Source of the DNA: Candidatus Nitrosopumilus limneticus | Lineage (GTDB): Archaea; Thermoproteota; Nitrososphaeria; Nitrososphaerales; Nitrosopumilaceae | Assembly: GCA_022117465.1 (NCBI GenBank) | Contig: JAHCGZ010000005.1 | Coordinates: forward strand, 7,544-71,543 | DNA: 64,000 bases | Direction of reading: 5' to 3' | In this document: positions 1 to 64,000 of the stretch, piece by piece | Layout of the letters: each line of letters starts with the position of its first letter | Position numbering within the stretch: the first letter of the stretch is position 1 | The notes under the pieces: model-generated | What the model was told of the DNA's origin: nothing | What the model saw: the letters and a program-made list of their open reading frames with translations, nothing else | Database searches by the model: none | Position numbers and translations under genes: made by a program

Positions 1-247
1 TCTAGGCTTATTGGCTCAATTGTAATGCTATGGCCTCCCATCTCTTCAGTAGCACTTTGAGATGTGTTATATCCAACAAATACTGCAACAATTAGAAACA
101 TTGCAATGACTAGTCCAATTAGGATATTTACCATGTTATTTTGAATTTTGATACTAGGTGAGTATAAACATTATGAAAACCAAAAATCTCAATTGATCAT
201 TTTGAAAAAATTAATTACACCACAAAATATGGAGATATTATAAAATC

Positions 248-1558
248 ATGATTGAAACTGAACTTGGAACTTTACGCAGATCCCACTACTCTAATGAATT
301 AAGTGCATCAATGGATGGAGATACAGTTACTGTAATGGGGTGGGTTTTGACAGTTAGAGGACATGGTAACATTAGCTTTGCAACTATAAGAGACAAAAAT
401 GGTGACCTTTCAGTTGTTGCAAAAAAAGGAGATTGCCCTGATGAGATACTTGAAAAAATATCTTCACTAAAGGCACATTCATCAATTGCAGTTATTGGAA
501 AAATAAAAGCATCTGAAAAAGCACCAAGTGGATTTGAAATTATTCCAAATGAATTAAGAGTATTTTCAGAAGTTACAAAAATTCCTCCTTTTGAGCCAAC
601 TGCAAAAACTGTAAAAAACATTGATACGCGTTTAGAGGTAAGACCTATTGATTTAAGACGAAATGTATTACAACATGTTTTTAAAATTAGAAGTTTAGTT
701 TTAAAAACAATAAGAGATTACTTTATAGAAGAAAATTTTATTGAAATTAATACTCCAAAAATGATTGCAACTGCAACAGAAGGTGGAGCTGCATTGTTTC
801 CAATATTTTACTACAACAAGGAGGCATTTTTAGCTCAAAGCCCCCAATTATACAAAGAGCAACTAACAATGAGTTTTGAAAAAGTCTTTGAGATTGCTCC
901 AATCTTTAGAGCAGAGCCATCAAGAACCAACAGACATTTGGCTGAAGCAATTTCAATAGACCTCGAAGAAGCCTTTGTTGATTACAATGATGTAATGAAT
1001 CGAATTGAGGAGATAATCAAAGTTTCAGTAATTGCAGCAAATAATTATATTAAAAATAATCCAGATTCTGAATTTACCCAAATTATAGTACCAAATAGCA
1101 TTCCAAGATACACCTATGATGATCTTGTTGATAAAATGCAAAAAGCAGGTGCAAAAACAGAGTGGGGAGATGACTTGTATCCTTCAAATCTTAAAAAAAT
1201 TGGATTAGATGGATTTTACTTTATTACTGATTGGCCTTTAGGACCAAAGCCATTTTACGTAAAAGGAAGCAAAACAAATCCTAAACTTTCAGAGTCATTT
1301 GATTTAATGTTTGGAGATTTAGAATTATCTTCAGGAAGTACAAGAATTGAAAAACGTGAGGAGTTGGCTCAAAGAATGAGTAACAAAGGTATGAAAACAG
1401 ACTCTTTTGAGTATCATCTTAACGCATTTGATTATGGTGTACCACCACACGCAGGTTTTGGTATTGGTCTTGAGCGATTAATTATGGTTTTAACTGGAAC
1501 TGAAAATATTCGTGATACTACATTTTATCCAAGAGATGTTGATAGATTAACTCCATGA
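248..1558 (+). CDS. aspS: Aspartyl-tRNA synthetase, archaeal type, probably non-discriminating
   Basis: N-terminal OB-fold anticodon domain; class II motifs LAQSPQLYK, FRAE and PPHAGFGIGLERL; gatCAB lies nearby. Confidence 0.97.
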   Translation: MIETELGTLRRSHYSNELSASMDGDTVTVMGWVLTVRGHGNISFATIRDKNGDLSVVAKKGDCPDEILEKISSLKAHSSIAVIGKIKASEKAPSGFEIIPNELRVFSEVTKIPPFEPTAKTVKNIDTRLEVRPIDLRRNVLQHVFKIRSLVLKTIRDYFIEENFIEINTPKMIATATEGGAALFPIFYYNKEAFLAQSPQLYKEQLTMSFEKVFEIAPIFRAEPSRTNRHLAEAISIDLEEAFVDYNDVMNRIEEIIKVSVIAANNYIKNNPDSEFTQIIVPNSIPRYTYDDLVDKMQKAGAKTEWGDDLYPSNLKKIGLDGFYFITDWPLGPKPFYVKGSKTNPKLSESFDLMFGDLELSSGSTRIEKREELAQRMSNKGMKTDSFEYHLNAFDYGVPPHAGFGIGLERLIMVLTGTENIRDTTFYPRDVDRLTP

Positions 1559-1560
1559 GT

Positions 1561-1902
1561 TTATTCTAAAATTTCTTTGTAATCTTGTATTTCCATCATT
1601 AAAGATAAATCATTTTGTAAAGGATTATGACAGTGTGCAAAATTAAGATTGTCTAAAAGTGAATCTATCAAAGAACATTTATTTTTTGTATATTGATAAT
1701 ACCTATCAAAAGCCATATCAAATGAATAACATTTTTCAATTTGATTCCAATACTCCCCCCTTATTGCAACATATTCTACTAAAAAATCATGTATGGGTGA
1801 TTCAACAATAGGTGCCAGATTAAATCGTAAAAGTTTTATCAAAATTGTTTCAAACTCTTTATCCAGATTTGCATCATAGATTTGTGTGTAAATACTAGTC
1901 AT
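1561..1902 (-). CDS. Hypothetical protein
   Basis: 113-aa ORF with normal composition; no family recognised. Confidence 0.6.
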   Translation of the reverse strand: MTSIYTQIYDANLDKEFETILIKLLRFNLAPIVESPIHDFLVEYVAIRGEYWNQIEKCYSFDMAFDRYYQYTKNKCSLIDSLLDNLNFAHCHNPLQNDLSLMMEIQDYKEILE

Positions 1903-2121
1903 ACATTATCACGTAAATACCATGACTTCGTATTTTTCAAATTTTTCTTTTAATTTTTCTTTCTTTCTATCTTTTGTATTTTTCACGATTTATCGATGTG
2001 ATAATGGAATTTAATGTAGATTGTATAAAATGTAAACAAATTTTTAGGATAATAAAAAAAACTACATAATTTCTGAACGTTTGTTAAAAATACGAGTTTA
2101 GAAAAAAGAAGAGTTTGGAAA

Positions 2122-2385
2122 TTACTTCCAAGCATACCATAGACCAAGACTAGTACCAATTTGGTATTTTTCTTTTGCACATTGGTCTAGCATTTTATAC
2201 ATGCTTTTGCTATCAGTAAAGTCACCCATAATGAACACTTTGTAATTTGTGCCTTCGTATTGAGTGCCTATACATTTTACTTTGGTTGCTTGTGCATGAT
2301 AACTTGCATAGCTTTCAGGAATTGCTACTGCAAAAATCATTAAACCAAACATTAGGGAGATTCCTAATATTGTTATTTTATTCAT
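2122..2385 (-). CDS. Small secreted hypothetical protein
   Basis: Signal peptide MNKITILGISLMFGLMIFAVAIPESYA; two Cys. Confidence 0.7.
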   Translation of the reverse strand: MNKITILGISLMFGLMIFAVAIPESYASYHAQATKVKCIGTQYEGTNYKVFIMGDFTDSKSMYKMLDQCAKEKYQIGTSLGLWYAWK

Positions 2386-2407
2386 TATCTCAATTCTGTT
2401 TTTTATG

Positions 2408-2440
2408 ACTTAAGCATTATTCACTAATGTGAGTTTAGAA
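2408..2440 (-). promoter_or_regulatory. 33-bp element duplicated at 3304-3336; contains a TATA-like GCTTAAGT and the boundary motif
   Basis: 32/33 identity between copies; TTAAG lies about 23-29 nt upstream of the next start codon. Confidence 0.75.
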
Positions 2441-2459
2441 GTTAATTATTATTTTTATT

Positions 2460-3281
2460 TTAATCTAACCCTTTTGCACCAGTAAGGTTTGCTCTTCTAA
2501 GGTCTGCATCACTAAGGTTTGCACCAGTAAGGTCTGCACCAGTAAGGTCTGCATCTCTAAGGTTTGCACCAGTAAGGTTTGCACCAGTAAGGTCTGCATA
2601 ACCAAGATATGCACCACTAAGGTTTGCACCAATAAGGTCTGCATCTCTAAGGTTTGCACCAGTAAGGTCTGCACCAGTAAGGTCTGCATAACCAAGATTT
2701 GCACCACCAAGGTTTACATCTCTAAGGTTTACACCACCAAGGTTTACACCACCAAGGTTTACACCACCAAGGTTTACACCACCAAGGTCTGCACCTCTAA
2801 GTTTTACACCACCAAGGTCTGCACCTCTAAGGTCTGCACCACTAAGGTCTGCACCACTAAGGTTTACACCACTAAGGTTTGAATTTTGAAAGTTTGCACC
2901 ACTAAGTTTTGCACCACTAAGGTCTTTTCCATGTAAATCCATTTCATGAAAATCACAATTTGTCAGTAATGCACCTTTATTCAAACTCGCACATTTGCCT
3001 GTAGGCTTTGTAGATTGTGTACTTTCTTTTGGTGTTGTAGATTGTGTACTAGAAGTTTTTAAATTAGTATTTTCCGTTTTTAATTTAGCATTTTCATTTT
3101 TTAATTTATAATTCTCTTTTTTTATTTTAGCACTTTCAGAAAGTAAATCCTTGATCTTTTTTTCAAGTGATTTGATTTTATCCATTAATTTTTGCTCAGA
3201 TTCTGGACTTGCTGAAATTGAAGTAAAAGATACGCTTAGAAGAATAACTGATAGAATAGTAAATAATATGATTTTATTCAA
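2460..3281 (-). CDS. Secreted pentapeptide-repeat protein with an N-terminal coiled coil
   Basis: TTG start, signal peptide, K/E-rich coil, about 30 A(D/N)LxG repeats encoded by 15-bp DNA repeats. Confidence 0.9.
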   Translation of the reverse strand: MNKIILFTILSVILLSVSFTSISASPESEQKLMDKIKSLEKKIKDLLSESAKIKKENYKLKNENAKLKTENTNLKTSSTQSTTPKESTQSTKPTGKCASLNKGALLTNCDFHEMDLHGKDLSGAKLSGANFQNSNLSGVNLSGADLSGADLRGADLGGVKLRGADLGGVNLGGVNLGGVNLGGVNLRDVNLGGANLGYADLTGADLTGANLRDADLIGANLSGAYLGYADLTGANLTGANLRDADLTGADLTGANLSDADLRRANLTGAKGLD

Positions 3282-3303
3282 TAATTCTATAAATTTTGTA
3301 TTA

Positions 3304-3336
3304 ACTTAAGCATTATTCATTAATGTGAGTTTAGAA
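3304..3336 (-). promoter_or_regulatory. Second copy of the 33-bp promoter-like element
   Basis: Matches 2408-2440 at 32/33 positions. Confidence 0.75.
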
Positions 3337-3337
3337 T

Positions 3338-3577
3338 CTACTCTTTGTGCTTTGCATTATCTTTTAGCGTCTTATCTAGAGGCACAGTAATTGTTCTATC
3401 TGAGCCTTTACAATAATTTTTTCCTTTGAAATGCTTGTGGATTTTGACTTTAGCCATCATAACACTATCTATTCCATAGTTTCCATGATGATCTGTAATT
3501 TCTTGACTAACAATATGACAAGTTTCAAAAACATTACACCATTTACACATAATTTTTATTTTTTTCTCACTAGTCAT
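3338..3577 (-). CDS. Small putative Zn-binding protein (CxWC...HKHF...CKGSD); frame is open to 3661
   Basis: Paralogous to 6357-6569; start at MTSEKK chosen by alignment to that paralog. Confidence 0.65.
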   Translation of the reverse strand: MTSEKKIKIMCKWCNVFETCHIVSQEITDHHGNYGIDSVMMAKVKIHKHFKGKNYCKGSDRTITVPLDKTLKDNAKHKE

Positions 3578-3678
3578 AAAGTCTCTTTCAGAATTTGATC
3601 TTTCTGTTTTAGCAATATCATAATTAATTTTATGATAAATTTTGCTTAAAAGCCTAAGCATTTTTTACAATTATGAAT

Positions 3679-4590
3679 TTAGAATCTCTTTCTAATTCCA
3701 ACAATTACAACAGCTGGAATTCCAATATACATTGCCAAATTTAATGCAATAATTGAAAGTCCTAATCCTAAAACTTCAGACTCTGAATTTGCATTTTCCA
3801 TAATTGATAGTGTTGTAATCATTGGTGTAATTGCAAACTTTACTGCTTCTTTGAAAATTGGTGATTCTCTTTCGTAATCAGCTATTGTTGGTGAAAATGT
3901 ATAGTAAATGTCATTAAATGTTGCCATAAATGCAGAACCTGATTCTGTTTGCAATAATGAATTATCTCTAATTTCTCTAAGTAGTTGAACTTGTGGTGCA
4001 AGTTCAGAACCATATGTTGCTGTTGCAATTAGACAACCGCCGCCATTCTCTTCAGACTCTTGAGTAGCAACAACTGTTTCTTCTACAACTTGTTCCTCAA
4101 CAACTGTTTCTTCTACAACTTGTTCTTCAACAACTGTTTCCTCTGCAACTTCACTATGAGTTTCCATTTTCTCATGAGTTTTTTCTGTTGCCTCTTGTAC
4201 TATGATTGTTCCTTGCATCCAAGGATGAATCATATCAAAATAAGGAAATTCACCTACATTTTCTGGTATCCATTGAAAAGAACTACCTGGTTCAAGCATT
4301 CCAGAATTAAATTCTACACCAATAACATCATCTGAAGGTACACCTGATGAAAAAGTATGTGATACACTTTCAGTATTTGAAAATATTATAACACTGCCAA
4401 CATAAACTGTTACAGGATTTGGACTGTAACATCCTTCTTCTGTAAGTTCACAACCTGAATCTGAACCTGAACCAGATATTGGAGTGATTGTAATCTCATG
4501 ATGATCTGCAAAAGCATTAGGAGCAATTGAAATCATGGATATTGATATGGTAAATAATAGAAAGATTGAGCTTATTGCTTTAGTCTTCAT
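3679..4590 (-). CDS. Cupredoxin (plastocyanin-like) domain protein with CFI-box-CTERM anchor; the Cys ligand is replaced by Asp
   Basis: Signal peptide, SHTF...YFDMIHPWM loop, EETVV linker repeats, GGGCLIATATYGSELAPQVQLLRE and a C-terminal TM helix. Confidence 0.88.
   Translation of the reverse strand: MKTKAISSIFLLFTISISMISIAPNAFADHHEITITPISGSGSDSGCELTEEGCYSPNPVTVYVGSVIIFSNTESVSHTFSSGVPSDDVIGVEFNSGMLEPGSSFQWIPENVGEFPYFDMIHPWMQGTIIVQEATEKTHEKMETHSEVAEETVVEEQVVEETVVEEQVVEETVVATQESEENGGGCLIATATYGSELAPQVQLLREIRDNSLLQTESGSAFMATFNDIYYTFSPTIADYERESPIFKEAVKFAITPMITTLSIMENANSESEVLGLGLSIIALNLAMYIGIPAVVIVGIRKRF
4071..4150 (-). repeat. 30-bp tandem repeat encoding an EETVVEEQVV acidic linker
   Basis: caactgtttc at 4071, 4101 and 4131. 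Confidence 0.85.
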
Positions 4591-4689
4591 TAATTCACTT
4601 GAAAATGCTATACATAAAAACGTCTCTAAAATAGTAAATTAATTTTTAATAACGGATTTGTGATATTTATGATTTGATCAAATGCGAGT

Positions 4690-6267
4690 TTAGAATCTCT
4701 TTTTAATTCCAACAATTACAACAGCTGGAACACCTAGATACATTCCAAGATTTAGTATGATTAATGAAATTCCAATACTCAATACTTCAGACTCTGAATT
4801 TGCATTTTCCATTAAAGATAATGTAGAAATCATTGGTGTAATTGCAAGCTTTACTGCCTCTTTGAATACAGGATTTTCTCTTTCGTAATCAGCTATTGTT
4901 GGTGAAAATGTATAGTAGAAATCATTGAATGTTTTCATGAATTGTATACCTGATTCTGTGTTTAGTAATTGGTTATCTCTAATTTCTCGAAGTAGTTGTA
5001 CTTGTGGTGCTAATTCACTACCATAAGTTGCAGTTGCAATTAGACAACCACCTCCTTCTACAGATGTAGTAATTTCTGATTGTATCTCCTCAGACTCTGA
5101 TGCAATAACCTCTGTCTCTAAAGATTTTTCAGCAGCAGCTATTGGTAAAATTCTATAAATTACACTTTCACCATGTGATACCAAGTAAAGAAATCCGTCT
5201 GGACCTCTTTCAATATCTGTAATACATCTAAAACCTGTTCCAAGCATAATTTCATCTGTAGAATCATTTTCATTAACTAAATTATCTTGCAAATCTGGAT
5301 TTGAAAATACAAATCCATCTCTACTTTGATTTAATTGAAATTTATACAAATGTCCATTATTACAATCACCTACAAAAATAGAATTATCATAATCTCTAGT
5401 TTCTTTAAAATTTCCAAAACTTATTGCTGCAGGTGCAACAACCTCTTGCCAACTAAATTTTGGATCCGCATATTGGTAATCCTCGTATACTGGTAGACTG
5501 GCAATTTCTGATTGAGTTGCAGGTCCCATTATCATCTCCCATCCACTGTTAAATTTATCTTGAATTAAATTAATTTCATCAAAATCATCATCCCCATTTT
5601 CTGTATCCCATAAATTTCCATTAACTGGATCTATTGCAAGACCAAAACTATTTCTAATTCCCATTGCATGATATGGTCCTTCAGGGTCTACACGTAAAAT
5701 TACACTAGTATCCATGTAATCTTTCGTTCCTGGTGGATAAAGCTTCTCAAGGGATTGATTTTGAAGTGGACCATATTTTCCAGTATCACCAACTACTGCA
5801 TACACTTGTCCATCTAAACCAGTAACCATAGCTCCACTGTTATGATATTCATTAGATGGTAACTCTTTAATCAAAACAGGATTTACTAATTTTTCACCAT
5901 TCCAATCATACTTGTAAATTCTATTACCTAATTGTTCTTTTTCTGAATTAATTTCTGTAAAATAAAGATAAACTGTAGACCCAACACTTGTAATACCTAG
6001 CAAACCACTTTCTCTAATTGGATTAACATCTATTTGTAAAACTGGGTCTGTTTGTATTACACCATCACGAATTAATTTAACATTGCCTAATTTTTCTACA
6101 AGTAAGATATCATCACCAACAAATGTCATTGTAGTGTATCCCCAACCAATTTCACCTGCATATACTTCAATAATCAAATTATCATCATACAATACAGGTT
6201 GAGCAAATGCACTTGGAAGCATAACTCCAAGAATTGCAACTATTGCAATGACAAATAGAGAATTCAA
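4690..6267 (-). CDS. PQQ-dependent glucose/sorbosone dehydrogenase-like beta-propeller with CFI-box-CTERM anchor
   Basis: ESGLLGI, HNSG, GIRNSFGLAIDP, WDTENG and DEINLI motifs; CFI-box C-terminus. Confidence 0.9.
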   Translation of the reverse strand: MNSLFVIAIVAILGVMLPSAFAQPVLYDDNLIIEVYAGEIGWGYTTMTFVGDDILLVEKLGNVKLIRDGVIQTDPVLQIDVNPIRESGLLGITSVGSTVYLYFTEINSEKEQLGNRIYKYDWNGEKLVNPVLIKELPSNEYHNSGAMVTGLDGQVYAVVGDTGKYGPLQNQSLEKLYPPGTKDYMDTSVILRVDPEGPYHAMGIRNSFGLAIDPVNGNLWDTENGDDDFDEINLIQDKFNSGWEMIMGPATQSEIASLPVYEDYQYADPKFSWQEVVAPAAISFGNFKETRDYDNSIFVGDCNNGHLYKFQLNQSRDGFVFSNPDLQDNLVNENDSTDEIMLGTGFRCITDIERGPDGFLYLVSHGESVIYRILPIAAAEKSLETEVIASESEEIQSEITTSVEGGGCLIATATYGSELAPQVQLLREIRDNQLLNTESGIQFMKTFNDFYYTFSPTIADYERENPVFKEAVKLAITPMISTLSLMENANSESEVLSIGISLIILNLGMYLGVPAVVIVGIKKRF

Positions 6268-6356
6268 TAATATGGTGAGTTTTTTACTATATTTAAAAAA
6301 AATTATCTTTAAAAAAATGATTAATTACTAAATACCCCACAAATTTAGATAACAGT

Positions 6357-6569
6357 ATGGCAAATTCAGGTAATTTTCACATGTCAAAATCTAATGCTCC
6401 AAAGATATTTTGTGCATGGTGTCAGAAATGGAAAACTGGTCACATTGTTTTAAAATTTCCAAAAGGCGCAAACTGGCAAATTCATAAGCACTTTAATGGT
6501 GAAAAGCCGTGTAAAGGCTCAGATAAGGTGGTAATGAAGCCCCATTCTGATGAATCACCTAAAAAATAG
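6357..6569 (+). CDS. Small putative Zn-binding protein, paralog of 3338-3577
   Basis: KIFCAWC...GHIV...IHKHFNG..PCKGSD. Confidence 0.65.
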   Translation: MANSGNFHMSKSNAPKIFCAWCQKWKTGHIVLKFPKGANWQIHKHFNGEKPCKGSDKVVMKPHSDESPKK

Positions 6570-6578
6570 ATTATACAA

Positions 6579-6674
6579 TTACAAACTTCCAATTTGATAT
6601 CCGCAGTTTGTACAGCGATTAGCTTTTTTATCAAATCTTAATTCCTTACAAGAATTGCATCTAGTAAAAGCCAT
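6579..6674 (-). CDS. 31-aa Zn-ribbon micro-protein MAFTRCNSCKELRFDKKANRCTNCGYQIGSL
   Basis: Translated by hand; two CxxC motifs; ATG to TAA. Confidence 0.5.
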   Translation of the reverse strand: MAFTRCNSCKELRFDKKANRCTNCGYQIGSL

Positions 6675-6874
6675 AGTTGTTTATTTGTAATCTGATTATA
6701 AGAGTAAATCTAATTTCTTTTATTAAAATAAAGTACAATTAATTTTCAAAGTGTATTTCAATATCTAAAATTAGCGCCATAAAATCAAAATTATATTGGA
6801 TTTAGAGCATATTTGATTTTGTTTAAATTCATTTTATCTTAAAATTTTTATTGAAATCAAAATTCTAAGAATAC

Positions 6875-7402
6875 ATGCCATTTGTAAAAGAGGGGAACAT
6901 AATGAATCCTGAGATTGCAGCATTGTATAAAGAAATTAATGATGAACTCCAAATTGGAAAAATTCCAAATATTTTAAAAACTACCTCAATTGATCCACAA
7001 ATTGCAAAATGGTTTTGGGATGGAGTAAAAATTATTTTACTTCGTGAATCATCTATTCCAAGAATTTTAAAAGAATCTATTGCAGTTGTAGTATCCAATG
7101 CTAATTCATGTAAATATTGCACACAAGCTCATGGAATGTTACTGCAATTAATGGGATTTACTGATGAGAAAATTTTAGACCTTAAAAATAATTTTACTAG
7201 TTTTTCAGATAAAGAAAAAGCTGCACTAAACTATGCATTAAAAATTAATGATTCTGCAAACATGACAACAAATGATGATCATCAAATTTTAAAAAAACAT
7301 GGATATGATGATAAACAAATTGTGGAGATAACATCTGTTGTTGCAGCATTTAATTGGGCAAATATTATTGCTGATGCATTAGGTACTGAACTGGAATCCT
7401 GA
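6875..7402 (+). CDS. AhpD/carboxymuconolactone decarboxylase family peroxidase-related protein
   Basis: KESIAVVVSNANSCKYCTQAH CxxC motif; C-terminal EITSVVAAFNWANIIADALG. Confidence 0.85.
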   Translation: MPFVKEGNIMNPEIAALYKEINDELQIGKIPNILKTTSIDPQIAKWFWDGVKIILLRESSIPRILKESIAVVVSNANSCKYCTQAHGMLLQLMGFTDEKILDLKNNFTSFSDKEKAALNYALKINDSANMTTNDDHQILKKHGYDDKQIVEITSVVAAFNWANIIADALGTELES

Positions 7403-7436
7403 CTAATAGTTTTAATGATAATTTTTTGATTTGATA

Positions 7437-7474
7437 ATCAATTTTTTGATTGTTTTTTTATTTTATGAAAATTT
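7437..7474 (+). repeat. 38-bp T-rich direct repeat, copy 1, terminator- and TATA-like
   Basis: 37/38 identical to 7592-7629. Confidence 0.85.
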
Positions 7475-7489
7475 AGAGATACAAGTCAA

Positions 7490-7561
7490 GCCAAGATTAG
7501 AAAGGATCATGAAAAGAAGGGGGATTTGAACCAAACTGGAATTCATGTTAATCTAGGCATA
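7490..7561 (+). ncRNA. Candidate small hairpin RNA 1
   Basis: GCCAAGATTAG/TTAATCTAGGC outer stem and CATGAA/TTCATG inner stem; TTTTAT 29 nt upstream; no ORF. Confidence 0.35.
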
Positions 7562-7591
7562 AATTTTGTATAAACCAAAATTACTGTAATT

Positions 7592-7629
7592 ATCAATTTT
7601 TTTATTGTTTTTTTATTTTATGAAAATTT
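7592..7629 (+). repeat. 38-bp T-rich direct repeat, copy 2
   Basis: 37/38 identical to 7437-7474. Confidence 0.85.
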
Positions 7630-7645
7630 TTCAAATCAATACATT

Positions 7646-7716
7646 GCCATAGGTAATGCTGGGCTGCGATAATTCAACTAACGCATCTTTCCGAATTATC
7701 GCGCTACCTTGTGGCC
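7646..7716 (+). ncRNA. Candidate small hairpin RNA 2
   Basis: GCCATAGGTA/TACCTTGTGGC outer stem and a perfect 10-bp GCGATAATTC/GAATTATCGC inner stem; GC-rich patch; TTTTAT 30 nt upstream. Confidence 0.45.
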
Positions 7717-7793
7717 AAATTCTAAAAATAATTACATGTAGTGCCTACATTTTATAGGAAGATTGATAGATTAACCAAATGTGAGTATAGAAA

Positions 7794-8057
7794 ATGGTTA
7801 CTGTTGAAGAAATTGAACATGTTTCAAAATTAATGAAAATAGATGTTGATGATAATGCAGAATATTTAGAAAAAGTTCAAACAATAATTAGTTATTTTGA
7901 TATTTTAGATTCTGCAGGAGTAGAGTCTGAAGAAATCTCGATGCCAGAAATTTCAATTGAAGAATTAAGACGTGATGAATACATTCCCTTTGCTGAAAAG
8001 CTTATTGAAAAAATGAATCATTACAAAGGAACCTATGTACGAGCACCAAAGATGTAA
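7794..8057 (+). CDS. gatC: Asp-tRNA(Asn)/Glu-tRNA(Gln) amidotransferase subunit C
   Basis: EEIEHVSKLMKI...LRRDE...YVRAPK; directly upstream of gatA. Confidence 0.9.
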   Translation: MVTVEEIEHVSKLMKIDVDDNAEYLEKVQTIISYFDILDSAGVESEEISMPEISIEELRRDEYIPFAEKLIEKMNHYKGTYVRAPKM

Positions 8058-9506
8058 TGATGAATCTCAAAATTTCTGCCCTTGAATTTGTCCAAGAAGC
8101 TAAAAACGGTAATATTTCTGTTGAAGAATTTATTGGAAAAACACTTGAAAGAATTAATAAAGTTGAGGATAAACTTCATGCATTTTTATCAATTAATGAT
8201 AAAGCACTTGATCAAGCTCGGTAACATTGATAAAAAAATTAAATCAGGTGAAAAACTTGGTGCATGTTTTGGAATGCCAATATCAATTAAAGATAACATA
8301 TGCATAAAGGATAGTAAAACTACATGTGCATCAAAAATGCTTGAAAACTTTATTGCACCATATGATGCAACAGTAATTTCAAAATTAAAAAAACAAGATG
8401 CAATTTTTATTGGTAAAGTAAACATGGATGAATTTGCCATGGGACTATCAACTGAATTTAGTGCATTTGGTCCAAGCAAAAATCCCTGGAATACAGAATA
8501 TGTGCCAGGTGGTTCATCAGGGGGAAGTGCAGTATCTGTAAGTTCCTATGAATGTGTTGCATCATTGGGTTCTGATACTGGGGGTTCTGTTAGAAATCCT
8601 GCTAGCTTTTGCTCTACTGTTGGCTACAAACCAACTTATGGTTTAATCAGCAGATATGGATTAATTTCATATGCAAATAGCATTGAACAGATAGGACCAC
8701 TTGCTAGAACTGTAAAAGATACTGCATTTATGCTAAATCTGATTGCAGGAATTGATCCTAACGATAACACTACAGTAAACAACAACAATGAGGATTATTT
8801 GGCAAATATTGATGCAGGAATCAAGGGCAAAAGAATTGGAATAATTACTGAAATGATTGGTGAGGGCATAGATCCAGAGGTAATGACTGCTACAAAGGAG
8901 GCAATTTCAAAACTTGAGGGGCTAGGGGCAATTTGTGAAGAGGTATCATTGGGGATGGTAAAGTATTCTGTTGCTGCATATTATACAATTACTGCAACTG
9001 AGGCAGGAAGTAATTTAGCTAGATATGATAATTTAAGATATGGATATGAAATGCCAGTTGAAGGTTACGAGTTTAATTCATACATTTCAAAAACAAGAAA
9101 AAAATTTGGACCTGAGGTAACACGTAGAATGATAATTGGAGGATTTGTACCATCTGCAGGACATGCTGGAAAGTATTTTCTTAAAGCAATGAAAGTAAAA
9201 AGTAAATTAACTAAAGAAATCAATGAGGCATTTAAGAAATTTGATTTACTTATTTCACCAACAGTTCCAATATTGCCATTTAAAATTGGAGAAAAAATTA
9301 ATGATCCTGTATCTCTATTTTTAGTTGACATTAATACAGTTACAGCAAATCTAACTGGAAAACCTGCAATTTCAATTCCATTTAAAATAGTAAATGGATT
9401 ACCAATTGGAATTCAACTCTTAGCAAATTCAATGAATGATAAATTACTATTACAAGCAGCATATGCTTTAGAACAAACTGTTAAACTACCTGAGGTACCA
9501 ATATGA
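8057..9506 (+). CDS. gatA: Amidotransferase subunit A, with an apparent +1 frameshift at about 8220
   Basis: Amidase signatures GGSSGGS and GSDTGGSVR; the natural N-terminus MMNLKISALEF starts at 8057 in another frame and stops at 8222-8224. Confidence 0.95.
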
Positions 9507-10909
9507 CAAAAATTGGTTTAGAGATTCACTGTCAATTAACAAATTTACAAAGTAAATTATTTTGTTCATGTAAGGCAAACTATCGTGAATTCAAACCAAA
9601 TGAAAATATCTGTCCTGTATGTGCTGGAATGCCAGGAAGTTTACCAAGACTAAATCAGGAAGCAGTAAAAAAAGCAACAATGATTGCAATGGCGTTAAAT
9701 TGTACTACTCCTGATAAAATTGCATTTTTTAGAAAAAATTATTTTTATCCTGATTTACCTAAAAATTTCCAAATTACTCAATTAAACATCTATGGAGATA
9801 CAAGTGTCGGTGGTTCAGGAACAATCTTAGTTGGAGATAAAAAAATTAGAATTACTAGAATTCAGCTAGAAGAGGATCCTGGCAGAATTATCTATGAAGG
9901 AAGCTCCTCAAAGAATCAAATCACACTAGTTGATTACAATCGCGCAGGTACTCCTCTTGTAGAAATTGTTACAGAACCTGACTTTGAGACTCCAAAAGAG
10001 GTGCGTGATTTTCTTAACATACTATCAGATTTACTAAAAAATCTAGGGGTAGCAGACCCAAGCTTAGAAGGTGCAATGAGGGCAGATGCCAACGTATCTA
10101 CACATGGAGGACATAAAGTTGAAATCAAAAACATTGGTTCCTTTCATGATTTAGAAAAAGCTGCACATTTTGAAATTACAAGACAAGAGAGTCTACATGA
10201 TAGAAACATACCAGTTGTACAAGAAACACGTCATTGGGATGATAGACGAAAAATAACTGTATCATCACGTTCAAAGGAAGAAGATATGGATTATCGTTAT
10301 TTTCTTGAAGGTGATATACCATGGGTAAAAATTAATCCTGAAATTAAAACTGAATTAAAATTAAAAATGCCTGAAAGTATTAGCTCAAAAAAAGATAGAT
10401 ACATTACAAAATATCAAATTCCAGAACAAGTTGCAGATGTTTTATCTTCAGATAAATTTTATTCAGATTTGTTTGAAAAATCACATTCACAATCAAATGC
10501 AAAAGAGATTGCAAATATTATAACAACTGAATTAATGGGATTAGAAGATACTAGAGAGAAACGTGAAGCCTCAAAACTTACTGCAACTCATTTAAGAGAT
10601 TTAGCTGATGCAATTCAAACAGGTAAGGTATCTAGAAATTCTTCAAAAAATGCATTACATCAAATTTTAAAAACAGGAAAAAGTGTATCACAGATAATTT
10701 CTGAATTAGATTTAGGAAATGTATCTGATGAAACAGAATTACTAAAAATTATTGGTAAAATAATTGCTGATGAATCAGAAGCTGTAGTTCAAGCAAAATC
10801 TAACCCTCAAACTATCAACTATCTAGTAGGTAAGGTAATGCAAGCTACTAAAGGAAAAGCTGATCCTACATTAACATTGAATCTATTGAAAAAACAAATC
10901 GGCATATGA
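9503..10909 (+). CDS. gatB: Amidotransferase subunit B
   Basis: IGLEIHCQL, KNYFYPDLPK, LEEDPG, DYNRAGTPLVEIVTEPD, YRYF; C-terminal YqeY-like tail. Confidence 0.96.
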   Translation: MTKIGLEIHCQLTNLQSKLFCSCKANYREFKPNENICPVCAGMPGSLPRLNQEAVKKATMIAMALNCTTPDKIAFFRKNYFYPDLPKNFQITQLNIYGDTSVGGSGTILVGDKKIRITRIQLEEDPGRIIYEGSSSKNQITLVDYNRAGTPLVEIVTEPDFETPKEVRDFLNILSDLLKNLGVADPSLEGAMRADANVSTHGGHKVEIKNIGSFHDLEKAAHFEITRQESLHDRNIPVVQETRHWDDRRKITVSSRSKEEDMDYRYFLEGDIPWVKINPEIKTELKLKMPESISSKKDRYITKYQIPEQVADVLSSDKFYSDLFEKSHSQSNAKEIANIITTELMGLEDTREKREASKLTATHLRDLADAIQTGKVSRNSSKNALHQILKTGKSVSQIISELDLGNVSDETELLKIIGKIIADESEAVVQAKSNPQTINYLVGKVMQATKGKADPTLTLNLLKKQIGI

Positions 10910-11169
10910 CAGATTTATCACTAGAAGATATAGAATTTATTAAAATTCTTGCGCATTCTGATTCTACTATTTTACAAGCAGGAATGAATGATGCAACAAG
11001 AAAAAGATTAGATGAGCGAGTTGGGGTGATATTGAGGGAGTATTATCGTGAAAATACCCAAAATTTGGGTACAAAATATACAGAACAATTAATGAAATAT
11101 GGAATTACAGAAGATGATGGAAAATCAGCAATTGCATGTGCAAGACGTCTTGGAATAGATATTTCATAA
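10906..11169 (+). CDS. Hypothetical protein
   Basis: 87 aa; ATGA overlap with gatB. Confidence 0.7.
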   Translation: MTDLSLEDIEFIKILAHSDSTILQAGMNDATRKRLDERVGVILREYYRENTQNLGTKYTEQLMKYGITEDDGKSAIACARRLGIDIS

Positions 11170-11180
11170 ATAATTAAAAT

Positions 11181-12407
11181 CTATTTTGATCTTTTTTTAA
11201 TTTGTTGTAAAACCATTGGCAAAAATGCTCCAACATCAGATACAATGCCCAAAGCTTGCCATGTTCCTCTATCCATTAATTTAGTAACTGTTGGTTGACT
11301 AATGTCTACAACAATTACCTTTACGCTAGCTGGGAGCATATTTCCAGTTGCAATTGAATGAAGCATAGTTGAAATCATTATTACCATATCTGCACCTTTG
11401 AGAATTTTCTTGTACTCTCTTTGAGCGTCTGCAACATCAGTAATTACATCTGGTAATGGTCCATCATCACGAATAGAACCTGCTAAAACAAATGGAACAT
11501 TATTTTTTACACATTCATACATTATTCCTTTAGTTAATTTTTTACTTTTAACCATGTTAGAAATTGATCCTGCCTTGAATACTGCATTAATCGTATCCAT
11601 ATGATTTCTATGACCATGATATGCTAATGTTGCATCTTTTACATTCATTCCCAATGATGTTCCAAGTGTTGCATATTCTATATCGTGAACTGCAAGTGCA
11701 TTTCCTGCTAAAACTCCATCAACATAGCCTAATCTAATTAATTCAGCTACAGAATCATCAGCACCAGTGTGGACAATTGCAGGACCTCCAACGATTATAA
11801 TTTTACCGCCCTTCTTTTTTGTATTAAAGATATCATAAGCAACTTGTTTTGCAATATGTTGAGTTGGTCTTTCACTTGAACTTGAACTTCCCATAAATTC
11901 AAATACATTTACCCCCTCTCTTGGACGCTCTGGTGGTGTAATTTTAACTCCATCATCACCTACAACAATTTGATCATCTTTTTTTACATCACGTACTGGA
12001 ACACAGTATGCTTTGTTTCCTTTTAGAACAATACATTTATCCATCATCATATTTTCAACTGAAATCCACTTGCCATTAAGGAAAACTTGAGTGTGATTGT
12101 TTGTAGTGCTGTAAAAATTATCTGGCATTACAAAATTTTTTGGTGATTTTTTTAATTTAATTTCTTTTTGTATTTTTGATATTGCACCTTGACGATAAAC
12201 TGTATTTAGAATTTCATCTAGGTGAGCTTGATTTTTTCCAGTAATTGTTAATCTTGCATAAGATTGGTCTTTTTTCTTTGATCCAACATTAATCTCATCG
12301 ACATTAAACTCCCCTTTCAAATCCATAATTTTATCAAAAATCTTTGTTAGGATAGATGAATCAATCAAATGTCCACTAACTTCAATTTCTTGGGAAAATT
12401 TACTCAT
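11181..12407 (-). CDS. TIGR00300 family protein (LOR/SDH-like, related to the ornithine cyclodeaminase module of ArgZ/AgrE)
   Basis: GHLIDS, PDNFYSTTN, GGPAIVHTG, GNALAVHDIE and LAGSIRDDGPLP motifs. Confidence 0.85.
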   Translation of the reverse strand: MSKFSQEIEVSGHLIDSSILTKIFDKIMDLKGEFNVDEINVGSKKKDQSYARLTITGKNQAHLDEILNTVYRQGAISKIQKEIKLKKSPKNFVMPDNFYSTTNNHTQVFLNGKWISVENMMMDKCIVLKGNKAYCVPVRDVKKDDQIVVGDDGVKITPPERPREGVNVFEFMGSSSSSERPTQHIAKQVAYDIFNTKKKGGKIIIVGGPAIVHTGADDSVAELIRLGYVDGVLAGNALAVHDIEYATLGTSLGMNVKDATLAYHGHRNHMDTINAVFKAGSISNMVKSKKLTKGIMYECVKNNVPFVLAGSIRDDGPLPDVITDVADAQREYKKILKGADMVIMISTMLHSIATGNMLPASVKVIVVDISQPTVTKLMDRGTWQALGIVSDVGAFLPMVLQQIKKRSK

Positions 12408-12489
12408 TTTGTTACTATTTGTATATGATAACTAAAGGTTTTCTTTGTATGATTTTATTAGATTTGACTTTATGCTCTAAAATCAGTGC

Positions 12490-13107
12490 CTAAATTATAG
12501 AAGTTAGATGATTGACCACAAATTGATGTTTAAACAAATACAGGTCTATTGCTTGTTGTTGAGATTTTTCTTTATTGACAATATTTTGTAATTTTTTAAT
12601 TATTTTGCAATACATGTTTATGCATTTAGTATGATCCTCGTTTGCTAGAGAAATCATATTTTTTGGAATTTTATTAATTGATTTGTAATATGTGATAAGA
12701 AAAGATAATTGTTGAATACGGTCTAAAATTAAACTAATGTTATCTAAAATATCAATTCCTTTTTTATTTAGACTAGTTGTACCAGAATTATTTTCAAATA
12801 AAGTTGATTGCACTGATAAATTTCTATAACATAATGTCAATATCCCGTTAATGCCTTTTAAATAATTATTTACTTGCATGTGAATTGTATCATAATTTGT
12901 TGGTTCTAATGAATATCTGTGTGGAGTATTATCTTTGTTTACTAGAATAAATCCTAAAGGGTCTGATGCTGTTTTAGAATTCTTGCTAATAATATTTGTC
13001 AAATCTTTATCTGTACATTTGAATAGTTTTTTCATTTCATCATGTGTTGAAAATTTAACTTTAGTTAAATGTAAAAAGATTTTTTTCTCAAGTTCTGGTT
13101 TTGTCAT
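12490..13107 (-). CDS. Hypothetical protein, possible N-terminal winged helix
   Basis: 205-aa ORF; weak HTH-like pattern. Confidence 0.65.
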   Translation of the reverse strand: MTKPELEKKIFLHLTKVKFSTHDEMKKLFKCTDKDLTNIISKNSKTASDPLGFILVNKDNTPHRYSLEPTNYDTIHMQVNNYLKGINGILTLCYRNLSVQSTLFENNSGTTSLNKKGIDILDNISLILDRIQQLSFLITYYKSINKIPKNMISLANEDHTKCINMYCKIIKKLQNIVNKEKSQQQAIDLYLFKHQFVVNHLTSII

Positions 13108-13165
13108 ATTATTGAAAATTTACTATCACTGAATTTAAGGGACACAAAAATTATTTATTAAAAAT

Positions 13166-13513
13166 TTAAATTGGAAGTATAACTTTGCCTTCAAATTTTG
13201 CTATATTGTCTTTTTCAAATACTTTTTCTAGATTTTCTTTTTGTAATTGTGTAACTCCTTGAACTATTGTCTTTGAAGACCCAGAGTTATCAACTAATGC
13301 AAGGATATACCCGCTATTATCAGTTAAAATGAATCCTGCTGATTCATCAACAAATGCATAGAGATTTTCTTCACCTACTGGTGTCCATACGTTAGATTTT
13401 GTATCAATTAATGCAAGTGCAGGCATTGCTTTACCATTTGTTAATGTATTGAGATATTCTCTTGCTTGTGCAACACGTTTTTGACCTAATTTTAGTGCCT
13501 GAAAGTACTGCAT
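13166..13513 (-). CDS. Hypothetical protein
   Basis: 115-aa ORF with protein-like composition. Confidence 0.7.
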   Translation of the reverse strand: MQYFQALKLGQKRVAQAREYLNTLTNGKAMPALALIDTKSNVWTPVGEENLYAFVDESAGFILTDNSGYILALVDNSGSSKTIVQGVTQLQKENLEKVFEKDNIAKFEGKVILPI

Positions 13514-13580
13514 ATTGATTAAATTATCTAGTTGTTATAAAAACATCTCAAAAGATAGTTATACAAATCATCTCTAAAGG

Positions 13581-13880
13581 GTGGTATTGCCATTAACAAA
13601 CCCAGTAATAATAAAATTAAATGAAATTACAACTTTTGTTCAAGATAAATCAAAACTTACTGAAATCGAAGTTGAAGAGATCAAAAAAATTTTCAGAGGT
13701 CTTATTGAAAAGGGTGAAAGATATGATGTTGATGAAATTGAATTTTGGTTTGAAAATGAGGGAAGCTGGAAAATAAAAGAACCACGAGTAAGAATTACAA
13801 ATCTTTCAGGTTATGTTCAAGATAAATATCAACAAACAGCTCATCTAAGAATAATTCCTGATGATAACTGCGGTTGTTAA
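13581..13880 (+). CDS. Hypothetical protein
   Basis: 99-aa ORF, GTG start, ends DDNCGC. Confidence 0.7.
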   Translation: MVLPLTNPVIIKLNEITTFVQDKSKLTEIEVEEIKKIFRGLIEKGERYDVDEIEFWFENEGSWKIKEPRVRITNLSGYVQDKYQQTAHLRIIPDDNCGC

Positions 13881-13882
13881 AA

Positions 13883-14107
13883 TTAAGTTTCTAACTGCTC
13901 TAAGAGTCTTCCAACAATTTTAGAATTTTCTTTTCGCTCATCTAATATTGCTTGAATTCTTTTTGCATTTTTTGTTGAATCAGTAATTATTTTAAAATAC
14001 TCTTCATCAAGATCATTATTTGTCTGTAATCTCTTTATGACTTCAAATAGTATACCAATAATTTGTTTTTGAGCATCAATTAATTCATCTTTTTCAGTTT
14101 CAGACAT
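13883..14107 (-). CDS. Hypothetical helical protein
   Basis: 74 aa, immediately downstream of the HD hydrolase. Confidence 0.7.
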   Translation of the reverse strand: MSETEKDELIDAQKQIIGILFEVIKRLQTNNDLDEEYFKIITDSTKNAKRIQAILDERKENSKIVGRLLEQLET

Positions 14108-14112
14108 TTTTC

Positions 14113-14649
14113 TTATTTATCTTCAACTATCATTGTAAATATTTCTTTTAATTTAGGATGGGTAATGTCTATTTTTGCAGATTCTATAAATGGAGTAACA
14201 TTTTCTTGAGATGACCCCTCTTTTTGGTATATTTTTGCTTGTAATACCATCTCCAATTTATCAATTTGATGTACAATATGTGATTCAGGTGAAGTGTTAT
14301 TTTGATACTCGTTCCAGATTTCATTATATTGATGTTTTATGCTGTCAGGTAATTTTTTAGTTATTTCATAAAATGCATCATTTTCCATTTTTTCTTTTTT
14401 GATTTTACTTATTTGATCAGGTGTAAAATCCCCAATTTTTGATTCTGCTAAATCATGTAAGAGAACCATTTTCATAATTTTTTCAGAGTCATAATTTTCT
14501 AAATCAGATATCACCATGGCCATTATGGCCATTGAATAACTATGGTCTGCAACAGATTCTGGATGTTTTATAGATAATTTGTCAATCCATCCCTGTCTAG
14601 GTATGTTTTTTAAATTTGATGCATTTCTAAAAAATTCTAAAATTGTCAT
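14113..14649 (-). CDS. HD-domain hydrolase (YfbR/HDDC2-like 5'-nucleotidase family)
   Basis: RQGW, ESVADHS, LLHDLAES, DKLEM. Confidence 0.87.
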   Translation of the reverse strand: MTILEFFRNASNLKNIPRQGWIDKLSIKHPESVADHSYSMAIMAMVISDLENYDSEKIMKMVLLHDLAESKIGDFTPDQISKIKKEKMENDAFYEITKKLPDSIKHQYNEIWNEYQNNTSPESHIVHQIDKLEMVLQAKIYQKEGSSQENVTPFIESAKIDITHPKLKEIFTMIVEDK

Positions 14650-14711
14650 AAACTACTTGTATTATTTTCTACTAATGAATTTTGAGTTTAATTTTTCGAA
14701 TTGTATAATAG

Positions 14712-15269
14712 TTGAGAGAAAACAACAAAGTTATGAAAATTTATACAAAAACTGGTGATGATGGAAATACTGGATTACAAGGAAATGTTAGAATTTCAAA
14801 ATCACATTCAAGAATTATGGCATATGGCACAGTAGATGAAGCAAATGCTGCAATTGGTGTTGTTTTAACAAATGTATTAGATAAGGACATAATTGATGTT
14901 TTAAGTAAAATTCAAAATGATTTATTTATACTGGGTTCTGATTTATCCAATCAAAATCTCAATGATCTAAAAAATAGAATTTCTTTAGATATGATTGAAA
15001 AGATAGAGGGTATTATTGATAATTTTGAATTAGAATTGTCTCCAATAACAAATTTTATTTTACCGGGAGGGGATACTGCTGCTGCACAAATACATCAAGT
15101 TAGGACAATAATTCGCAGAGCTGAAACACTAGTAGTAAAATTAAGTGATAAAGATGAAATTAATTCTAATTGTATCATTTATCTCAATAGACTGTCTGAT
15201 TTGATGTTTGTAATTGGTCGTTTAATCAATAAACGCAATGGTATTCAAGATATTATTTGGAAACCATAA
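14712..15269 (+). CDS. pduO: ATP:cob(I)alamin adenosyltransferase, PduO type
   Basis: KIYTKTGDDGNTGL, YGTVDEAN, FILPGG, RRAET, YLNRLSD. Confidence 0.92.
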   Translation: MRENNKVMKIYTKTGDDGNTGLQGNVRISKSHSRIMAYGTVDEANAAIGVVLTNVLDKDIIDVLSKIQNDLFILGSDLSNQNLNDLKNRISLDMIEKIEGIIDNFELELSPITNFILPGGDTAAAQIHQVRTIIRRAETLVVKLSDKDEINSNCIIYLNRLSDLMFVIGRLINKRNGIQDIIWKP

Positions 15270-15312
15270 AAAGACAAACTTTAATGCCCTCATCTAAAGT
15301 ATTTTTTTTAGT

Positions 15313-15389
15313 GCCGAGGTAGCTCAGCCTGGAAGAGCACTCGGCTGAAGACCGGGCTGTCGCTTGTTCAAATCATGCCCTCGGCACCA
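15313..15389 (+). tRNA. tRNA-Phe (GAA) with encoded CCA
   Basis: Acceptor stem GCCGAGG/CCTCGGC; anticodon arm CTCGG-CTGAAGA-CCGGG; T loop TTCAAAT. Confidence 0.92.
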
Positions 15390-15468
15390 TTTAAGATTCC
15401 AGGCAATTTTATCATCATAATACAATTACCTCAGCTTTTAGGCTCAATATGGACAAGTTTATGATCTT

Positions 15469-15639
15469 ATGATTTGTAATATTTTAGGTTGTAATACCGA
15501 ATCGCATTTTAGAATATTATATTCACATTACAATAATTCCAAAAAACCATTTGCTAAAGAAATCATGAGAGTATGTGAAAATCATGCTAGAATGATTGCA
15601 GATGAGGATAGCAAGATATTCGCCCAGGTATTACATTGA
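15469..15639 (+). CDS. 56-aa putative Zn-finger micro-protein MICNILGCNTESHFRILYSH...RVCENHARM
   Basis: Translated by hand; Cx4C...CxxH pattern. Confidence 0.5.
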   Translation: MICNILGCNTESHFRILYSHYNNSKKPFAKEIMRVCENHARMIADEDSKIFAQVLH

Positions 15640-15803
15640 GAAAAATAGAAATAAAATTACAGGACAAGGATTATTTTGATTTTCTGAGTATTAGTTTGGA
15701 TAAAGAATTATCTGTAGAAGATAATTTAAAAAATATTATAAAATATCATCTTATAATTTATCGAAATAAAAATAAAATAAAAAATCAAAAATTATGTGGG
15801 TAG
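15636..15803 (+). CDS. 55-aa ribbon-helix-helix-like micro-protein MRKIEIKLQDKDYFDFL...
   Basis: TTG start overlaps the previous TGA (TTGA); alternating hydrophobic N-terminal strand followed by helices. Confidence 0.45.
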   Translation: MRKIEIKLQDKDYFDFLSISLDKELSVEDNLKNIIKYHLIIYRNKNKIKNQKLCG

Positions 15804-15814
15804 AAACATCTTGT

Positions 15815-16147
15815 TTATGCATCCACTAAATTAAAGAAGTTCTTTCCAGAGGTAGATTTTTCTAAAACACATTTTACATTAAGTGTTTCTTTACCTGAAT
15901 TGATATCCTCTCTGAGTTTTTGATTGGAAAATTTTTTTACAATGGCTACACGAGTTGTATGAAATTTACTCATTTGATTTCCATCAATTGAAAATGATTC
16001 TTTCATAGTTAGTTTTACGCCTTTGGTAACCTCATCCCCTTGAGTATAGTTTGAATCCTCGATTTGGACTATTGTAAATGATTGACCATCAATTTTTGCC
16101 AATGATGCTGAATCTGTATGTATTTGATAATCTGCTAATTTTGCTAT
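15815..16147 (-). CDS. Hypothetical beta-rich, possibly OB-fold protein; probable ATA start
   Basis: Frame is open upstream of the TTG at 16102 as far as ATA at 16147, which lies 6 nt downstream of GGGAGGTGA. Confidence 0.65.
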   Translation of the reverse strand: MAKLADYQIHTDSASLAKIDGQSFTIVQIEDSNYTQGDEVTKGVKLTMKESFSIDGNQMSKFHTTRVAIVKKFSNQKLREDINSGKETLNVKCVLEKSTSGKNFFNLVDA

Positions 16148-16293
16148 TTGCTTTCACCTCCCATCATAAAGTTAAATCTATAATTTTAGATAAGTTCATT
16201 GAAGAGTAAATTGTTGACACCAATGTAGGGCTTTTTCAATTATCTCAAAAATTATCTAGTATGAAATAAATCCAAGGTAAAAATCAAAAAATC

Positions 16294-16518
16294 ATGATTG
16301 AAGATGAATCAGAAGAATGGATTACTCAATTTCATCCTACAGTTGAAAAGGAAGTTTTAGATGTATTACGCTCAAGAGCACAATACGCCATATTGGATCA
16401 GCTAAATTACATGGTTTCAAATCACATGGGAACACCAGATGAAGTTAAGAAAATGGTTTTAGATGAAATTACTAAAATCACATATGATCCAATTGATATG
16501 GATATGGATGAAAATTAA
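16294..16518 (+). CDS. Acidic hypothetical protein
   Basis: 74-aa ORF. Confidence 0.65.
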   Translation: MIEDESEEWITQFHPTVEKEVLDVLRSRAQYAILDQLNYMVSNHMGTPDEVKKMVLDEITKITYDPIDMDMDEN

Positions 16519-16581
16519 ATAAAAAAGAGTCAAAAAAAGTGCAAAATACTTAAAAGCAACTCAATCACAAGATTTTCGATA

Positions 16582-16857
16582 TTGATGGTTGAAAAAAAAG
16601 GTACCAAGACAAAACCTAAAAAAGTTACAAAAGAAAAGCCTAAAAAAGTTACAAAAGAAAAGCCTAAAAAAGTTACAAAAGACACTCCAAAAAAAGTCAC
16701 TAAAGGTAATTCTAAGAGTAAAAAAATCAGAGAAGAGTCTAGTAATGATGGTGGAATTGTCATAGTTGATGATGACCTCATAATTGATCAAGAAAAGGTC
16801 AATGAAGAGCGTAGAGCATATCTTGAAGAAGCAAGATCCCAAGAAGCATCAGACTAG
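16582..16857 (+). CDS. Lys-rich repeat protein (KPKKVTKE repeats) with an acidic C-terminus
   Basis: 24-bp tandem repeat, 3-4 copies, at 16615-16706. Confidence 0.7.
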   Translation: MMVEKKGTKTKPKKVTKEKPKKVTKEKPKKVTKDTPKKVTKGNSKSKKIREESSNDGGIVIVDDDLIIDQEKVNEERRAYLEEARSQEASD

Positions 16858-16891
16858 TAATGCTTATCAGATTCAGTAGCGTATCATTTGT

Positions 16892-17131
16892 GTGCAGGCA
16901 TTATGTTTGATTACTGTCAAACCTGGAAAAGTTGATTCAGTTGTTGAGATATTAAAGAAAAAAAGGAAGGTACTCAAGCAAGTGATGATAGTTACAGGTA
17001 GAGCAGATATTAGCGTAATATTGCAAGGGGAAATTACACAAATTAATCAAATGGTAATTGATTTTAAAAATATTAGAGATATTGTCACAACAGAAACTCT
17101 AATTGAAGTGGAGGTTGATTTAGGATGGTAA
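16892..17131 (+). CDS. Lrp/AsnC ligand-binding (RAM) domain protein
   Basis: ITVKPGK...VTGRADI...TTETLI pattern. Confidence 0.8.
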   Translation: MQALCLITVKPGKVDSVVEILKKKRKVLKQVMIVTGRADISVILQGEITQINQMVIDFKNIRDIVTTETLIEVEVDLGW

Positions 17132-17343
17132 GGGCTATAATTTTAGTAAAATCTCCAAAAAAATTAATTGCAGTAAAATTAAGAAAATTACCAAACATAA
17201 GTAATTCATTTCCAACTAGCGGTCAATTTGACGCAGTTGCAGTTATTGAGGTTAATCAATTATCTCAAATAAAAGAAGTTACAAACCAAATTCAAAAAAT
17301 CAGTGGAGTTGAACGCACTGAGACCATGGTTGAAGTTGAATAA
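17125..17343 (+). CDS. Lrp/AsnC ligand-binding (RAM) domain protein
   Basis: TSGQFDAVAVIEV...IQKISGVERTET. Confidence 0.8.
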   Translation: MVRAIILVKSPKKLIAVKLRKLPNISNSFPTSGQFDAVAVIEVNQLSQIKEVTNQIQKISGVERTETMVEVE

Positions 17344-17410
17344 AAGCAGTTTTTATAATATCTATAATAAAAATGGCAATTGATTTAAACAACTTTGATC
17401 CATATTTGTT

Positions 17411-17824
17411 GTGAATATCAAGAAAGTTGGAAATGTAATCTTGGCAGTCAAAGATTTAGACAAATCCATTAAATTCTACAATGAAATTATTGGCTTACCA
17501 ATCAAAGAACAAAGAAAATCCTGGGTAGATTTAGGTATAACTGGATCATTGTTGAGTTTACATCCTGCATCATCAACTGCACCACATACTGGTAGTTCAG
17601 TTGAAAATGGAATAAGTATAGGATTTCTAGTAGGAGATTTGAAATCTGCACTAGATGAACTAAAGGCTAAAGGTGTTACAATTCATCGTGACATGATTGA
17701 AAAGGATGCAGGAAAAAATGCAGTAATTTTAGATCCAGACCAATACATGATTTCATTGTTTGAACCAATTTTCAAAGACAAAGATCAACAAACAAGCGGA
17801 TATTACGGATTTACACCAGCTTAG
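17411..17824 (+). CDS. VOC/glyoxalase family protein
   Basis: VILAVKDLDKSIKFYNEIIGL...DPDQYMISLF. Confidence 0.87.
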   Translation: MNIKKVGNVILAVKDLDKSIKFYNEIIGLPIKEQRKSWVDLGITGSLLSLHPASSTAPHTGSSVENGISIGFLVGDLKSALDELKAKGVTIHRDMIEKDAGKNAVILDPDQYMISLFEPIFKDKDQQTSGYYGFTPA

Positions 17825-18207
17825 ATTATTTTTTTTATTAATGAAACAATCTTATCTAAATTTTTTTCCTTTGAATTAATTGAAACATAAAAAGTTACAT
17901 TGTTTTTTTGAAAAACAATAATGTTAACTTTTGAGTGTTTCAAAATAATATAATCTAATTTGCCTAAAGAAGTTTCATTATTTTTTCGTAATGAAAATAA
18001 AGTGGAAACTATGAAAAATTCATGTTTTACTTCTTCAGATTTTAAAAGGGGTTTGAGAGTAGGATTTATTATTCCAGTTAGTGTTCTACCGTAATTATTG
18101 ATTACTCCAGAATATCTAATATTTTCAGATACCTTAAGAATTGACTGGCATTGTTGTCTGTATTTTAGTATAGTATTTTTCCATGCATCTGCAGCAGTTT
18201 TTACCAT
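17821..18207 (-). CDS. Roadblock/profilin-like thaumarchaeal protein (DUF6659-like)
   Basis: IRYSGVINNYGRTLTG...LGKLDY pattern. Confidence 0.65.
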   Translation of the reverse strand: MVKTAADAWKNTILKYRQQCQSILKVSENIRYSGVINNYGRTLTGIINPTLKPLLKSEEVKHEFFIVSTLFSLRKNNETSLGKLDYIILKHSKVNIIVFQKNNVTFYVSINSKEKNLDKIVSLIKKII

Positions 18208-18264
18208 ATTAAAAATTCAAAATAGATTGTAATAAGGCTTATCAAAATTTTAAAATTTTATTGT

Positions 18265-18645
18265 TTATGGATTATGTCTATCGTTAGGTCTTGAGTTTAA
18301 TTTTTTCTTTAACTCAATATTTTCTTTAACTAATTTATCGTTTTGAGTTTTTAGAGTTTGAATAGAATTTCTACTAGTAAATAGAGGATGTCCTGATGGA
18401 ACTACTGAAGTTTCAGGAGATAATAGCCCTGAAGCATAATCTTGATACATTCTTTGAAATCCCTGTAGTTTTTGATTAAGAGTTTCATTATGTTTGGATA
18501 ATTGTGATTTCATCTGATTTTGGTAAACTGGTGATAATGGGTGATTGAATCCTGGAGGTAATCTTGGAAATTGAAATGCCATTGGAGGTATGTTTGGATT
18601 TAATCCATATAGGTCCTGTAGATGTCTCATTACCATATTATCCAT
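18265..18645 (-). CDS. Pro-rich hypothetical protein with a C-terminal coiled coil; may extend to an ATG at 18689 through a 1-nt indel
   Basis: 126-aa ORF; upstream MPKVSHKYSKFKTS is in an adjacent frame. Confidence 0.65.
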   Translation of the reverse strand: MDNMVMRHLQDLYGLNPNIPPMAFQFPRLPPGFNHPLSPVYQNQMKSQLSKHNETLNQKLQGFQRMYQDYASGLLSPETSVVPSGHPLFTSRNSIQTLKTQNDKLVKENIELKKKLNSRPNDRHNP

Positions 18646-18782
18646 GAACTTGTTTTAAATTTGCTATATTTGTGGCTTACTTTAGGCATTTGATATACAG
18701 GCTAGTCTAATTTCTGTCAGTTTTGCTCAATTAATTCAGATCGCAGATCCTTATACTCCACATATTTTGATCGCATGTATTC

Positions 18783-18929
18783 ATGGATGAATTAAAAAAG
18801 TCTTGTTTACGTTGTAAAAAAGATATCAAAGCAGAGGATTTACACAAAATTGTAATGTATGTTGTTGGAGAAAAATTTACAGAGCATCATTATGAACATG
18901 TTGAATGTCCTGGTAAATTTACAATTTAA
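18783..18929 (+). CDS. 48-aa putative Zn-binding micro-protein MDELKKSCLRCKK...HYEHVECP
   Basis: Translated by hand; CxxC plus HxxC. Confidence 0.5.
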   Translation: MDELKKSCLRCKKDIKAEDLHKIVMYVVGEKFTEHHYEHVECPGKFTI

Positions 18930-18950
18930 TTTAAGATATTATTAATGAAA

Positions 18951-19727
18951 TTATCCTTCAAATTCATATACTTTATAAATTTCTCCAGATAGTCTAGAGC
19001 GATATTTCCATTCATCGTTTTTCCATATAATTTGTTTATACTCTTTTTGGGAGTTTGGATGAAGTCTATCATAAACATCTGAACCAATCAAAATTTGATT
19101 AGGTTTTGCCATACTTTGAATTTTTGCAGAAATATTCATTACCGGTCCAATTAAATCTACATGAGAATTAACTTTGTCAGCACCATATCTGACAATAATA
19201 TTTTGACCAAAATCAACACCGATTTTCACCTTTAAATCTGGATAATCATATTGGTTTAGAATTGGATTTATCCCTTTTTGAATAACAGAAATCATTGATT
19301 TTGCACAATTGACTGCATTAGCTGTAGTTAACAGCGAATCATTTTCAGCAACAAAATATCCAATAACTGCATCACCTACAAATTTCAAAACATATCCATG
19401 ATGCTGTCTAATTACAGAACCCATCTCTTGTGAAAATGAACTAATTATAATTGCAATTTTTTCAGGAGGTAATTCTAAAGCCATAGTAGTAGAACCCACT
19501 AAATCTACATACAAAACTACCATATCTAATTTACAAAATACATGTTTTCGAAGATATGTATCAGATTCATTAACTACCCCAGAATACTCGTATCCTGTTT
19601 TTAAAGAACCCCAAACTCTTTTTTGAGTATCTAAAATCATAGAATCAAAATCAATAACTTCTTCAACATTTCTACTTAGTAACATATCAACTACATTATT
19701 TTCAGCAGAATCAATTTTTTCAGTCAT
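18951..19727 (-). CDS. Class III adenylate/guanylate cyclase domain protein
   Basis: VLYVDLVGST, KFVGDAV, IGVDFG, DLIGPVMNISAKIQ. Confidence 0.88.
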   Translation of the reverse strand: MTEKIDSAENNVVDMLLSRNVEEVIDFDSMILDTQKRVWGSLKTGYEYSGVVNESDTYLRKHVFCKLDMVVLYVDLVGSTTMALELPPEKIAIIISSFSQEMGSVIRQHHGYVLKFVGDAVIGYFVAENDSLLTTANAVNCAKSMISVIQKGINPILNQYDYPDLKVKIGVDFGQNIIVRYGADKVNSHVDLIGPVMNISAKIQSMAKPNQILIGSDVYDRLHPNSQKEYKQIIWKNDEWKYRSRLSGEIYKVYEFEG

Positions 19728-19736
19728 TTTTCATTA

Positions 19737-19859
19737 TTACTCCAATGGAAAATCAATTTTACAATTAATACATTTACCTCTAATTCCATGGTAAATTTTA
19801 TCATAGTATTCAATTATTTTACCATTACAGTTGTAGCACATTATTTTTGATTCTTTCAT
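19737..19859 (-). CDS. 40-aa Zn-ribbon micro-protein MKESKIMCYNC...GKCINCKIDFPLE
   Basis: Translated by hand; two CxxC motifs; ends 9 nt before the cyclase start. Confidence 0.55.
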   Translation of the reverse strand: MKESKIMCYNCNGKIIEYYDKIYHGIRGKCINCKIDFPLE

Positions 19860-19980
19860 GCCTGATATTAGTGATTTATCTATTTAGATATTGTATATTA
19901 TTTTGAAATCTTCAAAAATAATTAAAATAAGATTTTGATTGTAAATGAAGGTTTAAGGATAAGAATTATGGGGTATTTTT

Positions 19981-20820
19981 GTGCGATTAGGTTCAAGATC
20001 CCCTGATGAATTCATGCAAATGTTAAATAAAAAAAATGAATTGATTCAACAAGATCTTTTAGTAAAGATTCTTGAATTAACAAAAACAGTTAATGTCAAA
20101 GTTATGCTTGGTGATGCAACAATCACCGAACAAAAAACATTTGATCCTAAACTAGTAATCGATTATCTTGAAAAATTAAATCAAAAATTAACTGGTTGGG
20201 AATTACAAGATGTATCAATTACAAATAATCAGGATCTCAGAAGAGTGTTTACAAAATTTCAAATTATTGAAGGAAATTATTTGATATCAGGACATATTTC
20301 ATTGCAATTTCATGTATTGTTATACTATAAACCTCTACAAAGAGTAATAGAGTGTCAAAAGGAATTAGCAGATATTGTAGATATTACAAAAAATAAGGAG
20401 ACAGAATTATCAGATAACAGTGACCAATTTGTATTAAATAAATTAAAAGAGATGGGATACAAGGATTTTGATCATCAAAAATTATTTGAAGTATTTTATG
20501 ATGATGAAGAATTTAGTAAAAAAGTATATGCAGAAATTGAAAAAGATTCAGGTGTAGAATTTAAAAAATTAACTGAAAGAAAAAATATATTGTTTAAAGA
20601 ATTAGATTCATTGTTAGTTGAAACATATCAAACAAGTTCAGTTCTAATTGATGATGCACGATTAGTTTCAGGAGAAGAAGGCTGTCTTAGTACATTGGAT
20701 ATAGAATTTATTAAAAATAGTAATCGTGAAGGCTTGTTTGATCCTAGAAAGATGTCAAATATGGTTAAAGAGAATATTTTAAAAAAATTAGATGAACTAC
20801 AATTGGTAATTAAAAATTAG
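19981..20820 (+). CDS. Hypothetical protein
   Basis: 279-aa ORF, GTG start. Confidence 0.75.
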   Translation: MRLGSRSPDEFMQMLNKKNELIQQDLLVKILELTKTVNVKVMLGDATITEQKTFDPKLVIDYLEKLNQKLTGWELQDVSITNNQDLRRVFTKFQIIEGNYLISGHISLQFHVLLYYKPLQRVIECQKELADIVDITKNKETELSDNSDQFVLNKLKEMGYKDFDHQKLFEVFYDDEEFSKKVYAEIEKDSGVEFKKLTERKNILFKELDSLLVETYQTSSVLIDDARLVSGEEGCLSTLDIEFIKNSNREGLFDPRKMSNMVKENILKKLDELQLVIKN

Positions 20821-20855
20821 GCTTGAAAATTTTAAAAAAATGAAAAAACATATCG

Positions 20856-22100
20856 ATGAACTCAAATACTACAAAAAACGAGCAAGTCTCCATGAATCCA
20901 ACATATGATGAAATAGTAAAGGCAAATTCATTGAGAGGTAATGTAATTAGAAAAACACCTTTATCATATTCTGTCACATTTAGTAAGTTAACAAATTCAG
21001 AAATTTACTTAAAAGAAGAGTTTAGACAAAAAACAGGGTCATTTAAGATTAGAGGAGCATACTATAAAATTAAATCATTATCAGATAAAGAAAAAAAACA
21101 CGGAGTAGTAGCTGCATCTGCAGGAAATCATGCACAAGGCGTTGCATTAGCATCATCTTTAGAAAATATACCCTGTACAATTGTAATGCCAAAAAATGCA
21201 TCACCAGCCAAAGTATCTGCAACACGAGGATATGGTGCAACTATTATCTTGGAAGGAACAAATTATGATGAAGCATATTTTAAAGCAAAAGAAATTGCAA
21301 AAAAGACTGGTGCAACAATAATCCAAGCATTTGATGATCCTCAAATCATTGCAGCTCAAGGAGTTATAGGATTAGAAATATTAGAGGATCTACCAGATGT
21401 TGATGAGATTTATCTCCCAATTGGTGGTGGTGGTTTGGCTGCAGGAACTGTAATTGCCATAAAAGAAAAAAACCCAAATATCAAAGTAATTGGAGTTCAA
21501 TCAAAATCATTTCCATCAATGTATGAATCAGTAAAACAAAATGCAAGAACCACATCAGGTGGAGAAAGAACAATAGCTGATGGTATTTCTGTTAAAATGC
21601 CTGGGGAGTTGACCTTTGAGATAATAAAAAATCTAATTGATGAAATTGTCTTAGTTGATGATAATGAAATTACCAAAGCAATGTTTCTATTAATGGAAAG
21701 AATGAAATTTGTAATTGAACCTGCTGGGGCAGTAGGATTAGCTTATTTGATTTCAAAAAAACCTTCACCTGGAAAAAAAGTAGTTGTAGTTTTAGCAGGA
21801 GGAAATATCGACATGTATCTTTTAGGTCAAATTGTAGATAAAGGACTTGCAGCAATGAGCAGATTACTAAAATTATCTGTATTGTTGCCAGACAGACCTG
21901 GTGCATTTAAAGAAATTGTAGATCTTATCACTTTAGCCAATGCAAATATTGTCGAAGTTGTTCACGATAGATTAAGTTCTGATGTAAATGCAGGTTCTGC
22001 AGCAGTTACACTCAATTTAGAAACTCAAGGAAAGGAACAAGCTGAATCTCTAATAAAATCATTAGAAGAAAATTGTGTGAAATTTAAATTATTGACATAG
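20856..22100 (+). CDS. ilvA: Threonine ammonia-lyase with a C-terminal ACT domain
   Basis: TGSFKIRGA PLP lysine, SAGNHAQG, PIGGGGL, EPAG; LPDRPG ACT domain. Confidence 0.93.
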   Translation: MNSNTTKNEQVSMNPTYDEIVKANSLRGNVIRKTPLSYSVTFSKLTNSEIYLKEEFRQKTGSFKIRGAYYKIKSLSDKEKKHGVVAASAGNHAQGVALASSLENIPCTIVMPKNASPAKVSATRGYGATIILEGTNYDEAYFKAKEIAKKTGATIIQAFDDPQIIAAQGVIGLEILEDLPDVDEIYLPIGGGGLAAGTVIAIKEKNPNIKVIGVQSKSFPSMYESVKQNARTTSGGERTIADGISVKMPGELTFEIIKNLIDEIVLVDDNEITKAMFLLMERMKFVIEPAGAVGLAYLISKKPSPGKKVVVVLAGGNIDMYLLGQIVDKGLAAMSRLLKLSVLLPDRPGAFKEIVDLITLANANIVEVVHDRLSSDVNAGSAAVTLNLETQGKEQAESLIKSLEENCVKFKLLT

Positions 22101-22114
22101 AATAATTAAAAATT

Positions 22115-22342
22115 ATGCCTCTTTTTTGTAAACAATGTAAGGGTAGAAGATTACCAAAGACAACAAAACCAGAAAATATTACTTTGTGGCTGTGTGAAAA
22201 TTGTAAAAATTTTGTAAATTCTGAGGATTTTATTGTTAGAGAAGCTCAATCTAGTGAGTATGATGAATCTCAGGAGGATTATAAGAAATGGGTAAAATCA
22301 ATTCCTCCAACTGAGGGTACTAAAGATTCATTTCGATTTTAA
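22115..22342 (+). CDS. Zn-ribbon protein
   Basis: CKQC...CENC. Confidence 0.65.
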   Translation: MPLFCKQCKGRRLPKTTKPENITLWLCENCKNFVNSEDFIVREAQSSEYDESQEDYKKWVKSIPPTEGTKDSFRF

Positions 22343-22347
22343 GAAAA

Positions 22348-22443
22348 TCAAAATTTTATTTCAATGCCTAAAACAATCAACTGAACAAGAAATACAACAC
22401 CTAACAATACGGAGGCTAAAACAATTTTGAGAATTTTAGACAT
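22348..22443 (-). CDS. 31-aa single-TM micro-protein MSKILKIVLASVLLGVVFLVQLIVLGIEIKF
   Basis: Translated by hand; one hydrophobic helix. Confidence 0.4.
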   Translation of the reverse strand: MSKILKIVLASVLLGVVFLVQLIVLGIEIKF

Positions 22444-22485
22444 AGTACATTAGATATTTTTAGTGCATTTTAATGAATTCATCTA

Positions 22486-23628
22486 GTGGCAAAGATTTTG
22501 GGAATTATTGGGGGAGGGCAACTTGGAATGATGCTTACAGAAGCAGCTAATAAAATGCCTGAACACATATCAAAAGTTATAGTTTTGGATCCAAATAGAA
22601 ATTGTTCAGCATCATTAGTTGGAGCAGAACAAATAATTGCAGATTTTAAAGATAAGGATGCAATCATAAATCTCTCAAAGCAAGTGGATATTATCACATA
22701 TGAAATAGAATCAGGGAATAGTGATGTCTTAAAATCTGTAGAAAATAATGCAGAAATTAATCCATCTCCAGAAACACTAAAAATAATTCAAGATAAATTT
22801 TTACAAAAAACATTTTTAGAAAATAACAGCATACCAGTATCAGAATTTATAAAAATAGACAACATTGAGGAATTAAAACAGGGTTTGAAAAAATTTGGAT
22901 ATCCTGCATTACTAAAAGCTAGAAGGGATGCATATGATGGAAAAGGAAATTTCAAAATTGATTCAGAAAACAAAATTCAGCAAGCATATGATTATTTTAA
23001 AGATCAAAAACTAATGTTAGAAAAATTTGTTCCATTTAAAATGGAAGTTTCAGTAATTGCTTCAAGAAATACAAAAGGAGAAATTAAGACATATCCATTA
23101 GTTGAAAATATTCATGAAAAAAATATTTTACGTCAAACCATTGCCCCAGCTAGAACATCAAATGAGGTTTCACAAAAGGCTGAAAAAATTGCTACTGATA
23201 TAATGGATGTGTTAAAGGGAGCAGGAGTTTTTGGCATAGAGATGTTTGTAACACAAGATGATGAAATTGTAATTAATGAGATTGCTCCAAGAGTACATAA
23301 TTCTGGTCATCATACACTACAATCAGGTAAAACATCTCAATTTGAACAGCATTTACGAGCAATTTTAGGATTAGATTTAGGGGATACCAAATTAATCTAC
23401 AATACAATAATGTACAATATTTTGGGAAACTTAGATTTTGAGGGTGAATATAAAAAATTAGAACTTTCTGAAAAAAACATATTTTTAAAAATGTATCAAA
23501 AGAAAATTTCTAAACCACTAAGAAAATTAGGACATTTGAATATTGTTGGAACAGATGCACAAACAATTGATGAATTGTTACTAGAACTAGAAAAAATCAA
23601 AAATAAAATAAAAATAGAATCAATATAA
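22486..23628 (+). CDS. purK: N5-carboxyaminoimidazole ribonucleotide synthase
   Basis: GGGQLGMM, AYDGKG, EIAPRVHNSGH, SQFEQHLRA, RKLGH. Confidence 0.93.
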   Translation: MAKILGIIGGGQLGMMLTEAANKMPEHISKVIVLDPNRNCSASLVGAEQIIADFKDKDAIINLSKQVDIITYEIESGNSDVLKSVENNAEINPSPETLKIIQDKFLQKTFLENNSIPVSEFIKIDNIEELKQGLKKFGYPALLKARRDAYDGKGNFKIDSENKIQQAYDYFKDQKLMLEKFVPFKMEVSVIASRNTKGEIKTYPLVENIHEKNILRQTIAPARTSNEVSQKAEKIATDIMDVLKGAGVFGIEMFVTQDDEIVINEIAPRVHNSGHHTLQSGKTSQFEQHLRAILGLDLGDTKLIYNTIMYNILGNLDFEGEYKKLELSEKNIFLKMYQKKISKPLRKLGHLNIVGTDAQTIDELLLELEKIKNKIKIESI

Positions 23629-23661
23629 TTGGTTTAAATATTGTAAAATTTCAATTCAAGC

Positions 23662-24033
23662 ATGGCACTAAAAGCATCAATGATACTTGCAGCAATATCC
23701 ATTGTATTATTAGTGATGTATGGTGCTGATGTTGCAGTTTCAATGGGTAATTCTGAGAAGCAAGGATTCTTACCATTAGATGACAAGACACGTGGAATGA
23801 TACTTGGTGGTCCAGCAATAGTTTTACCAATTATTGCATTTTTCATTGCTTTAAAAGAAAAATCAAAAGGTTTAGGGGGATTAATAATAATTTCAGGCAT
23901 TTTAATTATAATTGGAGGATTAGCAATGATTGCAATTCCTGCACCAGAAGGTACAGAAAGAAATCCAATAATGTTATTTGCACCAGCAGTTATTCAAATT
24001 GCATTAGGTGCTATCAAGATTGTAAAATCCTAA
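23662..24033 (+). CDS. Membrane protein with about 4 TM helices
   Basis: Hydrophobic segments. Confidence 0.7.
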   Translation: MALKASMILAAISIVLLVMYGADVAVSMGNSEKQGFLPLDDKTRGMILGGPAIVLPIIAFFIALKEKSKGLGGLIIISGILIIIGGLAMIAIPAPEGTERNPIMLFAPAVIQIALGAIKIVKS

Positions 24034-24046
24034 GAGGATTATACTT

Positions 24047-24193
24047 ATGCCAATTTGTGTAAAATGTAGTAACGATGTAAAAAAAGTATATGATTGTGAT
24101 CATACAAAATTTGAAGATTATTGTGTTGAATGTTATACAGAACTACATTATTACATAACAGAGAATAATTCTGATGAAAATGTTAACTGCTAG
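24047..24193 (+). CDS. 48-aa Cys-rich Zn-finger micro-protein MPICVKC...CDH...YCVECY
   Basis: Translated by hand. Confidence 0.5.
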   Translation: MPICVKCSNDVKKVYDCDHTKFEDYCVECYTELHYYITENNSDENVNC

Positions 24194-24422
24194 AGAAGTT
24201 GCAATTTATGCATTAGGTAAGACTGAAGGGGTTAATTCACTAGCAGAAACACTTGGAAAAGGTATGGATGATGAAAAATATATCGAATCATGGAATAAAA
24301 CTATGAAATTATTAGGAATTGAAATGCCATTAAAAGATCTAGAGTCAATCTATAATGAATTTGCAAAAAAAATGGAGGATATTGTAGTAAATTCACCAAC
24401 TGATGACACTCATAAAAAATGA
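24174..24422 (+). CDS. Hypothetical protein
   Basis: 82-aa ORF. Confidence 0.65.
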   Translation: MKMLTAREVAIYALGKTEGVNSLAETLGKGMDDEKYIESWNKTMKLLGIEMPLKDLESIYNEFAKKMEDIVVNSPTDDTHKK

Positions 24423-24461
24423 GATAATTTTGATATAGTCAAAAAAATAACAAATTAGTAA

Positions 24462-25130
24462 ATGAAAGCAATTATTTTAGCAGGAGGAAGAGGCAACAGA
24501 TTAAAACCAATTACTGATTACGTTCCAAAATCGCTAGTTCCAATTAAAAATATACCAATAATAGAATGGCAAATAAAATATTTAAAAAAATTTGGCATAT
24601 CAGAGGTAATAATTTGTTCAGGATATAAGACAGAAATGATAGAAGATTACCTTAAAAATAGAAAATTAGGTATTAAAATTACTTTTTCGATAGAAAACAA
24701 ACCCCTGGGTACTGGAGGAGCAATAAAAAAAGCAGGTAATAAAATTAAAGAAAAATCATTTCTAGTAATTAATGGAGACATTATAACAAATATTGATTTA
24801 AAACAATTACTAAAAAAAGAAAATTCTATAGCATCAATACAATTAAAATCAAAATTTGGAATTTTACAAACAGATCAAGACAAAATAATAAAATTTGATG
24901 AAAAAAAAGAGATACCAGACATATGGATGAATGCCGGAATTTATTATCTCAATAAAGAAATTATAAAAGACTTGCCAAATATTGGGGATATTGAAAAAAC
25001 AGTATTTCCAAATTTTGCAAAAAAAGAAAAATTATTTACAATAAAATTCAAAAATATTAAATGGTTTTCTATAGATTCCTTCAAAGATATGGAAGAATGT
25101 TCATCAGTAATAGAGAAAATAATAAAATAA
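24462..25130 (+). CDS. Sugar-phosphate nucleotidyltransferase (NTP transferase family)
   Basis: AIILAGGRGNRLKPITDYVPK, PLGTGGA, INGD, WMNAGIY. Confidence 0.87.
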   Translation: MKAIILAGGRGNRLKPITDYVPKSLVPIKNIPIIEWQIKYLKKFGISEVIICSGYKTEMIEDYLKNRKLGIKITFSIENKPLGTGGAIKKAGNKIKEKSFLVINGDIITNIDLKQLLKKENSIASIQLKSKFGILQTDQDKIIKFDEKKEIPDIWMNAGIYYLNKEIIKDLPNIGDIEKTVFPNFAKKEKLFTIKFKNIKWFSIDSFKDMEECSSVIEKIIK

Positions 25131-25141
25131 AATTATAGAAT

Positions 25142-25297
25142 CTATGCACCAGTTCTATGTAATGTTACCATCATGTATGCCACTTCCTCTACAAATGATT
25201 CATCGTCACTAGAAGAAGCATATTTTGTTACATTTTTCCAAAATGAATCATTTTTACATGATTTTTCTACAATCTCTTGTTCTGACAATATCGTCAA
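25142..25297 (-). CDS. 51-aa hypothetical protein MTILSEQEIVEKSC...
   Basis: Translated by hand; TTG start; fills the intergenic gap. Confidence 0.45.
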   Translation of the reverse strand: MTILSEQEIVEKSCKNDSFWKNVTKYASSSDDESFVEEVAYMMVTLHRTGA

Positions 25298-25389
25298 TCA
25301 ACAAATTATGCAATAATGAATAACCTCAATCAAAATTAACCTATTACTAAAAGAGATACACTAGAATATCCATTATTCATAATCTCGTC

Positions 25390-26358
25390 ATGCGTATAGC
25401 ATGTAGTTTAGGCTCACTATTGTCAGTAGATGAGGTTCTTCAATGCACAGAAATGATGTCAAAAACAAAAATTGATTCAATTTGGATACCTGAAACATGG
25501 GGAATGGAAAATTTTTCAATATTAGCAACTGTAGCAAATAAAACTAAAACTCAAAAAATAGGCTCATCTATAATCAATATTTACTCTAGAAGTCCATCAA
25601 TGATTTCTATGGGAGCAGCTACTATTGATATTCTATCAGAGGGACGATTTATTCTAGGATTAGGAACAAGTAGTATTCCAATAGTTGAAGATTTTCATGG
25701 AGAAAAATTTGATTATCCAGTGCAAAGAATGCGAGAATATGTAGAAATTATTAGGTTATCATTAGCAAAAAAACAAATTGACTACACAGGGAAAATTTTC
25801 AATTTAAAAAATTTCACTTTGTTAATTGAACCCAAACGAAAATCAATTCCAATATACTTGGCTGCAATAAATCAAAAAATGGTTAATTTGACTTGGGAAA
25901 TAGGTGATGGAGTAATATTTTATTTGCGTCCTATAGAAGAGATGAAAAAAACAATTTCAAAAATGCAATTAGGAAAAAAAATTGATGTTGCCTGTCAAAT
26001 CATTACATGTATTTCTAATAATTCAGAACATGCAAAAGAGCGAGCTAAAAAAACACTTGCATTTTATGTATCAGTTGGAAAAATTTATAGAGAATTTTTA
26101 TCTAAAAATGGATTTAAAAATGAAACTGATAATATTTTTGACGAATTTAAGAAATCAGGATTCATATCAAACCATGAATTAGTTACAGATTCGATGTTAA
26201 ATTCGCTTTGTATTGCAGGATCACCAGATGAAGCAAAATTACAATTAAAAAAATTTAGAGATGCAGGAATTGATTTACCAATAATTCAATTTAATCCAGT
26301 AGGAAATACAATTGAATCATTTTCATTATTGAAAAAAACACTTTTGGATGAACAATAA
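25390..26358 (+). CDS. Luciferase-like monooxygenase (LLM) class, probably F420-dependent oxidoreductase
   Basis: SIWIPE, IGSSIINIYSRSP, SEGRFILGLG, IPIYLAA. Confidence 0.88.
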   Translation: MRIACSLGSLLSVDEVLQCTEMMSKTKIDSIWIPETWGMENFSILATVANKTKTQKIGSSIINIYSRSPSMISMGAATIDILSEGRFILGLGTSSIPIVEDFHGEKFDYPVQRMREYVEIIRLSLAKKQIDYTGKIFNLKNFTLLIEPKRKSIPIYLAAINQKMVNLTWEIGDGVIFYLRPIEEMKKTISKMQLGKKIDVACQIITCISNNSEHAKERAKKTLAFYVSVGKIYREFLSKNGFKNETDNIFDEFKKSGFISNHELVTDSMLNSLCIAGSPDEAKLQLKKFRDAGIDLPIIQFNPVGNTIESFSLLKKTLLDEQ

Positions 26359-27467
26359 TGATAAAAGTAGGAATTGTAGCATATGGAACCACCCCATTTA
26401 CAAAAGATGATCATAAAATAGAATCAATATTGCACAAATCAACAAATAATCTTTTTCAAAAATATCCCAAAATTGATAAAAAAGAAATTGATGCAGTGTT
26501 AGTTTCTACAAATGATAATTCAAAATATTTATCAGCAATTCTTTCTGAAATGTCTGGAATTCAACCAAAAATAGCACATTCAATTGAAAGTTTGTGTAAT
26601 TCAGGAACAAATTCGATTGTTTCAGCATTTTCATACATTTCATCAGGACTTGCTGACATGGTTTTAGTTTCAGGTGCTGAAAGATATGATAGTCCAGGTC
26701 AGATATTGGAATGGGATAACTCTAGAGGAGAATTCAAACATCCCATTTTTTGGGCATCAATTTTTTCAAAATCATATAAACAAGAATATGGAATTACTGA
26801 GGAAGATTTAGCAATTGTTTCAGTAAAAAATCATAAACAAGCAAAAGAAAATCCAAATGCATTATCTAAAAAAACTTACACAGTAGATGATGTTATGAAT
26901 TCTAAAAAACTAACAGATGATTTAAGACTATTAGATTGTTCAAGACCATGTACAGGAAGTGCATCAATACTATTGGCATCAGAGGAAATGACTAAAAAAT
27001 TAACAGATATGCCAATATGGATTACAGGTATAGGTCAAAAAACAATTTCAGCAGGATTTACAAAAAATATTTCATTGTCATCAATGGAATCAACTAAAAT
27101 TGCAGGACAATCAGCATTAAAAATGTCAAATCTAGATATTTCACAAATTGATGTTGCAGAAGTACATGATGCATTTTCAGTTTGTGAACCAATGGCATTA
27201 GAATCACTAGGATTTACAAAATCAGGACAAGGAATCAACATGATAAAAAATTTACATGAAACAAACAACTTTAAAATTAATCCCCGAGGAGGATTAATTG
27301 GATGTGGTCATCCATTAGGTGCTACAGGAATTTCACAAACTATAGAAATTATTCAACAATTACAAAATACAGCAGATAATCGTCAAACAGATAATCCAAA
27401 AACAGGATTAATTCATAATATGTCTGCTGCAGCAACATCATCAACAGTTTTAATTTTAGAAAAATGA
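26358..27467 (+). CDS. Acetyl-CoA C-acetyltransferase (archaeal thiolase)
   Basis: ESLCNSG, VKNHKQA..NP, EVHDAFS, INPRGGLIGCGHPLGATG. Confidence 0.9.
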   Translation: MIKVGIVAYGTTPFTKDDHKIESILHKSTNNLFQKYPKIDKKEIDAVLVSTNDNSKYLSAILSEMSGIQPKIAHSIESLCNSGTNSIVSAFSYISSGLADMVLVSGAERYDSPGQILEWDNSRGEFKHPIFWASIFSKSYKQEYGITEEDLAIVSVKNHKQAKENPNALSKKTYTVDDVMNSKKLTDDLRLLDCSRPCTGSASILLASEEMTKKLTDMPIWITGIGQKTISAGFTKNISLSSMESTKIAGQSALKMSNLDISQIDVAEVHDAFSVCEPMALESLGFTKSGQGINMIKNLHETNNFKINPRGGLIGCGHPLGATGISQTIEIIQQLQNTADNRQTDNPKTGLIHNMSAAATSSTVLILEK

Positions 27468-27772
27468 GTTTTGAAAAGGAATTAGAAAAAGGGCAATTTT
27501 GTATTCCTGAATGTATATCATGTAAAAAATTGATATGGCCGCCATCAGAATTTTGCAATTTATGTAATAGGGAATTAACATTAAACAAGAGTGAATTTGA
27601 GGGTAAAATTATCGAATTTTCAAGACAAGATGAAAATTATTTTTGTATAGTAGAATTTAATGAAACAGTTAGATTAATTGCTAAAATGGAAACATGTCCA
27701 AAAAAAAATCAGACTGTAAAAATTTCAAAATGTGGAATATCTCAAGGAAGTTATTATTTTCATATTATTTAA
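27464..27772 (+). CDS. DUF35 Zn-ribbon/OB-fold thiolase partner
   Basis: CISC..WPP..CNLC; ATGA overlap with the thiolase. Confidence 0.8.
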   Translation: MSFEKELEKGQFCIPECISCKKLIWPPSEFCNLCNRELTLNKSEFEGKIIEFSRQDENYFCIVEFNETVRLIAKMETCPKKNQTVKISKCGISQGSYYFHII

Positions 27773-28592
27773 AATTCGTAAAAATATACGGTGTTTCAAC
27801 CATTTGATCAAATGTCCATACAGTAGGTAATGAAACGGTTTCAAGAACTTTCAATTTGTGTTGTTCTATCAAATCTCTCCAACCACCATCAGATAAATTT
27901 CCTGATAATTGTCTTTTAGTGTCAGTACCTGTAAAAACTAATCCAGTATTTACCCTTAAATTTTTAATTGAATTAATTTTTTCAATAATGCCTGCAGCTA
28001 GTATATCTCCACCCATCTGAGGCAATCCACCAATAAAAAATGCAGGACTTTTTAAATTTAATTTTGAATAATCAAATTCTAATGCATCACTACATATTGG
28101 ATTAAAATTATGTTTTGTTTCCATACATATTTTATTTTGTAATTCAACTAAAACATCATCAATTTCTATACTATGTGAATTTAATTCTAAAATATCTCCA
28201 CAAAATGCAATTCGCCCATCCCCTGAACCTATATCAACAAGATCAGAGTAACCCAATTTTTTAGCAACAGATGCCATTAGATATGCAGACATTATCCATG
28301 TTGGATAAAATGGCTGACAACTAGAACCATGTTTTATGCTGTTTAGCCAATATTCGTTAATGTCTCCCTCATAAACTACACATTGAATTTCAGAAATATT
28401 TTCTACGTATGAATTAAAGTAAATAGGATTTTTTTCTGCAAAAATATGAAGTTGTTTTAAATGATTTTCATCTATAGGAAATTCTTTTGATGTATCAGAA
28501 GGAATAATTTCTTGAATATGCGCATTTCCAGAATATGTTTTTGAAAATTTTTGTTTAATTTTAACTAAATTGGAAACTAATTCATCAAACAT
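27765..28592 (-). CDS. Putative class I SAM-dependent methyltransferase-like protein
   Basis: LVDIGSGDGRIA motif I; SIEID motif II. Confidence 0.7.
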   Translation of the reverse strand: MFDELVSNLVKIKQKFSKTYSGNAHIQEIIPSDTSKEFPIDENHLKQLHIFAEKNPIYFNSYVENISEIQCVVYEGDINEYWLNSIKHGSSCQPFYPTWIMSAYLMASVAKKLGYSDLVDIGSGDGRIAFCGDILELNSHSIEIDDVLVELQNKICMETKHNFNPICSDALEFDYSKLNLKSPAFFIGGLPQMGGDILAAGIIEKINSIKNLRVNTGLVFTGTDTKRQLSGNLSDGGWRDLIEQHKLKVLETVSLPTVWTFDQMVETPYIFTNFK

Positions 28593-28625
28593 AAAATTTC
28601 TAAAACTTTTGGGTGTGATAAATGC

Positions 28626-29408
28626 TTAAGACCAAGTCACAACTTTTTCTCCATGTTTAGAAAAAGCTAAAAACAATCCTAATGTAATGCGCTTATTTGC
28701 CTTGACTGGAAGTATTTCATGATAATAAATTGGATTAATTATGATCAAATCCCCCTGATTTGGCTTTATCTTTACAGATTCATTGCAATCTAAAATTACA
28801 TCTCTTGAATAACCAAAATCGATGTTACGAAACTTTTCGTCTGATTTTTTCCATGATTTTTTGTGCAATACTAATTCTCCACCTTTTTGAGATTGCTGAA
28901 TATACAATACTGTAGATAGTTGAATTGAAAATTTAGAAATATCAAAACCTTTTGCTTCATAACTTGCATTGTCTCTGTGTATTGGAGCAAAATCTCCTAG
29001 TTCATGCAGTCTAATTACTCCACAAGCATATTTTTTCCCATTTTCAACTGCTATTGTGACCTGCTTTTCAGGAAAGAGTAGTTGTAATGTTTTATGAATT
29101 TTTTTCCTTGGATCCTCCAATCCTGAAAAAACTTGACGTACTGTTTTTCTTAATGCATCGGCTTGAACAAAATATTCTGCCTTATTAGAAATGTATGATG
29201 TAAGGGAGACACCAATTTTTTTCATTTTTTCATTATCTTCAAAAGTTTTTGCCTCGATTCTTTTCGATATTATTTTGCATGAATCATTGTTGTAAAAATT
29301 TCTAATTATTAGGGCAGATGATTCTCCTGTAATGATTTTCTCTATGATATTTTCATTTTGACCTATCTCTTTGTAGTCTATTTCTATTTGATTCCACTTG
29401 AAATTCAA
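28626..29408 (-). CDS. 2-oxoglutarate/Fe(II)-dependent dioxygenase
   Basis: HxD (PIHRD), distal His (YHEILPV), Arg (KRITL), GGEL and GDL strand motifs. Confidence 0.8.
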   Translation of the reverse strand: MNFKWNQIEIDYKEIGQNENIIEKIITGESSALIIRNFYNNDSCKIISKRIEAKTFEDNEKMKKIGVSLTSYISNKAEYFVQADALRKTVRQVFSGLEDPRKKIHKTLQLLFPEKQVTIAVENGKKYACGVIRLHELGDFAPIHRDNASYEAKGFDISKFSIQLSTVLYIQQSQKGGELVLHKKSWKKSDEKFRNIDFGYSRDVILDCNESVKIKPNQGDLIIINPIYYHEILPVKANKRITLGLFLAFSKHGEKVVTWS

Positions 29409-29693
29409 CTAGTATCCGCCTTGACCTGAATGTGAGACAATTGATTTTAGAACTCCGTCACCTTCTTTGTCTTTAATTTCACATTTTACAAATGATCCGG
29501 CTAAATTTTCTTCTACTTGCTCTTTTGTGTATACACTTGGATCTGCAGGTAGACTCATTATGTCAATTTGATGAATCCTTATTTTCTCAATTTCTGAATA
29601 TTTTCCTTTATTTCCATCTTTTCGGTGTGTTACATTTAACTCAAAAATCTGACCTGATAGAACATTTCCCACATTTCCCCAAATTATATCCAT
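29409..29693 (-). CDS. Hypothetical protein, possibly a degenerate thermonuclease (SNase)-like fold
   Basis: Pattern similarity only (see findings); abuts the dioxygenase start. Confidence 0.55.
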   Translation of the reverse strand: MDIIWGNVGNVLSGQIFELNVTHRKDGNKGKYSEIEKIRIHQIDIMSLPADPSVYTKEQVEENLAGSFVKCEIKDKEGDGVLKSIVSHSGQGGY

Positions 29694-29837
29694 AAACCCA
29701 TTTGTGTTTTCTCGTATTTATTGTCCAAATTTTTTCTCATCTAGTGGTAGCGTTTTTAGACTGGATTCAATATTACATTTCTGTTAGTTATAATGTAATT
29801 ACCTACTTTACTAAATACAATTTTAATAAAAAAGAGT

Positions 29838-30401
29838 ATGGAGAAAAAATTAGCATCAATTACAATTATGGAACAAAAATTTCTTCAAAAAAGTACCAAT
29901 CATCAAAAAGCAGCAAGAATACGAAGGCAAAGAGGATACCAATGGGAAGATACCATTGTAAAAAGATTCAAGAAAGCAGAAAGTTGGAAGGCATTTAGAC
30001 TAGGTTCACCAAGTATTGCATTACCTGACATATTGGCAGTAAATACAGAAAAAAGTAGCATATTTACCATTGAGGCAAAATCAGGTACAAGTACATCATT
30101 ACCTGTACCCGCAGATCAAATTGAACGATGTCTAGACTGGATCAAAACATTTGACATTTACAAAAACAAACAGGTTCTATTAGCATTCAAATTCTTATCA
30201 AAGAAACGAATTGATGTAGGAGTTTACAAAAATAGAGAATTACGAGAATTTTTCAAAATATGGGATGAAACATTGGAAATTACTGATTGTGTTTGTACAT
30301 ATGAAGGAAAAATTTATTGCAAAGTCAATGGAGTAAAAAAAGAATTATTTCTAAAAGAATGTAAAATGCCATTTAAAACAAAACAGAGAACTAGTGCCTA
30401 A
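29838..30401 (+). CDS. Hjc-like Holliday junction resolvase, PD-(D/E)xK family
   Basis: RGYQWE, LPDILAV, IEAKS, CLDW. Confidence 0.75.
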   Translation: MEKKLASITIMEQKFLQKSTNHQKAARIRRQRGYQWEDTIVKRFKKAESWKAFRLGSPSIALPDILAVNTEKSSIFTIEAKSGTSTSLPVPADQIERCLDWIKTFDIYKNKQVLLAFKFLSKKRIDVGVYKNRELREFFKIWDETLEITDCVCTYEGKIYCKVNGVKKELFLKECKMPFKTKQRTSA

Positions 30402-30452
30402 ACTCATTAATATTTTCAAATGATTATTAAGGATAAATAAATAACGTATGTC

Positions 30453-30902
30453 ATGTCAGAAGAAAATTCCAAAAAAGAACAAGTTGCGTCAAATACAGAG
30501 TCCCTTTTAGAAACAATATCAGATGCTGAAGTTAATTCAAGAATAGTCTTTGAAGAATTTACTGACGAAAGGGCTTTGGTAAGTCAAGATACATTTGGCA
30601 AAAAACAAATGAAAATTAAGGTCTTGGAAGTTTCTGATGAAAATCCAGTATTAAAATGGAAATTTGGAGACCGTGTCAAAGTTACAAAAATACTAGTTAC
30701 TATTAAACATCTTACAACACAGCAAGTAGAGGAGGGTGAATTTAACATAGAAGAAATTGAAAGAGAGTTATCTGAAAAAAGACATTATACATCAACTAAC
30801 AGATGGATACCAACTTCCGATATCAAGAACGGTTATGTGGTAGCTGATAAACATACAAGATTAATCAGTGATGCTTCAGCTCTAGACTACATAGTATTTT
30901 AA
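30453..30902 (+). CDS. Hypothetical protein
   Basis: 149-aa ORF. Confidence 0.7.
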   Translation: MSEENSKKEQVASNTESLLETISDAEVNSRIVFEEFTDERALVSQDTFGKKQMKIKVLEVSDENPVLKWKFGDRVKVTKILVTIKHLTTQQVEEGEFNIEEIERELSEKRHYTSTNRWIPTSDIKNGYVVADKHTRLISDASALDYIVF

Positions 30903-30960
30903 TATAAAAAAAGCAATTCATTACTAAATTTTCTCTGAAAAACATTATAAACATCACAAT

Positions 30961-31350
30961 TTGAAAATGATTATGAGTACAAAGGAATTTGATGTTAATG
31001 GAACCGATTATAAAATTACAATTACGGAACAGGTAATTGGACATGTAAATAATTTAAAAAGTCTTTACAGCGCAGCATATGAGGACCCTGAAAGTTTTGA
31101 AGATGTCAGTTCAGAAATATCAAGCACAATTACAGATATTGCAAGTACAGTTCAACCCGAAGTACAAGATAGTGATCTTGATGGATTAATTCAAGAAATA
31201 ATAAAAGCAGTAGAAAACAAGGCGGCACAAATAGAAAAAGAATTATCAACAAAAGAGAAACCTGCAAAAGAAAAAGCTACAAAAGAAAAATCAATAAAAG
31301 GAAAACCTACAAAAGAAAAAGCTACAAAAAAACTAAAATCAAAAAAATAA
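30961..31350 (+). CDS. Hypothetical protein with a Lys-rich repetitive tail
   Basis: KEKPAKEKATKEKSIKGKPTKEKATKK. Confidence 0.7.
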   Translation: MKMIMSTKEFDVNGTDYKITITEQVIGHVNNLKSLYSAAYEDPESFEDVSSEISSTITDIASTVQPEVQDSDLDGLIQEIIKAVENKAAQIEKELSTKEKPAKEKATKEKSIKGKPTKEKATKKLKSKK

Positions 31351-31424
31351 TTCTAAATTGACTATAAGTTCATACCATTTTAGGGCAAGGCATAAATTCT
31401 AATTAAAACTATACTCCAAAGGAT

Positions 31425-31541
31425 ATGTCTAAAAGTTGTGAATGTGGTATATGCAATCACTATGAAGAATCAGAATGTATTAAAAAAGAATGTAAATGTT
31501 GTTTAAATTTTCATGAAAGATCAGGATCAAAAAGAAAATAA
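31425..31541 (+). CDS. 38-aa metallothionein-like peptide MSKSCECGICNHYEESECIKKECKCCLNFHERSGSKRK
   Basis: Translated by hand; 7 Cys and 2 His. Confidence 0.55.
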   Translation: MSKSCECGICNHYEESECIKKECKCCLNFHERSGSKRK

Positions 31542-31544
31542 TTA

Positions 31545-31643
31545 TCACTTGTAGCAATTACATTTCTTTGAAAAGTGTTTAGAGCAACCAATAAGACGGT
31601 GATCCACACATCCACATAAAACACATTTTTTTTGTTCAGTCAT
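31545..31643 (-). CDS. 32-aa metallothionein-like peptide MTEQKKCVLCGCVDHRLIGCSKHFSKKCNCYK
   Basis: Translated by hand; 6 Cys and 2 His; ATGA overlap with the upstream gene. Confidence 0.55.
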   Translation of the reverse strand: MTEQKKCVLCGCVDHRLIGCSKHFSKKCNCYK

Positions 31644-32035
31644 AGATTTACTAACAATTCCTTTACATCATCCATCATATTTTTGTTTTTTAAAGCTTCT
31701 AAAATCTTCATTCTCATATTTTTAATTCTAGATACATCATTAGAGTATAAGGGAGCCATAGTTACAATTTCTTTTTCAAAAGAATAATTTTCAAGATATT
31801 CAGAAAATTTTATTTTAAGTTTTTTAAAATCAGATAATGGTATTTTTTCAGGTTCAATTTTATTAGACACAACTTTTATGAATCCTGCAATTTTCAACAT
31901 CTCTTTTTCTATTTTAGCAAGATCCCCAGGCTTATCCTCAATAGTCTCAAGTATAGTGTATGAATCAACAATATGAGTTAAAATATTTTTAAGATGTTGT
32001 GAATATGTAACCATGAAAATATCAAAACAATACAT
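31640..32035 (-). CDS. Hypothetical helical protein
   Basis: 131-aa ORF; the real start is probably an internal Met. Confidence 0.7.
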   Translation of the reverse strand: MYCFDIFMVTYSQHLKNILTHIVDSYTILETIEDKPGDLAKIEKEMLKIAGFIKVVSNKIEPEKIPLSDFKKLKIKFSEYLENYSFEKEIVTMAPLYSNDVSRIKNMRMKILEALKNKNMMDDVKELLVNL

Positions 32036-32119
32036 CCATCTAAAGTTTAGGAAATTAGCTTGACTCCTGTAAAAGTTTCACGTTTGCTTTAAATTATTAG
32101 AAATTATCATCAATTACAA

Positions 32120-33448
32120 ATGCAAGAAGATGCTTATCTAAAATGTGTAAATCCAAAATGTGCTCTAGAGTATCCAATTTACAGTACCAATGTGCAATGT
32201 GAAAATGGACATGTATTGGATGTAATATATCAAAATGAACCATCTACAAAATTAAAGAATACATTTTATGAAAGAAGAAATTCTAAAGGCAGTATATTTA
32301 ATGAAAGTGGAATATGGCGATTTCGTGAATTATTGAATTTTTGTCAAATTGATACTGAAAATATTGATGAATGTTCAAAATATTTAGTTTCTCTAGATGG
32401 AGCAGAAGGAAGACAATCAAAACCATATCACATGTCAAAGGCAGCAGAATTTTTAGGAATAAATTCAGATGGATTGTGGTTGCAACCAGAGGGATACAAT
32501 CCTAGTGGTTCTTTCAAAGATAACGGAATGGTTACAGCAGTTACACATGCAAAAATGGTGGGTGCTAAAAAAATTATTTGTGCATCAACAGGTAACACTT
32601 CAGCTTCAGCTGGAATGTTTGCAGCAAATGAAGGAATAGATTGTGATGTGTATATTCCTGCAGGACAAATAGCACCAGGTAAACTTAGTCAAGCATACCA
32701 ATTTGGAGCACAAATTATAGAAGTAGAGGGCAATTTTGATGATGCGTTAAAACAATCACTAGATGATGCAAAAAATCATAATGGCTATACAGTTAATTCA
32801 GTAAATCCATTTAGAATTGAAGGTCAAAAAACAATTCCTTTTAGAGCATTGGAATATTTGGATTGGGAAGCTCCCGATTGGATTGTTTATCCGGGAGGAG
32901 CTTTAGGAAATACATCTAGTTGTGGAAAAGCATTAATGGAATTATACGAATGGGGTTGGATTAAAAAAATTCCTAGAATTGCAGTAATTAATTCTGATGG
33001 TGCAAGTACATTATCAGATTTGTATAATGGAAAATTTGAAGATGAAGAATTAAGATGGAATAAAGGTAATCCAAATACGGAATTAATTTCCAAGTATTAT
33101 GATCATATGGACAAAGAAGGAATAAGACCAAAAACTAAAGCAACAGCAATTCAAATTGGAAAACCTGCAAATATTTTAAAAGGATTGCGAGCATTAGAAT
33201 TTACAAATGGTGTTGCAACAACTGTAACAGATACTGAAATGCTAGATGGAATGGCTGTTGTGGGTTTGAATGGGTTTGATTGTGAGATGGCATCAGGAGC
33301 TTCTGTTGCAGGAATTAAAAAATTAGTTAGTGAAGAAATAATTAAAAAAGATGATACTGTAGTAGGAATTCTTACGGGTAGACAAAAGGATGCTATGATA
33401 CCTGTAGATTATCATAAAAATCCTAAAAACATATTTTCACATCATTGA
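32120..33448 (+). CDS. thrC: Threonine synthase
   Basis: EGYNPSGSFKDNG, CASTGNTSASA, NSVNPFRIEGQKT, ATAIQIG. Confidence 0.93.
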   Translation: MQEDAYLKCVNPKCALEYPIYSTNVQCENGHVLDVIYQNEPSTKLKNTFYERRNSKGSIFNESGIWRFRELLNFCQIDTENIDECSKYLVSLDGAEGRQSKPYHMSKAAEFLGINSDGLWLQPEGYNPSGSFKDNGMVTAVTHAKMVGAKKIICASTGNTSASAGMFAANEGIDCDVYIPAGQIAPGKLSQAYQFGAQIIEVEGNFDDALKQSLDDAKNHNGYTVNSVNPFRIEGQKTIPFRALEYLDWEAPDWIVYPGGALGNTSSCGKALMELYEWGWIKKIPRIAVINSDGASTLSDLYNGKFEDEELRWNKGNPNTELISKYYDHMDKEGIRPKTKATAIQIGKPANILKGLRALEFTNGVATTVTDTEMLDGMAVVGLNGFDCEMASGASVAGIKKLVSEEIIKKDDTVVGILTGRQKDAMIPVDYHKNPKNIFSHH

Positions 33449-33600
33449 AAAATTTAATTTAGTATTAGACTCAAATTATATGTCCGGTTAAATAATTTGA
33501 ATAGTTTAAATGATTGTAGTTTTAAATCAGTATACCTTAAGATGGTGCTAAAAAACTAAATGTGTCATACAAGTTCTAAAAAAGATTCAAAGAGAATATC

Positions 33601-34854
33601 ATGGTAGAGTTATGGATTGAAATTTCAGCTTTAGCTGTTTTATTAGGATTATCAGCATTTTTTAGCGGTTCAGAAGTTTCAATTATTGGAATAGGAAAAT
33701 CAAAAGTGAATCAGTTATTTGCTGAAGGTAAAAAAGGTTCTAAAGCATTACACAAATTAAAAATGAATCCAAGTTGGATGATGTCCAGTGTTAATCTTGG
33801 AAATAATTTAGTAAATGTTGGGGCATCTGCAATTGCAACTAGTGTGGCAATTAGATTATTTGGAAATGATGGATTAGGAATTGCTGTTGGAATTATGACA
33901 TTTTTAATTTTAATTTTTGGAGAAATTACTCCAAAGATATATTGTAATGCAAATGCAACAAGAGTATCTTTACGAGTTGCACCAGTATTACTTGTTTTTA
34001 GCTATATATTTTATCCAATAGTAAAATTCTTTGAAATAATTACTACAGGGGTTGTAAAAATAACTGGTAGTAGTCATACACCACCTGCAATAACAGAAGA
34101 TGATATCAAGGGAGTTATTGATCAAGGATTGGCTGAAAAAGCCTTAGAAAAAGAAGAGAGGGAATTAGTTCATGGTGCATTAAATTTTGATGATACTGTT
34201 ATTCGTTCAGTAATGACACCAAGAACAAAGATGTATACATTAAATTCAAAAATGTTACTTTCTGAAGCACTATCAAAAATTAATCATAGTGGACATTCAA
34301 GAATTCCAATTTTTGGAGAGAATAAAGACGATATTGTTGGATTCATACATGTCAGAGATGTGTTAACAGAATTAGAAAAAAACAACAGAGAAGTTAGTTT
34401 AGAACAAATTGCACGAAAACCAGTCTTTGTATCACAAGAAAAAATGGTTAGTTCACTACTAAAAGAAATGAAAGGTAGAAAAACACACATTGCAATTGTA
34501 CTTGATGAACATGGAGGAGTTGAGGGATTAGTTACTTTAGAAGATTTGTTAGAAGAGATTGTAGGAGAAATTGAAGATGAAACAGATCATACAAGAAAAA
34601 AAGGGTATGAAAGAATTGATCATGATACAATAATAACAAATGGAGATCTACCAATTCACATAATCAACGATATTTTTACTACAAAAATTCCTAAAGGAGA
34701 AAATTATGCATCGCTTAACGGACTTCTTCATGAAAAACTGAAAGATATTCCTAAAGAGGGAGACAAAATAGAATTAAATGATCTTAGAATTATTATTGAA
34801 AAAGTAACTAAAAATTTTCCAGAAAAAATACGAATTGTAAAAACTTCAAGTTAA
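33601..34854 (+). CDS. CNNM/HlyC-CorC family membrane protein (DUF21, CBS pair, transporter-associated domain)
   Basis: SAFFSGSE, FGEITPK, VMTPR, SRIPI, DEHGGVEGLVTLEDLLEEIVGEI. Confidence 0.9.
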   Translation: MVELWIEISALAVLLGLSAFFSGSEVSIIGIGKSKVNQLFAEGKKGSKALHKLKMNPSWMMSSVNLGNNLVNVGASAIATSVAIRLFGNDGLGIAVGIMTFLILIFGEITPKIYCNANATRVSLRVAPVLLVFSYIFYPIVKFFEIITTGVVKITGSSHTPPAITEDDIKGVIDQGLAEKALEKEERELVHGALNFDDTVIRSVMTPRTKMYTLNSKMLLSEALSKINHSGHSRIPIFGENKDDIVGFIHVRDVLTELEKNNREVSLEQIARKPVFVSQEKMVSSLLKEMKGRKTHIAIVLDEHGGVEGLVTLEDLLEEIVGEIEDETDHTRKKGYERIDHDTIITNGDLPIHIINDIFTTKIPKGENYASLNGLLHEKLKDIPKEGDKIELNDLRIIIEKVTKNFPEKIRIVKTSS

Positions 34855-35903
34855 TTATTTTTTGCAAAATATTTTTCTAATATTTGTTTTTTCTCAGTCA
34901 TATGAAAAATTGATTCAGTATGAGTAAATGCATCAGTATACGATTTATCAAACAACATTGCTTGCATTAACATATGATTTTCAGGAATTACAACTCCAGT
35001 TTGATCATCAGAGTACATCATTTGAACAGTGTCTCCAATGGAAGTTGTCATGTTAGCATGAATGTGAATCATGTTTGTATCTGTAAAACTAAATCCCATA
35101 TTTTGAGCACAATTTCTAATATCCTGAGTTCCTTTGGCAGTCCATAAAGTAGCTACACCAAACTCATTAGTAAAAATATCATGGATTTCTGAAGGCTTGG
35201 GGGCAATTCTTTTGAATCGAATATCCATAATATGTAAGTGCATTTGCCTAGTAGGAACTTTAATTGCACGAACGTATAATGGTGCATCCTTACCAAAATA
35301 TAATTTAACATCATCACCATGATGAGGTTTTTCACTCATTTCTATAGTATCTATAACATTTTTTTCAGTTTGTTCAATATCTGCCCATCTTCTAATCAGC
35401 GTTACATCAAATCGAATTAATTCATCTCCAAATTTTTCACGTAAAGGTTCCAAGATTCTACCCATTCCTGTAACATTACAACTTCCTTGCATCACATGTT
35501 TCTTACCTGATGCAAGATCATAATTTGCACGAGAATTAAAAAGTAAATCCGAAACAGATTCAGAACCAATTGTGGATTCACCGCCTTGATAAATTGCAGG
35601 TATATTTTTTGGCTCATACAATATTTTTTTATTCTTATAACCGTGTCCACCAGGTGATGCGTCTATTACAAGATCACATTTATCCAATGCAGATTCAATA
35701 CTTCCAGATATTTTATAATCTGAAAAATCATTTACTTTTTTTTCTGGTACATATACATTAAGACCACGAGAAATAGCGACATTTACTTTTTCATCAGGTG
35801 AATATTTTCCAATACCAATAACAGTAATTTCAGGATCATCCTTTAGAAATGAAGTAATTCTACTACCAATAGAGCCATATCCGTTAATGAATACTTTTTT
35901 CAC
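34851..35903 (-). CDS. gap: Type II (archaeal) glyceraldehyde-3-phosphate dehydrogenase
   Basis: INGYGSIGSR, YQGGE, GSCNVTG catalytic Cys, RRWAD, HHG.D, IPEN. Confidence 0.9.
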   Translation of the reverse strand: MKKVFINGYGSIGSRITSFLKDDPEITVIGIGKYSPDEKVNVAISRGLNVYVPEKKVNDFSDYKISGSIESALDKCDLVIDASPGGHGYKNKKILYEPKNIPAIYQGGESTIGSESVSDLLFNSRANYDLASGKKHVMQGSCNVTGMGRILEPLREKFGDELIRFDVTLIRRWADIEQTEKNVIDTIEMSEKPHHGDDVKLYFGKDAPLYVRAIKVPTRQMHLHIMDIRFKRIAPKPSEIHDIFTNEFGVATLWTAKGTQDIRNCAQNMGFSFTDTNMIHIHANMTTSIGDTVQMMYSDDQTGVVIPENHMLMQAMLFDKSYTDAFTHTESIFHMTEKKQILEKYFAKNN

Positions 35904-35977
35904 ACATTATTTCAGATTAACTTACTTATTTACTAATTGAACAAAAGACTAAATGTGCTTTAAAAAATTATAATTTA

Positions 35978-36682
35978 TTGTTACATGTTCCTTCACTTGC
36001 TATAGGTGCCGTGATTGCATCAATTACAATCGTAGCAGTGATTTTTGGAATTAATGGTTCACTAGATAAGCAAGAATTGTTAATTGAGCCAACACCAAAA
36101 ATAGATCAAATTGGGCCAGCAAAAATTACAATGAATACTTTTGTTTCAAATGGATCTCCAATATTGGGCAATCCTAATGCACCTATCACATTAGTAGAAT
36201 TTGGAGATTATCAATGTCATTATTGTAATGTATTTTTTCAATCCATTGAAGGAGATATAATAAAAAATTATGTTGAAACTGGAAAAGTAAAAATAATTTT
36301 TAAGGATTACAATATTATTGGACCTGATTCAATTAATGCATCACATGGAGCACATTGTGCAACTGAACAAGGATTGTTCTGGGAATACCACGACATATTG
36401 TATTCCAATTGGACAGGAGAAAACAATGGATGGGCTTCTACTAGTAATTTAACAATATTTGCACAAGAGATTAATGCAGACATGGATATGTGGACTGAAT
36501 GTATGAATAAAAAAACATATTCAAAGACAATCATGGAAAGTAATAACGATGCAAAAACATTAGAGTTAACTGGAACACCAGCATTTTTTGTAATTAATTC
36601 AAATGGAGAAGTCTCAAAACTTTTTGGTGCACAGCCATTTGAAGTATTTCAAAGAGTATTTGATGAACAATTACAAAAATAG
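35978..36682 (+). CDS. DsbA/DsbG-like thioredoxin-fold oxidoreductase with an N-terminal anchor
   Basis: EFGDYQCHYC, GTPAF, GAQPF. Confidence 0.88.
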   Translation: MLHVPSLAIGAVIASITIVAVIFGINGSLDKQELLIEPTPKIDQIGPAKITMNTFVSNGSPILGNPNAPITLVEFGDYQCHYCNVFFQSIEGDIIKNYVETGKVKIIFKDYNIIGPDSINASHGAHCATEQGLFWEYHDILYSNWTGENNGWASTSNLTIFAQEINADMDMWTECMNKKTYSKTIMESNNDAKTLELTGTPAFFVINSNGEVSKLFGAQPFEVFQRVFDEQLQK

Positions 36683-36784
36683 TGATCGTTTGTTCCTAAA
36701 ATAATAAAATATATAAAAAAAATTGTTCCTAGTTAATTCGAATTTACAACAAATACTTAATTACTCTGAGAAGAGACGAGGCTT

Positions 36785-38185
36785 ATGACAGCAGGCATAG
36801 ATGATATTGCAATCTATATTCCAAGATTGTATTTAGATGCAGGAGATTTTGCAAATGCAAGAGGTTTAGACCCAGTAAAATTGCAAAAAGGTCTAGGAGT
36901 GTCTCAAATGGCAATTGTAGATGCTAACCAAGATCCAGCATGCTTGGCAGCAAATGCATGTTTACGAGTAATGCAAAAAAATAATCTATCTCCAGATGAC
37001 ATTGGACGATTATACATTTCAACAGAATCAGCATTTGACGAATCAAAAGCAATGAATTCCTATGTTATTGGAATGCTTGAGCAAGTTTATGGTCAAGGTT
37101 CATTTGGACACTGTGGCGGTGTCGAAACAAAATTTGCATGTGTAAGTGGTTCCTATGCATTGTATGACAACACAAATTGGATTAGAGCAGGTGAAGCAGA
37201 GGGTAAAAGTGCACTAGTAGTAGTATCAGACATTGCAAAATATGATATGGGTTCTAGTGGAGAAATGACACAGGGAGCAGGTTCAGTAGTAATGCTGCTA
37301 AATGATAATCCAAGATTATTAGAATTTGATCCTAAAGTAACAGCAACATCAATTAAAGATGAATATGATTTCTACAGACCATTTGGTAAGGAGACACCAA
37401 TTGTACATGGTCAATACTCTAATTTGTTATACATGATTCAAGTTAGAAAAGCTCTAGAAGCATACAAGAAAAAAGTTGTTGCAACAAATTTGATTAAAAT
37501 GAAAGAGGGGGAAACAATTTTAGATCATATGGATTACATTAACATGCACTTACCATATAGTAATATGGGAAAAAAGGCATTAGCATATTTAGTTAGACAT
37601 GAGTGGCGTCAACTTCCAAGATGGAAACAAATTTTAGAAAAAATTGGATTAGAAGAACCAATTCCAAAGGATCCTCGAGGTACAATTGAATCTGTTTTAG
37701 CTGATGAGGAATTTATGGCAAAAGATCATGAGTTTACTAAAATGTTTACCAAAACACAAGAGTATCAAGACGTCTATGAATCAAAATTATCTAGTTCACT
37801 TATTGCATCTACAATGATTGGTAATTTGTATACGGCATCACTTTATCTTGGATTTAGAAGTTGTTTAGAATTTGAATATCAAAAAGGTGTAGATTTAGAA
37901 GGTAAAAGAATTGGATTTGGATCATATGGTAGTGGAAGTAGTGCAATGGTATTCAGTGGAGTGGTTAGACCTGAATTCAAAGAAGTTGTAAAGAGTATGA
38001 ATCTTGAGGCAGAAATAGGACCAAGAAGAAGATTAACATGGAGTGAATACGAGGAACTACATGAAAATAGATTATCTCCAGAAGAATCCAAAGTACATAC
38101 AAAAAAAGAATTTGTCTTAGTGGATATAAAACAGATAAAGAATCTAGAGGAGAAAGACGATATGTCTTTACCCAATAAATTTTAA
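36785..38185 (+). CDS. hmgB: Hydroxymethylglutaryl-CoA synthase; C-terminus probably frameshifted, true stop likely 38176-38178
   Basis: STESAFDESK, ETKFACVSG, TQGAGSV, HLPY, IGNLYTAS, GSYGSG. Confidence 0.93.
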   Translation: MTAGIDDIAIYIPRLYLDAGDFANARGLDPVKLQKGLGVSQMAIVDANQDPACLAANACLRVMQKNNLSPDDIGRLYISTESAFDESKAMNSYVIGMLEQVYGQGSFGHCGGVETKFACVSGSYALYDNTNWIRAGEAEGKSALVVVSDIAKYDMGSSGEMTQGAGSVVMLLNDNPRLLEFDPKVTATSIKDEYDFYRPFGKETPIVHGQYSNLLYMIQVRKALEAYKKKVVATNLIKMKEGETILDHMDYINMHLPYSNMGKKALAYLVRHEWRQLPRWKQILEKIGLEEPIPKDPRGTIESVLADEEFMAKDHEFTKMFTKTQEYQDVYESKLSSSLIASTMIGNLYTASLYLGFRSCLEFEYQKGVDLEGKRIGFGSYGSGSSAMVFSGVVRPEFKEVVKSMNLEAEIGPRRRLTWSEYEELHENRLSPEESKVHTKKEFVLVDIKQIKNLEEKDDMSLPNKF

Positions 38186-38269
38186 AATTAAAACATATAG
38201 CTCACTTTCCGTCATTAAACTATTCTTAAAATGAGTAACTCACGCATGAAATTTAGAATCTAAATTGTC

Positions 38270-38473
38270 TTATCCCCACCACCAAAACCTTCCAGTTGTT
38301 TTGATCAGGGATTTGATACCTGCAATATTTTTAGGATTCAATTCAATTTCTTTATGTTCTGCTAAAACGTGTTCTTTAACCATTAACATTAATTCTTCTT
38401 CATTATTTGTTGTTGATGATGCTGACCAACTACAATCTTTGCCTGCATCTTTGCAACTAATTGATTTAGTCAT
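38270..38473 (-). CDS. DUF1059 family small metal-binding protein
   Basis: SISCKDAGKDC...EEELM..VKEH...H. Confidence 0.75.
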   Translation of the reverse strand: MTKSISCKDAGKDCSWSASSTTNNEEELMLMVKEHVLAEHKEIELNPKNIAGIKSLIKTTGRFWWWG

Positions 38474-38517
38474 AATCTTTTAACTTTTTATTTGAACTTA
38501 AGCGTATGGTTTAGAAT

Positions 38518-38658
38518 CTAACTGCATTTTGGACATTGACAAGATACGGTTCTAAGGTCTTCTTCATCTTGAAACCACATACTATGACTTGAATTGCTAT
38601 GAATATCTAATTTACAAGAACTGCAAATAAATTCTAAATTAAGAAATAGTAATTTTAT
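38518..38658 (-). pseudogene. Zn-binding micro-ORF (CSSC...CQCPKC) with no canonical in-frame start
   Basis: Translated by hand; a TTG at 38662 would join the frame if one T were removed. Confidence 0.35.
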
Positions 38659-40046
38659 TCAACGTAGTGATGATGATTAAGATTGTCATAGAATCTAACC
38701 GATTTTATGTTTACAAATTCAAGCATCCCATATCTTGATAATTCTCTTCCAAATCCACTTTGTTTTATTCCGCCAAATGGAATTCTTGGATCTGAAATTA
38801 CCACATTATTGACACTAACTATTCCAGATTCTATTTGTCTTGATATTTTTTCAGCTTTATTTAGATCATTAGTCCAAATACTTGCCCCTAATCCAAATTT
38901 TGTATCATTTGCTAATCTTATAGCTTCACTTTCATTTTCTACTATTGTTATAGGAGCAACTGGACCAAATGTTTCTTCTTTTGCAATTCTCATATTTGAT
39001 TTAACATTTGTAAGGATTGTTGGTTGGTAAAAGTAACCTTTCCCATCTATATCTGAACCACCTAAAAGAATTTCAGCACCATTTTTTTTTGCATCTTCAA
39101 CAATTCCAGAAATTGTTTCTAACCCGCTTTTACTTGATAAAGGTCCAATATCAGTTTCCATTAAAGTAGGATCTCCAACTTTTAATTGTGATGCTTTTTT
39201 GATAAATAATTCAATAAAATCTTTAGCAATATTTTTACCAACAAAGAATCTTTTTGAAGCAACACAGCTTTGACCACAATTAATGAATCTGCCTTTAACA
39301 GCTCCTTCTGCGGCTTTTTCAATAATTGCATCATCTAATACAATAAATGGATCACTACCTCCAAGCTCCAAAACACATTTTTTTAAATTTCTTGCAGCTC
39401 TTTCGCCTACCTGGGCACCTGCATCTGTGCTACCTGTAAATGTCACTGCATTAACATCAGAATCTATGAGATGATTAGCAGCATCTACACTTCCAACTAT
39501 CGTCTGAAATATTCCATCTGGCATACCTGATTCAGTAAATGCTTTTTCAATTTCTATTCCCGATTGAAGGGTAATTCTAGATGGTTTCATCACTATTACA
39601 TTTCCTGCCATTAAACATGGTGCAGCAAATCTCAGAGCTTGCCAATAAGGAAAATTCCAAGGCATGATTGAACCAATTACGCCAAGGGGTTCAAAAGTAA
39701 GAAAACTTTTTCTTGCATCTGTGTTTAATACCTCATCAGAAAGAAAACTATCTCCATGATCTGCATAAAACTCCAAAGCCCATGCGCATTTTTCAATTTC
39801 ACTAATTGACTCTTTAATTGCTTTTCCCATTTCAGATGTTGCAACTTTTGCCAATTCCATTTTGTTCTTTTTTAAATATTCAACTAAATTGTAAACATGA
39901 CTTCTACGTTTTTCATAATCTTTTTTCCATTCTGGAAAAGATCTCTTTGCTTTTCCAACTAACTGAAATACTTGCTCTTTATCCATTGAGGAATATTTTC
40001 CAATCTCTTCCCCCGTTGCAGGATTTGTGGTAGTTATTTGATTCAG
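38655..40046 (-). CDS. NAD(P)-dependent aldehyde dehydrogenase (succinate-semialdehyde dehydrogenase-like); probable CTG start at 40046
   Basis: PWNFP, FTGS, LELGGSDP, GQSC, EETFGP, FGGIKQSGFGRE; in-frame upstream NQITTTNPATGE. Confidence 0.92.
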   Translation of the reverse strand: MNQITTTNPATGEEIGKYSSMDKEQVFQLVGKAKRSFPEWKKDYEKRRSHVYNLVEYLKKNKMELAKVATSEMGKAIKESISEIEKCAWALEFYADHGDSFLSDEVLNTDARKSFLTFEPLGVIGSIMPWNFPYWQALRFAAPCLMAGNVIVMKPSRITLQSGIEIEKAFTESGMPDGIFQTIVGSVDAANHLIDSDVNAVTFTGSTDAGAQVGERAARNLKKCVLELGGSDPFIVLDDAIIEKAAEGAVKGRFINCGQSCVASKRFFVGKNIAKDFIELFIKKASQLKVGDPTLMETDIGPLSSKSGLETISGIVEDAKKNGAEILLGGSDIDGKGYFYQPTILTNVKSNMRIAKEETFGPVAPITIVENESEAIRLANDTKFGLGASIWTNDLNKAEKISRQIESGIVSVNNVVISDPRIPFGGIKQSGFGRELSRYGMLEFVNIKSVRFYDNLNHHHYVE

Positions 40047-40350
40047 GTTTTTACTAACCCATTCTCTTATTTAATTCAGTGATTTTATCAAATTTTTGTG
40101 TACCCTGAAAGTATTTTTCTAATCAAATAATGTTATGAGATATCAATAGTGACCATTGATTCAAGTTTACTCAATTTTTCTTCTAATACAATTTTTTTAG
40201 ATTAATTAAATTTAATTTAAAATAAAATTATATCTAGTTAGTAATTTGATATTTTTTAATTTTTTATCTTAAAAAGCCCATAACTAATTGATTATTATCA
40301 AATAACAATCAAATAATTAGATTTTAATGAAGAAAGGCTAGACATAAAAT

Positions 40351-40898
40351 ATGGATGAGGAGATAAATCCAATAAAGGATTTCTTATTTGAATATATTAA
40401 AAAATCAAATACGATTTTAAAATTAATTTCTGAAAAAAAATTTGATGTAATTATTAATGAAATAGTTGAGAACTGTTATGACAAAGTTATCTTGATGGAC
40501 AAAAAGGATGTAGCCGTGGGAATTTTAGGCACAGGAATACTACATTATTTACTTACTAATGCCCTAATTAACAGTCAAAGAAAAATAGATTATCAAGGAT
40601 TAGAATTAGACATTGTAATTCCAGACATTAGAACACTGGAAAAAGATGCCAAAATGACACTTTTAGTTTTAATTCCAAAATCATCAGATAAAAAAATCAT
40701 AAATAAAAAATTTCTGAATTAAGTGAGATACAACCAATAAAAGAAAATATTTGGGTTATATTATCTGAAGAAATACAACTTGATTACAAATCATTTGTAT
40801 TATCTAAAGAGAACAACACATTTTCAAAAATAATTTTTGATATTGCACAATTTACTAATGTTAGTAAATCAAATAAATTTAAAATTTTACGTATATAA
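40351..40898 (+). CDS. Hypothetical protein with an apparent 1-nt deletion in the A-run at 40705-40710
   Basis: Reading continues ...KKISELSEIQPIKENIWVIL to TAA at 40896-40898 in the adjacent frame. Confidence 0.65.
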
Positions 40899-40906
40899 TT
40901 TCTAAA

Positions 40907-41590
40907 TTATTTTAATAATAATTTCATGTCAATATTTTTTTTAAAAATTCGATGTAATGAATCATCACTCATATCTTTAATAAACGGAATTGAACCTAAA
41001 ACTTTAATTCCAGTTAAATTTTCTAAATCTTTTTTCAATTGATCAACAGGATAGCCATCATCAAAATTATTAATTATAATTCCTTTAATTGGAATATTAT
41101 ATTTTTTACACATCATTACAGTCATTAAAGTATGATTTACAGTTCCAATCCTACTTCTAGTTACAATAACTGTTGAAAGTTTCATATCTTTTATCAAATT
41201 TGCAACATAGTAATCTTTGAGAATAGGAGTCATAGTACCACCCATACCTTCAACAATCATTACTTCATGAATTTTAGCTAGTTTTTTAAAACTAGAAAGA
41301 ATTAATGAGATTTTTGGTTTTATTTTTAATTTTTTCCATGCAGTATATGGAGATGCAGAAATTGGAAAAAATTGAGGATTAACTAGAGATTCTGGATCAT
41401 TAATTTGAGCGGCATTACATAAAATCTCAACATCTTCAGACTTGAATCCCTTTTTTTGTGCAATACCTGCAGCAAATGGTTTCATTATACCAACATCCAT
41501 GCCCATTTTTCTTAAAGTAATTGCTAATCCAGCAGCGATGTATGTTTTACCTACATCAGTATCAGTTCCAGTAATGAATAATGATTTCAA
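40907..41590 (-). CDS. bioD: Dethiobiotin synthetase
   Basis: FITGTDTDVGKT, MKP, VEGMGG, GTVNHT. Confidence 0.93.
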   Translation of the reverse strand: MKSLFITGTDTDVGKTYIAAGLAITLRKMGMDVGIMKPFAAGIAQKKGFKSEDVEILCNAAQINDPESLVNPQFFPISASPYTAWKKLKIKPKISLILSSFKKLAKIHEVMIVEGMGGTMTPILKDYYVANLIKDMKLSTVIVTRSRIGTVNHTLMTVMMCKKYNIPIKGIIINNFDDGYPVDQLKKDLENLTGIKVLGSIPFIKDMSDDSLHRIFKKNIDMKLLLK

Positions 41591-41771
41591 TATTTCATCA
41601 AAACATCATTCATTGATTAATTCATCGGTTTTTCAAATTAATGATGAAAATAAGGAAAAAAAATTTATCTTCAGAATAACTAGATCAAATAGCATAATTG
41701 AGATATTTTTAGATTAATTATATCAAAATAACAACAACAAATTATTACCTTCTGAAATTTATGAAAATAAC

Positions 41772-43086
41772 TTGAAAGTTCTGTATGGCATCCAAATACA
41801 CAAATGAATGAATGGGAAGAATTGATAAAATAACAAAAGGTAAGGGAATATGGCTAATTGATTCTAAAGGTAACAAAATAATAGATGCAGTAGGATCGAT
41901 GTGGTGTAATGTTTGGGGTCATTCTAATCCTCAATTAATTAATGCAATTACAACACAAAGTAAAAAAATTCAACATTCATCATTGTTTAATCTTACAAAT
42001 GAGCCAATAGAAAAATTAGCGAAAAACCTCACAAGAATTTCTCCTGGAATGAACAAGGTATTTTTTTCAGATAATGGTTCTTCAGCAATGGAAATTGCCA
42101 TAAAAATGGCATTACAGTATTGGAGTAATATTGGAGAAACAAAAAAAACACAAATTGCAACACTAGAAAATGGATATCATGGAGACACATTTGGTGCAAT
42201 GTCAGTTGGATATGTTCCAGAATTTTTTGGAAAATTTAAAAAACAATTATTTTCAACAATTCAATTTCCAGTTCCTAACAAATACAGAGTTCCAAATGGA
42301 ATTACATTAGTAGATTATCAAAATAATTGTTTAGATAAAATTGAAAAAAGATTTTCAAAAAATAATGATATTGCAGCATTCATAATGGAAAGTGGTGCAC
42401 AAATGGCAGGTGGAGTTATAATATATCCACAAGAATTTCAAAGAAAAATTAGTAAATTATGTAAAAAATATAACATATTATTTGTACTAGATGAAATTGC
42501 AACAGGTTTTGGACGATTAGGATCGATGGTACAATATGAAGAGCAAAAAAGTATTCCAGACATTGTGGCTTATGGTAAAATGTTAACAGGAGGGTATCTA
42601 ACAATGGCAGCTACACTTGCAAATAAAAAAATCTATGATTCATTTTCAGGAGAATTTTATGATTGGAAACATCTATTTCATGGACATACGTTTACAGGAA
42701 ATCCAATTGCAGCATCAGTAGCCAATGAAAATATTCTCATGTATGAAAAATATAATTTAATTAAAAAAATTCAAAAAACATCAAAAATATTTTCTAAATA
42801 TTATCAAGAAATTTTAGATATTGACATTGTTGGGGATATAAGACACAAGGGAATGCTTATGGGAATTGAACTGGTATCAAATAAAGAAAAGAAAATTCCA
42901 ATTCGTACAAAAAAATCAATCAATAAAGTATTTTTTGAAGAGGGCAAGAAACAGGGAATTTATCTTAGAACACTTGGAAATATTGTGATGTTAGTACCAC
43001 CGTTATCTATCAAGGAAAATGAACTTGATATGCTACTATCAAGAACAATTAAGACTATTCAGGCAGCAAAATCAAAGATAATCTGA
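41772..43086 (+). CDS. bioA: Adenosylmethionine-8-amino-7-oxononanoate aminotransferase; N-terminus affected by apparent indels
   Basis: WHPNTQM upstream in another frame; SMWCNVWGH, SDNGSSAMEIA, GYHGDT, DEIATGFGR, GKMLTGG, HGHTFTGN. Confidence 0.93.
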
Positions 43087-43087
43087 C

Positions 43088-43117
43088 TGTTAACTGCTAA
43101 AAATTCAGGGGTTAACA
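43088..43117. promoter_or_regulatory. Inverted repeat TGTTAAC-N16-GTTAACA upstream of bioB (BirA-operator-like)
   Basis: Exact 7-bp arms, about 11 nt upstream of TTTATAAA (43129-43136) and the bioB ATG at 43158. Confidence 0.65.
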
Positions 43118-43157
43118 ATTACCATATTTTTATAAATGGAATAAAAAATATTTCAAC

Positions 43158-44135
43158 ATGAGCAGTTTGGAATTCATTAAAGAATGTCAAGAAAAAGTAT
43201 TTTCTGGAGAGAGAATTTCAACAGAAGATGCAAAAAATTTATTCAATGTACCAGAAGAAGATCTTAAAGAATTAGCAAAGTGTGCCAATGAAATAACTAG
43301 AGAATATAATGGAAGTAAAGTCGATGTTGAGCAATTAAATAATATTAAAAAAAATGCATGTAGTGAGGATTGCACATTTTGTGCCCAATCAGCATTTTTT
43401 GATACTGGTATTGAAACATACCAACTACCTACACCAGAGATGGTTGTAATTAAAGCAAAAAAAGCAAAAGATGAGGGAGCAGAATCATATTGTCTAGTTG
43501 CAGCATGGAGACAACCATCATCAAAAGATTTCATAGAGGTATGTAAAATTATAACACAGATAAATGAGAAAGTTGGAATTAATGTTGAGTGCAGTTTAGG
43601 TTTTCTAACAAAGGAACAAGCAACAAAACTAAAAGAACTTAAAGTAAAAAGATATAATCATAATTTAGAAACAGCAAAATCCAAATTTCCAGAAATTTGT
43701 ACAACTCATACATATCAAGATAGACTGAATACACTTGAAATTGCAAGAGAAGCTGGATTAGAATTATGCACTGGAGGAATTATTGGTTTAGGCGAAACAA
43801 GAGAACAAAGAATAGAATTGACATTAGAATTGGCAAGAATATATCCAGAAGAAGTTACAATAAACATACTAGTTCCAGTACCTGGAACACCATTAGAACT
43901 GCAAGTAAATTTACCTAATTCGGAAATTATCAGAATATTTTCAGTAATACGTTTTCTATTACCAGAATCTGTAATTAAAATTTCAGGAGGTAGAGAAACT
44001 AACTTGGATGATTCAGGAGAGGAATTACTGCAAAGTGGAGCAAATGGAATTATCACTCAAGGATATCTAACAATGGGCGGAAATGATGCTCAAAAAGACC
44101 GTAAAATGATTGAAAGAATTGGTCTTGAAGCATAA
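43158..44135 (+). CDS. bioB: Biotin synthase
   Basis: CSEDCTFCAQS radical SAM motif, YNHNLET, CTGGIIGLGE, ISGGRE. Confidence 0.95.
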   Translation: MSSLEFIKECQEKVFSGERISTEDAKNLFNVPEEDLKELAKCANEITREYNGSKVDVEQLNNIKKNACSEDCTFCAQSAFFDTGIETYQLPTPEMVVIKAKKAKDEGAESYCLVAAWRQPSSKDFIEVCKIITQINEKVGINVECSLGFLTKEQATKLKELKVKRYNHNLETAKSKFPEICTTHTYQDRLNTLEIAREAGLELCTGGIIGLGETREQRIELTLELARIYPEEVTINILVPVPGTPLELQVNLPNSEIIRIFSVIRFLLPESVIKISGGRETNLDDSGEELLQSGANGIITQGYLTMGGNDAQKDRKMIERIGLEA

Positions 44136-45249
44136 ACTCAATTTCATCGATGTAGAGTTAGATAAAATTAAAGAGAATAATTTATACCGAAAATTGCAAT
44201 ATGGAAAAGCACAAGGATCGCACATTACAATCAGAAATAAAAAATTAATCAACTTATGTTCAAATGACTATTTAGGAATTCCAATTACAAAAATACAAAC
44301 AAATCAACTCCAATCAAGTTCAAGATTAGTTTCAGGAAACGATGAATCATATAAAAAATTGGAAAAAATTCTTGCAAAACACAAATCACAACAAAATAGT
44401 TTGATTTATCCTACAGGATATATGGCAAATTTAGGATCAATTTCAGCAATAGCAAAAAAAGGAGATTTAATTCTTAGTGATGAATTTAACCATGCCAGTA
44501 TTATAGAATCATGTAAATTATCTGGAGCCAATATATCGATTTACAAACACAATGACATGCATGATTTGAATCAAAAAATAAAAAAACAAGGAAAAAATAA
44601 GTTTATCATTACAGAGGGAGTATTTAGTATGGATGGAGATTTTTCATCATTAAATGAGATTACAGAAATTTCACAGAAAAAGAATGCAATAACAATTGTG
44701 GATGACGCACATGGAGATTTTGTAATAGGCAAAGAAGGAAAGGGAACACCTGAATATTTCAAAGTAGCAAAAAAAATTGATTTGTATGTCAGTAGTTTAA
44801 GTAAGGGATTAGGATCTTTTGGCGGATATGTTGCATCGCAAAATAACGTAATTGATGCATGTATAAATAAATCAAAATCATTTATCTATACTTCAGCATT
44901 ACCATCGTTTTTAGTAGAACATTCTATTAAAAGAATAGAATCAAACAGAGAAATTCAGAAAAATAAATTAGAAAACAACATAAAAAAATTATCAAATGGA
45001 TTAAAAACAATTGGATATGAAATAAATTCAAAAACACAGATAATACCAATAATTGTAGGAGACGAAAAGAAAGCAATGGATTTTGGTAAATTTTTATTTA
45101 AAAATGGAGTATTTGCACAACCAATTAGATATCCAACTGTTCCAAAAAATCAGGCAAGATTAAGAATATCAGTTACTGCATGGCTAAAAAATTCAGAGAT
45201 AGAAAAATCCTTAAAAATATTTGAAAAGGGTTACACGAAATTCTTTTGA
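44110..45249 (+). CDS. bioF: 8-amino-7-oxononanoate synthase
   Basis: NLCSNDYLG, TGYMANLG, NHASII, FSMDGD, DDAHG, SLSKGLG, IRYPTVP. Confidence 0.92.
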   Translation: MKELVLKHKLNFIDVELDKIKENNLYRKLQYGKAQGSHITIRNKKLINLCSNDYLGIPITKIQTNQLQSSSRLVSGNDESYKKLEKILAKHKSQQNSLIYPTGYMANLGSISAIAKKGDLILSDEFNHASIIESCKLSGANISIYKHNDMHDLNQKIKKQGKNKFIITEGVFSMDGDFSSLNEITEISQKKNAITIVDDAHGDFVIGKEGKGTPEYFKVAKKIDLYVSSLSKGLGSFGGYVASQNNVIDACINKSKSFIYTSALPSFLVEHSIKRIESNREIQKNKLENNIKKLSNGLKTIGYEINSKTQIIPIIVGDEKKAMDFGKFLFKNGVFAQPIRYPTVPKNQARLRISVTAWLKNSEIEKSLKIFEKGYTKFF

Positions 45250-45372
45250 TTATCGTGCAGCATCAGCAGCACCAAAGTCTAAATTTAAAGGATTTGCCGG
45301 TGAACCAATAATTACTGCAAAGACGATGACAATAGCAAGAGCTATGCCTACAAGAACAAATCGAGTTTTCAT
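45250..45372 (-). CDS. 40-aa single-TM micro-protein MKTRFVLVGIALAIVIVFAVIIGSPANP...
   Basis: Translated by hand. Confidence 0.45.
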   Translation of the reverse strand: MKTRFVLVGIALAIVIVFAVIIGSPANPLNLDFGAADAAR

Positions 45373-45467
45373 ATATAAAATATCAAATGCCTAGATAAAA
45401 ATGGATTGTGTGAGCATTAGTCAAAATTTGTAAGAAGGCTTTAAAATAAAAATAATGAATCCACCAT

Positions 45468-46199
45468 ATGGCTGATCCCACAATTCTAATAGCATTTTCA
45501 GCAGGATTGGCGTCATTTATTGCACCATGTATTTTACCAATGATCCCAGCATTTTTGGCATATATTTCAGGAACAACATTAACAGAAATTAATAATGGAC
45601 AAAAATCTAATTTTAAAATAAATAAAATCAATATTATATCAAATACAATATTTTTTGTTTTAGGATTTTCTGTTGTTTTTTCAATTTTAGGAGTTTTAAT
45701 CAACAGTATATTATCAGAAAATATTAATCAATTTGCAAATAGTCTTAATTGGGTAGCTGGAATTATTATAATTATTTTTGGAATATTTTTATTATTATCT
45801 ACAAAAATTAACTCATTAAACAAAGAGAAAAAATTTCATATTAAGAATTTTAAATCAAGTTATCCAATGTCATTTGTATTTGGTTTAGCATTTGCAATTG
45901 GATGGACACCATGTGTAGGACCAATATTAGGAACAATACTTACTTTAGCTGCAACAACTCCATCAACATCATTTACTTTACTATTATGCTATTCCATAGG
46001 ATTAGGAATTCCATTTATCTTAATAGGAACATTTTTTTCAAAATCTACAAAAATTATTTCTTCAATGACAAAACATTTAAAATATTATAACATAGTTCTA
46101 GGAGGATTTATTATTCTATTAGGTATTCTAATATTTACAAATCAACTTGCATATATTGCAAATTTTCCACTTCTTAACGAGCTTGTGATGTTAGGATGA
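45468..46199 (+). CDS. ccdA: Cytochrome c biogenesis CcdA / DsbD transmembrane domain
   Basis: SFIAPCILP, WTPCVGPILG; about 6 TM helices. Confidence 0.9.
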   Translation: MADPTILIAFSAGLASFIAPCILPMIPAFLAYISGTTLTEINNGQKSNFKINKINIISNTIFFVLGFSVVFSILGVLINSILSENINQFANSLNWVAGIIIIIFGIFLLLSTKINSLNKEKKFHIKNFKSSYPMSFVFGLAFAIGWTPCVGPILGTILTLAATTPSTSFTLLLCYSIGLGIPFILIGTFFSKSTKIISSMTKHLKYYNIVLGGFIILLGILIFTNQLAYIANFPLLNELVMLG

Positions 46200-47269
46200 A
46201 TGTTGAAATAAAAACAGGAATAATTTTTGGAGGAATTATTGTTACTGCAATAGTATTTCTGATGTTTCTATTCATAGGATTAGATGAATTTACGCTAACA
46301 AATCAAGATTCAGATACTAAAAAAGCACCAAATTTAGTAGGAATATCACATTATCTGAATACAAATAATGTTGAATTAGCCAATAAAATGGAGGGTAAAG
46401 TGGTACTGTATGATATTTGGACATATAGTTGCATTAATTGTATCAGAACATTACCATACATCACATCATGGAATGAAAAATATTCAGAACAAGGATTATT
46501 GATTATTGGAATACATTCACCAGAATTTGAATTTGAAAAAGATCCACAAAATGTTAAAATTGCAATTGAAAAGTATGGAATAACTTATCCAGTAGTTATG
46601 GATAATGAGATGAAAACATGGAAAGCATTTGAAAATAATTATTGGCCAAGAAAGTATATAGCTGATCATGAAGGAAATTTAAGATATGATCATATTGGAG
46701 AAGGATCCTATCAAGAGACAGAAAAAATTATTCAACAATTACTTGCAGAAAGATCAGTAGCCATGGGTTTAGAAAATACATCTGAAAATGAGTTAGTAGT
46801 GATTGAAGAATTTGAACATACATTATTTAGAACTCCAGAATTATATTTTGGTTATAAATTTGCACAGAATAGAAATCAATTAGGAAGTGAAGAGGGATAT
46901 CAACCCGGCAAAATTGTAACATATGGTAAACCAAGTAATTTCGAATTAAACAAATTTTATCCAATTGGAAGTTGGAAAAATTATGAAGACAGTATGGAAT
47001 TGACAGAATCAACAGGTACTATCAAAGTTTCATTCAATGCAAAAGAAGTAAATATTGTTACTAAAAATAATGCACGATTAGAAATATTTCTTGATGGAAT
47101 TCCATTAACTAGTGAGTATGCAGGTTCAGACATTAATTTTCAAAATATAATGAATGTGTCTAATCCAGGTATGTATAACATCATAAGCAGTGAGACAAGT
47201 ATATCCCGTATAATGGAAATAAAGATTGAAGGCAAAGGATTTCAGGCATTTACTTTTACTTTTGGATAG
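46196..47269 (+). CDS. Membrane-anchored redoxin (DipZ C-terminal-like)
   Basis: DIWTYSCINCIRTLP, GIHSPEF, NNYWP, RTPELYFG. Confidence 0.88.
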   Translation: MNVEIKTGIIFGGIIVTAIVFLMFLFIGLDEFTLTNQDSDTKKAPNLVGISHYLNTNNVELANKMEGKVVLYDIWTYSCINCIRTLPYITSWNEKYSEQGLLIIGIHSPEFEFEKDPQNVKIAIEKYGITYPVVMDNEMKTWKAFENNYWPRKYIADHEGNLRYDHIGEGSYQETEKIIQQLLAERSVAMGLENTSENELVVIEEFEHTLFRTPELYFGYKFAQNRNQLGSEEGYQPGKIVTYGKPSNFELNKFYPIGSWKNYEDSMELTESTGTIKVSFNAKEVNIVTKNNARLEIFLDGIPLTSEYAGSDINFQNIMNVSNPGMYNIISSETSISRIMEIKIEGKGFQAFTFTFG

Positions 47270-47310
47270 GCTGTAACTGCAAATAGTGTAACTGTAGGTA
47301 CAATTACAGC
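47270..47310. promoter_or_regulatory. Three TGTAAYTG boxes upstream of cdvB
   Basis: TGTAACTG at 47272 and 47287; inverted CAATTACA at 47301. Confidence 0.4.
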
Positions 47311-47362
47311 AGATACAAATTACTTTAAAAGAAAAAAATCAATAGTATTTGTTGAAAATAAG

Positions 47363-48013
47363 ATGTTAAGTAATTCATGGAATAAAACACAGGGAGAAAG
47401 CATATCTCATAGATTAATGAGTAAAGTAAAGCCAGATGAGCCAATAAAAAACAAGATTGATTTTGCACAAAAACAATTACAATTACAAATTTCCAAGTTA
47501 TCAGGAATCAATGAAAAATTAACAGCAAAACATGATGAATTATTTAATAAAATAGTTGATGCACAAAGAAACAACAAACCGGTTTATGCACAAGCATATG
47601 CGGGAGAATTAACTCAAGTTAGAAAAATGAAAAACATGGTCAGTGGAGCAAAATTATCAATGGAGCAAGTAAAATTAAGATTAGATACAGTTTCAGAACT
47701 TGGAGATATAGTAGTTACATTAAGTCCATGTATGTCAATAATTAAAGGATTAAGCCCATCTCTAACTGGACTTATGCCAGAAGCAGGTTTAGCAATGCAA
47801 GACTTGTCAATGATACTTGGAGATGTAATGTCAGGATCATCTGTAGGAATGAATAATACATTTACTACAAACACTGAAACCAATTCAGATACACTTGCAA
47901 TATTAGAGGAAGCTCATGGCATTATTGCAGGACAAACAGAATCAGCAATTCCAGACATTCCATCTGAATTAAGACAGCATGTATCTCAAAGAAGAACAGA
48001 TATTTTCATTTAG
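47363..48013 (+). CDS. cdvB: ESCRT-III (Snf7-like) cell division protein
   Basis: Helical hairpin, AYAGELTQVRKM, EQVKLRLDT, ILEEA; acidic Pro-containing tail. Confidence 0.85.
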   Translation: MLSNSWNKTQGESISHRLMSKVKPDEPIKNKIDFAQKQLQLQISKLSGINEKLTAKHDELFNKIVDAQRNNKPVYAQAYAGELTQVRKMKNMVSGAKLSMEQVKLRLDTVSELGDIVVTLSPCMSIIKGLSPSLTGLMPEAGLAMQDLSMILGDVMSGSSVGMNNTFTTNTETNSDTLAILEEAHGIIAGQTESAIPDIPSELRQHVSQRRTDIFI

Positions 48014-48347
48014 ATTTTTTCTTACTCTTTTGAATTAGGATTTTTTTAATTCTTGATATTGTAGGATAACTGTATCCTCTTCGTCTGTAATTTGAAATCA
48101 TCATTTTCCAGTTCTTTAATCTCCATTGAGCTTGTTCAGTTGTAACTGAATGTACTTCTTTTTGAACCATACTTTTTCGTCCAACTTTTAAAGTTCCTGC
48201 ATCCTTTGCAGTCCATCTACTTTGTGCAAATTTAAGACCACTAAGAATTTCCGTGATTGGCATGTCTTTAAAATATTCTTTTAATTTTTTTAATTCAAGA
48301 TCTGTAACTTTTGTTAAAATTGGTAGTTCTACGGTAAACTTTTCCAT
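48006..48347 (-). CDS. Basic hypothetical protein
   Basis: 113-aa ORF. Confidence 0.7.
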   Translation of the reverse strand: MEKFTVELPILTKVTDLELKKLKEYFKDMPITEILSGLKFAQSRWTAKDAGTLKVGRKSMVQKEVHSVTTEQAQWRLKNWKMMISNYRRRGYSYPTISRIKKILIQKSKKKSK

Positions 48348-48472
48348 ACGATTTCTAAAATAACATAGTTTAAGAATTTTGAAGATCTAGTATTACGTAC
48401 ACTAGTTTGAACATATTTGTAAGTTAATTCTTCAAGAATGACTTTTTTTACTACTAATTATACAAAATTGAT

Positions 48473-48661
48473 ATGGTTAACTCAAATCAAGAATCAGATA
48501 AATTTGAAACAATATCGATTGAATCAAAAATTAGAGAAGGAGTTTTTCATAAAGTTGTAAAGAATATTGAAACTGGAAAGGCTGTATCTTGTTCTTGTAA
48601 ATGTTGGAGTAAAGGGAACAAACCATGTTATGGTATGAAAACTATTGGTTATGAAAGTTAA
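48473..48661 (+). CDS. SWIM-like Zn-finger small protein
   Basis: SCSCKC.....PC. Confidence 0.55.
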   Translation: MVNSNQESDKFETISIESKIREGVFHKVVKNIETGKAVSCSCKCWSKGNKPCYGMKTIGYES

Positions 48662-48691
48662 TTTTTTTTCTTTTTTTAAAGGAAATAAACA

Positions 48692-49290
48692 ATGACACTA
48701 TTAAAAAATGCAGAATTATTTGCAAAGGCTAAACATGCAGGTAAACTGAAAAAAAGTGGTACAACATATTCAAATCATTTAGAAAATGTAGTAAGTAGGC
48801 TCAAAAGTTTAGGAGTAATTGATGAGGAAGTACTTTGTGCCGCATGGTTACATGATATTTTAGAAGATACAGATACAAGTTTTGATGAATTATTTGAAAA
48901 ATTTGGAAGAAGAATAGCAGTAATGATATTATCATTAACAAAAACTAAATTTGTTATAGATACAGATGATGATTCAACTTTATCATTAACAAAAAAAAGA
49001 GCGATACCAGAAAAACAAAGAGAAAAAGAGTATGCAATAAAAATTAAAGAATCAGATATAGAAGCAAAACTAATTAAATTATGTGACATTTCTGCAAATT
49101 TGAGCGATTTAAAAAAACAGACAATATCTAAAACCAAAAAAGAAAGATTCTTAAAAAATTTAGACATTATATTTCAATAATTGAAAAGGATCTAAAAGAG
49201 AATACAGAATATCCAAAAACAATTATGTTATTAGAAACAATAAATGAAAGCCTAAAAATTCAAACTCAAAATGGAATTAAAATCAAGTAA
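48692..49290 (+). CDS. RelA/SpoT-type HD hydrolase (Mesh1/small alarmone hydrolase-like) with an apparent 1-nt deletion at 49136-49141
   Basis: AKAKHAG..K.SG..Y..H, AAWLHDILEDT, KLIKLCD..ANL. Confidence 0.8.
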
Positions 49291-49471
49291 ATCAAAATAA
49301 AATAAAGTTATTTGCAAATACATATAAAAAATTTAATTTTGAATAAAGATAAATAATAGAAAATTTTCACAAAGGTATGAATTTAAAGAAAAGTCTTGCA
49401 AAGTTTTGCATTATGAAAAAAGTAAGAGACAAAGCTAACGAGCCAGAAGAAAAATAAGTTATTTTTTATTA

Positions 49472-49591
49472 CTAACAGCCTATAGGGATATTTGCATTTT
49501 TACATACTGTGTTAAAAATTCCAAATCCAAAGATTATGGATGCAAAAATTGCTAATGGAACCAATATCAAAATATTTGTTTTACGTCCCAT
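49472..49591 (-). CDS. 39-aa single-TM micro-protein with a C-terminal Cys pair
   Basis: MGRKTNILILVPLAIFASIIFGFGIFNTVCKNANIPIGC, translated by hand. Confidence 0.45.
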   Translation of the reverse strand: MGRKTNILILVPLAIFASIIFGFGIFNTVCKNANIPIGC

Positions 49592-49632
49592 AAAAAATCA
49601 AAATGAATGGCAGTATAAAGTTGTGACAGTAT

Positions 49633-50049
49633 TTAATCAACTGTAATAATTAGAAGTCCTTTTGTTTTTGGATTTTGTAACTTTGAAATCATTTCTCTAG
49701 GCACTAAATTGGATGCCTTATCACATTTAACAGACAAGGTCCTTGGGCATGTAAAATCACTTTTTCTTAGTACAATATCTTCATTATGTGTTAAAGTTAA
49801 ATTTGCATTACCTTTTCCTTCCAAAGTAAATTCATCATCTCCGACTTTGATTAAAAAATGAATGTTAGTTTCAGAATTTTTTAATTTGTCTTTTAATTTT
49901 TCAGGTAAAGTGGCACAAGAAAAATTAGCATTTACACCAATGATACAATCACCTCGAGTGGTTAGATGAGAATCTTTTGTAATTTCTATTGTTTTTGTAT
50001 GATTTGATCTGATATTTTCATGGCCAAAAAATTCAATTTCGTATCTCAC
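49633..50049 (-). CDS. DUF371 family protein
   Basis: GHENIRSNH.KTIEITKD.HLT.RGDCIIGV. Confidence 0.85.
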   Translation of the reverse strand: MRYEIEFFGHENIRSNHTKTIEITKDSHLTTRGDCIIGVNANFSCATLPEKLKDKLKNSETNIHFLIKVGDDEFTLEGKGNANLTLTHNEDIVLRKSDFTCPRTLSVKCDKASNLVPREMISKLQNPKTKGLLIITVD

Positions 50050-50101
50050 GCTATATGAAATAGGCTAGACTTAAATTAATCCTTCATAGCATTTTGATTA
50101 A

Positions 50102-50839
50102 ATGCTTCCTGCACAACAAGGTTATGATCGGGCAATTACAGTATTTTCACCTGACGGCAGATTATACCAAGTAGAATATGCAATTGAAACAGTAAGAAGA
50201 GGATCAATTGCAGTAGGAGTAAAGTGTAAAGATGGAATTGTCATAGCAGTTGAAGAAAAACCTAGAAAATTGCAAGTTTCTGAAATAGCACAAAAAATAT
50301 TTCAAATTGATGATCATGTAGGAGTTGCAGCAGCAGGATACATTCCAGATGCAAGAAGTCAAGTAGATAATGCAAGATTCTTTTCTCAAAGTAATAAAAT
50401 GATTTATGATGAATCTGTAGAAGTTGAAACAATTGCAAAACATTTAGCTGATCAATGTCAACAATATACTCAGTATGCAGGAGTTAGACCATACGGAGTA
50501 GCTTTAATTTTAGGAGGAGTTGTAAACAAAAAACCTCAATTATACCTAACAGATCCTAGTGGAACATACATCTCATATGATGCAATAGCAATTGGCTCAG
50601 GTTCAGATGTCGTAACTGACTTTTTAGAAAAAACATACAAGGATAATCTAACATTAGATGAAGCATCAGTTTTAGCATCTGCAGGAATATACCTATCAAG
50701 TGAAGACAAGGAAGGAACTGGTCACATTAGAATGGCACATATTAAAACTGAAACTGGCATGTATGAATTAGTTTCAAATCAAAAAATTGTAAGTTATGCA
50801 AATTCTGCAAAAGAAAAATATCCACAAGATAAGAAATAA
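50102..50839 (+). CDS. psmA: Proteasome subunit alpha
   Basis: YDRAITVFSPDGRLYQVEYA, RPYGV, TDPSG. Confidence 0.96.
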   Translation: MLPAQQGYDRAITVFSPDGRLYQVEYAIETVRRGSIAVGVKCKDGIVIAVEEKPRKLQVSEIAQKIFQIDDHVGVAAAGYIPDARSQVDNARFFSQSNKMIYDESVEVETIAKHLADQCQQYTQYAGVRPYGVALILGGVVNKKPQLYLTDPSGTYISYDAIAIGSGSDVVTDFLEKTYKDNLTLDEASVLASAGIYLSSEDKEGTGHIRMAHIKTETGMYELVSNQKIVSYANSAKEKYPQDKK

Positions 50840-50871
50840 TTAATTATAATTACCTGTGAGATTGAATTACA

Positions 50872-51684
50872 TTGAAAATATCTGTTGCAATTCCCACATC
50901 TTCACTACAAGATGAATCATTAAAGATAGATAAAACACGAAAGATTTCTGTTTTAGCAAGAGCGTGTGCAATTTTTCAAATAGAAACAATCTACGTGTAT
51001 CAAGAAGGGAATAATGGATCAGATGGGAATTTCATAACCTTAATTTTAAGATATTTAGAAACACCACAATTTCTACGAAGAAGATTGTTTCAAAAAGTAA
51101 ACGATTTAAAATTTGCAGGAGTGTTGCAACCATTAAAAATTCCAAGTCATAACACACCAACAAATGCAAAGAACATAGTTGTAGGAGACATTAGAGAAGG
51201 AGTTGTTGTAATAGTCAAAGGTAAAAAATTTGTTGACGTAGGAATTAATCAACTAATTCAATTTTACGGCAAAACCCCAACAGGTAAAAGAATAACAATT
51301 CAGTTTAAAGAAGGATATCCAAAATTATCAGTCAAAGAAATTGAAAAACCAGAATCCAAGACATATTGGGGATACGACGTAAAAGAAAGAGCAAATTTAT
51401 TTTCTTTACTATCAGAATGGAAGGGAAATATAATCATAACATCTAGAAAAGGCAAAACGGTTACAAAAGAACAATTAGAAAAATATACAAAATCAGATGA
51501 AGCATTATTGGTTGTTTTTGGGTCTCCAGAAAAAGGCGTTCATGAAATTATTGGTGGAAAAATGAATAAAGTACAAAATTCAAAATCGATAAATTTTTTC
51601 CCAAACCAAGCAACCGAAACAGTACGTCTTGAGGAGGCATTACTTGGAACATTGGCTATCATTAATGCTCAAAGAGTATCATAA
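50872..51684 (+). CDS. SPOUT-family RNA methyltransferase (DUF171/SPOUT1-like)
   Basis: RACAIF, YLETPQFLR, FAGVLQPL..P.H, NQATETVRLEEA. Confidence 0.88.
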   Translation: MKISVAIPTSSLQDESLKIDKTRKISVLARACAIFQIETIYVYQEGNNGSDGNFITLILRYLETPQFLRRRLFQKVNDLKFAGVLQPLKIPSHNTPTNAKNIVVGDIREGVVVIVKGKKFVDVGINQLIQFYGKTPTGKRITIQFKEGYPKLSVKEIEKPESKTYWGYDVKERANLFSLLSEWKGNIIITSRKGKTVTKEQLEKYTKSDEALLVVFGSPEKGVHEIIGGKMNKVQNSKSINFFPNQATETVRLEEALLGTLAIINAQRVS

Positions 51685-51686
51685 AA

Positions 51687-51794
51687 ATGGCAGAAAGAAA
51701 AAATTTCCTAATATTTGCAATGGGAATAGGAATCATGGGCGCAATAATAGGAGCCATAACTATTATGAATATTATTTCAGATGCACTGAAATAA
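51687..51794 (+). CDS. 35-aa single-TM micro-protein
   Basis: MAERKNFLIFAMGIGIMGAIIGAITIMNIISDALK, translated by hand. Confidence 0.45.
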   Translation: MAERKNFLIFAMGIGIMGAIIGAITIMNIISDALK

Positions 51795-51810
51795 AAATAA
51801 TTTCAGTAAT

Positions 51811-51844
51811 GATGGTTAACCACAATATTTTAGATGGTTAACCA
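51811..51844. promoter_or_regulatory. Tandem GATGGTTAACCA boxes, period 22 bp, upstream of the ribosomal protein operon
   Basis: Two exact 12-mers, each containing the palindrome TGGTTAACCA; TTTAATA at 51857-51863. Confidence 0.65.
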
Positions 51845-51889
51845 TAACTAATAGGGTTTAATAGAGGGAATTCGAGATTCGATTTAACA

Positions 51890-52885
51890 ATGGGAGCTAG
51901 AAAACGACATCAACCACGTAGAGGTAGTTTAGCATATTCAAGAAGAATGCGCGCAAAATCTATGGAGGCAAGAATTAGAGCATGGCCAAGTAGATCAGCA
52001 ACTGACGAGCCAAAAATTTTAGCTCATTGCGGTTTCAAAGCTGGTTGTGTACAAATAGTAAGTATTGATGATCGTGAAAAAACTCCTAATGCAGGAAAAC
52101 AATTAGTTAGTTTGGGAACAGTTTTGGTAACACCACCAGTATTAATTTTAGGTATTAGAGGATATTCAAAAGACTATGATGGAATTCATGCAGAATTTGA
52201 CGTGTATGCAGAAGATATTCCAAAATATATTTCAAAAGAAATGACATTCAAAAATAAAGAGGGTGCATTAGAAAATGCAGAAAAGGGATTGAAGAAAATA
52301 AAAGAAATATTTGCCATAGTTGCAATATCACCAAGTGCCGCAGGTCTTGAAATGAAAAAACCATATATTTTTGAAGCAATGGTTAGTGGAGGAGATATTC
52401 AAAAACAATTTCAACATGTCAAAGAATCATTAGGAAAAGAAATTAAAATTGATCAAATTTTTGAAACAGGATCTACAGTAGATGTTGCAGCAATTACAAA
52501 AGGTCACGGATGGCAAGGTGTAATGAGAAGATGGGGAGTTAAGAAAAAACAACACAAGTCTAGAAAGACAGTTAGAGAAGTCGGTTCATTAGGTCCAATT
52601 TCACCAGGATCTATCATGTATACAGTCCCAAGAGCAGGACAAACAGGTTTCCATCAAAGAATTGAATATGACAAAAGAATTATGGTAATGGGTAACACAG
52701 ATAACAATAAATTAAAAATTAATCCCGATGGAGGATTCAAACACTTTGGTTTAGTTAAAGGTGATTTTATTATTTTGAAAGGTTCAGTACCAGGAACATA
52801 CAAAAGATTAATCAAAATGAGAAGTCAAATTAGAAATGCACCACCTAAAGTAATTAAACCAAATATTTTGGAGATAGTAATATAA
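51890..52885 (+). CDS. rpl3: 50S ribosomal protein L3
   Basis: PRRGSLAY, GFKAG, TKGHGWQG, GFHQR. Confidence 0.97.
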   Translation: MGARKRHQPRRGSLAYSRRMRAKSMEARIRAWPSRSATDEPKILAHCGFKAGCVQIVSIDDREKTPNAGKQLVSLGTVLVTPPVLILGIRGYSKDYDGIHAEFDVYAEDIPKYISKEMTFKNKEGALENAEKGLKKIKEIFAIVAISPSAAGLEMKKPYIFEAMVSGGDIQKQFQHVKESLGKEIKIDQIFETGSTVDVAAITKGHGWQGVMRRWGVKKKQHKSRKTVREVGSLGPISPGSIMYTVPRAGQTGFHQRIEYDKRIMVMGNTDNNKLKINPDGGFKHFGLVKGDFIILKGSVPGTYKRLIKMRSQIRNAPPKVIKPNILEIVI

Positions 52886-53697
52886 TGAAAGTTACAACTT
52901 TTACAACTGCAGGAACAAAAGATGGAGAAATGGAACTTCCATTAATTTTCTCAACACCATTTAGAAGAGATTTGATTCATAAAGCTTGGACCAACATAAC
53001 ATCACACAAATTCCAACCTCAAGGAAGACATCCAAGTGCAGGTCAAGATGTTGTTGCAGATTCAAACGATCCACCAACAGGTCAAGGCGTAGCACGTGTT
53101 GCCAGAAGTAGAGGTGGTGGCGGTGGACGACAAGGTCAAGGTGCAGAAGTTGCATCAACAAGAGGAGGAAGACAAGCACATCCACCAATTGTAGGTAAAG
53201 TAATTTACAAAAAATTAAACAAAAAAGAAAATAAACTTGCATTATGTTCGGCAATTGCAGCCACAGCATCAAAAGATCTCATAAAAGCTAGAGGTCATAA
53301 AATTCAAGGCATAGAATCATTTCCAATAATAGTTTCAAATGATATTGAATCCATTTCTAAAACAAGTGATATTTTAAAAATATTAGATGCATTGAACTTA
53401 ACACAAGATACAAAGAGATTAGAATCAAGAAAATCCCGTTCTGGACAAGCAAGACTAAGAGGAAGAAGTAAGAAAGTAGGAAAAAGTGTTTTAATTGTTA
53501 CAAAAGAACCAGCAAAAATTTCAAAAGCAATTAGTGCCTTACCAGGAGTGGAAGTTAGAGGAGTAAAAGACTTGAGTGTCATAGATTTAGCTCCAGGTTC
53601 ACATCCAATAAGATTAACAGTATACTCAAAATCAGCAATAGAAGAAATTGCAAAAATTAAATCAACACATCTAGAATTAATGGTGAAATTACAATGA
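52885..53697 (+). CDS. rpl4: 50S ribosomal protein L4
   Basis: TGQGVARVAR, TRGGRQAHPP, LAPG. Confidence 0.96.
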   Translation: MKVTTFTTAGTKDGEMELPLIFSTPFRRDLIHKAWTNITSHKFQPQGRHPSAGQDVVADSNDPPTGQGVARVARSRGGGGGRQGQGAEVASTRGGRQAHPPIVGKVIYKKLNKKENKLALCSAIAATASKDLIKARGHKIQGIESFPIIVSNDIESISKTSDILKILDALNLTQDTKRLESRKSRSGQARLRGRSKKVGKSVLIVTKEPAKISKAISALPGVEVRGVKDLSVIDLAPGSHPIRLTVYSKSAIEEIAKIKSTHLELMVKLQ

Positions 53698-53960
53698 ATG
53701 TAGAGCAAGCAATGAAAATCATTTTGAAACCATACATCACAGAAAAAACATTTGCAATGATTGAAAATGAAAATAAAATTTGTTTCATTGTAGAATTAAA
53801 TGCAAAAAAGCCACAAATTCTGGAAGCTGTAACTACACTTTACAATCAAAAAGCTATCAAAGTAAACACTGCAAGAACAATTTATGGCAAAAAGGCATTT
53901 GTTAAATTTGAAAGTACTGAAAAAGCAAGAGATCTTGCAACAAAAATAGGAATGCTCTAA
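53694..53960 (+). CDS. rpl23: 50S ribosomal protein L23
   Basis: PYITEK, KVNT, KKAFVK. Confidence 0.95.
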   Translation: MNVEQAMKIILKPYITEKTFAMIENENKICFIVELNAKKPQILEAVTTLYNQKAIKVNTARTIYGKKAFVKFESTEKARDLATKIGML

Positions 53961-54004
53961 TATGGACTATAAAAATCGAAGTACGTTAAAAGTGGAGAAA
54001 AAAA

Positions 54005-54400
54005 ATGGTTAAAGAATTTGAATATAGAGGATTATCTAAGGAAGCACTAGATAATACATCATTAGAAAAATTATTCTTATTATTTAATTCAAGACAACGA
54101 AGATCCCTTACAAGAGGAATTACAGATGAAAAAAGAAAGTTAATTGAAGAAATAAAGTCTGCAAAAGCAGGTAAATTAAAAACCCCTATCAAAACTCACC
54201 GAAGAGATTTGATAATTCTACCATACATGATTGGCGTCACAGTAAATGTTTTCTCAGGAAAAGAATTTCGTCCAGTAAATATTAAAACTGAAATGGTTGG
54301 CCGATATTTGGGAGAATATGTCATAACAAACAAAAAGGTTCAACATGGCGCACCAGGTGTAGGCGCATCAAGATCCAGCCTTTACGTACCATTAAAGTGA
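54005..54400 (+). CDS. rps19: 30S ribosomal protein S19
   Basis: KTHRRD, EMVGRYLGE, GASRSS. Confidence 0.96.
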   Translation: MVKEFEYRGLSKEALDNTSLEKLFLLFNSRQRRSLTRGITDEKRKLIEEIKSAKAGKLKTPIKTHRRDLIILPYMIGVTVNVFSGKEFRPVNIKTEMVGRYLGEYVITNKKVQHGAPGVGASRSSLYVPLK

Positions 54401-54405
54401 TTATT

Positions 54406-54864
54406 ATGGGTAGATTCAATTATGCTTTCCAAAATTATGATGCAACTAGACATGTTAGATCATCAGTTAGAGAAAAAGACATTTCACCTAAAGATGCACG
54501 AGAAGTTGCAGTTGCAATCAAAGGATTGTCAATTGAAAAAGCAAGAAATTTCTTACTTGCAGTAATTGATAAAAAAAGAGCAATTCCTTTTAGAAGATAC
54601 AAAAGTCAAGTTGCACACAGATCTGATCCGGGAGTAATGGCAGGTCGTTATCCACAAAAAACTGCAAAAGAGTTTATCAAAGTATTAGATAATTTAGAAT
54701 CAAATGCAGAATACAAAGGAATGGACTTGGATAGATTAAGAATAGTAAACGCAACAGTACACAAAGGAGTTATTGTAAAAAGATTTACGCCAAGAGCAAT
54801 GGGTAGAGCAACTCCAAAAAATAATGTATTGACACATGTAGAATTGGTGGCACAGGAGATTTAG
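54406..54864 (+). CDS. rpl22: 50S ribosomal protein L22
   Basis: [21 protein letters not shown]; ATG at 54406 preferred. Confidence 0.95.
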
Positions 54865-54866
54865 AA

Positions 54867-55658
54867 ATGGGTGCAGTTAGAAATGTAATTAAAGACAACT
54901 ACAACATGATGTTGTTAAAAGATTATCTAAGAGAGCAAATTAAAGATGCAGGATTTTCACATGCAGAAATATCAAAGACACCATTAGGTACCAGAGTAAC
55001 ATTAAACGTAACCAGACCAGGAATTGTCATAGGAAGAAAAGGTTCAGGTATCAGAGAACTTACAGAGAAACTTGCAACAGAGTTTGGATTAAAAAATCCA
55101 CAAATATCAGTTAATGAAATTGAAAAACCAGATTTGTCACCTAGTGTAATGTGTAATAGAATGGCTTCTCATTTAGAAAGAGGAACAGCTTTTAGACGTG
55201 CAACAATGTGGACAATGAAGCAAATTATGGAAAGTGGTGCAATGGGAGTTCAAATTACAATTTCAGGAAAACTTAGAGGTGACCGTTCAGCATTTGAAAA
55301 ACATGCAGCAGGAATTTTACCAAGAGCAGGACATCATGCAGAGGTAATAGTAGATGAAGATATTGCTCATGTACAAACTGCAATGGGATTAATTGGAGTT
55401 AGAATTAGAATTGCAATAAAAGAAAAATTAATTCCAGAATTTTCATTAATCAAAAAAGTTGAAGCCAAAAAGAAGATTGAAGTCAAACCAATAAAGAATG
55501 TTGAAGAAGTTAAAATTGATGGAGATATGAAAATTGAAGTTATCAAAGTTGCTGGAGGATCAAATAAAGCAAAATCAGAATCAGAACAAATTGCAATTGA
55601 AGCAGAGAAAATGAAATCAATTGATACATTAGAAGAAGATGAGGCAAGTATGAAATGA
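54867..55658 (+). CDS. rps3: 30S ribosomal protein S3 with a charged C-terminal extension
   Basis: [21 protein letters not shown]. Confidence 0.96.
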
Positions 55659-55861
55659 CCAAGATAAGCATGAAGACAGTTAGAAATTTAAATGAAAAAG
55701 ATCTTAGAAGTAAGTTATTAGATAGTAGAACAGATTTAGCAAAACTTCGAGTGGATTCCTCAAAAGGTACATTAAGAAAAGAAAGTGGTAAACTAAAATC
55801 AATACGTCACAATATTGCAAGAATGCTAACTAGATTAAATGAAATGGAGAAAAAGAAATGA
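55655..55861 (+). CDS. rpl29: 50S ribosomal protein L29
   Basis: Position after S3; [10 protein letters not shown]. Confidence 0.92.
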
Positions 55862-56124
55862 TTACTGCAGATACAATTACAAGACATGAATTTATTGGAT
55901 TACAGACTCAAATTGTTAATTCCACTAATCACCAGGTTATAGGATTAAATGGAACAATCATTAATGAAACAAAATCGATGTTTACAATAAATACACAAAA
56001 AGGTATGAAAATGATTCCAAAAATAACAAACGAATGGGCATTTACCATCAAAGGTGAAAACTTGATAGTAAAAGGATCATCTATTGCAAAAAGACCAATT
56101 GAAAGAATAGGAGCAAAAGCATGA
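55858..56124 (+). CDS. rnp1: Ribonuclease P protein component 1 (Rpp29/Pop4)
   Basis: HEFIGL, GTIINETK, RP.ERI; canonical position in the cluster. Confidence 0.9.
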   Translation: MITADTITRHEFIGLQTQIVNSTNHQVIGLNGTIINETKSMFTINTQKGMKMIPKITNEWAFTIKGENLIVKGSSIAKRPIERIGAKA

Positions 56125-56450
56125 CTAGAAACATTGGAATTAAAGTAAAAGCACCAAAGGGAGAAGCAAAAGAAGGAGATAAAAAAAATCCATTCAATGG
56201 AACACTATCAATTCGTGGAAAATTATTTGAAGGTACAGTAGTAAAAGCAAAAGGAAAATCTACAGTTGTACTAGAGAAAGAGGATCCAATTTACTTTAGT
56301 AAATATAAAAGATATGCTAGGGGTACAAGTAAAATTCATGCACATGTGCCATCCAACTTGCACGTTAATGAAGGAGACAAAGTTGTTGCAGCAGAGTGTA
56401 GACCACTAGCAAAATCAGTATCATTTGTAGTAATCGAGGTAAAAGAATAA
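56121..56450 (+). CDS. rps17: 30S ribosomal protein S17
   Basis: KYKRY, ECRPLAK. Confidence 0.95.
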   Translation: MTRNIGIKVKAPKGEAKEGDKKNPFNGTLSIRGKLFEGTVVKAKGKSTVVLEKEDPIYFSKYKRYARGTSKIHAHVPSNLHVNEGDKVVAAECRPLAKSVSFVVIEVKE

Positions 56451-56451
56451 C

Positions 56452-56874
56452 ATGGCAAAACAAGCAGGAAAAGGAGTAAAGGAATTCCGTCCTTATGTAA
56501 CAAGATCAATTCCAGTAGGTGCTAACATTGTTTGTGCAGATAATTCAGGTGCTAAAATTTTAGAAGTAATTAATGTTCCAAGACATAAAACAAAATCATC
56601 AAGACTCGCAGCAGGTGCTGTTGGAGACTTTTGTAATGTTGTAGTAAAAAAAGGTCCAGCAGAATTAAGAAAACAAGTTTATGGTGCAGTAATTATTAGA
56701 CAAAAATATGCAATTCACAGATTAAATGGTGTAAGAGTTTGTTTTGAAGATAACGCAGCAGTATTGATTACTCCAGAAGGAGAAACAAAAGGTACTGACA
56801 TCAAAGGACCAGTTGCTGCAGAAGCTACAGAAAAATGGCCAAGAGTAGCTAACTTGGCATCAATGGTGATATAA
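56452..56874 (+). CDS. rpl14: 50S ribosomal protein L14
   Basis: [15 protein letters not shown]. Confidence 0.96.
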
Positions 56875-56875
56875 G

Positions 56876-57316
56876 ATGGTAAAGCCAACTAAAATGCGTA
56901 ATCAAAGGATTTACCAAGCAACCCTCCAAACACGAAGTAAACAAATGGGAAGTTCATTATCAAAAGATTTACAAAAAAAATATGGTAAAAAAAGTGCCAG
57001 AGTTGTTGAAGGTGATACTGTAACAATTCTAAGAGGTGAATTCAAAGGTGTTGATGGTAAAATCGCAAGAATTTCTACACAAAAATCAAGTGTTGCAATT
57101 GATGGAGTAAAAAAAGAAAAAACTAAAGGAGATAAATTTGATGTTTATATTCACACATCAAATCTTGTTATTACTGCATTAAATTCTACAGATAAATGGA
57201 GAATTGCAAAATTAGAGGGCAAAGATCCAAAAAAGCAACCTAAACAAACAGCAACAGAAAACAAAACTGAACCAAAGGTAGAAAAAGAAGTCAAAAAAAA
57301 GGAAGTTGAGAAATAA
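56876..57316 (+). CDS. rpl24: 50S ribosomal protein L24 with a K/E-rich tail
   Basis: [18 protein letters not shown]. Confidence 0.95.
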
Positions 57317-58032
57317 TGGTAAGTATCGCAGGAAGTAAAAAACTCAAACGACAAATGGCACCACTATTTTGGGGTATTGCTAGAAAAGATAAACGATTTG
57401 TAATTACAACAAGACCAGGACCACACAAAAAGAACTTTGCAATACCAACAGCAGTTTTTCTTAGAGATACAATAAAAATAGTTACTAGTCTAAGAGAAGC
57501 TAAAGCAACAATATATTCAGGTAAAGTCAAAATTGACGGTGTTGTTAGAAAATCACTGCATCATGCAATTGGATTAATGGACGTAATAGAATTAGAAAAT
57601 GTTTCAGATATTTATCGACTAGTTCCAACTGATGGAAAAATTCTCAAACCAATTAAAATTAATGAATTAGAAAAATCTAAAAAACTTGTAAGAGTTGTAA
57701 CTAAAACATCCATTAAAAAAGGAATCACACAAACAGGATTTCATGATGGACGTTCAACACTTGCAGAAGTTAAAGCAAAAGTTGGAGATACATGTGTAAT
57801 GCAAATTCCTGATCAGAAAATTTTAGAAATTATAAAATTAGAAGCAGGATGTCAAGCATTAGTTACAAGAGGAATTAATGCAGGTCAAATAGGTAAAATT
57901 GAAACTGTAGAAGAAGGTACATTTATTCTTCCAAAAAGAGTTATTCTAGTTTTAGGGGATAAGAAAATCGAAATTCCGGCAGACATAATCATGCCAATAG
58001 GTAAAAAGGAACCTGTAATACAATTAAAGTGA
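57316..58032 (+). CDS. rps4e: 30S ribosomal protein S4e
   Basis: LKRQMAP, PGPH, IGLMDVI. Confidence 0.95.
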   Translation: MVSIAGSKKLKRQMAPLFWGIARKDKRFVITTRPGPHKKNFAIPTAVFLRDTIKIVTSLREAKATIYSGKVKIDGVVRKSLHHAIGLMDVIELENVSDIYRLVPTDGKILKPIKINELEKSKKLVRVVTKTSIKKGITQTGFHDGRSTLAEVKAKVGDTCVMQIPDQKILEIIKLEAGCQALVTRGINAGQIGKIETVEEGTFILPKRVILVLGDKKIEIPADIIMPIGKKEPVIQLK

Positions 58033-58036
58033 TAAT

Positions 58037-58558
58037 ATGTCTCAAGTAACTAAATCTCCAATGAAAAAAATCTATTTAGAAAAAGTAGTACTAAACATGG
58101 GTTTAGGTAAATCAGGTGATGTTATTACTATTGCAAGAACAGCATTAGAACAAATTTCTGGAAAAAAACCATCAGCACGCAATGCAAAAGAACCTCAGAG
58201 AGAATGGGGAGTTAGAAAAGGTGAACCAATCGGAGTTGCAGTAACAATTAGAGGAAATGATGCAATGGCATTATTGAAAAGATTACTAGAATCTAAAGGA
58301 AATATAATGAACGATAGATCATTTGATAATTTTGGAAATTATTCATTTGGAATTAAGGAACATATTGATATTCCAGGTGTCAAGTACGATCCGCAAATTG
58401 GAATTTTAGGTCTTGGTGTATCAATTGCATTAACTAGACCAGGTTTTTCTATACGCAGAAGAAGTAAACATAAAGCTAGTGTAGGTAAAAAACACATTAT
58501 TAGTAATCAAGAAGCAAAGAATTATTTTGAAAAAGAATACGGAGTCAAAGTAGTATAA
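58037..58558 (+). CDS. rpl5: 50S ribosomal protein L5
   Basis: LEKVVLNMG, GEPIG, FGIKEHIDIPG..YDP. Confidence 0.96.
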   Translation: MSQVTKSPMKKIYLEKVVLNMGLGKSGDVITIARTALEQISGKKPSARNAKEPQREWGVRKGEPIGVAVTIRGNDAMALLKRLLESKGNIMNDRSFDNFGNYSFGIKEHIDIPGVKYDPQIGILGLGVSIALTRPGFSIRRRSKHKASVGKKHIISNQEAKNYFEKEYGVKVV

Positions 58559-58737
58559 TGGCTAAAGATAGATCCTACGAAGCTACTGGAAGAAAAAAAC
58601 ATGATTTTGGCAGAGGTTCAAGATGGTGTAAACGATGTGGAGATTATACAGCTGTAATTCAAAAATACGACTTGATGTTATGCAGACGATGCTTTAGAGA
58701 GGTAGCAACATCTTTAGGGTTCAGGAAAAATCAGTGA
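58558..58737 (+). CDS. rps14: 30S ribosomal protein S14 (Zn-binding type); absent from the ORF track
   Basis: GRGSRWCKRCG...LCRRCFREVA..LGF; 59 aa translated by hand. Confidence 0.95.
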   Translation: MAKDRSYEATGRKKHDFGRGSRWCKRCGDYTAVIQKYDLMLCRRCFREVATSLGFRKNQ

Positions 58738-58742
58738 TATAG

Positions 58743-59135
58743 ATGGCTGCAACAAATGTTTTAGCAAATTTATTTAATACAATTTACAATAACGAAGCAA
58801 GAAGAAATCCTGATTGTTTAATTATTCCAACTTCAAAATTGGGTGTTGAAGTACTAAAAACACTTCAAAAGGATGGATACATTGGTGAATTTGAGCACAT
58901 AGATGATAAACGTGGTGGTAAATTCAAAATAGAATTATTAGCAAAAATATCAAAATGTGGTGCAATTTCACCAAGATTCAAAGTAAAAAGTGATGAATAC
59001 AATCAGTGGGAACAACAATATTTGCCATCTTACAATAGAGGAATGCTTCTTGTAACAACTAATCAGGGTGTAATGTCACATCACGAAGCAGTTGAAAAAG
59101 GAATTGGAGGATTTTTGGTGGGATATGTCTACTGA
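58743..59135 (+). CDS. rps8: 30S ribosomal protein S8
   Basis: GYIGEFE.IDD.RGGK, TTNQGVMSH. Confidence 0.96.
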   Translation: MAATNVLANLFNTIYNNEARRNPDCLIIPTSKLGVEVLKTLQKDGYIGEFEHIDDKRGGKFKIELLAKISKCGAISPRFKVKSDEYNQWEQQYLPSYNRGMLLVTTNQGVMSHHEAVEKGIGGFLVGYVY

Positions 59136-59682
59136 GCAACTCGAAAAATTCCAAGATGAATTAGTCATTCCAGAAGGAGTTACAGTTACACAGCAAAAAA
59201 ACATGTTAACATTTGTTGGTCCACTTGGTAAAACACACAAAAGTTTCCGTTTAATTCCAGTAAAAATTGAAATCGCAGGAAATAAGATTCTCCTAAAAAC
59301 AATTAATTTCAAAAAAAGTGATTATTCAATTTTACATACTGCAAAATCAATTATTAGAAATATTTGTGAAGGTTTGATTACAGGTTATACAATTAAAATG
59401 AAAATTGTTTTTGCACACTTTCCAATTACATTAAAAGTTGACGGAAAAAATATCATCATTGAGAACTTTCAAGGTGAAAGAGCAGTAAGAAAAACTATGG
59501 TTGTAGGAAATACTAAAGTTATTCCAAAAGGGGAAGACGTAATACTTACAGGAGCAGTGTGGACAGATATCACACAAACTGCAGCAAATATTGAATTAAA
59601 AACTAGAGTAAAGAATAAAGATCACAGGGTATTTCTTGATGGTATTTATTCATTTGAAAAGAAGAAAGGCATCGAAAAATAA
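59125..59682 (+). CDS. rpl6: 50S ribosomal protein L6
   Basis: FAHFPI, ENFQGER, D.RVFLDGIY; ATG at 59125 preferred. Confidence 0.95.
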   Translation: MSTEQLEKFQDELVIPEGVTVTQQKNMLTFVGPLGKTHKSFRLIPVKIEIAGNKILLKTINFKKSDYSILHTAKSIIRNICEGLITGYTIKMKIVFAHFPITLKVDGKNIIIENFQGERAVRKTMVVGNTKVIPKGEDVILTGAVWTDITQTAANIELKTRVKNKDHRVFLDGIYSFEKKKGIEK

Positions 59683-59698
59683 ATTTTACAAATAACCA

Positions 59699-59989
59699 AT
59701 GAACATAGATCCTGAGTTTGTTAAAACTACAAAAGAGTTTATTGATAAAACTTTAGAAGCATACAAAGCTGCAGGGGTTTCACCATCAGTTGGCGAGATA
59801 TGGGATTGTGAAAATGTTGGAGATTTTCTATGTGGATTTTTTGTTGGTGAATTAGTTGGTTCAATACTTAGTGCATTTCAGTATTCACAAAAAAGAGACC
59901 CAACTGCAGATGAACATTTAGAAATTGTAGGATTAGTTGAAAGTCGTTCCAATGAAATAAAAGATTTTTTTTCAAAATTTAACAATTAG
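59699..59989 (+). CDS. Hypothetical protein
   Basis: 96-aa ORF. Confidence 0.7.
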   Translation: MNIDPEFVKTTKEFIDKTLEAYKAAGVSPSVGEIWDCENVGDFLCGFFVGELVGSILSAFQYSQKRDPTADEHLEIVGLVESRSNEIKDFFSKFNN

Positions 59990-60056
59990 CAATAGTATTT
60001 ACACATATTTTGATAGTAGGAAAGATTAAATCACTTTTGCCAAGGGTTAATCTAGT

Positions 60057-60130
60057 GCCTCCCTAGCTCAGCGTGGTAGAGCAACCGGCTGTTAACCGGT
60101 TGGTCACCAGTTCAAGTCTGGTGGGAGGCG
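60057..60130 (+). tRNA. tRNA-Asn (GTT)
   Basis: Acceptor stem GCCTCCC/GGGAGGC; anticodon arm ACCGG-CTGTTAA-CCGGT; T loop TTCAAGT. Confidence 0.95.
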
Positions 60131-60134
60131 CTTT

Positions 60135-60162
60135 TTATTTCTATATTCGAATTTAGAAATAT
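60135..60162. repeat. 28-bp palindromic element, copy 1 (26/28)
   Basis: TTATTTCTATATTCGAATTTAGAAATAT. Confidence 0.85.
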
Positions 60163-60202
60163 TGATTTGATAGACGTTAAACATTTCACCAAAAGAAATA
60201 AT

Positions 60203-60230
60203 TTATTTCAATATTCGAATTTAGAAATAT
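60203..60230. repeat. 28-bp palindromic element, copy 2 (25/28)
   Basis: TTATTTCAATATTCGAATTTAGAAATAT; 68 bp from copy 1. Confidence 0.85.
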
Positions 60231-60317
60231 TGATCGGTTGTATGTAATTGGTGTACTCAATTAGACAACATAGATCTAATACATGATCGCTTAAGAACAA
60301 CATGCAGGAGATTTACA

Positions 60318-60566
60318 TTGGTTAGAACTAGAAGAGCCAATAGATATTGCATTGATTGTAGTGCAAGATTGGTGTATTATCCCAGGTTGTCAAACCCAAA
60401 AGCACCAAATGAACACAGAGTACTAGTGTACGCATGCCCAGATTGTACAGATGATTTTGAAAAACCAAAAATGTTCTCAATTAGACGTAATCAAGTAGAG
60501 GATCCACTTGAAACAGTAGAAGTAGAAATTACACAGTTACAAAAAAAAGTAGCTTTAGCAAAATAA
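60318..60566 (+). CDS. Zn-ribbon protein
   Basis: CIDC...CPDC; TTG start preceded by AGGAG. Confidence 0.7.
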   Translation: MVRTRRANRYCIDCSARLVYYPRLSNPKAPNEHRVLVYACPDCTDDFEKPKMFSIRRNQVEDPLETVEVEITQLQKKVALAK

Positions 60567-60570
60567 TTCC

Positions 60571-60798
60571 ATGGCCAGTTCAGAAAAAACAAGAAGTAAT
60601 TATTGGTATTTACTTCCTATATTTTTTTCAATAATCGGCGGAATTGTCGGATATTTAATTATTCAAAAAGATGATCCTCGTAAAGCAAAAAATTGTATCT
60701 ACATTGGAATTATAATGATAATAATTGGCATAATTTTTAATATCATGATATTAAATTTGGATGTTGTAAGTAGTCCAGGTTTTAACGTCAATGTATGA
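60571..60798 (+). CDS. Small 2-TM membrane protein
   Basis: WYLLPIFFSIIGGIVGY...KAKNCIYIG. Confidence 0.7.
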   Translation: MASSEKTRSNYWYLLPIFFSIIGGIVGYLIIQKDDPRKAKNCIYIGIIMIIIGIIFNIMILNLDVVSSPGFNVNV

Positions 60799-60832
60799 TT
60801 GAATTAACATATCTGCGGGCACTAGATTTACA

Positions 60833-60860
60833 ATATTTCTAAATTCGAATTTAGAAATAT
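60833..60860. repeat. 28-bp palindromic element, copy 3 (perfect palindrome)
   Basis: ATATTTCTAAATTCGAATTTAGAAATAT equals its own reverse complement. Confidence 0.9.
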
Positions 60861-60925
60861 CTCTAATTAATACTAGTGATCAAGTAGATTTAGAATCATA
60901 TAGAAGTAATTTTAAAAATCAAATT

Positions 60926-61375
60926 ATGAGCACATCAAGAATGAGAGATAATGTAGAAAGATGGCTAATTCATGAAAGTTTACCATTTGATCAAGTAAAA
61001 AATGAAGAAAATTCGTTTCAAATTTTAGTAAAGCATGCAGGGCGGTATGGAATACCTATAGAAATTTTTGAACCAAAAGCCCAATTAGGAATTCTAGTAT
61101 TAGGAGTCAAAATAGAAATGAAGAATAATCAAATTATAAGATATAGAGAGTTTAACCAGGATGAAAAAGCTAAATTTGCAAATAAAGTGTCAGATTTTTG
61201 CAACTCTATTGAAGCTATTAGTAAAATAATCACCGAAGATGGAAAGCAGAAAATTGCAATTTATGTTGTATTAGATGATAAAGAAAACATTAACCAGCAA
61301 TCAATGTTTAATGCAATAGACAGCATATCAGAAAAACATGAAAAAACATCTAGATTTTTACTAAAAACATTTTAA
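60926..61375 (+). CDS. DUF2299-like protein
   Basis: DNVERWLIHE; family resemblance recalled, not searched. Confidence 0.6.
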   Translation: MSTSRMRDNVERWLIHESLPFDQVKNEENSFQILVKHAGRYGIPIEIFEPKAQLGILVLGVKIEMKNNQIIRYREFNQDEKAKFANKVSDFCNSIEAISKIITEDGKQKIAIYVVLDDKENINQQSMFNAIDSISEKHEKTSRFLLKTF

Positions 61376-61578
61376 AAAATTAAAAAATGATAGATTAAAA
61401 CTTCAAAGACATGAACACGAGTAAAATATGTAGGGGTAAACAAGCGATTTTTGTTTGAAAAAATCAAAACACCAATAAAAAAATATTACAATGTCAAATT
61501 TTTGAAAAGTAACTAATCCAAATTATAAAAAAATTAGCATAAATTAAGAAATAACTAAAAAAAGAGTAATTTTTGAAA

Positions 61579-61754
61579 TTATGCCTAGATGTTAACCCCC
61601 CACTGCAAATAATGGAGTTTGAGCATATGGTGAAATTTTGGAAAACAAGCATTTGGATGGGGGGTTGTACAGTTATGCCTAGATACAAAAGGCAAGGGTA
61701 ATTCCACCAAGGTATCACAGCAAAAGAGGGGCAATCTTTCATAATTAGGCATAA
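61579..61754 (-). ncRNA. Candidate tandem hairpin RNA(s) ending in ATCTAGGCATAA boxes; strand inferred
   Basis: TTATGCCTAGAT at 61579 and 61673; inverted TAGGCATAA at 61746; AACCCCCCA/TGGGGGGTT stem. Confidence 0.35.
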
Positions 61755-61926
61755 AAGCTAAACCCCCAAAAATTAGACAAATTTAACGAGAAAAATTGGA
61801 ATTGAAAGAGAATTGATAGACAAAATCAGTTATTAAAAAAATAAGATGTAAGATTTTTGCAACAAATACCCCCCTATTTTGACATCAGTTTTAATAAATA
61901 ATGAATAAAAATCAAAAATTTGAATC

Positions 61927-62457
61927 ATGAAATTACGTATCAACTATATATCAAAAAAAAATGTAAATTTTATGGTTCGTTTGGGCATAGTACTAGTAAT
62001 TGGTGTAATAATTGGTTCAATGATACTTGCAAATTTCATGTATATGCAATATCAAACAAAACTCATTGAAACAAATGCAGGAGAACCTGTAATGGTAGGA
62101 CCAGTGGAATACATAATAACATTTGACGGTACGCATGAAGGAAGTAAAGATGTAAAACCAGAAAACATATTTGTGATGATTGGAATTGTTGCAAAAAATA
62201 CAGGTGATGAAAAAACACTGCTATCAGGGGGACAATTTTACTTAATTGATGAAAAAAATCAAAAACATGAAGCAGTTTTTGGTGAATTTACACCAAAAGA
62301 TCTACTTTTACAAGAATTAGAATCAAACAAGTCAATTGAAGTTACAACACAATTTGATATTCCGTTTGATGAAGATGCAAATTATAAAATTATAATCAGA
62401 CCACAAAAAGAACAATCAACTGTAGATACAGCATCAATTTGTTTAATAAATTGCTGA
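61927..62457 (+). CDS. DUF4352-like Ig-fold membrane-anchored protein
   Basis: N-terminal TM helix; KNTGDE...QFYLIDEKNQK...FDIP. Confidence 0.7.
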   Translation: MKLRINYISKKNVNFMVRLGIVLVIGVIIGSMILANFMYMQYQTKLIETNAGEPVMVGPVEYIITFDGTHEGSKDVKPENIFVMIGIVAKNTGDEKTLLSGGQFYLIDEKNQKHEAVFGEFTPKDLLLQELESNKSIEVTTQFDIPFDEDANYKIIIRPQKEQSTVDTASICLINC

Positions 62458-62558
62458 TCGATAAATTGTAAAAATCAAAAAAGTGTCAAATTTAATTATT
62501 ACTAGCGTAGTATTGTGTGACTTTTACCATATAACACTTACAATTTTAGAAAAAAGTC

Positions 62559-62858
62559 ATGGCAACATCTAAAGCCAAAAGATCTGAGGCAGCTAAGAAA
62601 GCAGCAAGAACTCGAAAGAGAAATGCAGCAGCAAAAGCAGCAGCAGCATCAAAAGCAGCAGTAAGTCGTAGAAGAAAGGCAGCAAGAAGTCGTAGTAAAT
62701 CTGCAGGTAAAAAAGCAGCTCCAAGAAGAAAGGTAGCAGCAAAACGCAGAGCCGCTCCAAAACGAAAATCTGCAGCAAAAAAAACAGCTCCAAGAAGAAA
62801 GGCAGCAGCAAAACGCAGAGCCGCTCCAAAGAGAAAGGCAGCTAAACGTAAACGTTAG
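62559..62858 (+). CDS. Highly basic K/R/A-rich histone H1/Hc1-like protein
   Basis: Almost no acidic residues; 69-bp internal duplication. Confidence 0.75.
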   Translation: MATSKAKRSEAAKKAARTRKRNAAAKAAAASKAAVSRRRKAARSRSKSAGKKAAPRRKVAAKRRAAPKRKSAAKKTAPRRKAAAKRRAAPKRKAAKRKR

Positions 62859-62902
62859 TCTGTCTATTCACCTTTTTTCTATTTTACTATACTAAATTTA
62901 TT

Positions 62903-62930
62903 ATATTTCTAAATTCGAATTTAGAAACAT
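62903..62930. repeat. 28-bp palindromic element, copy 4 (27/28)
   Basis: ATATTTCTAAATTCGAATTTAGAAACAT between convergent genes. Confidence 0.9.
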
Positions 62931-62949
62931 GATTAATCTTTACAGTAAT

Positions 62950-63372
62950 TTAATCAATCATTTTTAATTCAGGTAAAACAAAAACTTTTTCAGGTTTAAT
63001 TTTTAGAATAATTCTTTTTTCATCAGGACGTTTAAAGGGATAATGTTCACGACCCATGTATTGTTGAGTTAATTTATCTGCATGATTGTAATTAGCATCT
63101 GAAATTATTTCAACTACAATACCACGAATAGTTGTCATGTCAAGTGGATTATTATTAGAAGTAACAGAAACAGCTACACGAGGGTCACGTAAAATATTTT
63201 TATGTTTTATTCTACCCTCAGCTGTGTTTACTAAAATAAAACCATCTTGATAATTTGCCCATACGGGAGATAATTGAGGTGAGCCATCCTTCATAATTGT
63301 TGCAATAAAAACAAGATTTTGTTCTGAAAATAATTTTATCACTTTAGAGTCGATCATATTTTCATACATCAT
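62950..63372 (-). CDS. PPOX-class (pyridoxamine 5'-phosphate oxidase-like) probably F420-dependent protein
   Basis: IATIMKDGSPQLSPVW, KHKNILRDPRVAVSV. Confidence 0.87.
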   Translation of the reverse strand: MMYENMIDSKVIKLFSEQNLVFIATIMKDGSPQLSPVWANYQDGFILVNTAEGRIKHKNILRDPRVAVSVTSNNNPLDMTTIRGIVVEIISDANYNHADKLTQQYMGREHYPFKRPDEKRIILKIKPEKVFVLPELKMID

Positions 63373-63498
63373 TTATCAGTATTAGTAAATTTCTAAATTA
63401 TCATACTAATCATAATTTGAAATATTTTTTATTCAATTTTCGTGAAAAAATATTACTGATTGATCGCAATATAAGAAAAATCCATCAAAAATACGAAA

Positions 63499-64000
63499 TT
63501 ATTTTGCATTAGACTTTTCTAGGACGTTAGTCATTGCTCTATTCATTATCTCCATGACTAGATATTGCGAGTATTCCACAGATTTTTTACCCTTGGAGTT
63601 ACTAGTTTTAGGTCCTAAAGATTTGAGAATTTTTTCTATTTTTGTAGACGTAGTGTCAATGATTTTTGAATATGTTAAATCAAAGTTTGCAGGAGTTTGA
63701 AAATCCAATAGTTTAGTAGACGTACTATAGAATTTAGTAATAGCACCTCTAGATTCTTCAATTCTTACAATTTCAATCAATCCAGAATTTTTTAAAATTT
63801 CTAAATGATGTCTAACAGTAGTTAATGCTTTTTTAAAACCATGTTTCTTCAATGAAATAGAAATTTGATCAGCAGATAATGATTGATGGTATAAAATTTC
63901 AACAATTTTTCCTCGTGCAGGGTCTTCAATTGCACGGGCATGCTCTAAACTCGTAGCAACCGTTCGATTTACCTTAATCTCTTTTTCTAATAATGTTGAC
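63499..64000 (-). CDS. ArsR-family winged-HTH regulator, 5'-truncated by the window edge
   Basis: Frame is open to 64000: AIEDPARGKIVEILY...SADQIS...TVRHHLEILKNSGLIE. Confidence 0.87.
   Translation of the reverse strand, partial: STLLEKEIKVNRTVATSLEHARAIEDPARGKIVEILYHQSLSADQISISLKKHGFKKALTTVRHHLEILKNSGLIEIVRIEESRGAITKFYSTSTKLLDFQTPANFDLTYSKIIDTTSTKIEKILKSLGPKTSNSKGKKSVEYSQYLVMEIMNRAMTNVLEKSNAK

Follow-up and report, generated by a model that had tools for sequence, protein, structure and literature searches.

Results

A noncoding module in a gene-free gap

The DNA analyzed in this study is a 64,000-nt stretch (the window) of the genome of Candidatus Nitrosopumilus limneticus, an archaeal genome of 1.19 Mb with a G+C content of 30%, which is present in 8 contigs and is 95% complete. 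Near the end of the window, a gene-free gap of 551 bp (61376–61926) carries a 198-nt noncoding module at 61572–61769, the sense of which is on the minus strand. The G+C content of the module is approximately 40%, compared with approximately 30% in the surroundings. An earlier reading of the letters alone (the sequence-only reading) had counted six G/C strings in the gap, and six runs of at least 4 nt were indeed identified in 61376–61926, at 61433, 61596, 61659, 61728, 61763, and 61869. Four of them are at least 5 nt long; the genome-wide density of such runs is approximately 0.14 per kb.

The order of elements along the minus strand is box1 GGGGGUUUAGC, followed by UUUUA and tail 1; a variable spacer; block B UUUAGCUG.GA..CUUGGUGG; a further spacer; tail 2 (CUAGGCAYAAG), followed by box2 GUGUUCAACCCCCC; motif 3 (AUGCCUG); the invariant center UUUUGAAAA; motif 4 (AUGCCUA); and box3 GGGGGGUUUAAC with tail 5 GCCUAGGCAUAA and U-runs. 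In the source genome, box1 is GGGGGTTTAGC (61757–61767, minus strand, as are all elements of the module); this 5′ direct copy of the G-run box is invariant or nearly invariant in 63 species and can pair with box2. The tail of box1, TTATGCCTA (61746–61754), was the 5′ arm of a hairpin in the sequence-only reading. The core of block B is CTTGGTGGAATTA (61699–61711), which is conserved within the genus and reads GGGGAUGUUUUGA in divergent genera; no conserved secondary structure was found around it. Box2, GTACAACCCCCC (61659–61670), is an inverted copy with a C-run and is preceded by the 12-mer ATCTAGGCATAA (61673–61684), for which most relatives have CTAGGCACAAG. Box3, the 3′ direct copy of the G-run box, is GGGGGGTTAAC (61591–61601), and a second ATCTAGGCATAA (61579–61590) forms its tail. 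The two 12-mers are the source lineage's version of tails 2 and 5. After them come AAAATTACT and a T7 run (61557–61573), a candidate transcription stop. In divergent genera, box3 is GGGGGGUUUAGCUUUUA and is identical to box1, and the two direct copies share 26 of 27 positions in one genome. Because box3 equals box1 in the divergent genera, the layout can be described as direct, inverted, and direct copies of one G-run box.

The sequence-only reading had connected the gap, through the 12-mer, with a hairpin 54 kb away. Three exact copies of ATCTAGGCATAA are present in the window (7551–7562 on the plus strand, and 61579–61590 and 61673–61684 on the minus strand), and the proposed genome-wide search returned these three as the only exact copies in the 1.19-Mb genome. 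When one mismatch was allowed, 0.55 matches were expected from shuffled sequences and none of 100 shuffles reached three; the one-mismatch matches elsewhere in the genome lie mostly inside genes. The period of 94 between the two 12-mers at 61.5 kb was confirmed from the sequence, and the AACCCCCCA/TGGGGGGTT and CAAAT/ATTTG pairings are present as placed. The AAAATTACT sequence and the T7 run follow the second unit, as reported, and a similar flank with both features follows the 7.5-kb hairpin.

Conservation and copy number

An alignment of 47 homologues (201 columns, 80% mean identity, hardly any gaps) was used as the basis of a covariance model. In the source genome, the sole match of the model was at 61572–61769 of the window (contig C5, 69115–69312, minus strand; 180 bits; model positions 1–198); this core comprises box1, block B, tail 2 with box2, the center UUUUGAAAA, and box3 with tail 5. 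The full-length module was detected with the model in 142 of the 150 family genomes that were at least 90% complete, and in 24 of 24 genera. In an order-wide draw, the same model found the full-length module in all 23 family genomes and gave no match in 127 genomes of 19 sister families. A 211-nt minus-strand query aligned over its full length, at 70%–84% identity, in 25 of 36 genomes of the genus; in a BLAST search, this query reached 8 of 27 genera of the family.

Wherever it was found, the module occurred once per genome, and the rare double matches were either a reverse-strand echo of the hairpin or a single copy split over two contigs. Its length is constant (196–200 nt), and the alignment is nearly gapless even in the segments with variable sequence. 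Across genomes ranging from 31% to 57% G+C, the length of the core is fixed and its sequence is largely fixed. The feature is therefore real and strongly conserved, and conservation of such a kind implies an important function that annotation misses. A pattern scan of metagenomes identified at least 120 contigs with the module, many of which terminate within it. We attribute these contig ends to assembly, the conserved core being bordered by hypervariable flanks, and draw no functional evidence from them.

The sequence-only reading had described two consecutive hairpin units belonging to a dispersed RNA family. Because the covariance model finds the module at full length and once per genome, these units are the two halves, 5′ and 3′, of a single module of 198 nt, which can be aligned across the family nearly without gaps. 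A dispersed family was likewise not what the genome contained: one full module and one partial paralogue were found, the latter in approximately 8 of 61 genomes of the genus. The view of the region as a conserved noncoding feature was correct, and RNA is a reasonable reading of it.

No coding capacity was detected. All six frames contain stops in the 47 homologues, and no periodicity of 3 bases is apparent in the conservation. The region is overlapped by ORFs of 82, 55, and 42 aa (translation table 11), none of which is conserved. A hidden small protein was rejected because of the stops in six frames across the 47 homologues. At the gathering threshold, the Rfam 15 matches in the window were two tRNAs only, and at E-values up to 10, the 61.5-kb and 7.5-kb loci yielded chance-level matches only (12–18 bits). 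ARAGORN predicted no tRNA at either locus. A degenerate or intron-bearing tRNA was also considered, as GGGGGUUUAGC and GGGAGAGC resemble tRNA parts, but no T-arm and no tRNA model match were found. The genes for RNase P RNA, SRP RNA, rRNAs, and tRNAs were located elsewhere in the genome. No description of the module was found in the literature, including through a search by sequence string.

Flanks and neighboring genes

At approximately 40 of 49 loci, a DUF2299 gene lies downstream of the module (in the module sense) in a convergent orientation, at a distance of 10 to 1040 bp, and the upstream neighbor varies in identity and orientation. The variable upstream gene and the distance of 10–1040 bp from the 3′ end of the downstream gene indicate that no single fixed gene has the module as its operator or leader.

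We examined the flanks for signals of transcription. At loci L123, L126, and L132, which belong to three divergent genera, a canonical TATATA box precedes the G-run of box1 by approximately 25 nt. In AT-rich genomes, the region upstream of box1 is T-rich and ambiguous, and no TATA box was found upstream of the module in two GC-rich relatives. T-runs occur within approximately 25 nt downstream of the module in most relatives; none was found at the GC-rich locus L134. Promoter-like and terminator-like flanks thus accompany the module in many genomes.

The G6 run at 61869–61874 belongs to the CCCCCC of a plus-strand element, box4 (61866–61886), which consists of a C6 run followed by TATTTTGACATC and lies 53 nt before the ATG of a DUF4352 gene. 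In most of the genus, box4 is found on the downstream side of the core at approximately 431 nt, where it precedes a conserved 57-aa ORF, and in the source clade it is located approximately 104–150 nt upstream of the core. The length of its run varies from 5 to 11. The differing side of the core, the clade position at 104–150 nt, and the variable run length set box4 apart from the core; it looks like a promoter-proximal box and not a part of the module.

Pairing and strand preference

RNAalifold found the box2/box3 helix alone and no consensus structure in the 5′ half. The helix comprises 13 bp, is 93.6% paired across 47 species, and is nearly invariant. No pair was changed on both sides among the 47 sequences, and the one-sided changes turned G-C into G-U or exchanged U-G and U-A. 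For this helix, the strand test yielded 61 G-U versus 17 A-C cells when the minus strand was read; the wobble pair in the core of the box1/box2 helix is likewise on that strand. The G-U changes in these two helices are therefore consistent in strand.

The first stem of the sequence-only reading, TTATGCCTA/TAGGCATAA, fared less well. The inverted TTATGCCTA is present at 61754–61746 and pairs with 61673–61681 in the source genome, but the stem is not conserved: 62%–64% of the cells are paired across relatives, and three of the nine pairs are missing in most species. In the strand test, this stem was 80% paired on the plus strand versus 64% on the minus strand. Some of its pairs change compensatorily in divergent genera (e.g., G-C to U-A and C-G to G-C).

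Covariation was compared with shuffle controls, and no helix of the module exceeded them. The box1/box2 helix together with the stem TTATGCCTA/TAGGCATAA scored 0.080 versus 0.073 for the shuffles, and 40 of 500 shuffles scored as high. A kissing-hairpin model (tail 2 with motif 3, and motif 4 with tail 5) performed no better than shuffles and was rejected. The folding-energy Z-scores were modest and alike on both strands (−1.7 vs −2.0), and folding energy did not discriminate between the strands. Folds of single sequences contained box1/box2 in some species and box2/box3 in others, with no common inner structure. In sum, the single C-run box is able to pair with the G-run of box1 or with that of box3, and no other part of the module is demonstrably structured.

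Several of these observations would also be expected if the module acted as DNA, with three protein-binding boxes (GGGGGGTTTARC plus tail) in direct, inverted, and direct orientation at fixed spacing, serving as the one chromosomal site for the assembly of a nucleoprotein complex. What look like helices would then simply be inverted copies of one protein-binding site. The boxes hardly vary in sequence, and the spacers have a variable sequence but a fixed length. Moreover, box1 equals box3 over 16–27 nt in divergent genera, including at positions that are not complementary to box2, and this identity at box2-mismatched positions fits a sequence-specific DNA site. Covariation within the controls, a 5′ half without structure, and the conflicting strand preferences of two helices argue in the same direction, as does one metagenome contig with additional boxes; extra G-run boxes occur at variable places around the core. 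However, for a binding array, an unbroken conserved stretch of 198 bp is long, and the G-U bias of box2/box3 and the promoter-bearing paralogue at 7.5 kb fit an RNA better. We consider a DNA-level array quite possible and a close rival of an RNA gene, at clearly less than an even chance.

A related hairpin at 7.5 kb

The 7.5-kb hairpin (7490–7562, plus strand) consists of a lower stem GCCAAGATTA/TAATCTAGGC, an upper stem CATGAA/TTCATG, and a loop with GGGGGATTTGAACC, and it ends in the 12-mer. As an RNA, it has a lower stem of 10 bp, an upper stem of 6 bp, GGGGGAUUUGAACC in the loop, and CUAGGCA(C/U)AA plus a U-run at the end. Its consensus fold contains 19 pairs, with one compensatory change among 8 sequences and five one-sided changes in which a G-U keeps the pair. 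The relationship with the module that the sequence-only reading had noticed was confirmed: the two loci have a G-run box, a CTAGGCA(Y)AA tail, and an AAAATTA flank in common, in the same order and orientation. The covariance model of the module gave no match at this hairpin.

A 38-nt promoter-like box, P1, lies ahead of the hairpin at 7436–7475 (plus strand) and is repeated at 7592–7630 ahead of a second hairpin (approximately 7640–7725), which is unrelated to the first. Across the whole genome, the 25-nt core of P1, TTGTTTTTTTATTTTATGAAAATTT, has exact copies at these two positions only. Both hairpin units are confined to approximately 8 of 61 genomes of the genus, and in two relatives, the 7.5-kb hairpin and the P1 box occur together in a different genomic context. 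From the shared elements, we read the 7.5-kb hairpin as a probable young, partial paralogue of the 3′ part of the module that is limited to a small clade. Among the indirect hints at minus-strand transcription of the module, this hairpin is the best.

The same locus bears on the suggestion that these sequences are miniature inverted-repeat elements (MITEs) or a dispersed family of 70–95-nt RNAs. In its favor are the three copies of the 12-mer, the inverted orientation of box1 and box2 to each other, the 38-nt direct repeats that flank the 7.5-kb hairpin, and the different context of the hairpin in two relatives. However, the module was single-copy in every genome searched, including the source genome, with no multicopy spread, and no further copies of the boxes or the 12-mer were found in the genome. 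DUF2299 is retained as the downstream neighbor in approximately 40 of 49 relatives, and the 38-nt repeats are a promoter-like box common to two adjacent small units rather than a target-site duplication. In the module, the inverted repeat formed by box1 and box2 is internal; the outermost boxes are direct repeats, and no terminal inverted repeats or duplicated flank were seen. The mobile or dispersed explanation is close to refuted, and we assign it hardly any probability.

Position on the chromosome

In all 15 complete genomes compared, which represent 8 genera, the module lies 0.43–0.49 genome lengths from cdc6. This similar distance argues further against a mobile element, and it would suit both a DNA array and a chromosome-maintenance site near the replication terminus, such as a fork trap, a dimer-resolution site, or a second origin. 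The G-run boxes also bear a superficial likeness to the G-string found in ORB boxes. The conserved position is weak evidence, because a gene keeps its distance from the origin through any inversion symmetric about it.

We determined the cumulative skews in the closest complete relative (G010; 1.36 Mb), the sole relative tested. The T-A skew had its minimum at cdc6 and its maximum at approximately 678 kb, and the module, at 606 kb, was located on the rising limb, approximately 70 kb from the terminus. This location off the skew-defined terminus counts against both a terminus site and a DNA array. The G-C skew of this genome peaked locally at the module; the whole-genome G-C curve is not V-shaped, and the local peak reflects gene orientation.

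A dif/Xer site was rejected because PF00589 had no match in the 95%-complete genome, whereas 14 of 14 control genomes had matches; no 11-6-11 inverted-repeat core was seen in the module by eye. The failure to find a tyrosine recombinase in this genome also weakens the case for a DNA array. Thaumarchaea have been described as lacking XerA, with an unknown mechanism of dimer resolution (PMC2958812), and Nitrosopumilus maritimus is reported to have a single origin (PMC4010727, PMC5333045), which speaks against a second one at the module. A replication origin at the module was rejected because two classical ORBs (CTGGAGTGGAAATAAAGGGG, (C/T)TGGA(G/T)TGGAAATAAAGGGGTAA) are located upstream of cdc6 on contig C3, where a degenerate inverted ORB copy is also present. 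The module boxes (GGGGGTTTAGC) are on contig C5 and are unlike these cdc6-side ORBs, so that the module is not the cdc6-adjacent origin, which again tells against a DNA array. Furthermore, DUF2299, the candidate partner of such an array, was rejected on the basis of co-occurrence: 7 of 23 genomes with the module lack the gene, and it occurs in families that lack the module. DUF2299 also had no homologue among solved structures. On balance, a role of the module in chromosome maintenance near the terminus appears very improbable.

Discussion

Of the explanations considered, the module is most likely an uncatalogued small RNA gene. Our specific proposal is that it is a single gene for a noncoding RNA of approximately 200 nt on the minus strand, extending from approximately 61767 to 61560, in which the C-run box pairs with either G-run box. 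We hold this proposal tentatively and place it just short of an even chance. It is favored by the single copy in 142 of 150 genomes, the fixed length, the noncoding nature, and the lack of a fixed gene partner, as well as by the G-U bias of box2/box3, the TATATA in three genera, and the 7.5-kb hairpin with its promoter-like box and pair-preserving changes. The exclusion of RNase P RNA, SRP RNA, rRNAs, and tRNAs, all of which were found elsewhere, also favors an RNA gene. The absence of covariation and of structure in the 5′ half, the weak folding energy, and the plus-strand preference of the stem TTATGCCTA/TAGGCATAA argue against it, as do the extra G-run boxes at variable places and the missing TATA box in two relatives or T-run in one.

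We infer that an RNA from this gene would begin at or near the box1 G-run and would end at the T-runs after the second 12-mer. The C-run of box2, GUNCAACCCCCC, could pair with either G-run box, which would give the RNA a two-state fold. Pairing of box2 with the 5′ box1 would close the 5′ half, and pairing with the 3′ box3 would form the long 3′ hairpin that the sequence-only reading had noticed. The CUAGGCAYAA tails and block B would be left exposed, where a partner protein or RNA could contact them sequence-specifically. The 7.5-kb hairpin, which has its own promoter-like box, would display the same G-run in its loop. A more elaborate version is that the RNA is specific to the family and toggles between the two folds, acting either as a sensor or as a scaffold for a ribonucleoprotein not yet described, with the hairpins of the small clade mimicking the G-run and competing for the C-run; we regard this extended version as speculative and unlikely.

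The family of ammonia-oxidizing archaea that carries the module is among the most abundant groups of ocean microbes and has streamlined genomes, and nearly every member keeps a gene-free gap of approximately 550 bp with the 198-nt core. To our knowledge, no genetic system exists for this group. If the module could be assigned to one of the two, an RNA or a DNA assembly site, the cell biology of ammonia-oxidizing archaea would gain a new component, and annotators would have a precise marker for the locus.

Comparison with known systems

The two loci recall box H/ACA RNAs in part. Relatives read GGC-ACA after the first half of the module and after the 7.5-kb hairpin, and in that hairpin ACA or AUA comes immediately after the 10-bp lower stem, with a T-run behind it. 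However, the ANA triplet varies in relatives (the variants are ACA, AUA, AUG, ACG, UUC, UUG, and GUA), no conserved kink-turn is found outside the genus, and no two-sided pseudouridylation pocket is evident, the loop of the 7.5-kb hairpin having 8 nt on the 5′ side and 0–1 nt on the 3′ side. Both H/ACA and C/D sRNAs were set aside because the ANA box is unconserved, no clear pocket and no C or D boxes are seen, and the lower stem of the first half is 62%–64% paired. No contiguous complement to 16S or 23S rRNA was longer than in shuffled controls, and an rRNA guide with contiguous pairing was rejected on this basis.

The module resembles ORB and mini-ORB arrays in having several G-run boxes of approximately 12–27 bp in both orientations within an unusually long AT-rich gap. 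In contrast to the module, the true ORBs of the genome lie beside cdc6 on another contig and have another sequence; the module is approximately 165 degrees from cdc6.

Two-state RNA elements whose helices exclude each other, such as attenuators and the expression platforms of riboswitches, offer a further likeness, namely a C-run that is complementary to an upstream and a downstream G-run, with U-runs after the downstream helix. In most genomes, however, no gene follows the module in the same orientation, and the U-run is approximately 20 nt from the helix instead of adjacent to it. Archaeal termination is not known to need a hairpin.

The Hgc RNAs of AT-rich archaea, orphan small noncoding RNAs that are represented in Rfam, differ from the module, which has no Rfam match at an E-value of 10, none of the covariation by which families of this kind are usually defined, and boxes in direct, inverted, and direct orientation. 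The module is nevertheless like them in that it stands alone between protein genes, is approximately 200 nt long, is richer in G+C, and is conserved within a lineage.

Variable sequence around the conserved module

The sequence surrounding the module, a single-copy conserved non-coding element with a 198-nt core, was compared among relatives and in metagenome contigs. The module lies within a stretch following tRNA-Asn (window 60135-62930), and the gene upstream of it differs among relatives, which is consistent with a variable region. Many metagenome contigs (L141-L220) and several assembled-genome contigs (relatives G110, G158, G174, and G196) end inside the module, the break points falling roughly 90-130 or 175-215 nt after its first G/C-run box. 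These breaks likely result from a conserved core flanked by strain-variable sequence. The metagenome contig Ga0008649_10008481 (L214:1-900) revealed an arrangement of boxes and module unlike that of any genome examined: three GGGGTTTAGCTTTT boxes in direct orientation lie at 17, 606, and 852, with one inverted module copy between the boxes at 606 and 852 and a weak second copy after the first.

Ahead of the DUF4352 gene and apart from the core, box4 comprises a C-run followed by the TATA-like sequence TATTTTGACATC on the plus strand (window 61866-61886), 53 nt before the start codon. Among relatives (L020-L134), the length of the C-run ranges between 5 and 11, and the position of the box differs as to the side of the core on which it lies. 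Box4 could be a length-variable promoter tract. A conserved ORF of approximately 57 aa, beginning with MNKIALQIDETKINETF, was identified on the strand opposite to the core, approximately 25-230 nt downstream of it, at L028 and further loci within the genus; it falls below the 70-aa ORF cut-off that was applied. Most members of the genus carry this ORF in the interval that separates box4 from the core; it is absent from the clade of this window.

A second hairpin unit and a near-palindrome

Directly upstream of gatC, a second small hairpin unit occupies window 7592-7725 on the plus strand, with a lower stem of GCCATAGGTA/TACC(T)TGTGGC and an upper stem of GCGATAATTC/GAATTATCGC. It is preceded by a copy of the 38-nt promoter-like box of the first hairpin, the module's partial paralogue at 7.5 kb, and is restricted to the same 8 genomes as that hairpin. 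The GCCTA/TAGGC words of the 12-mer, which ends both module halves and the 7.5-kb hairpin, also compose the near-palindrome TTATGCCTAAATCTAGGCATAC at 121700-121721 of contig C3 of the same genome (G000), the only other place in that genome where such words face each other.

Replication origin and skew

The single cdc6 gene of G000 has a 490-bp gap on its upstream side. Within this gap (contig C3, approximately 91750-91880; L109:240-370), we identified two origin recognition boxes of the classical type, CACGC(C/T)TGGA(G/T)TGGAAATAAAGGGGTAA, and a degenerate inverted copy, and the gap is likely the replication origin. In the complete relative G010, whose whole chromosome was analyzed (L269-L337), the cumulative T-A skew exhibited one clean peak, being lowest at cdc6 (approximately 2 kb) and highest at approximately 678 kb of the 1360-kb chromosome. 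The G-C skew exhibited no V shape. In this archaeal group, the origin and terminus are marked by AT skew, not GC skew.
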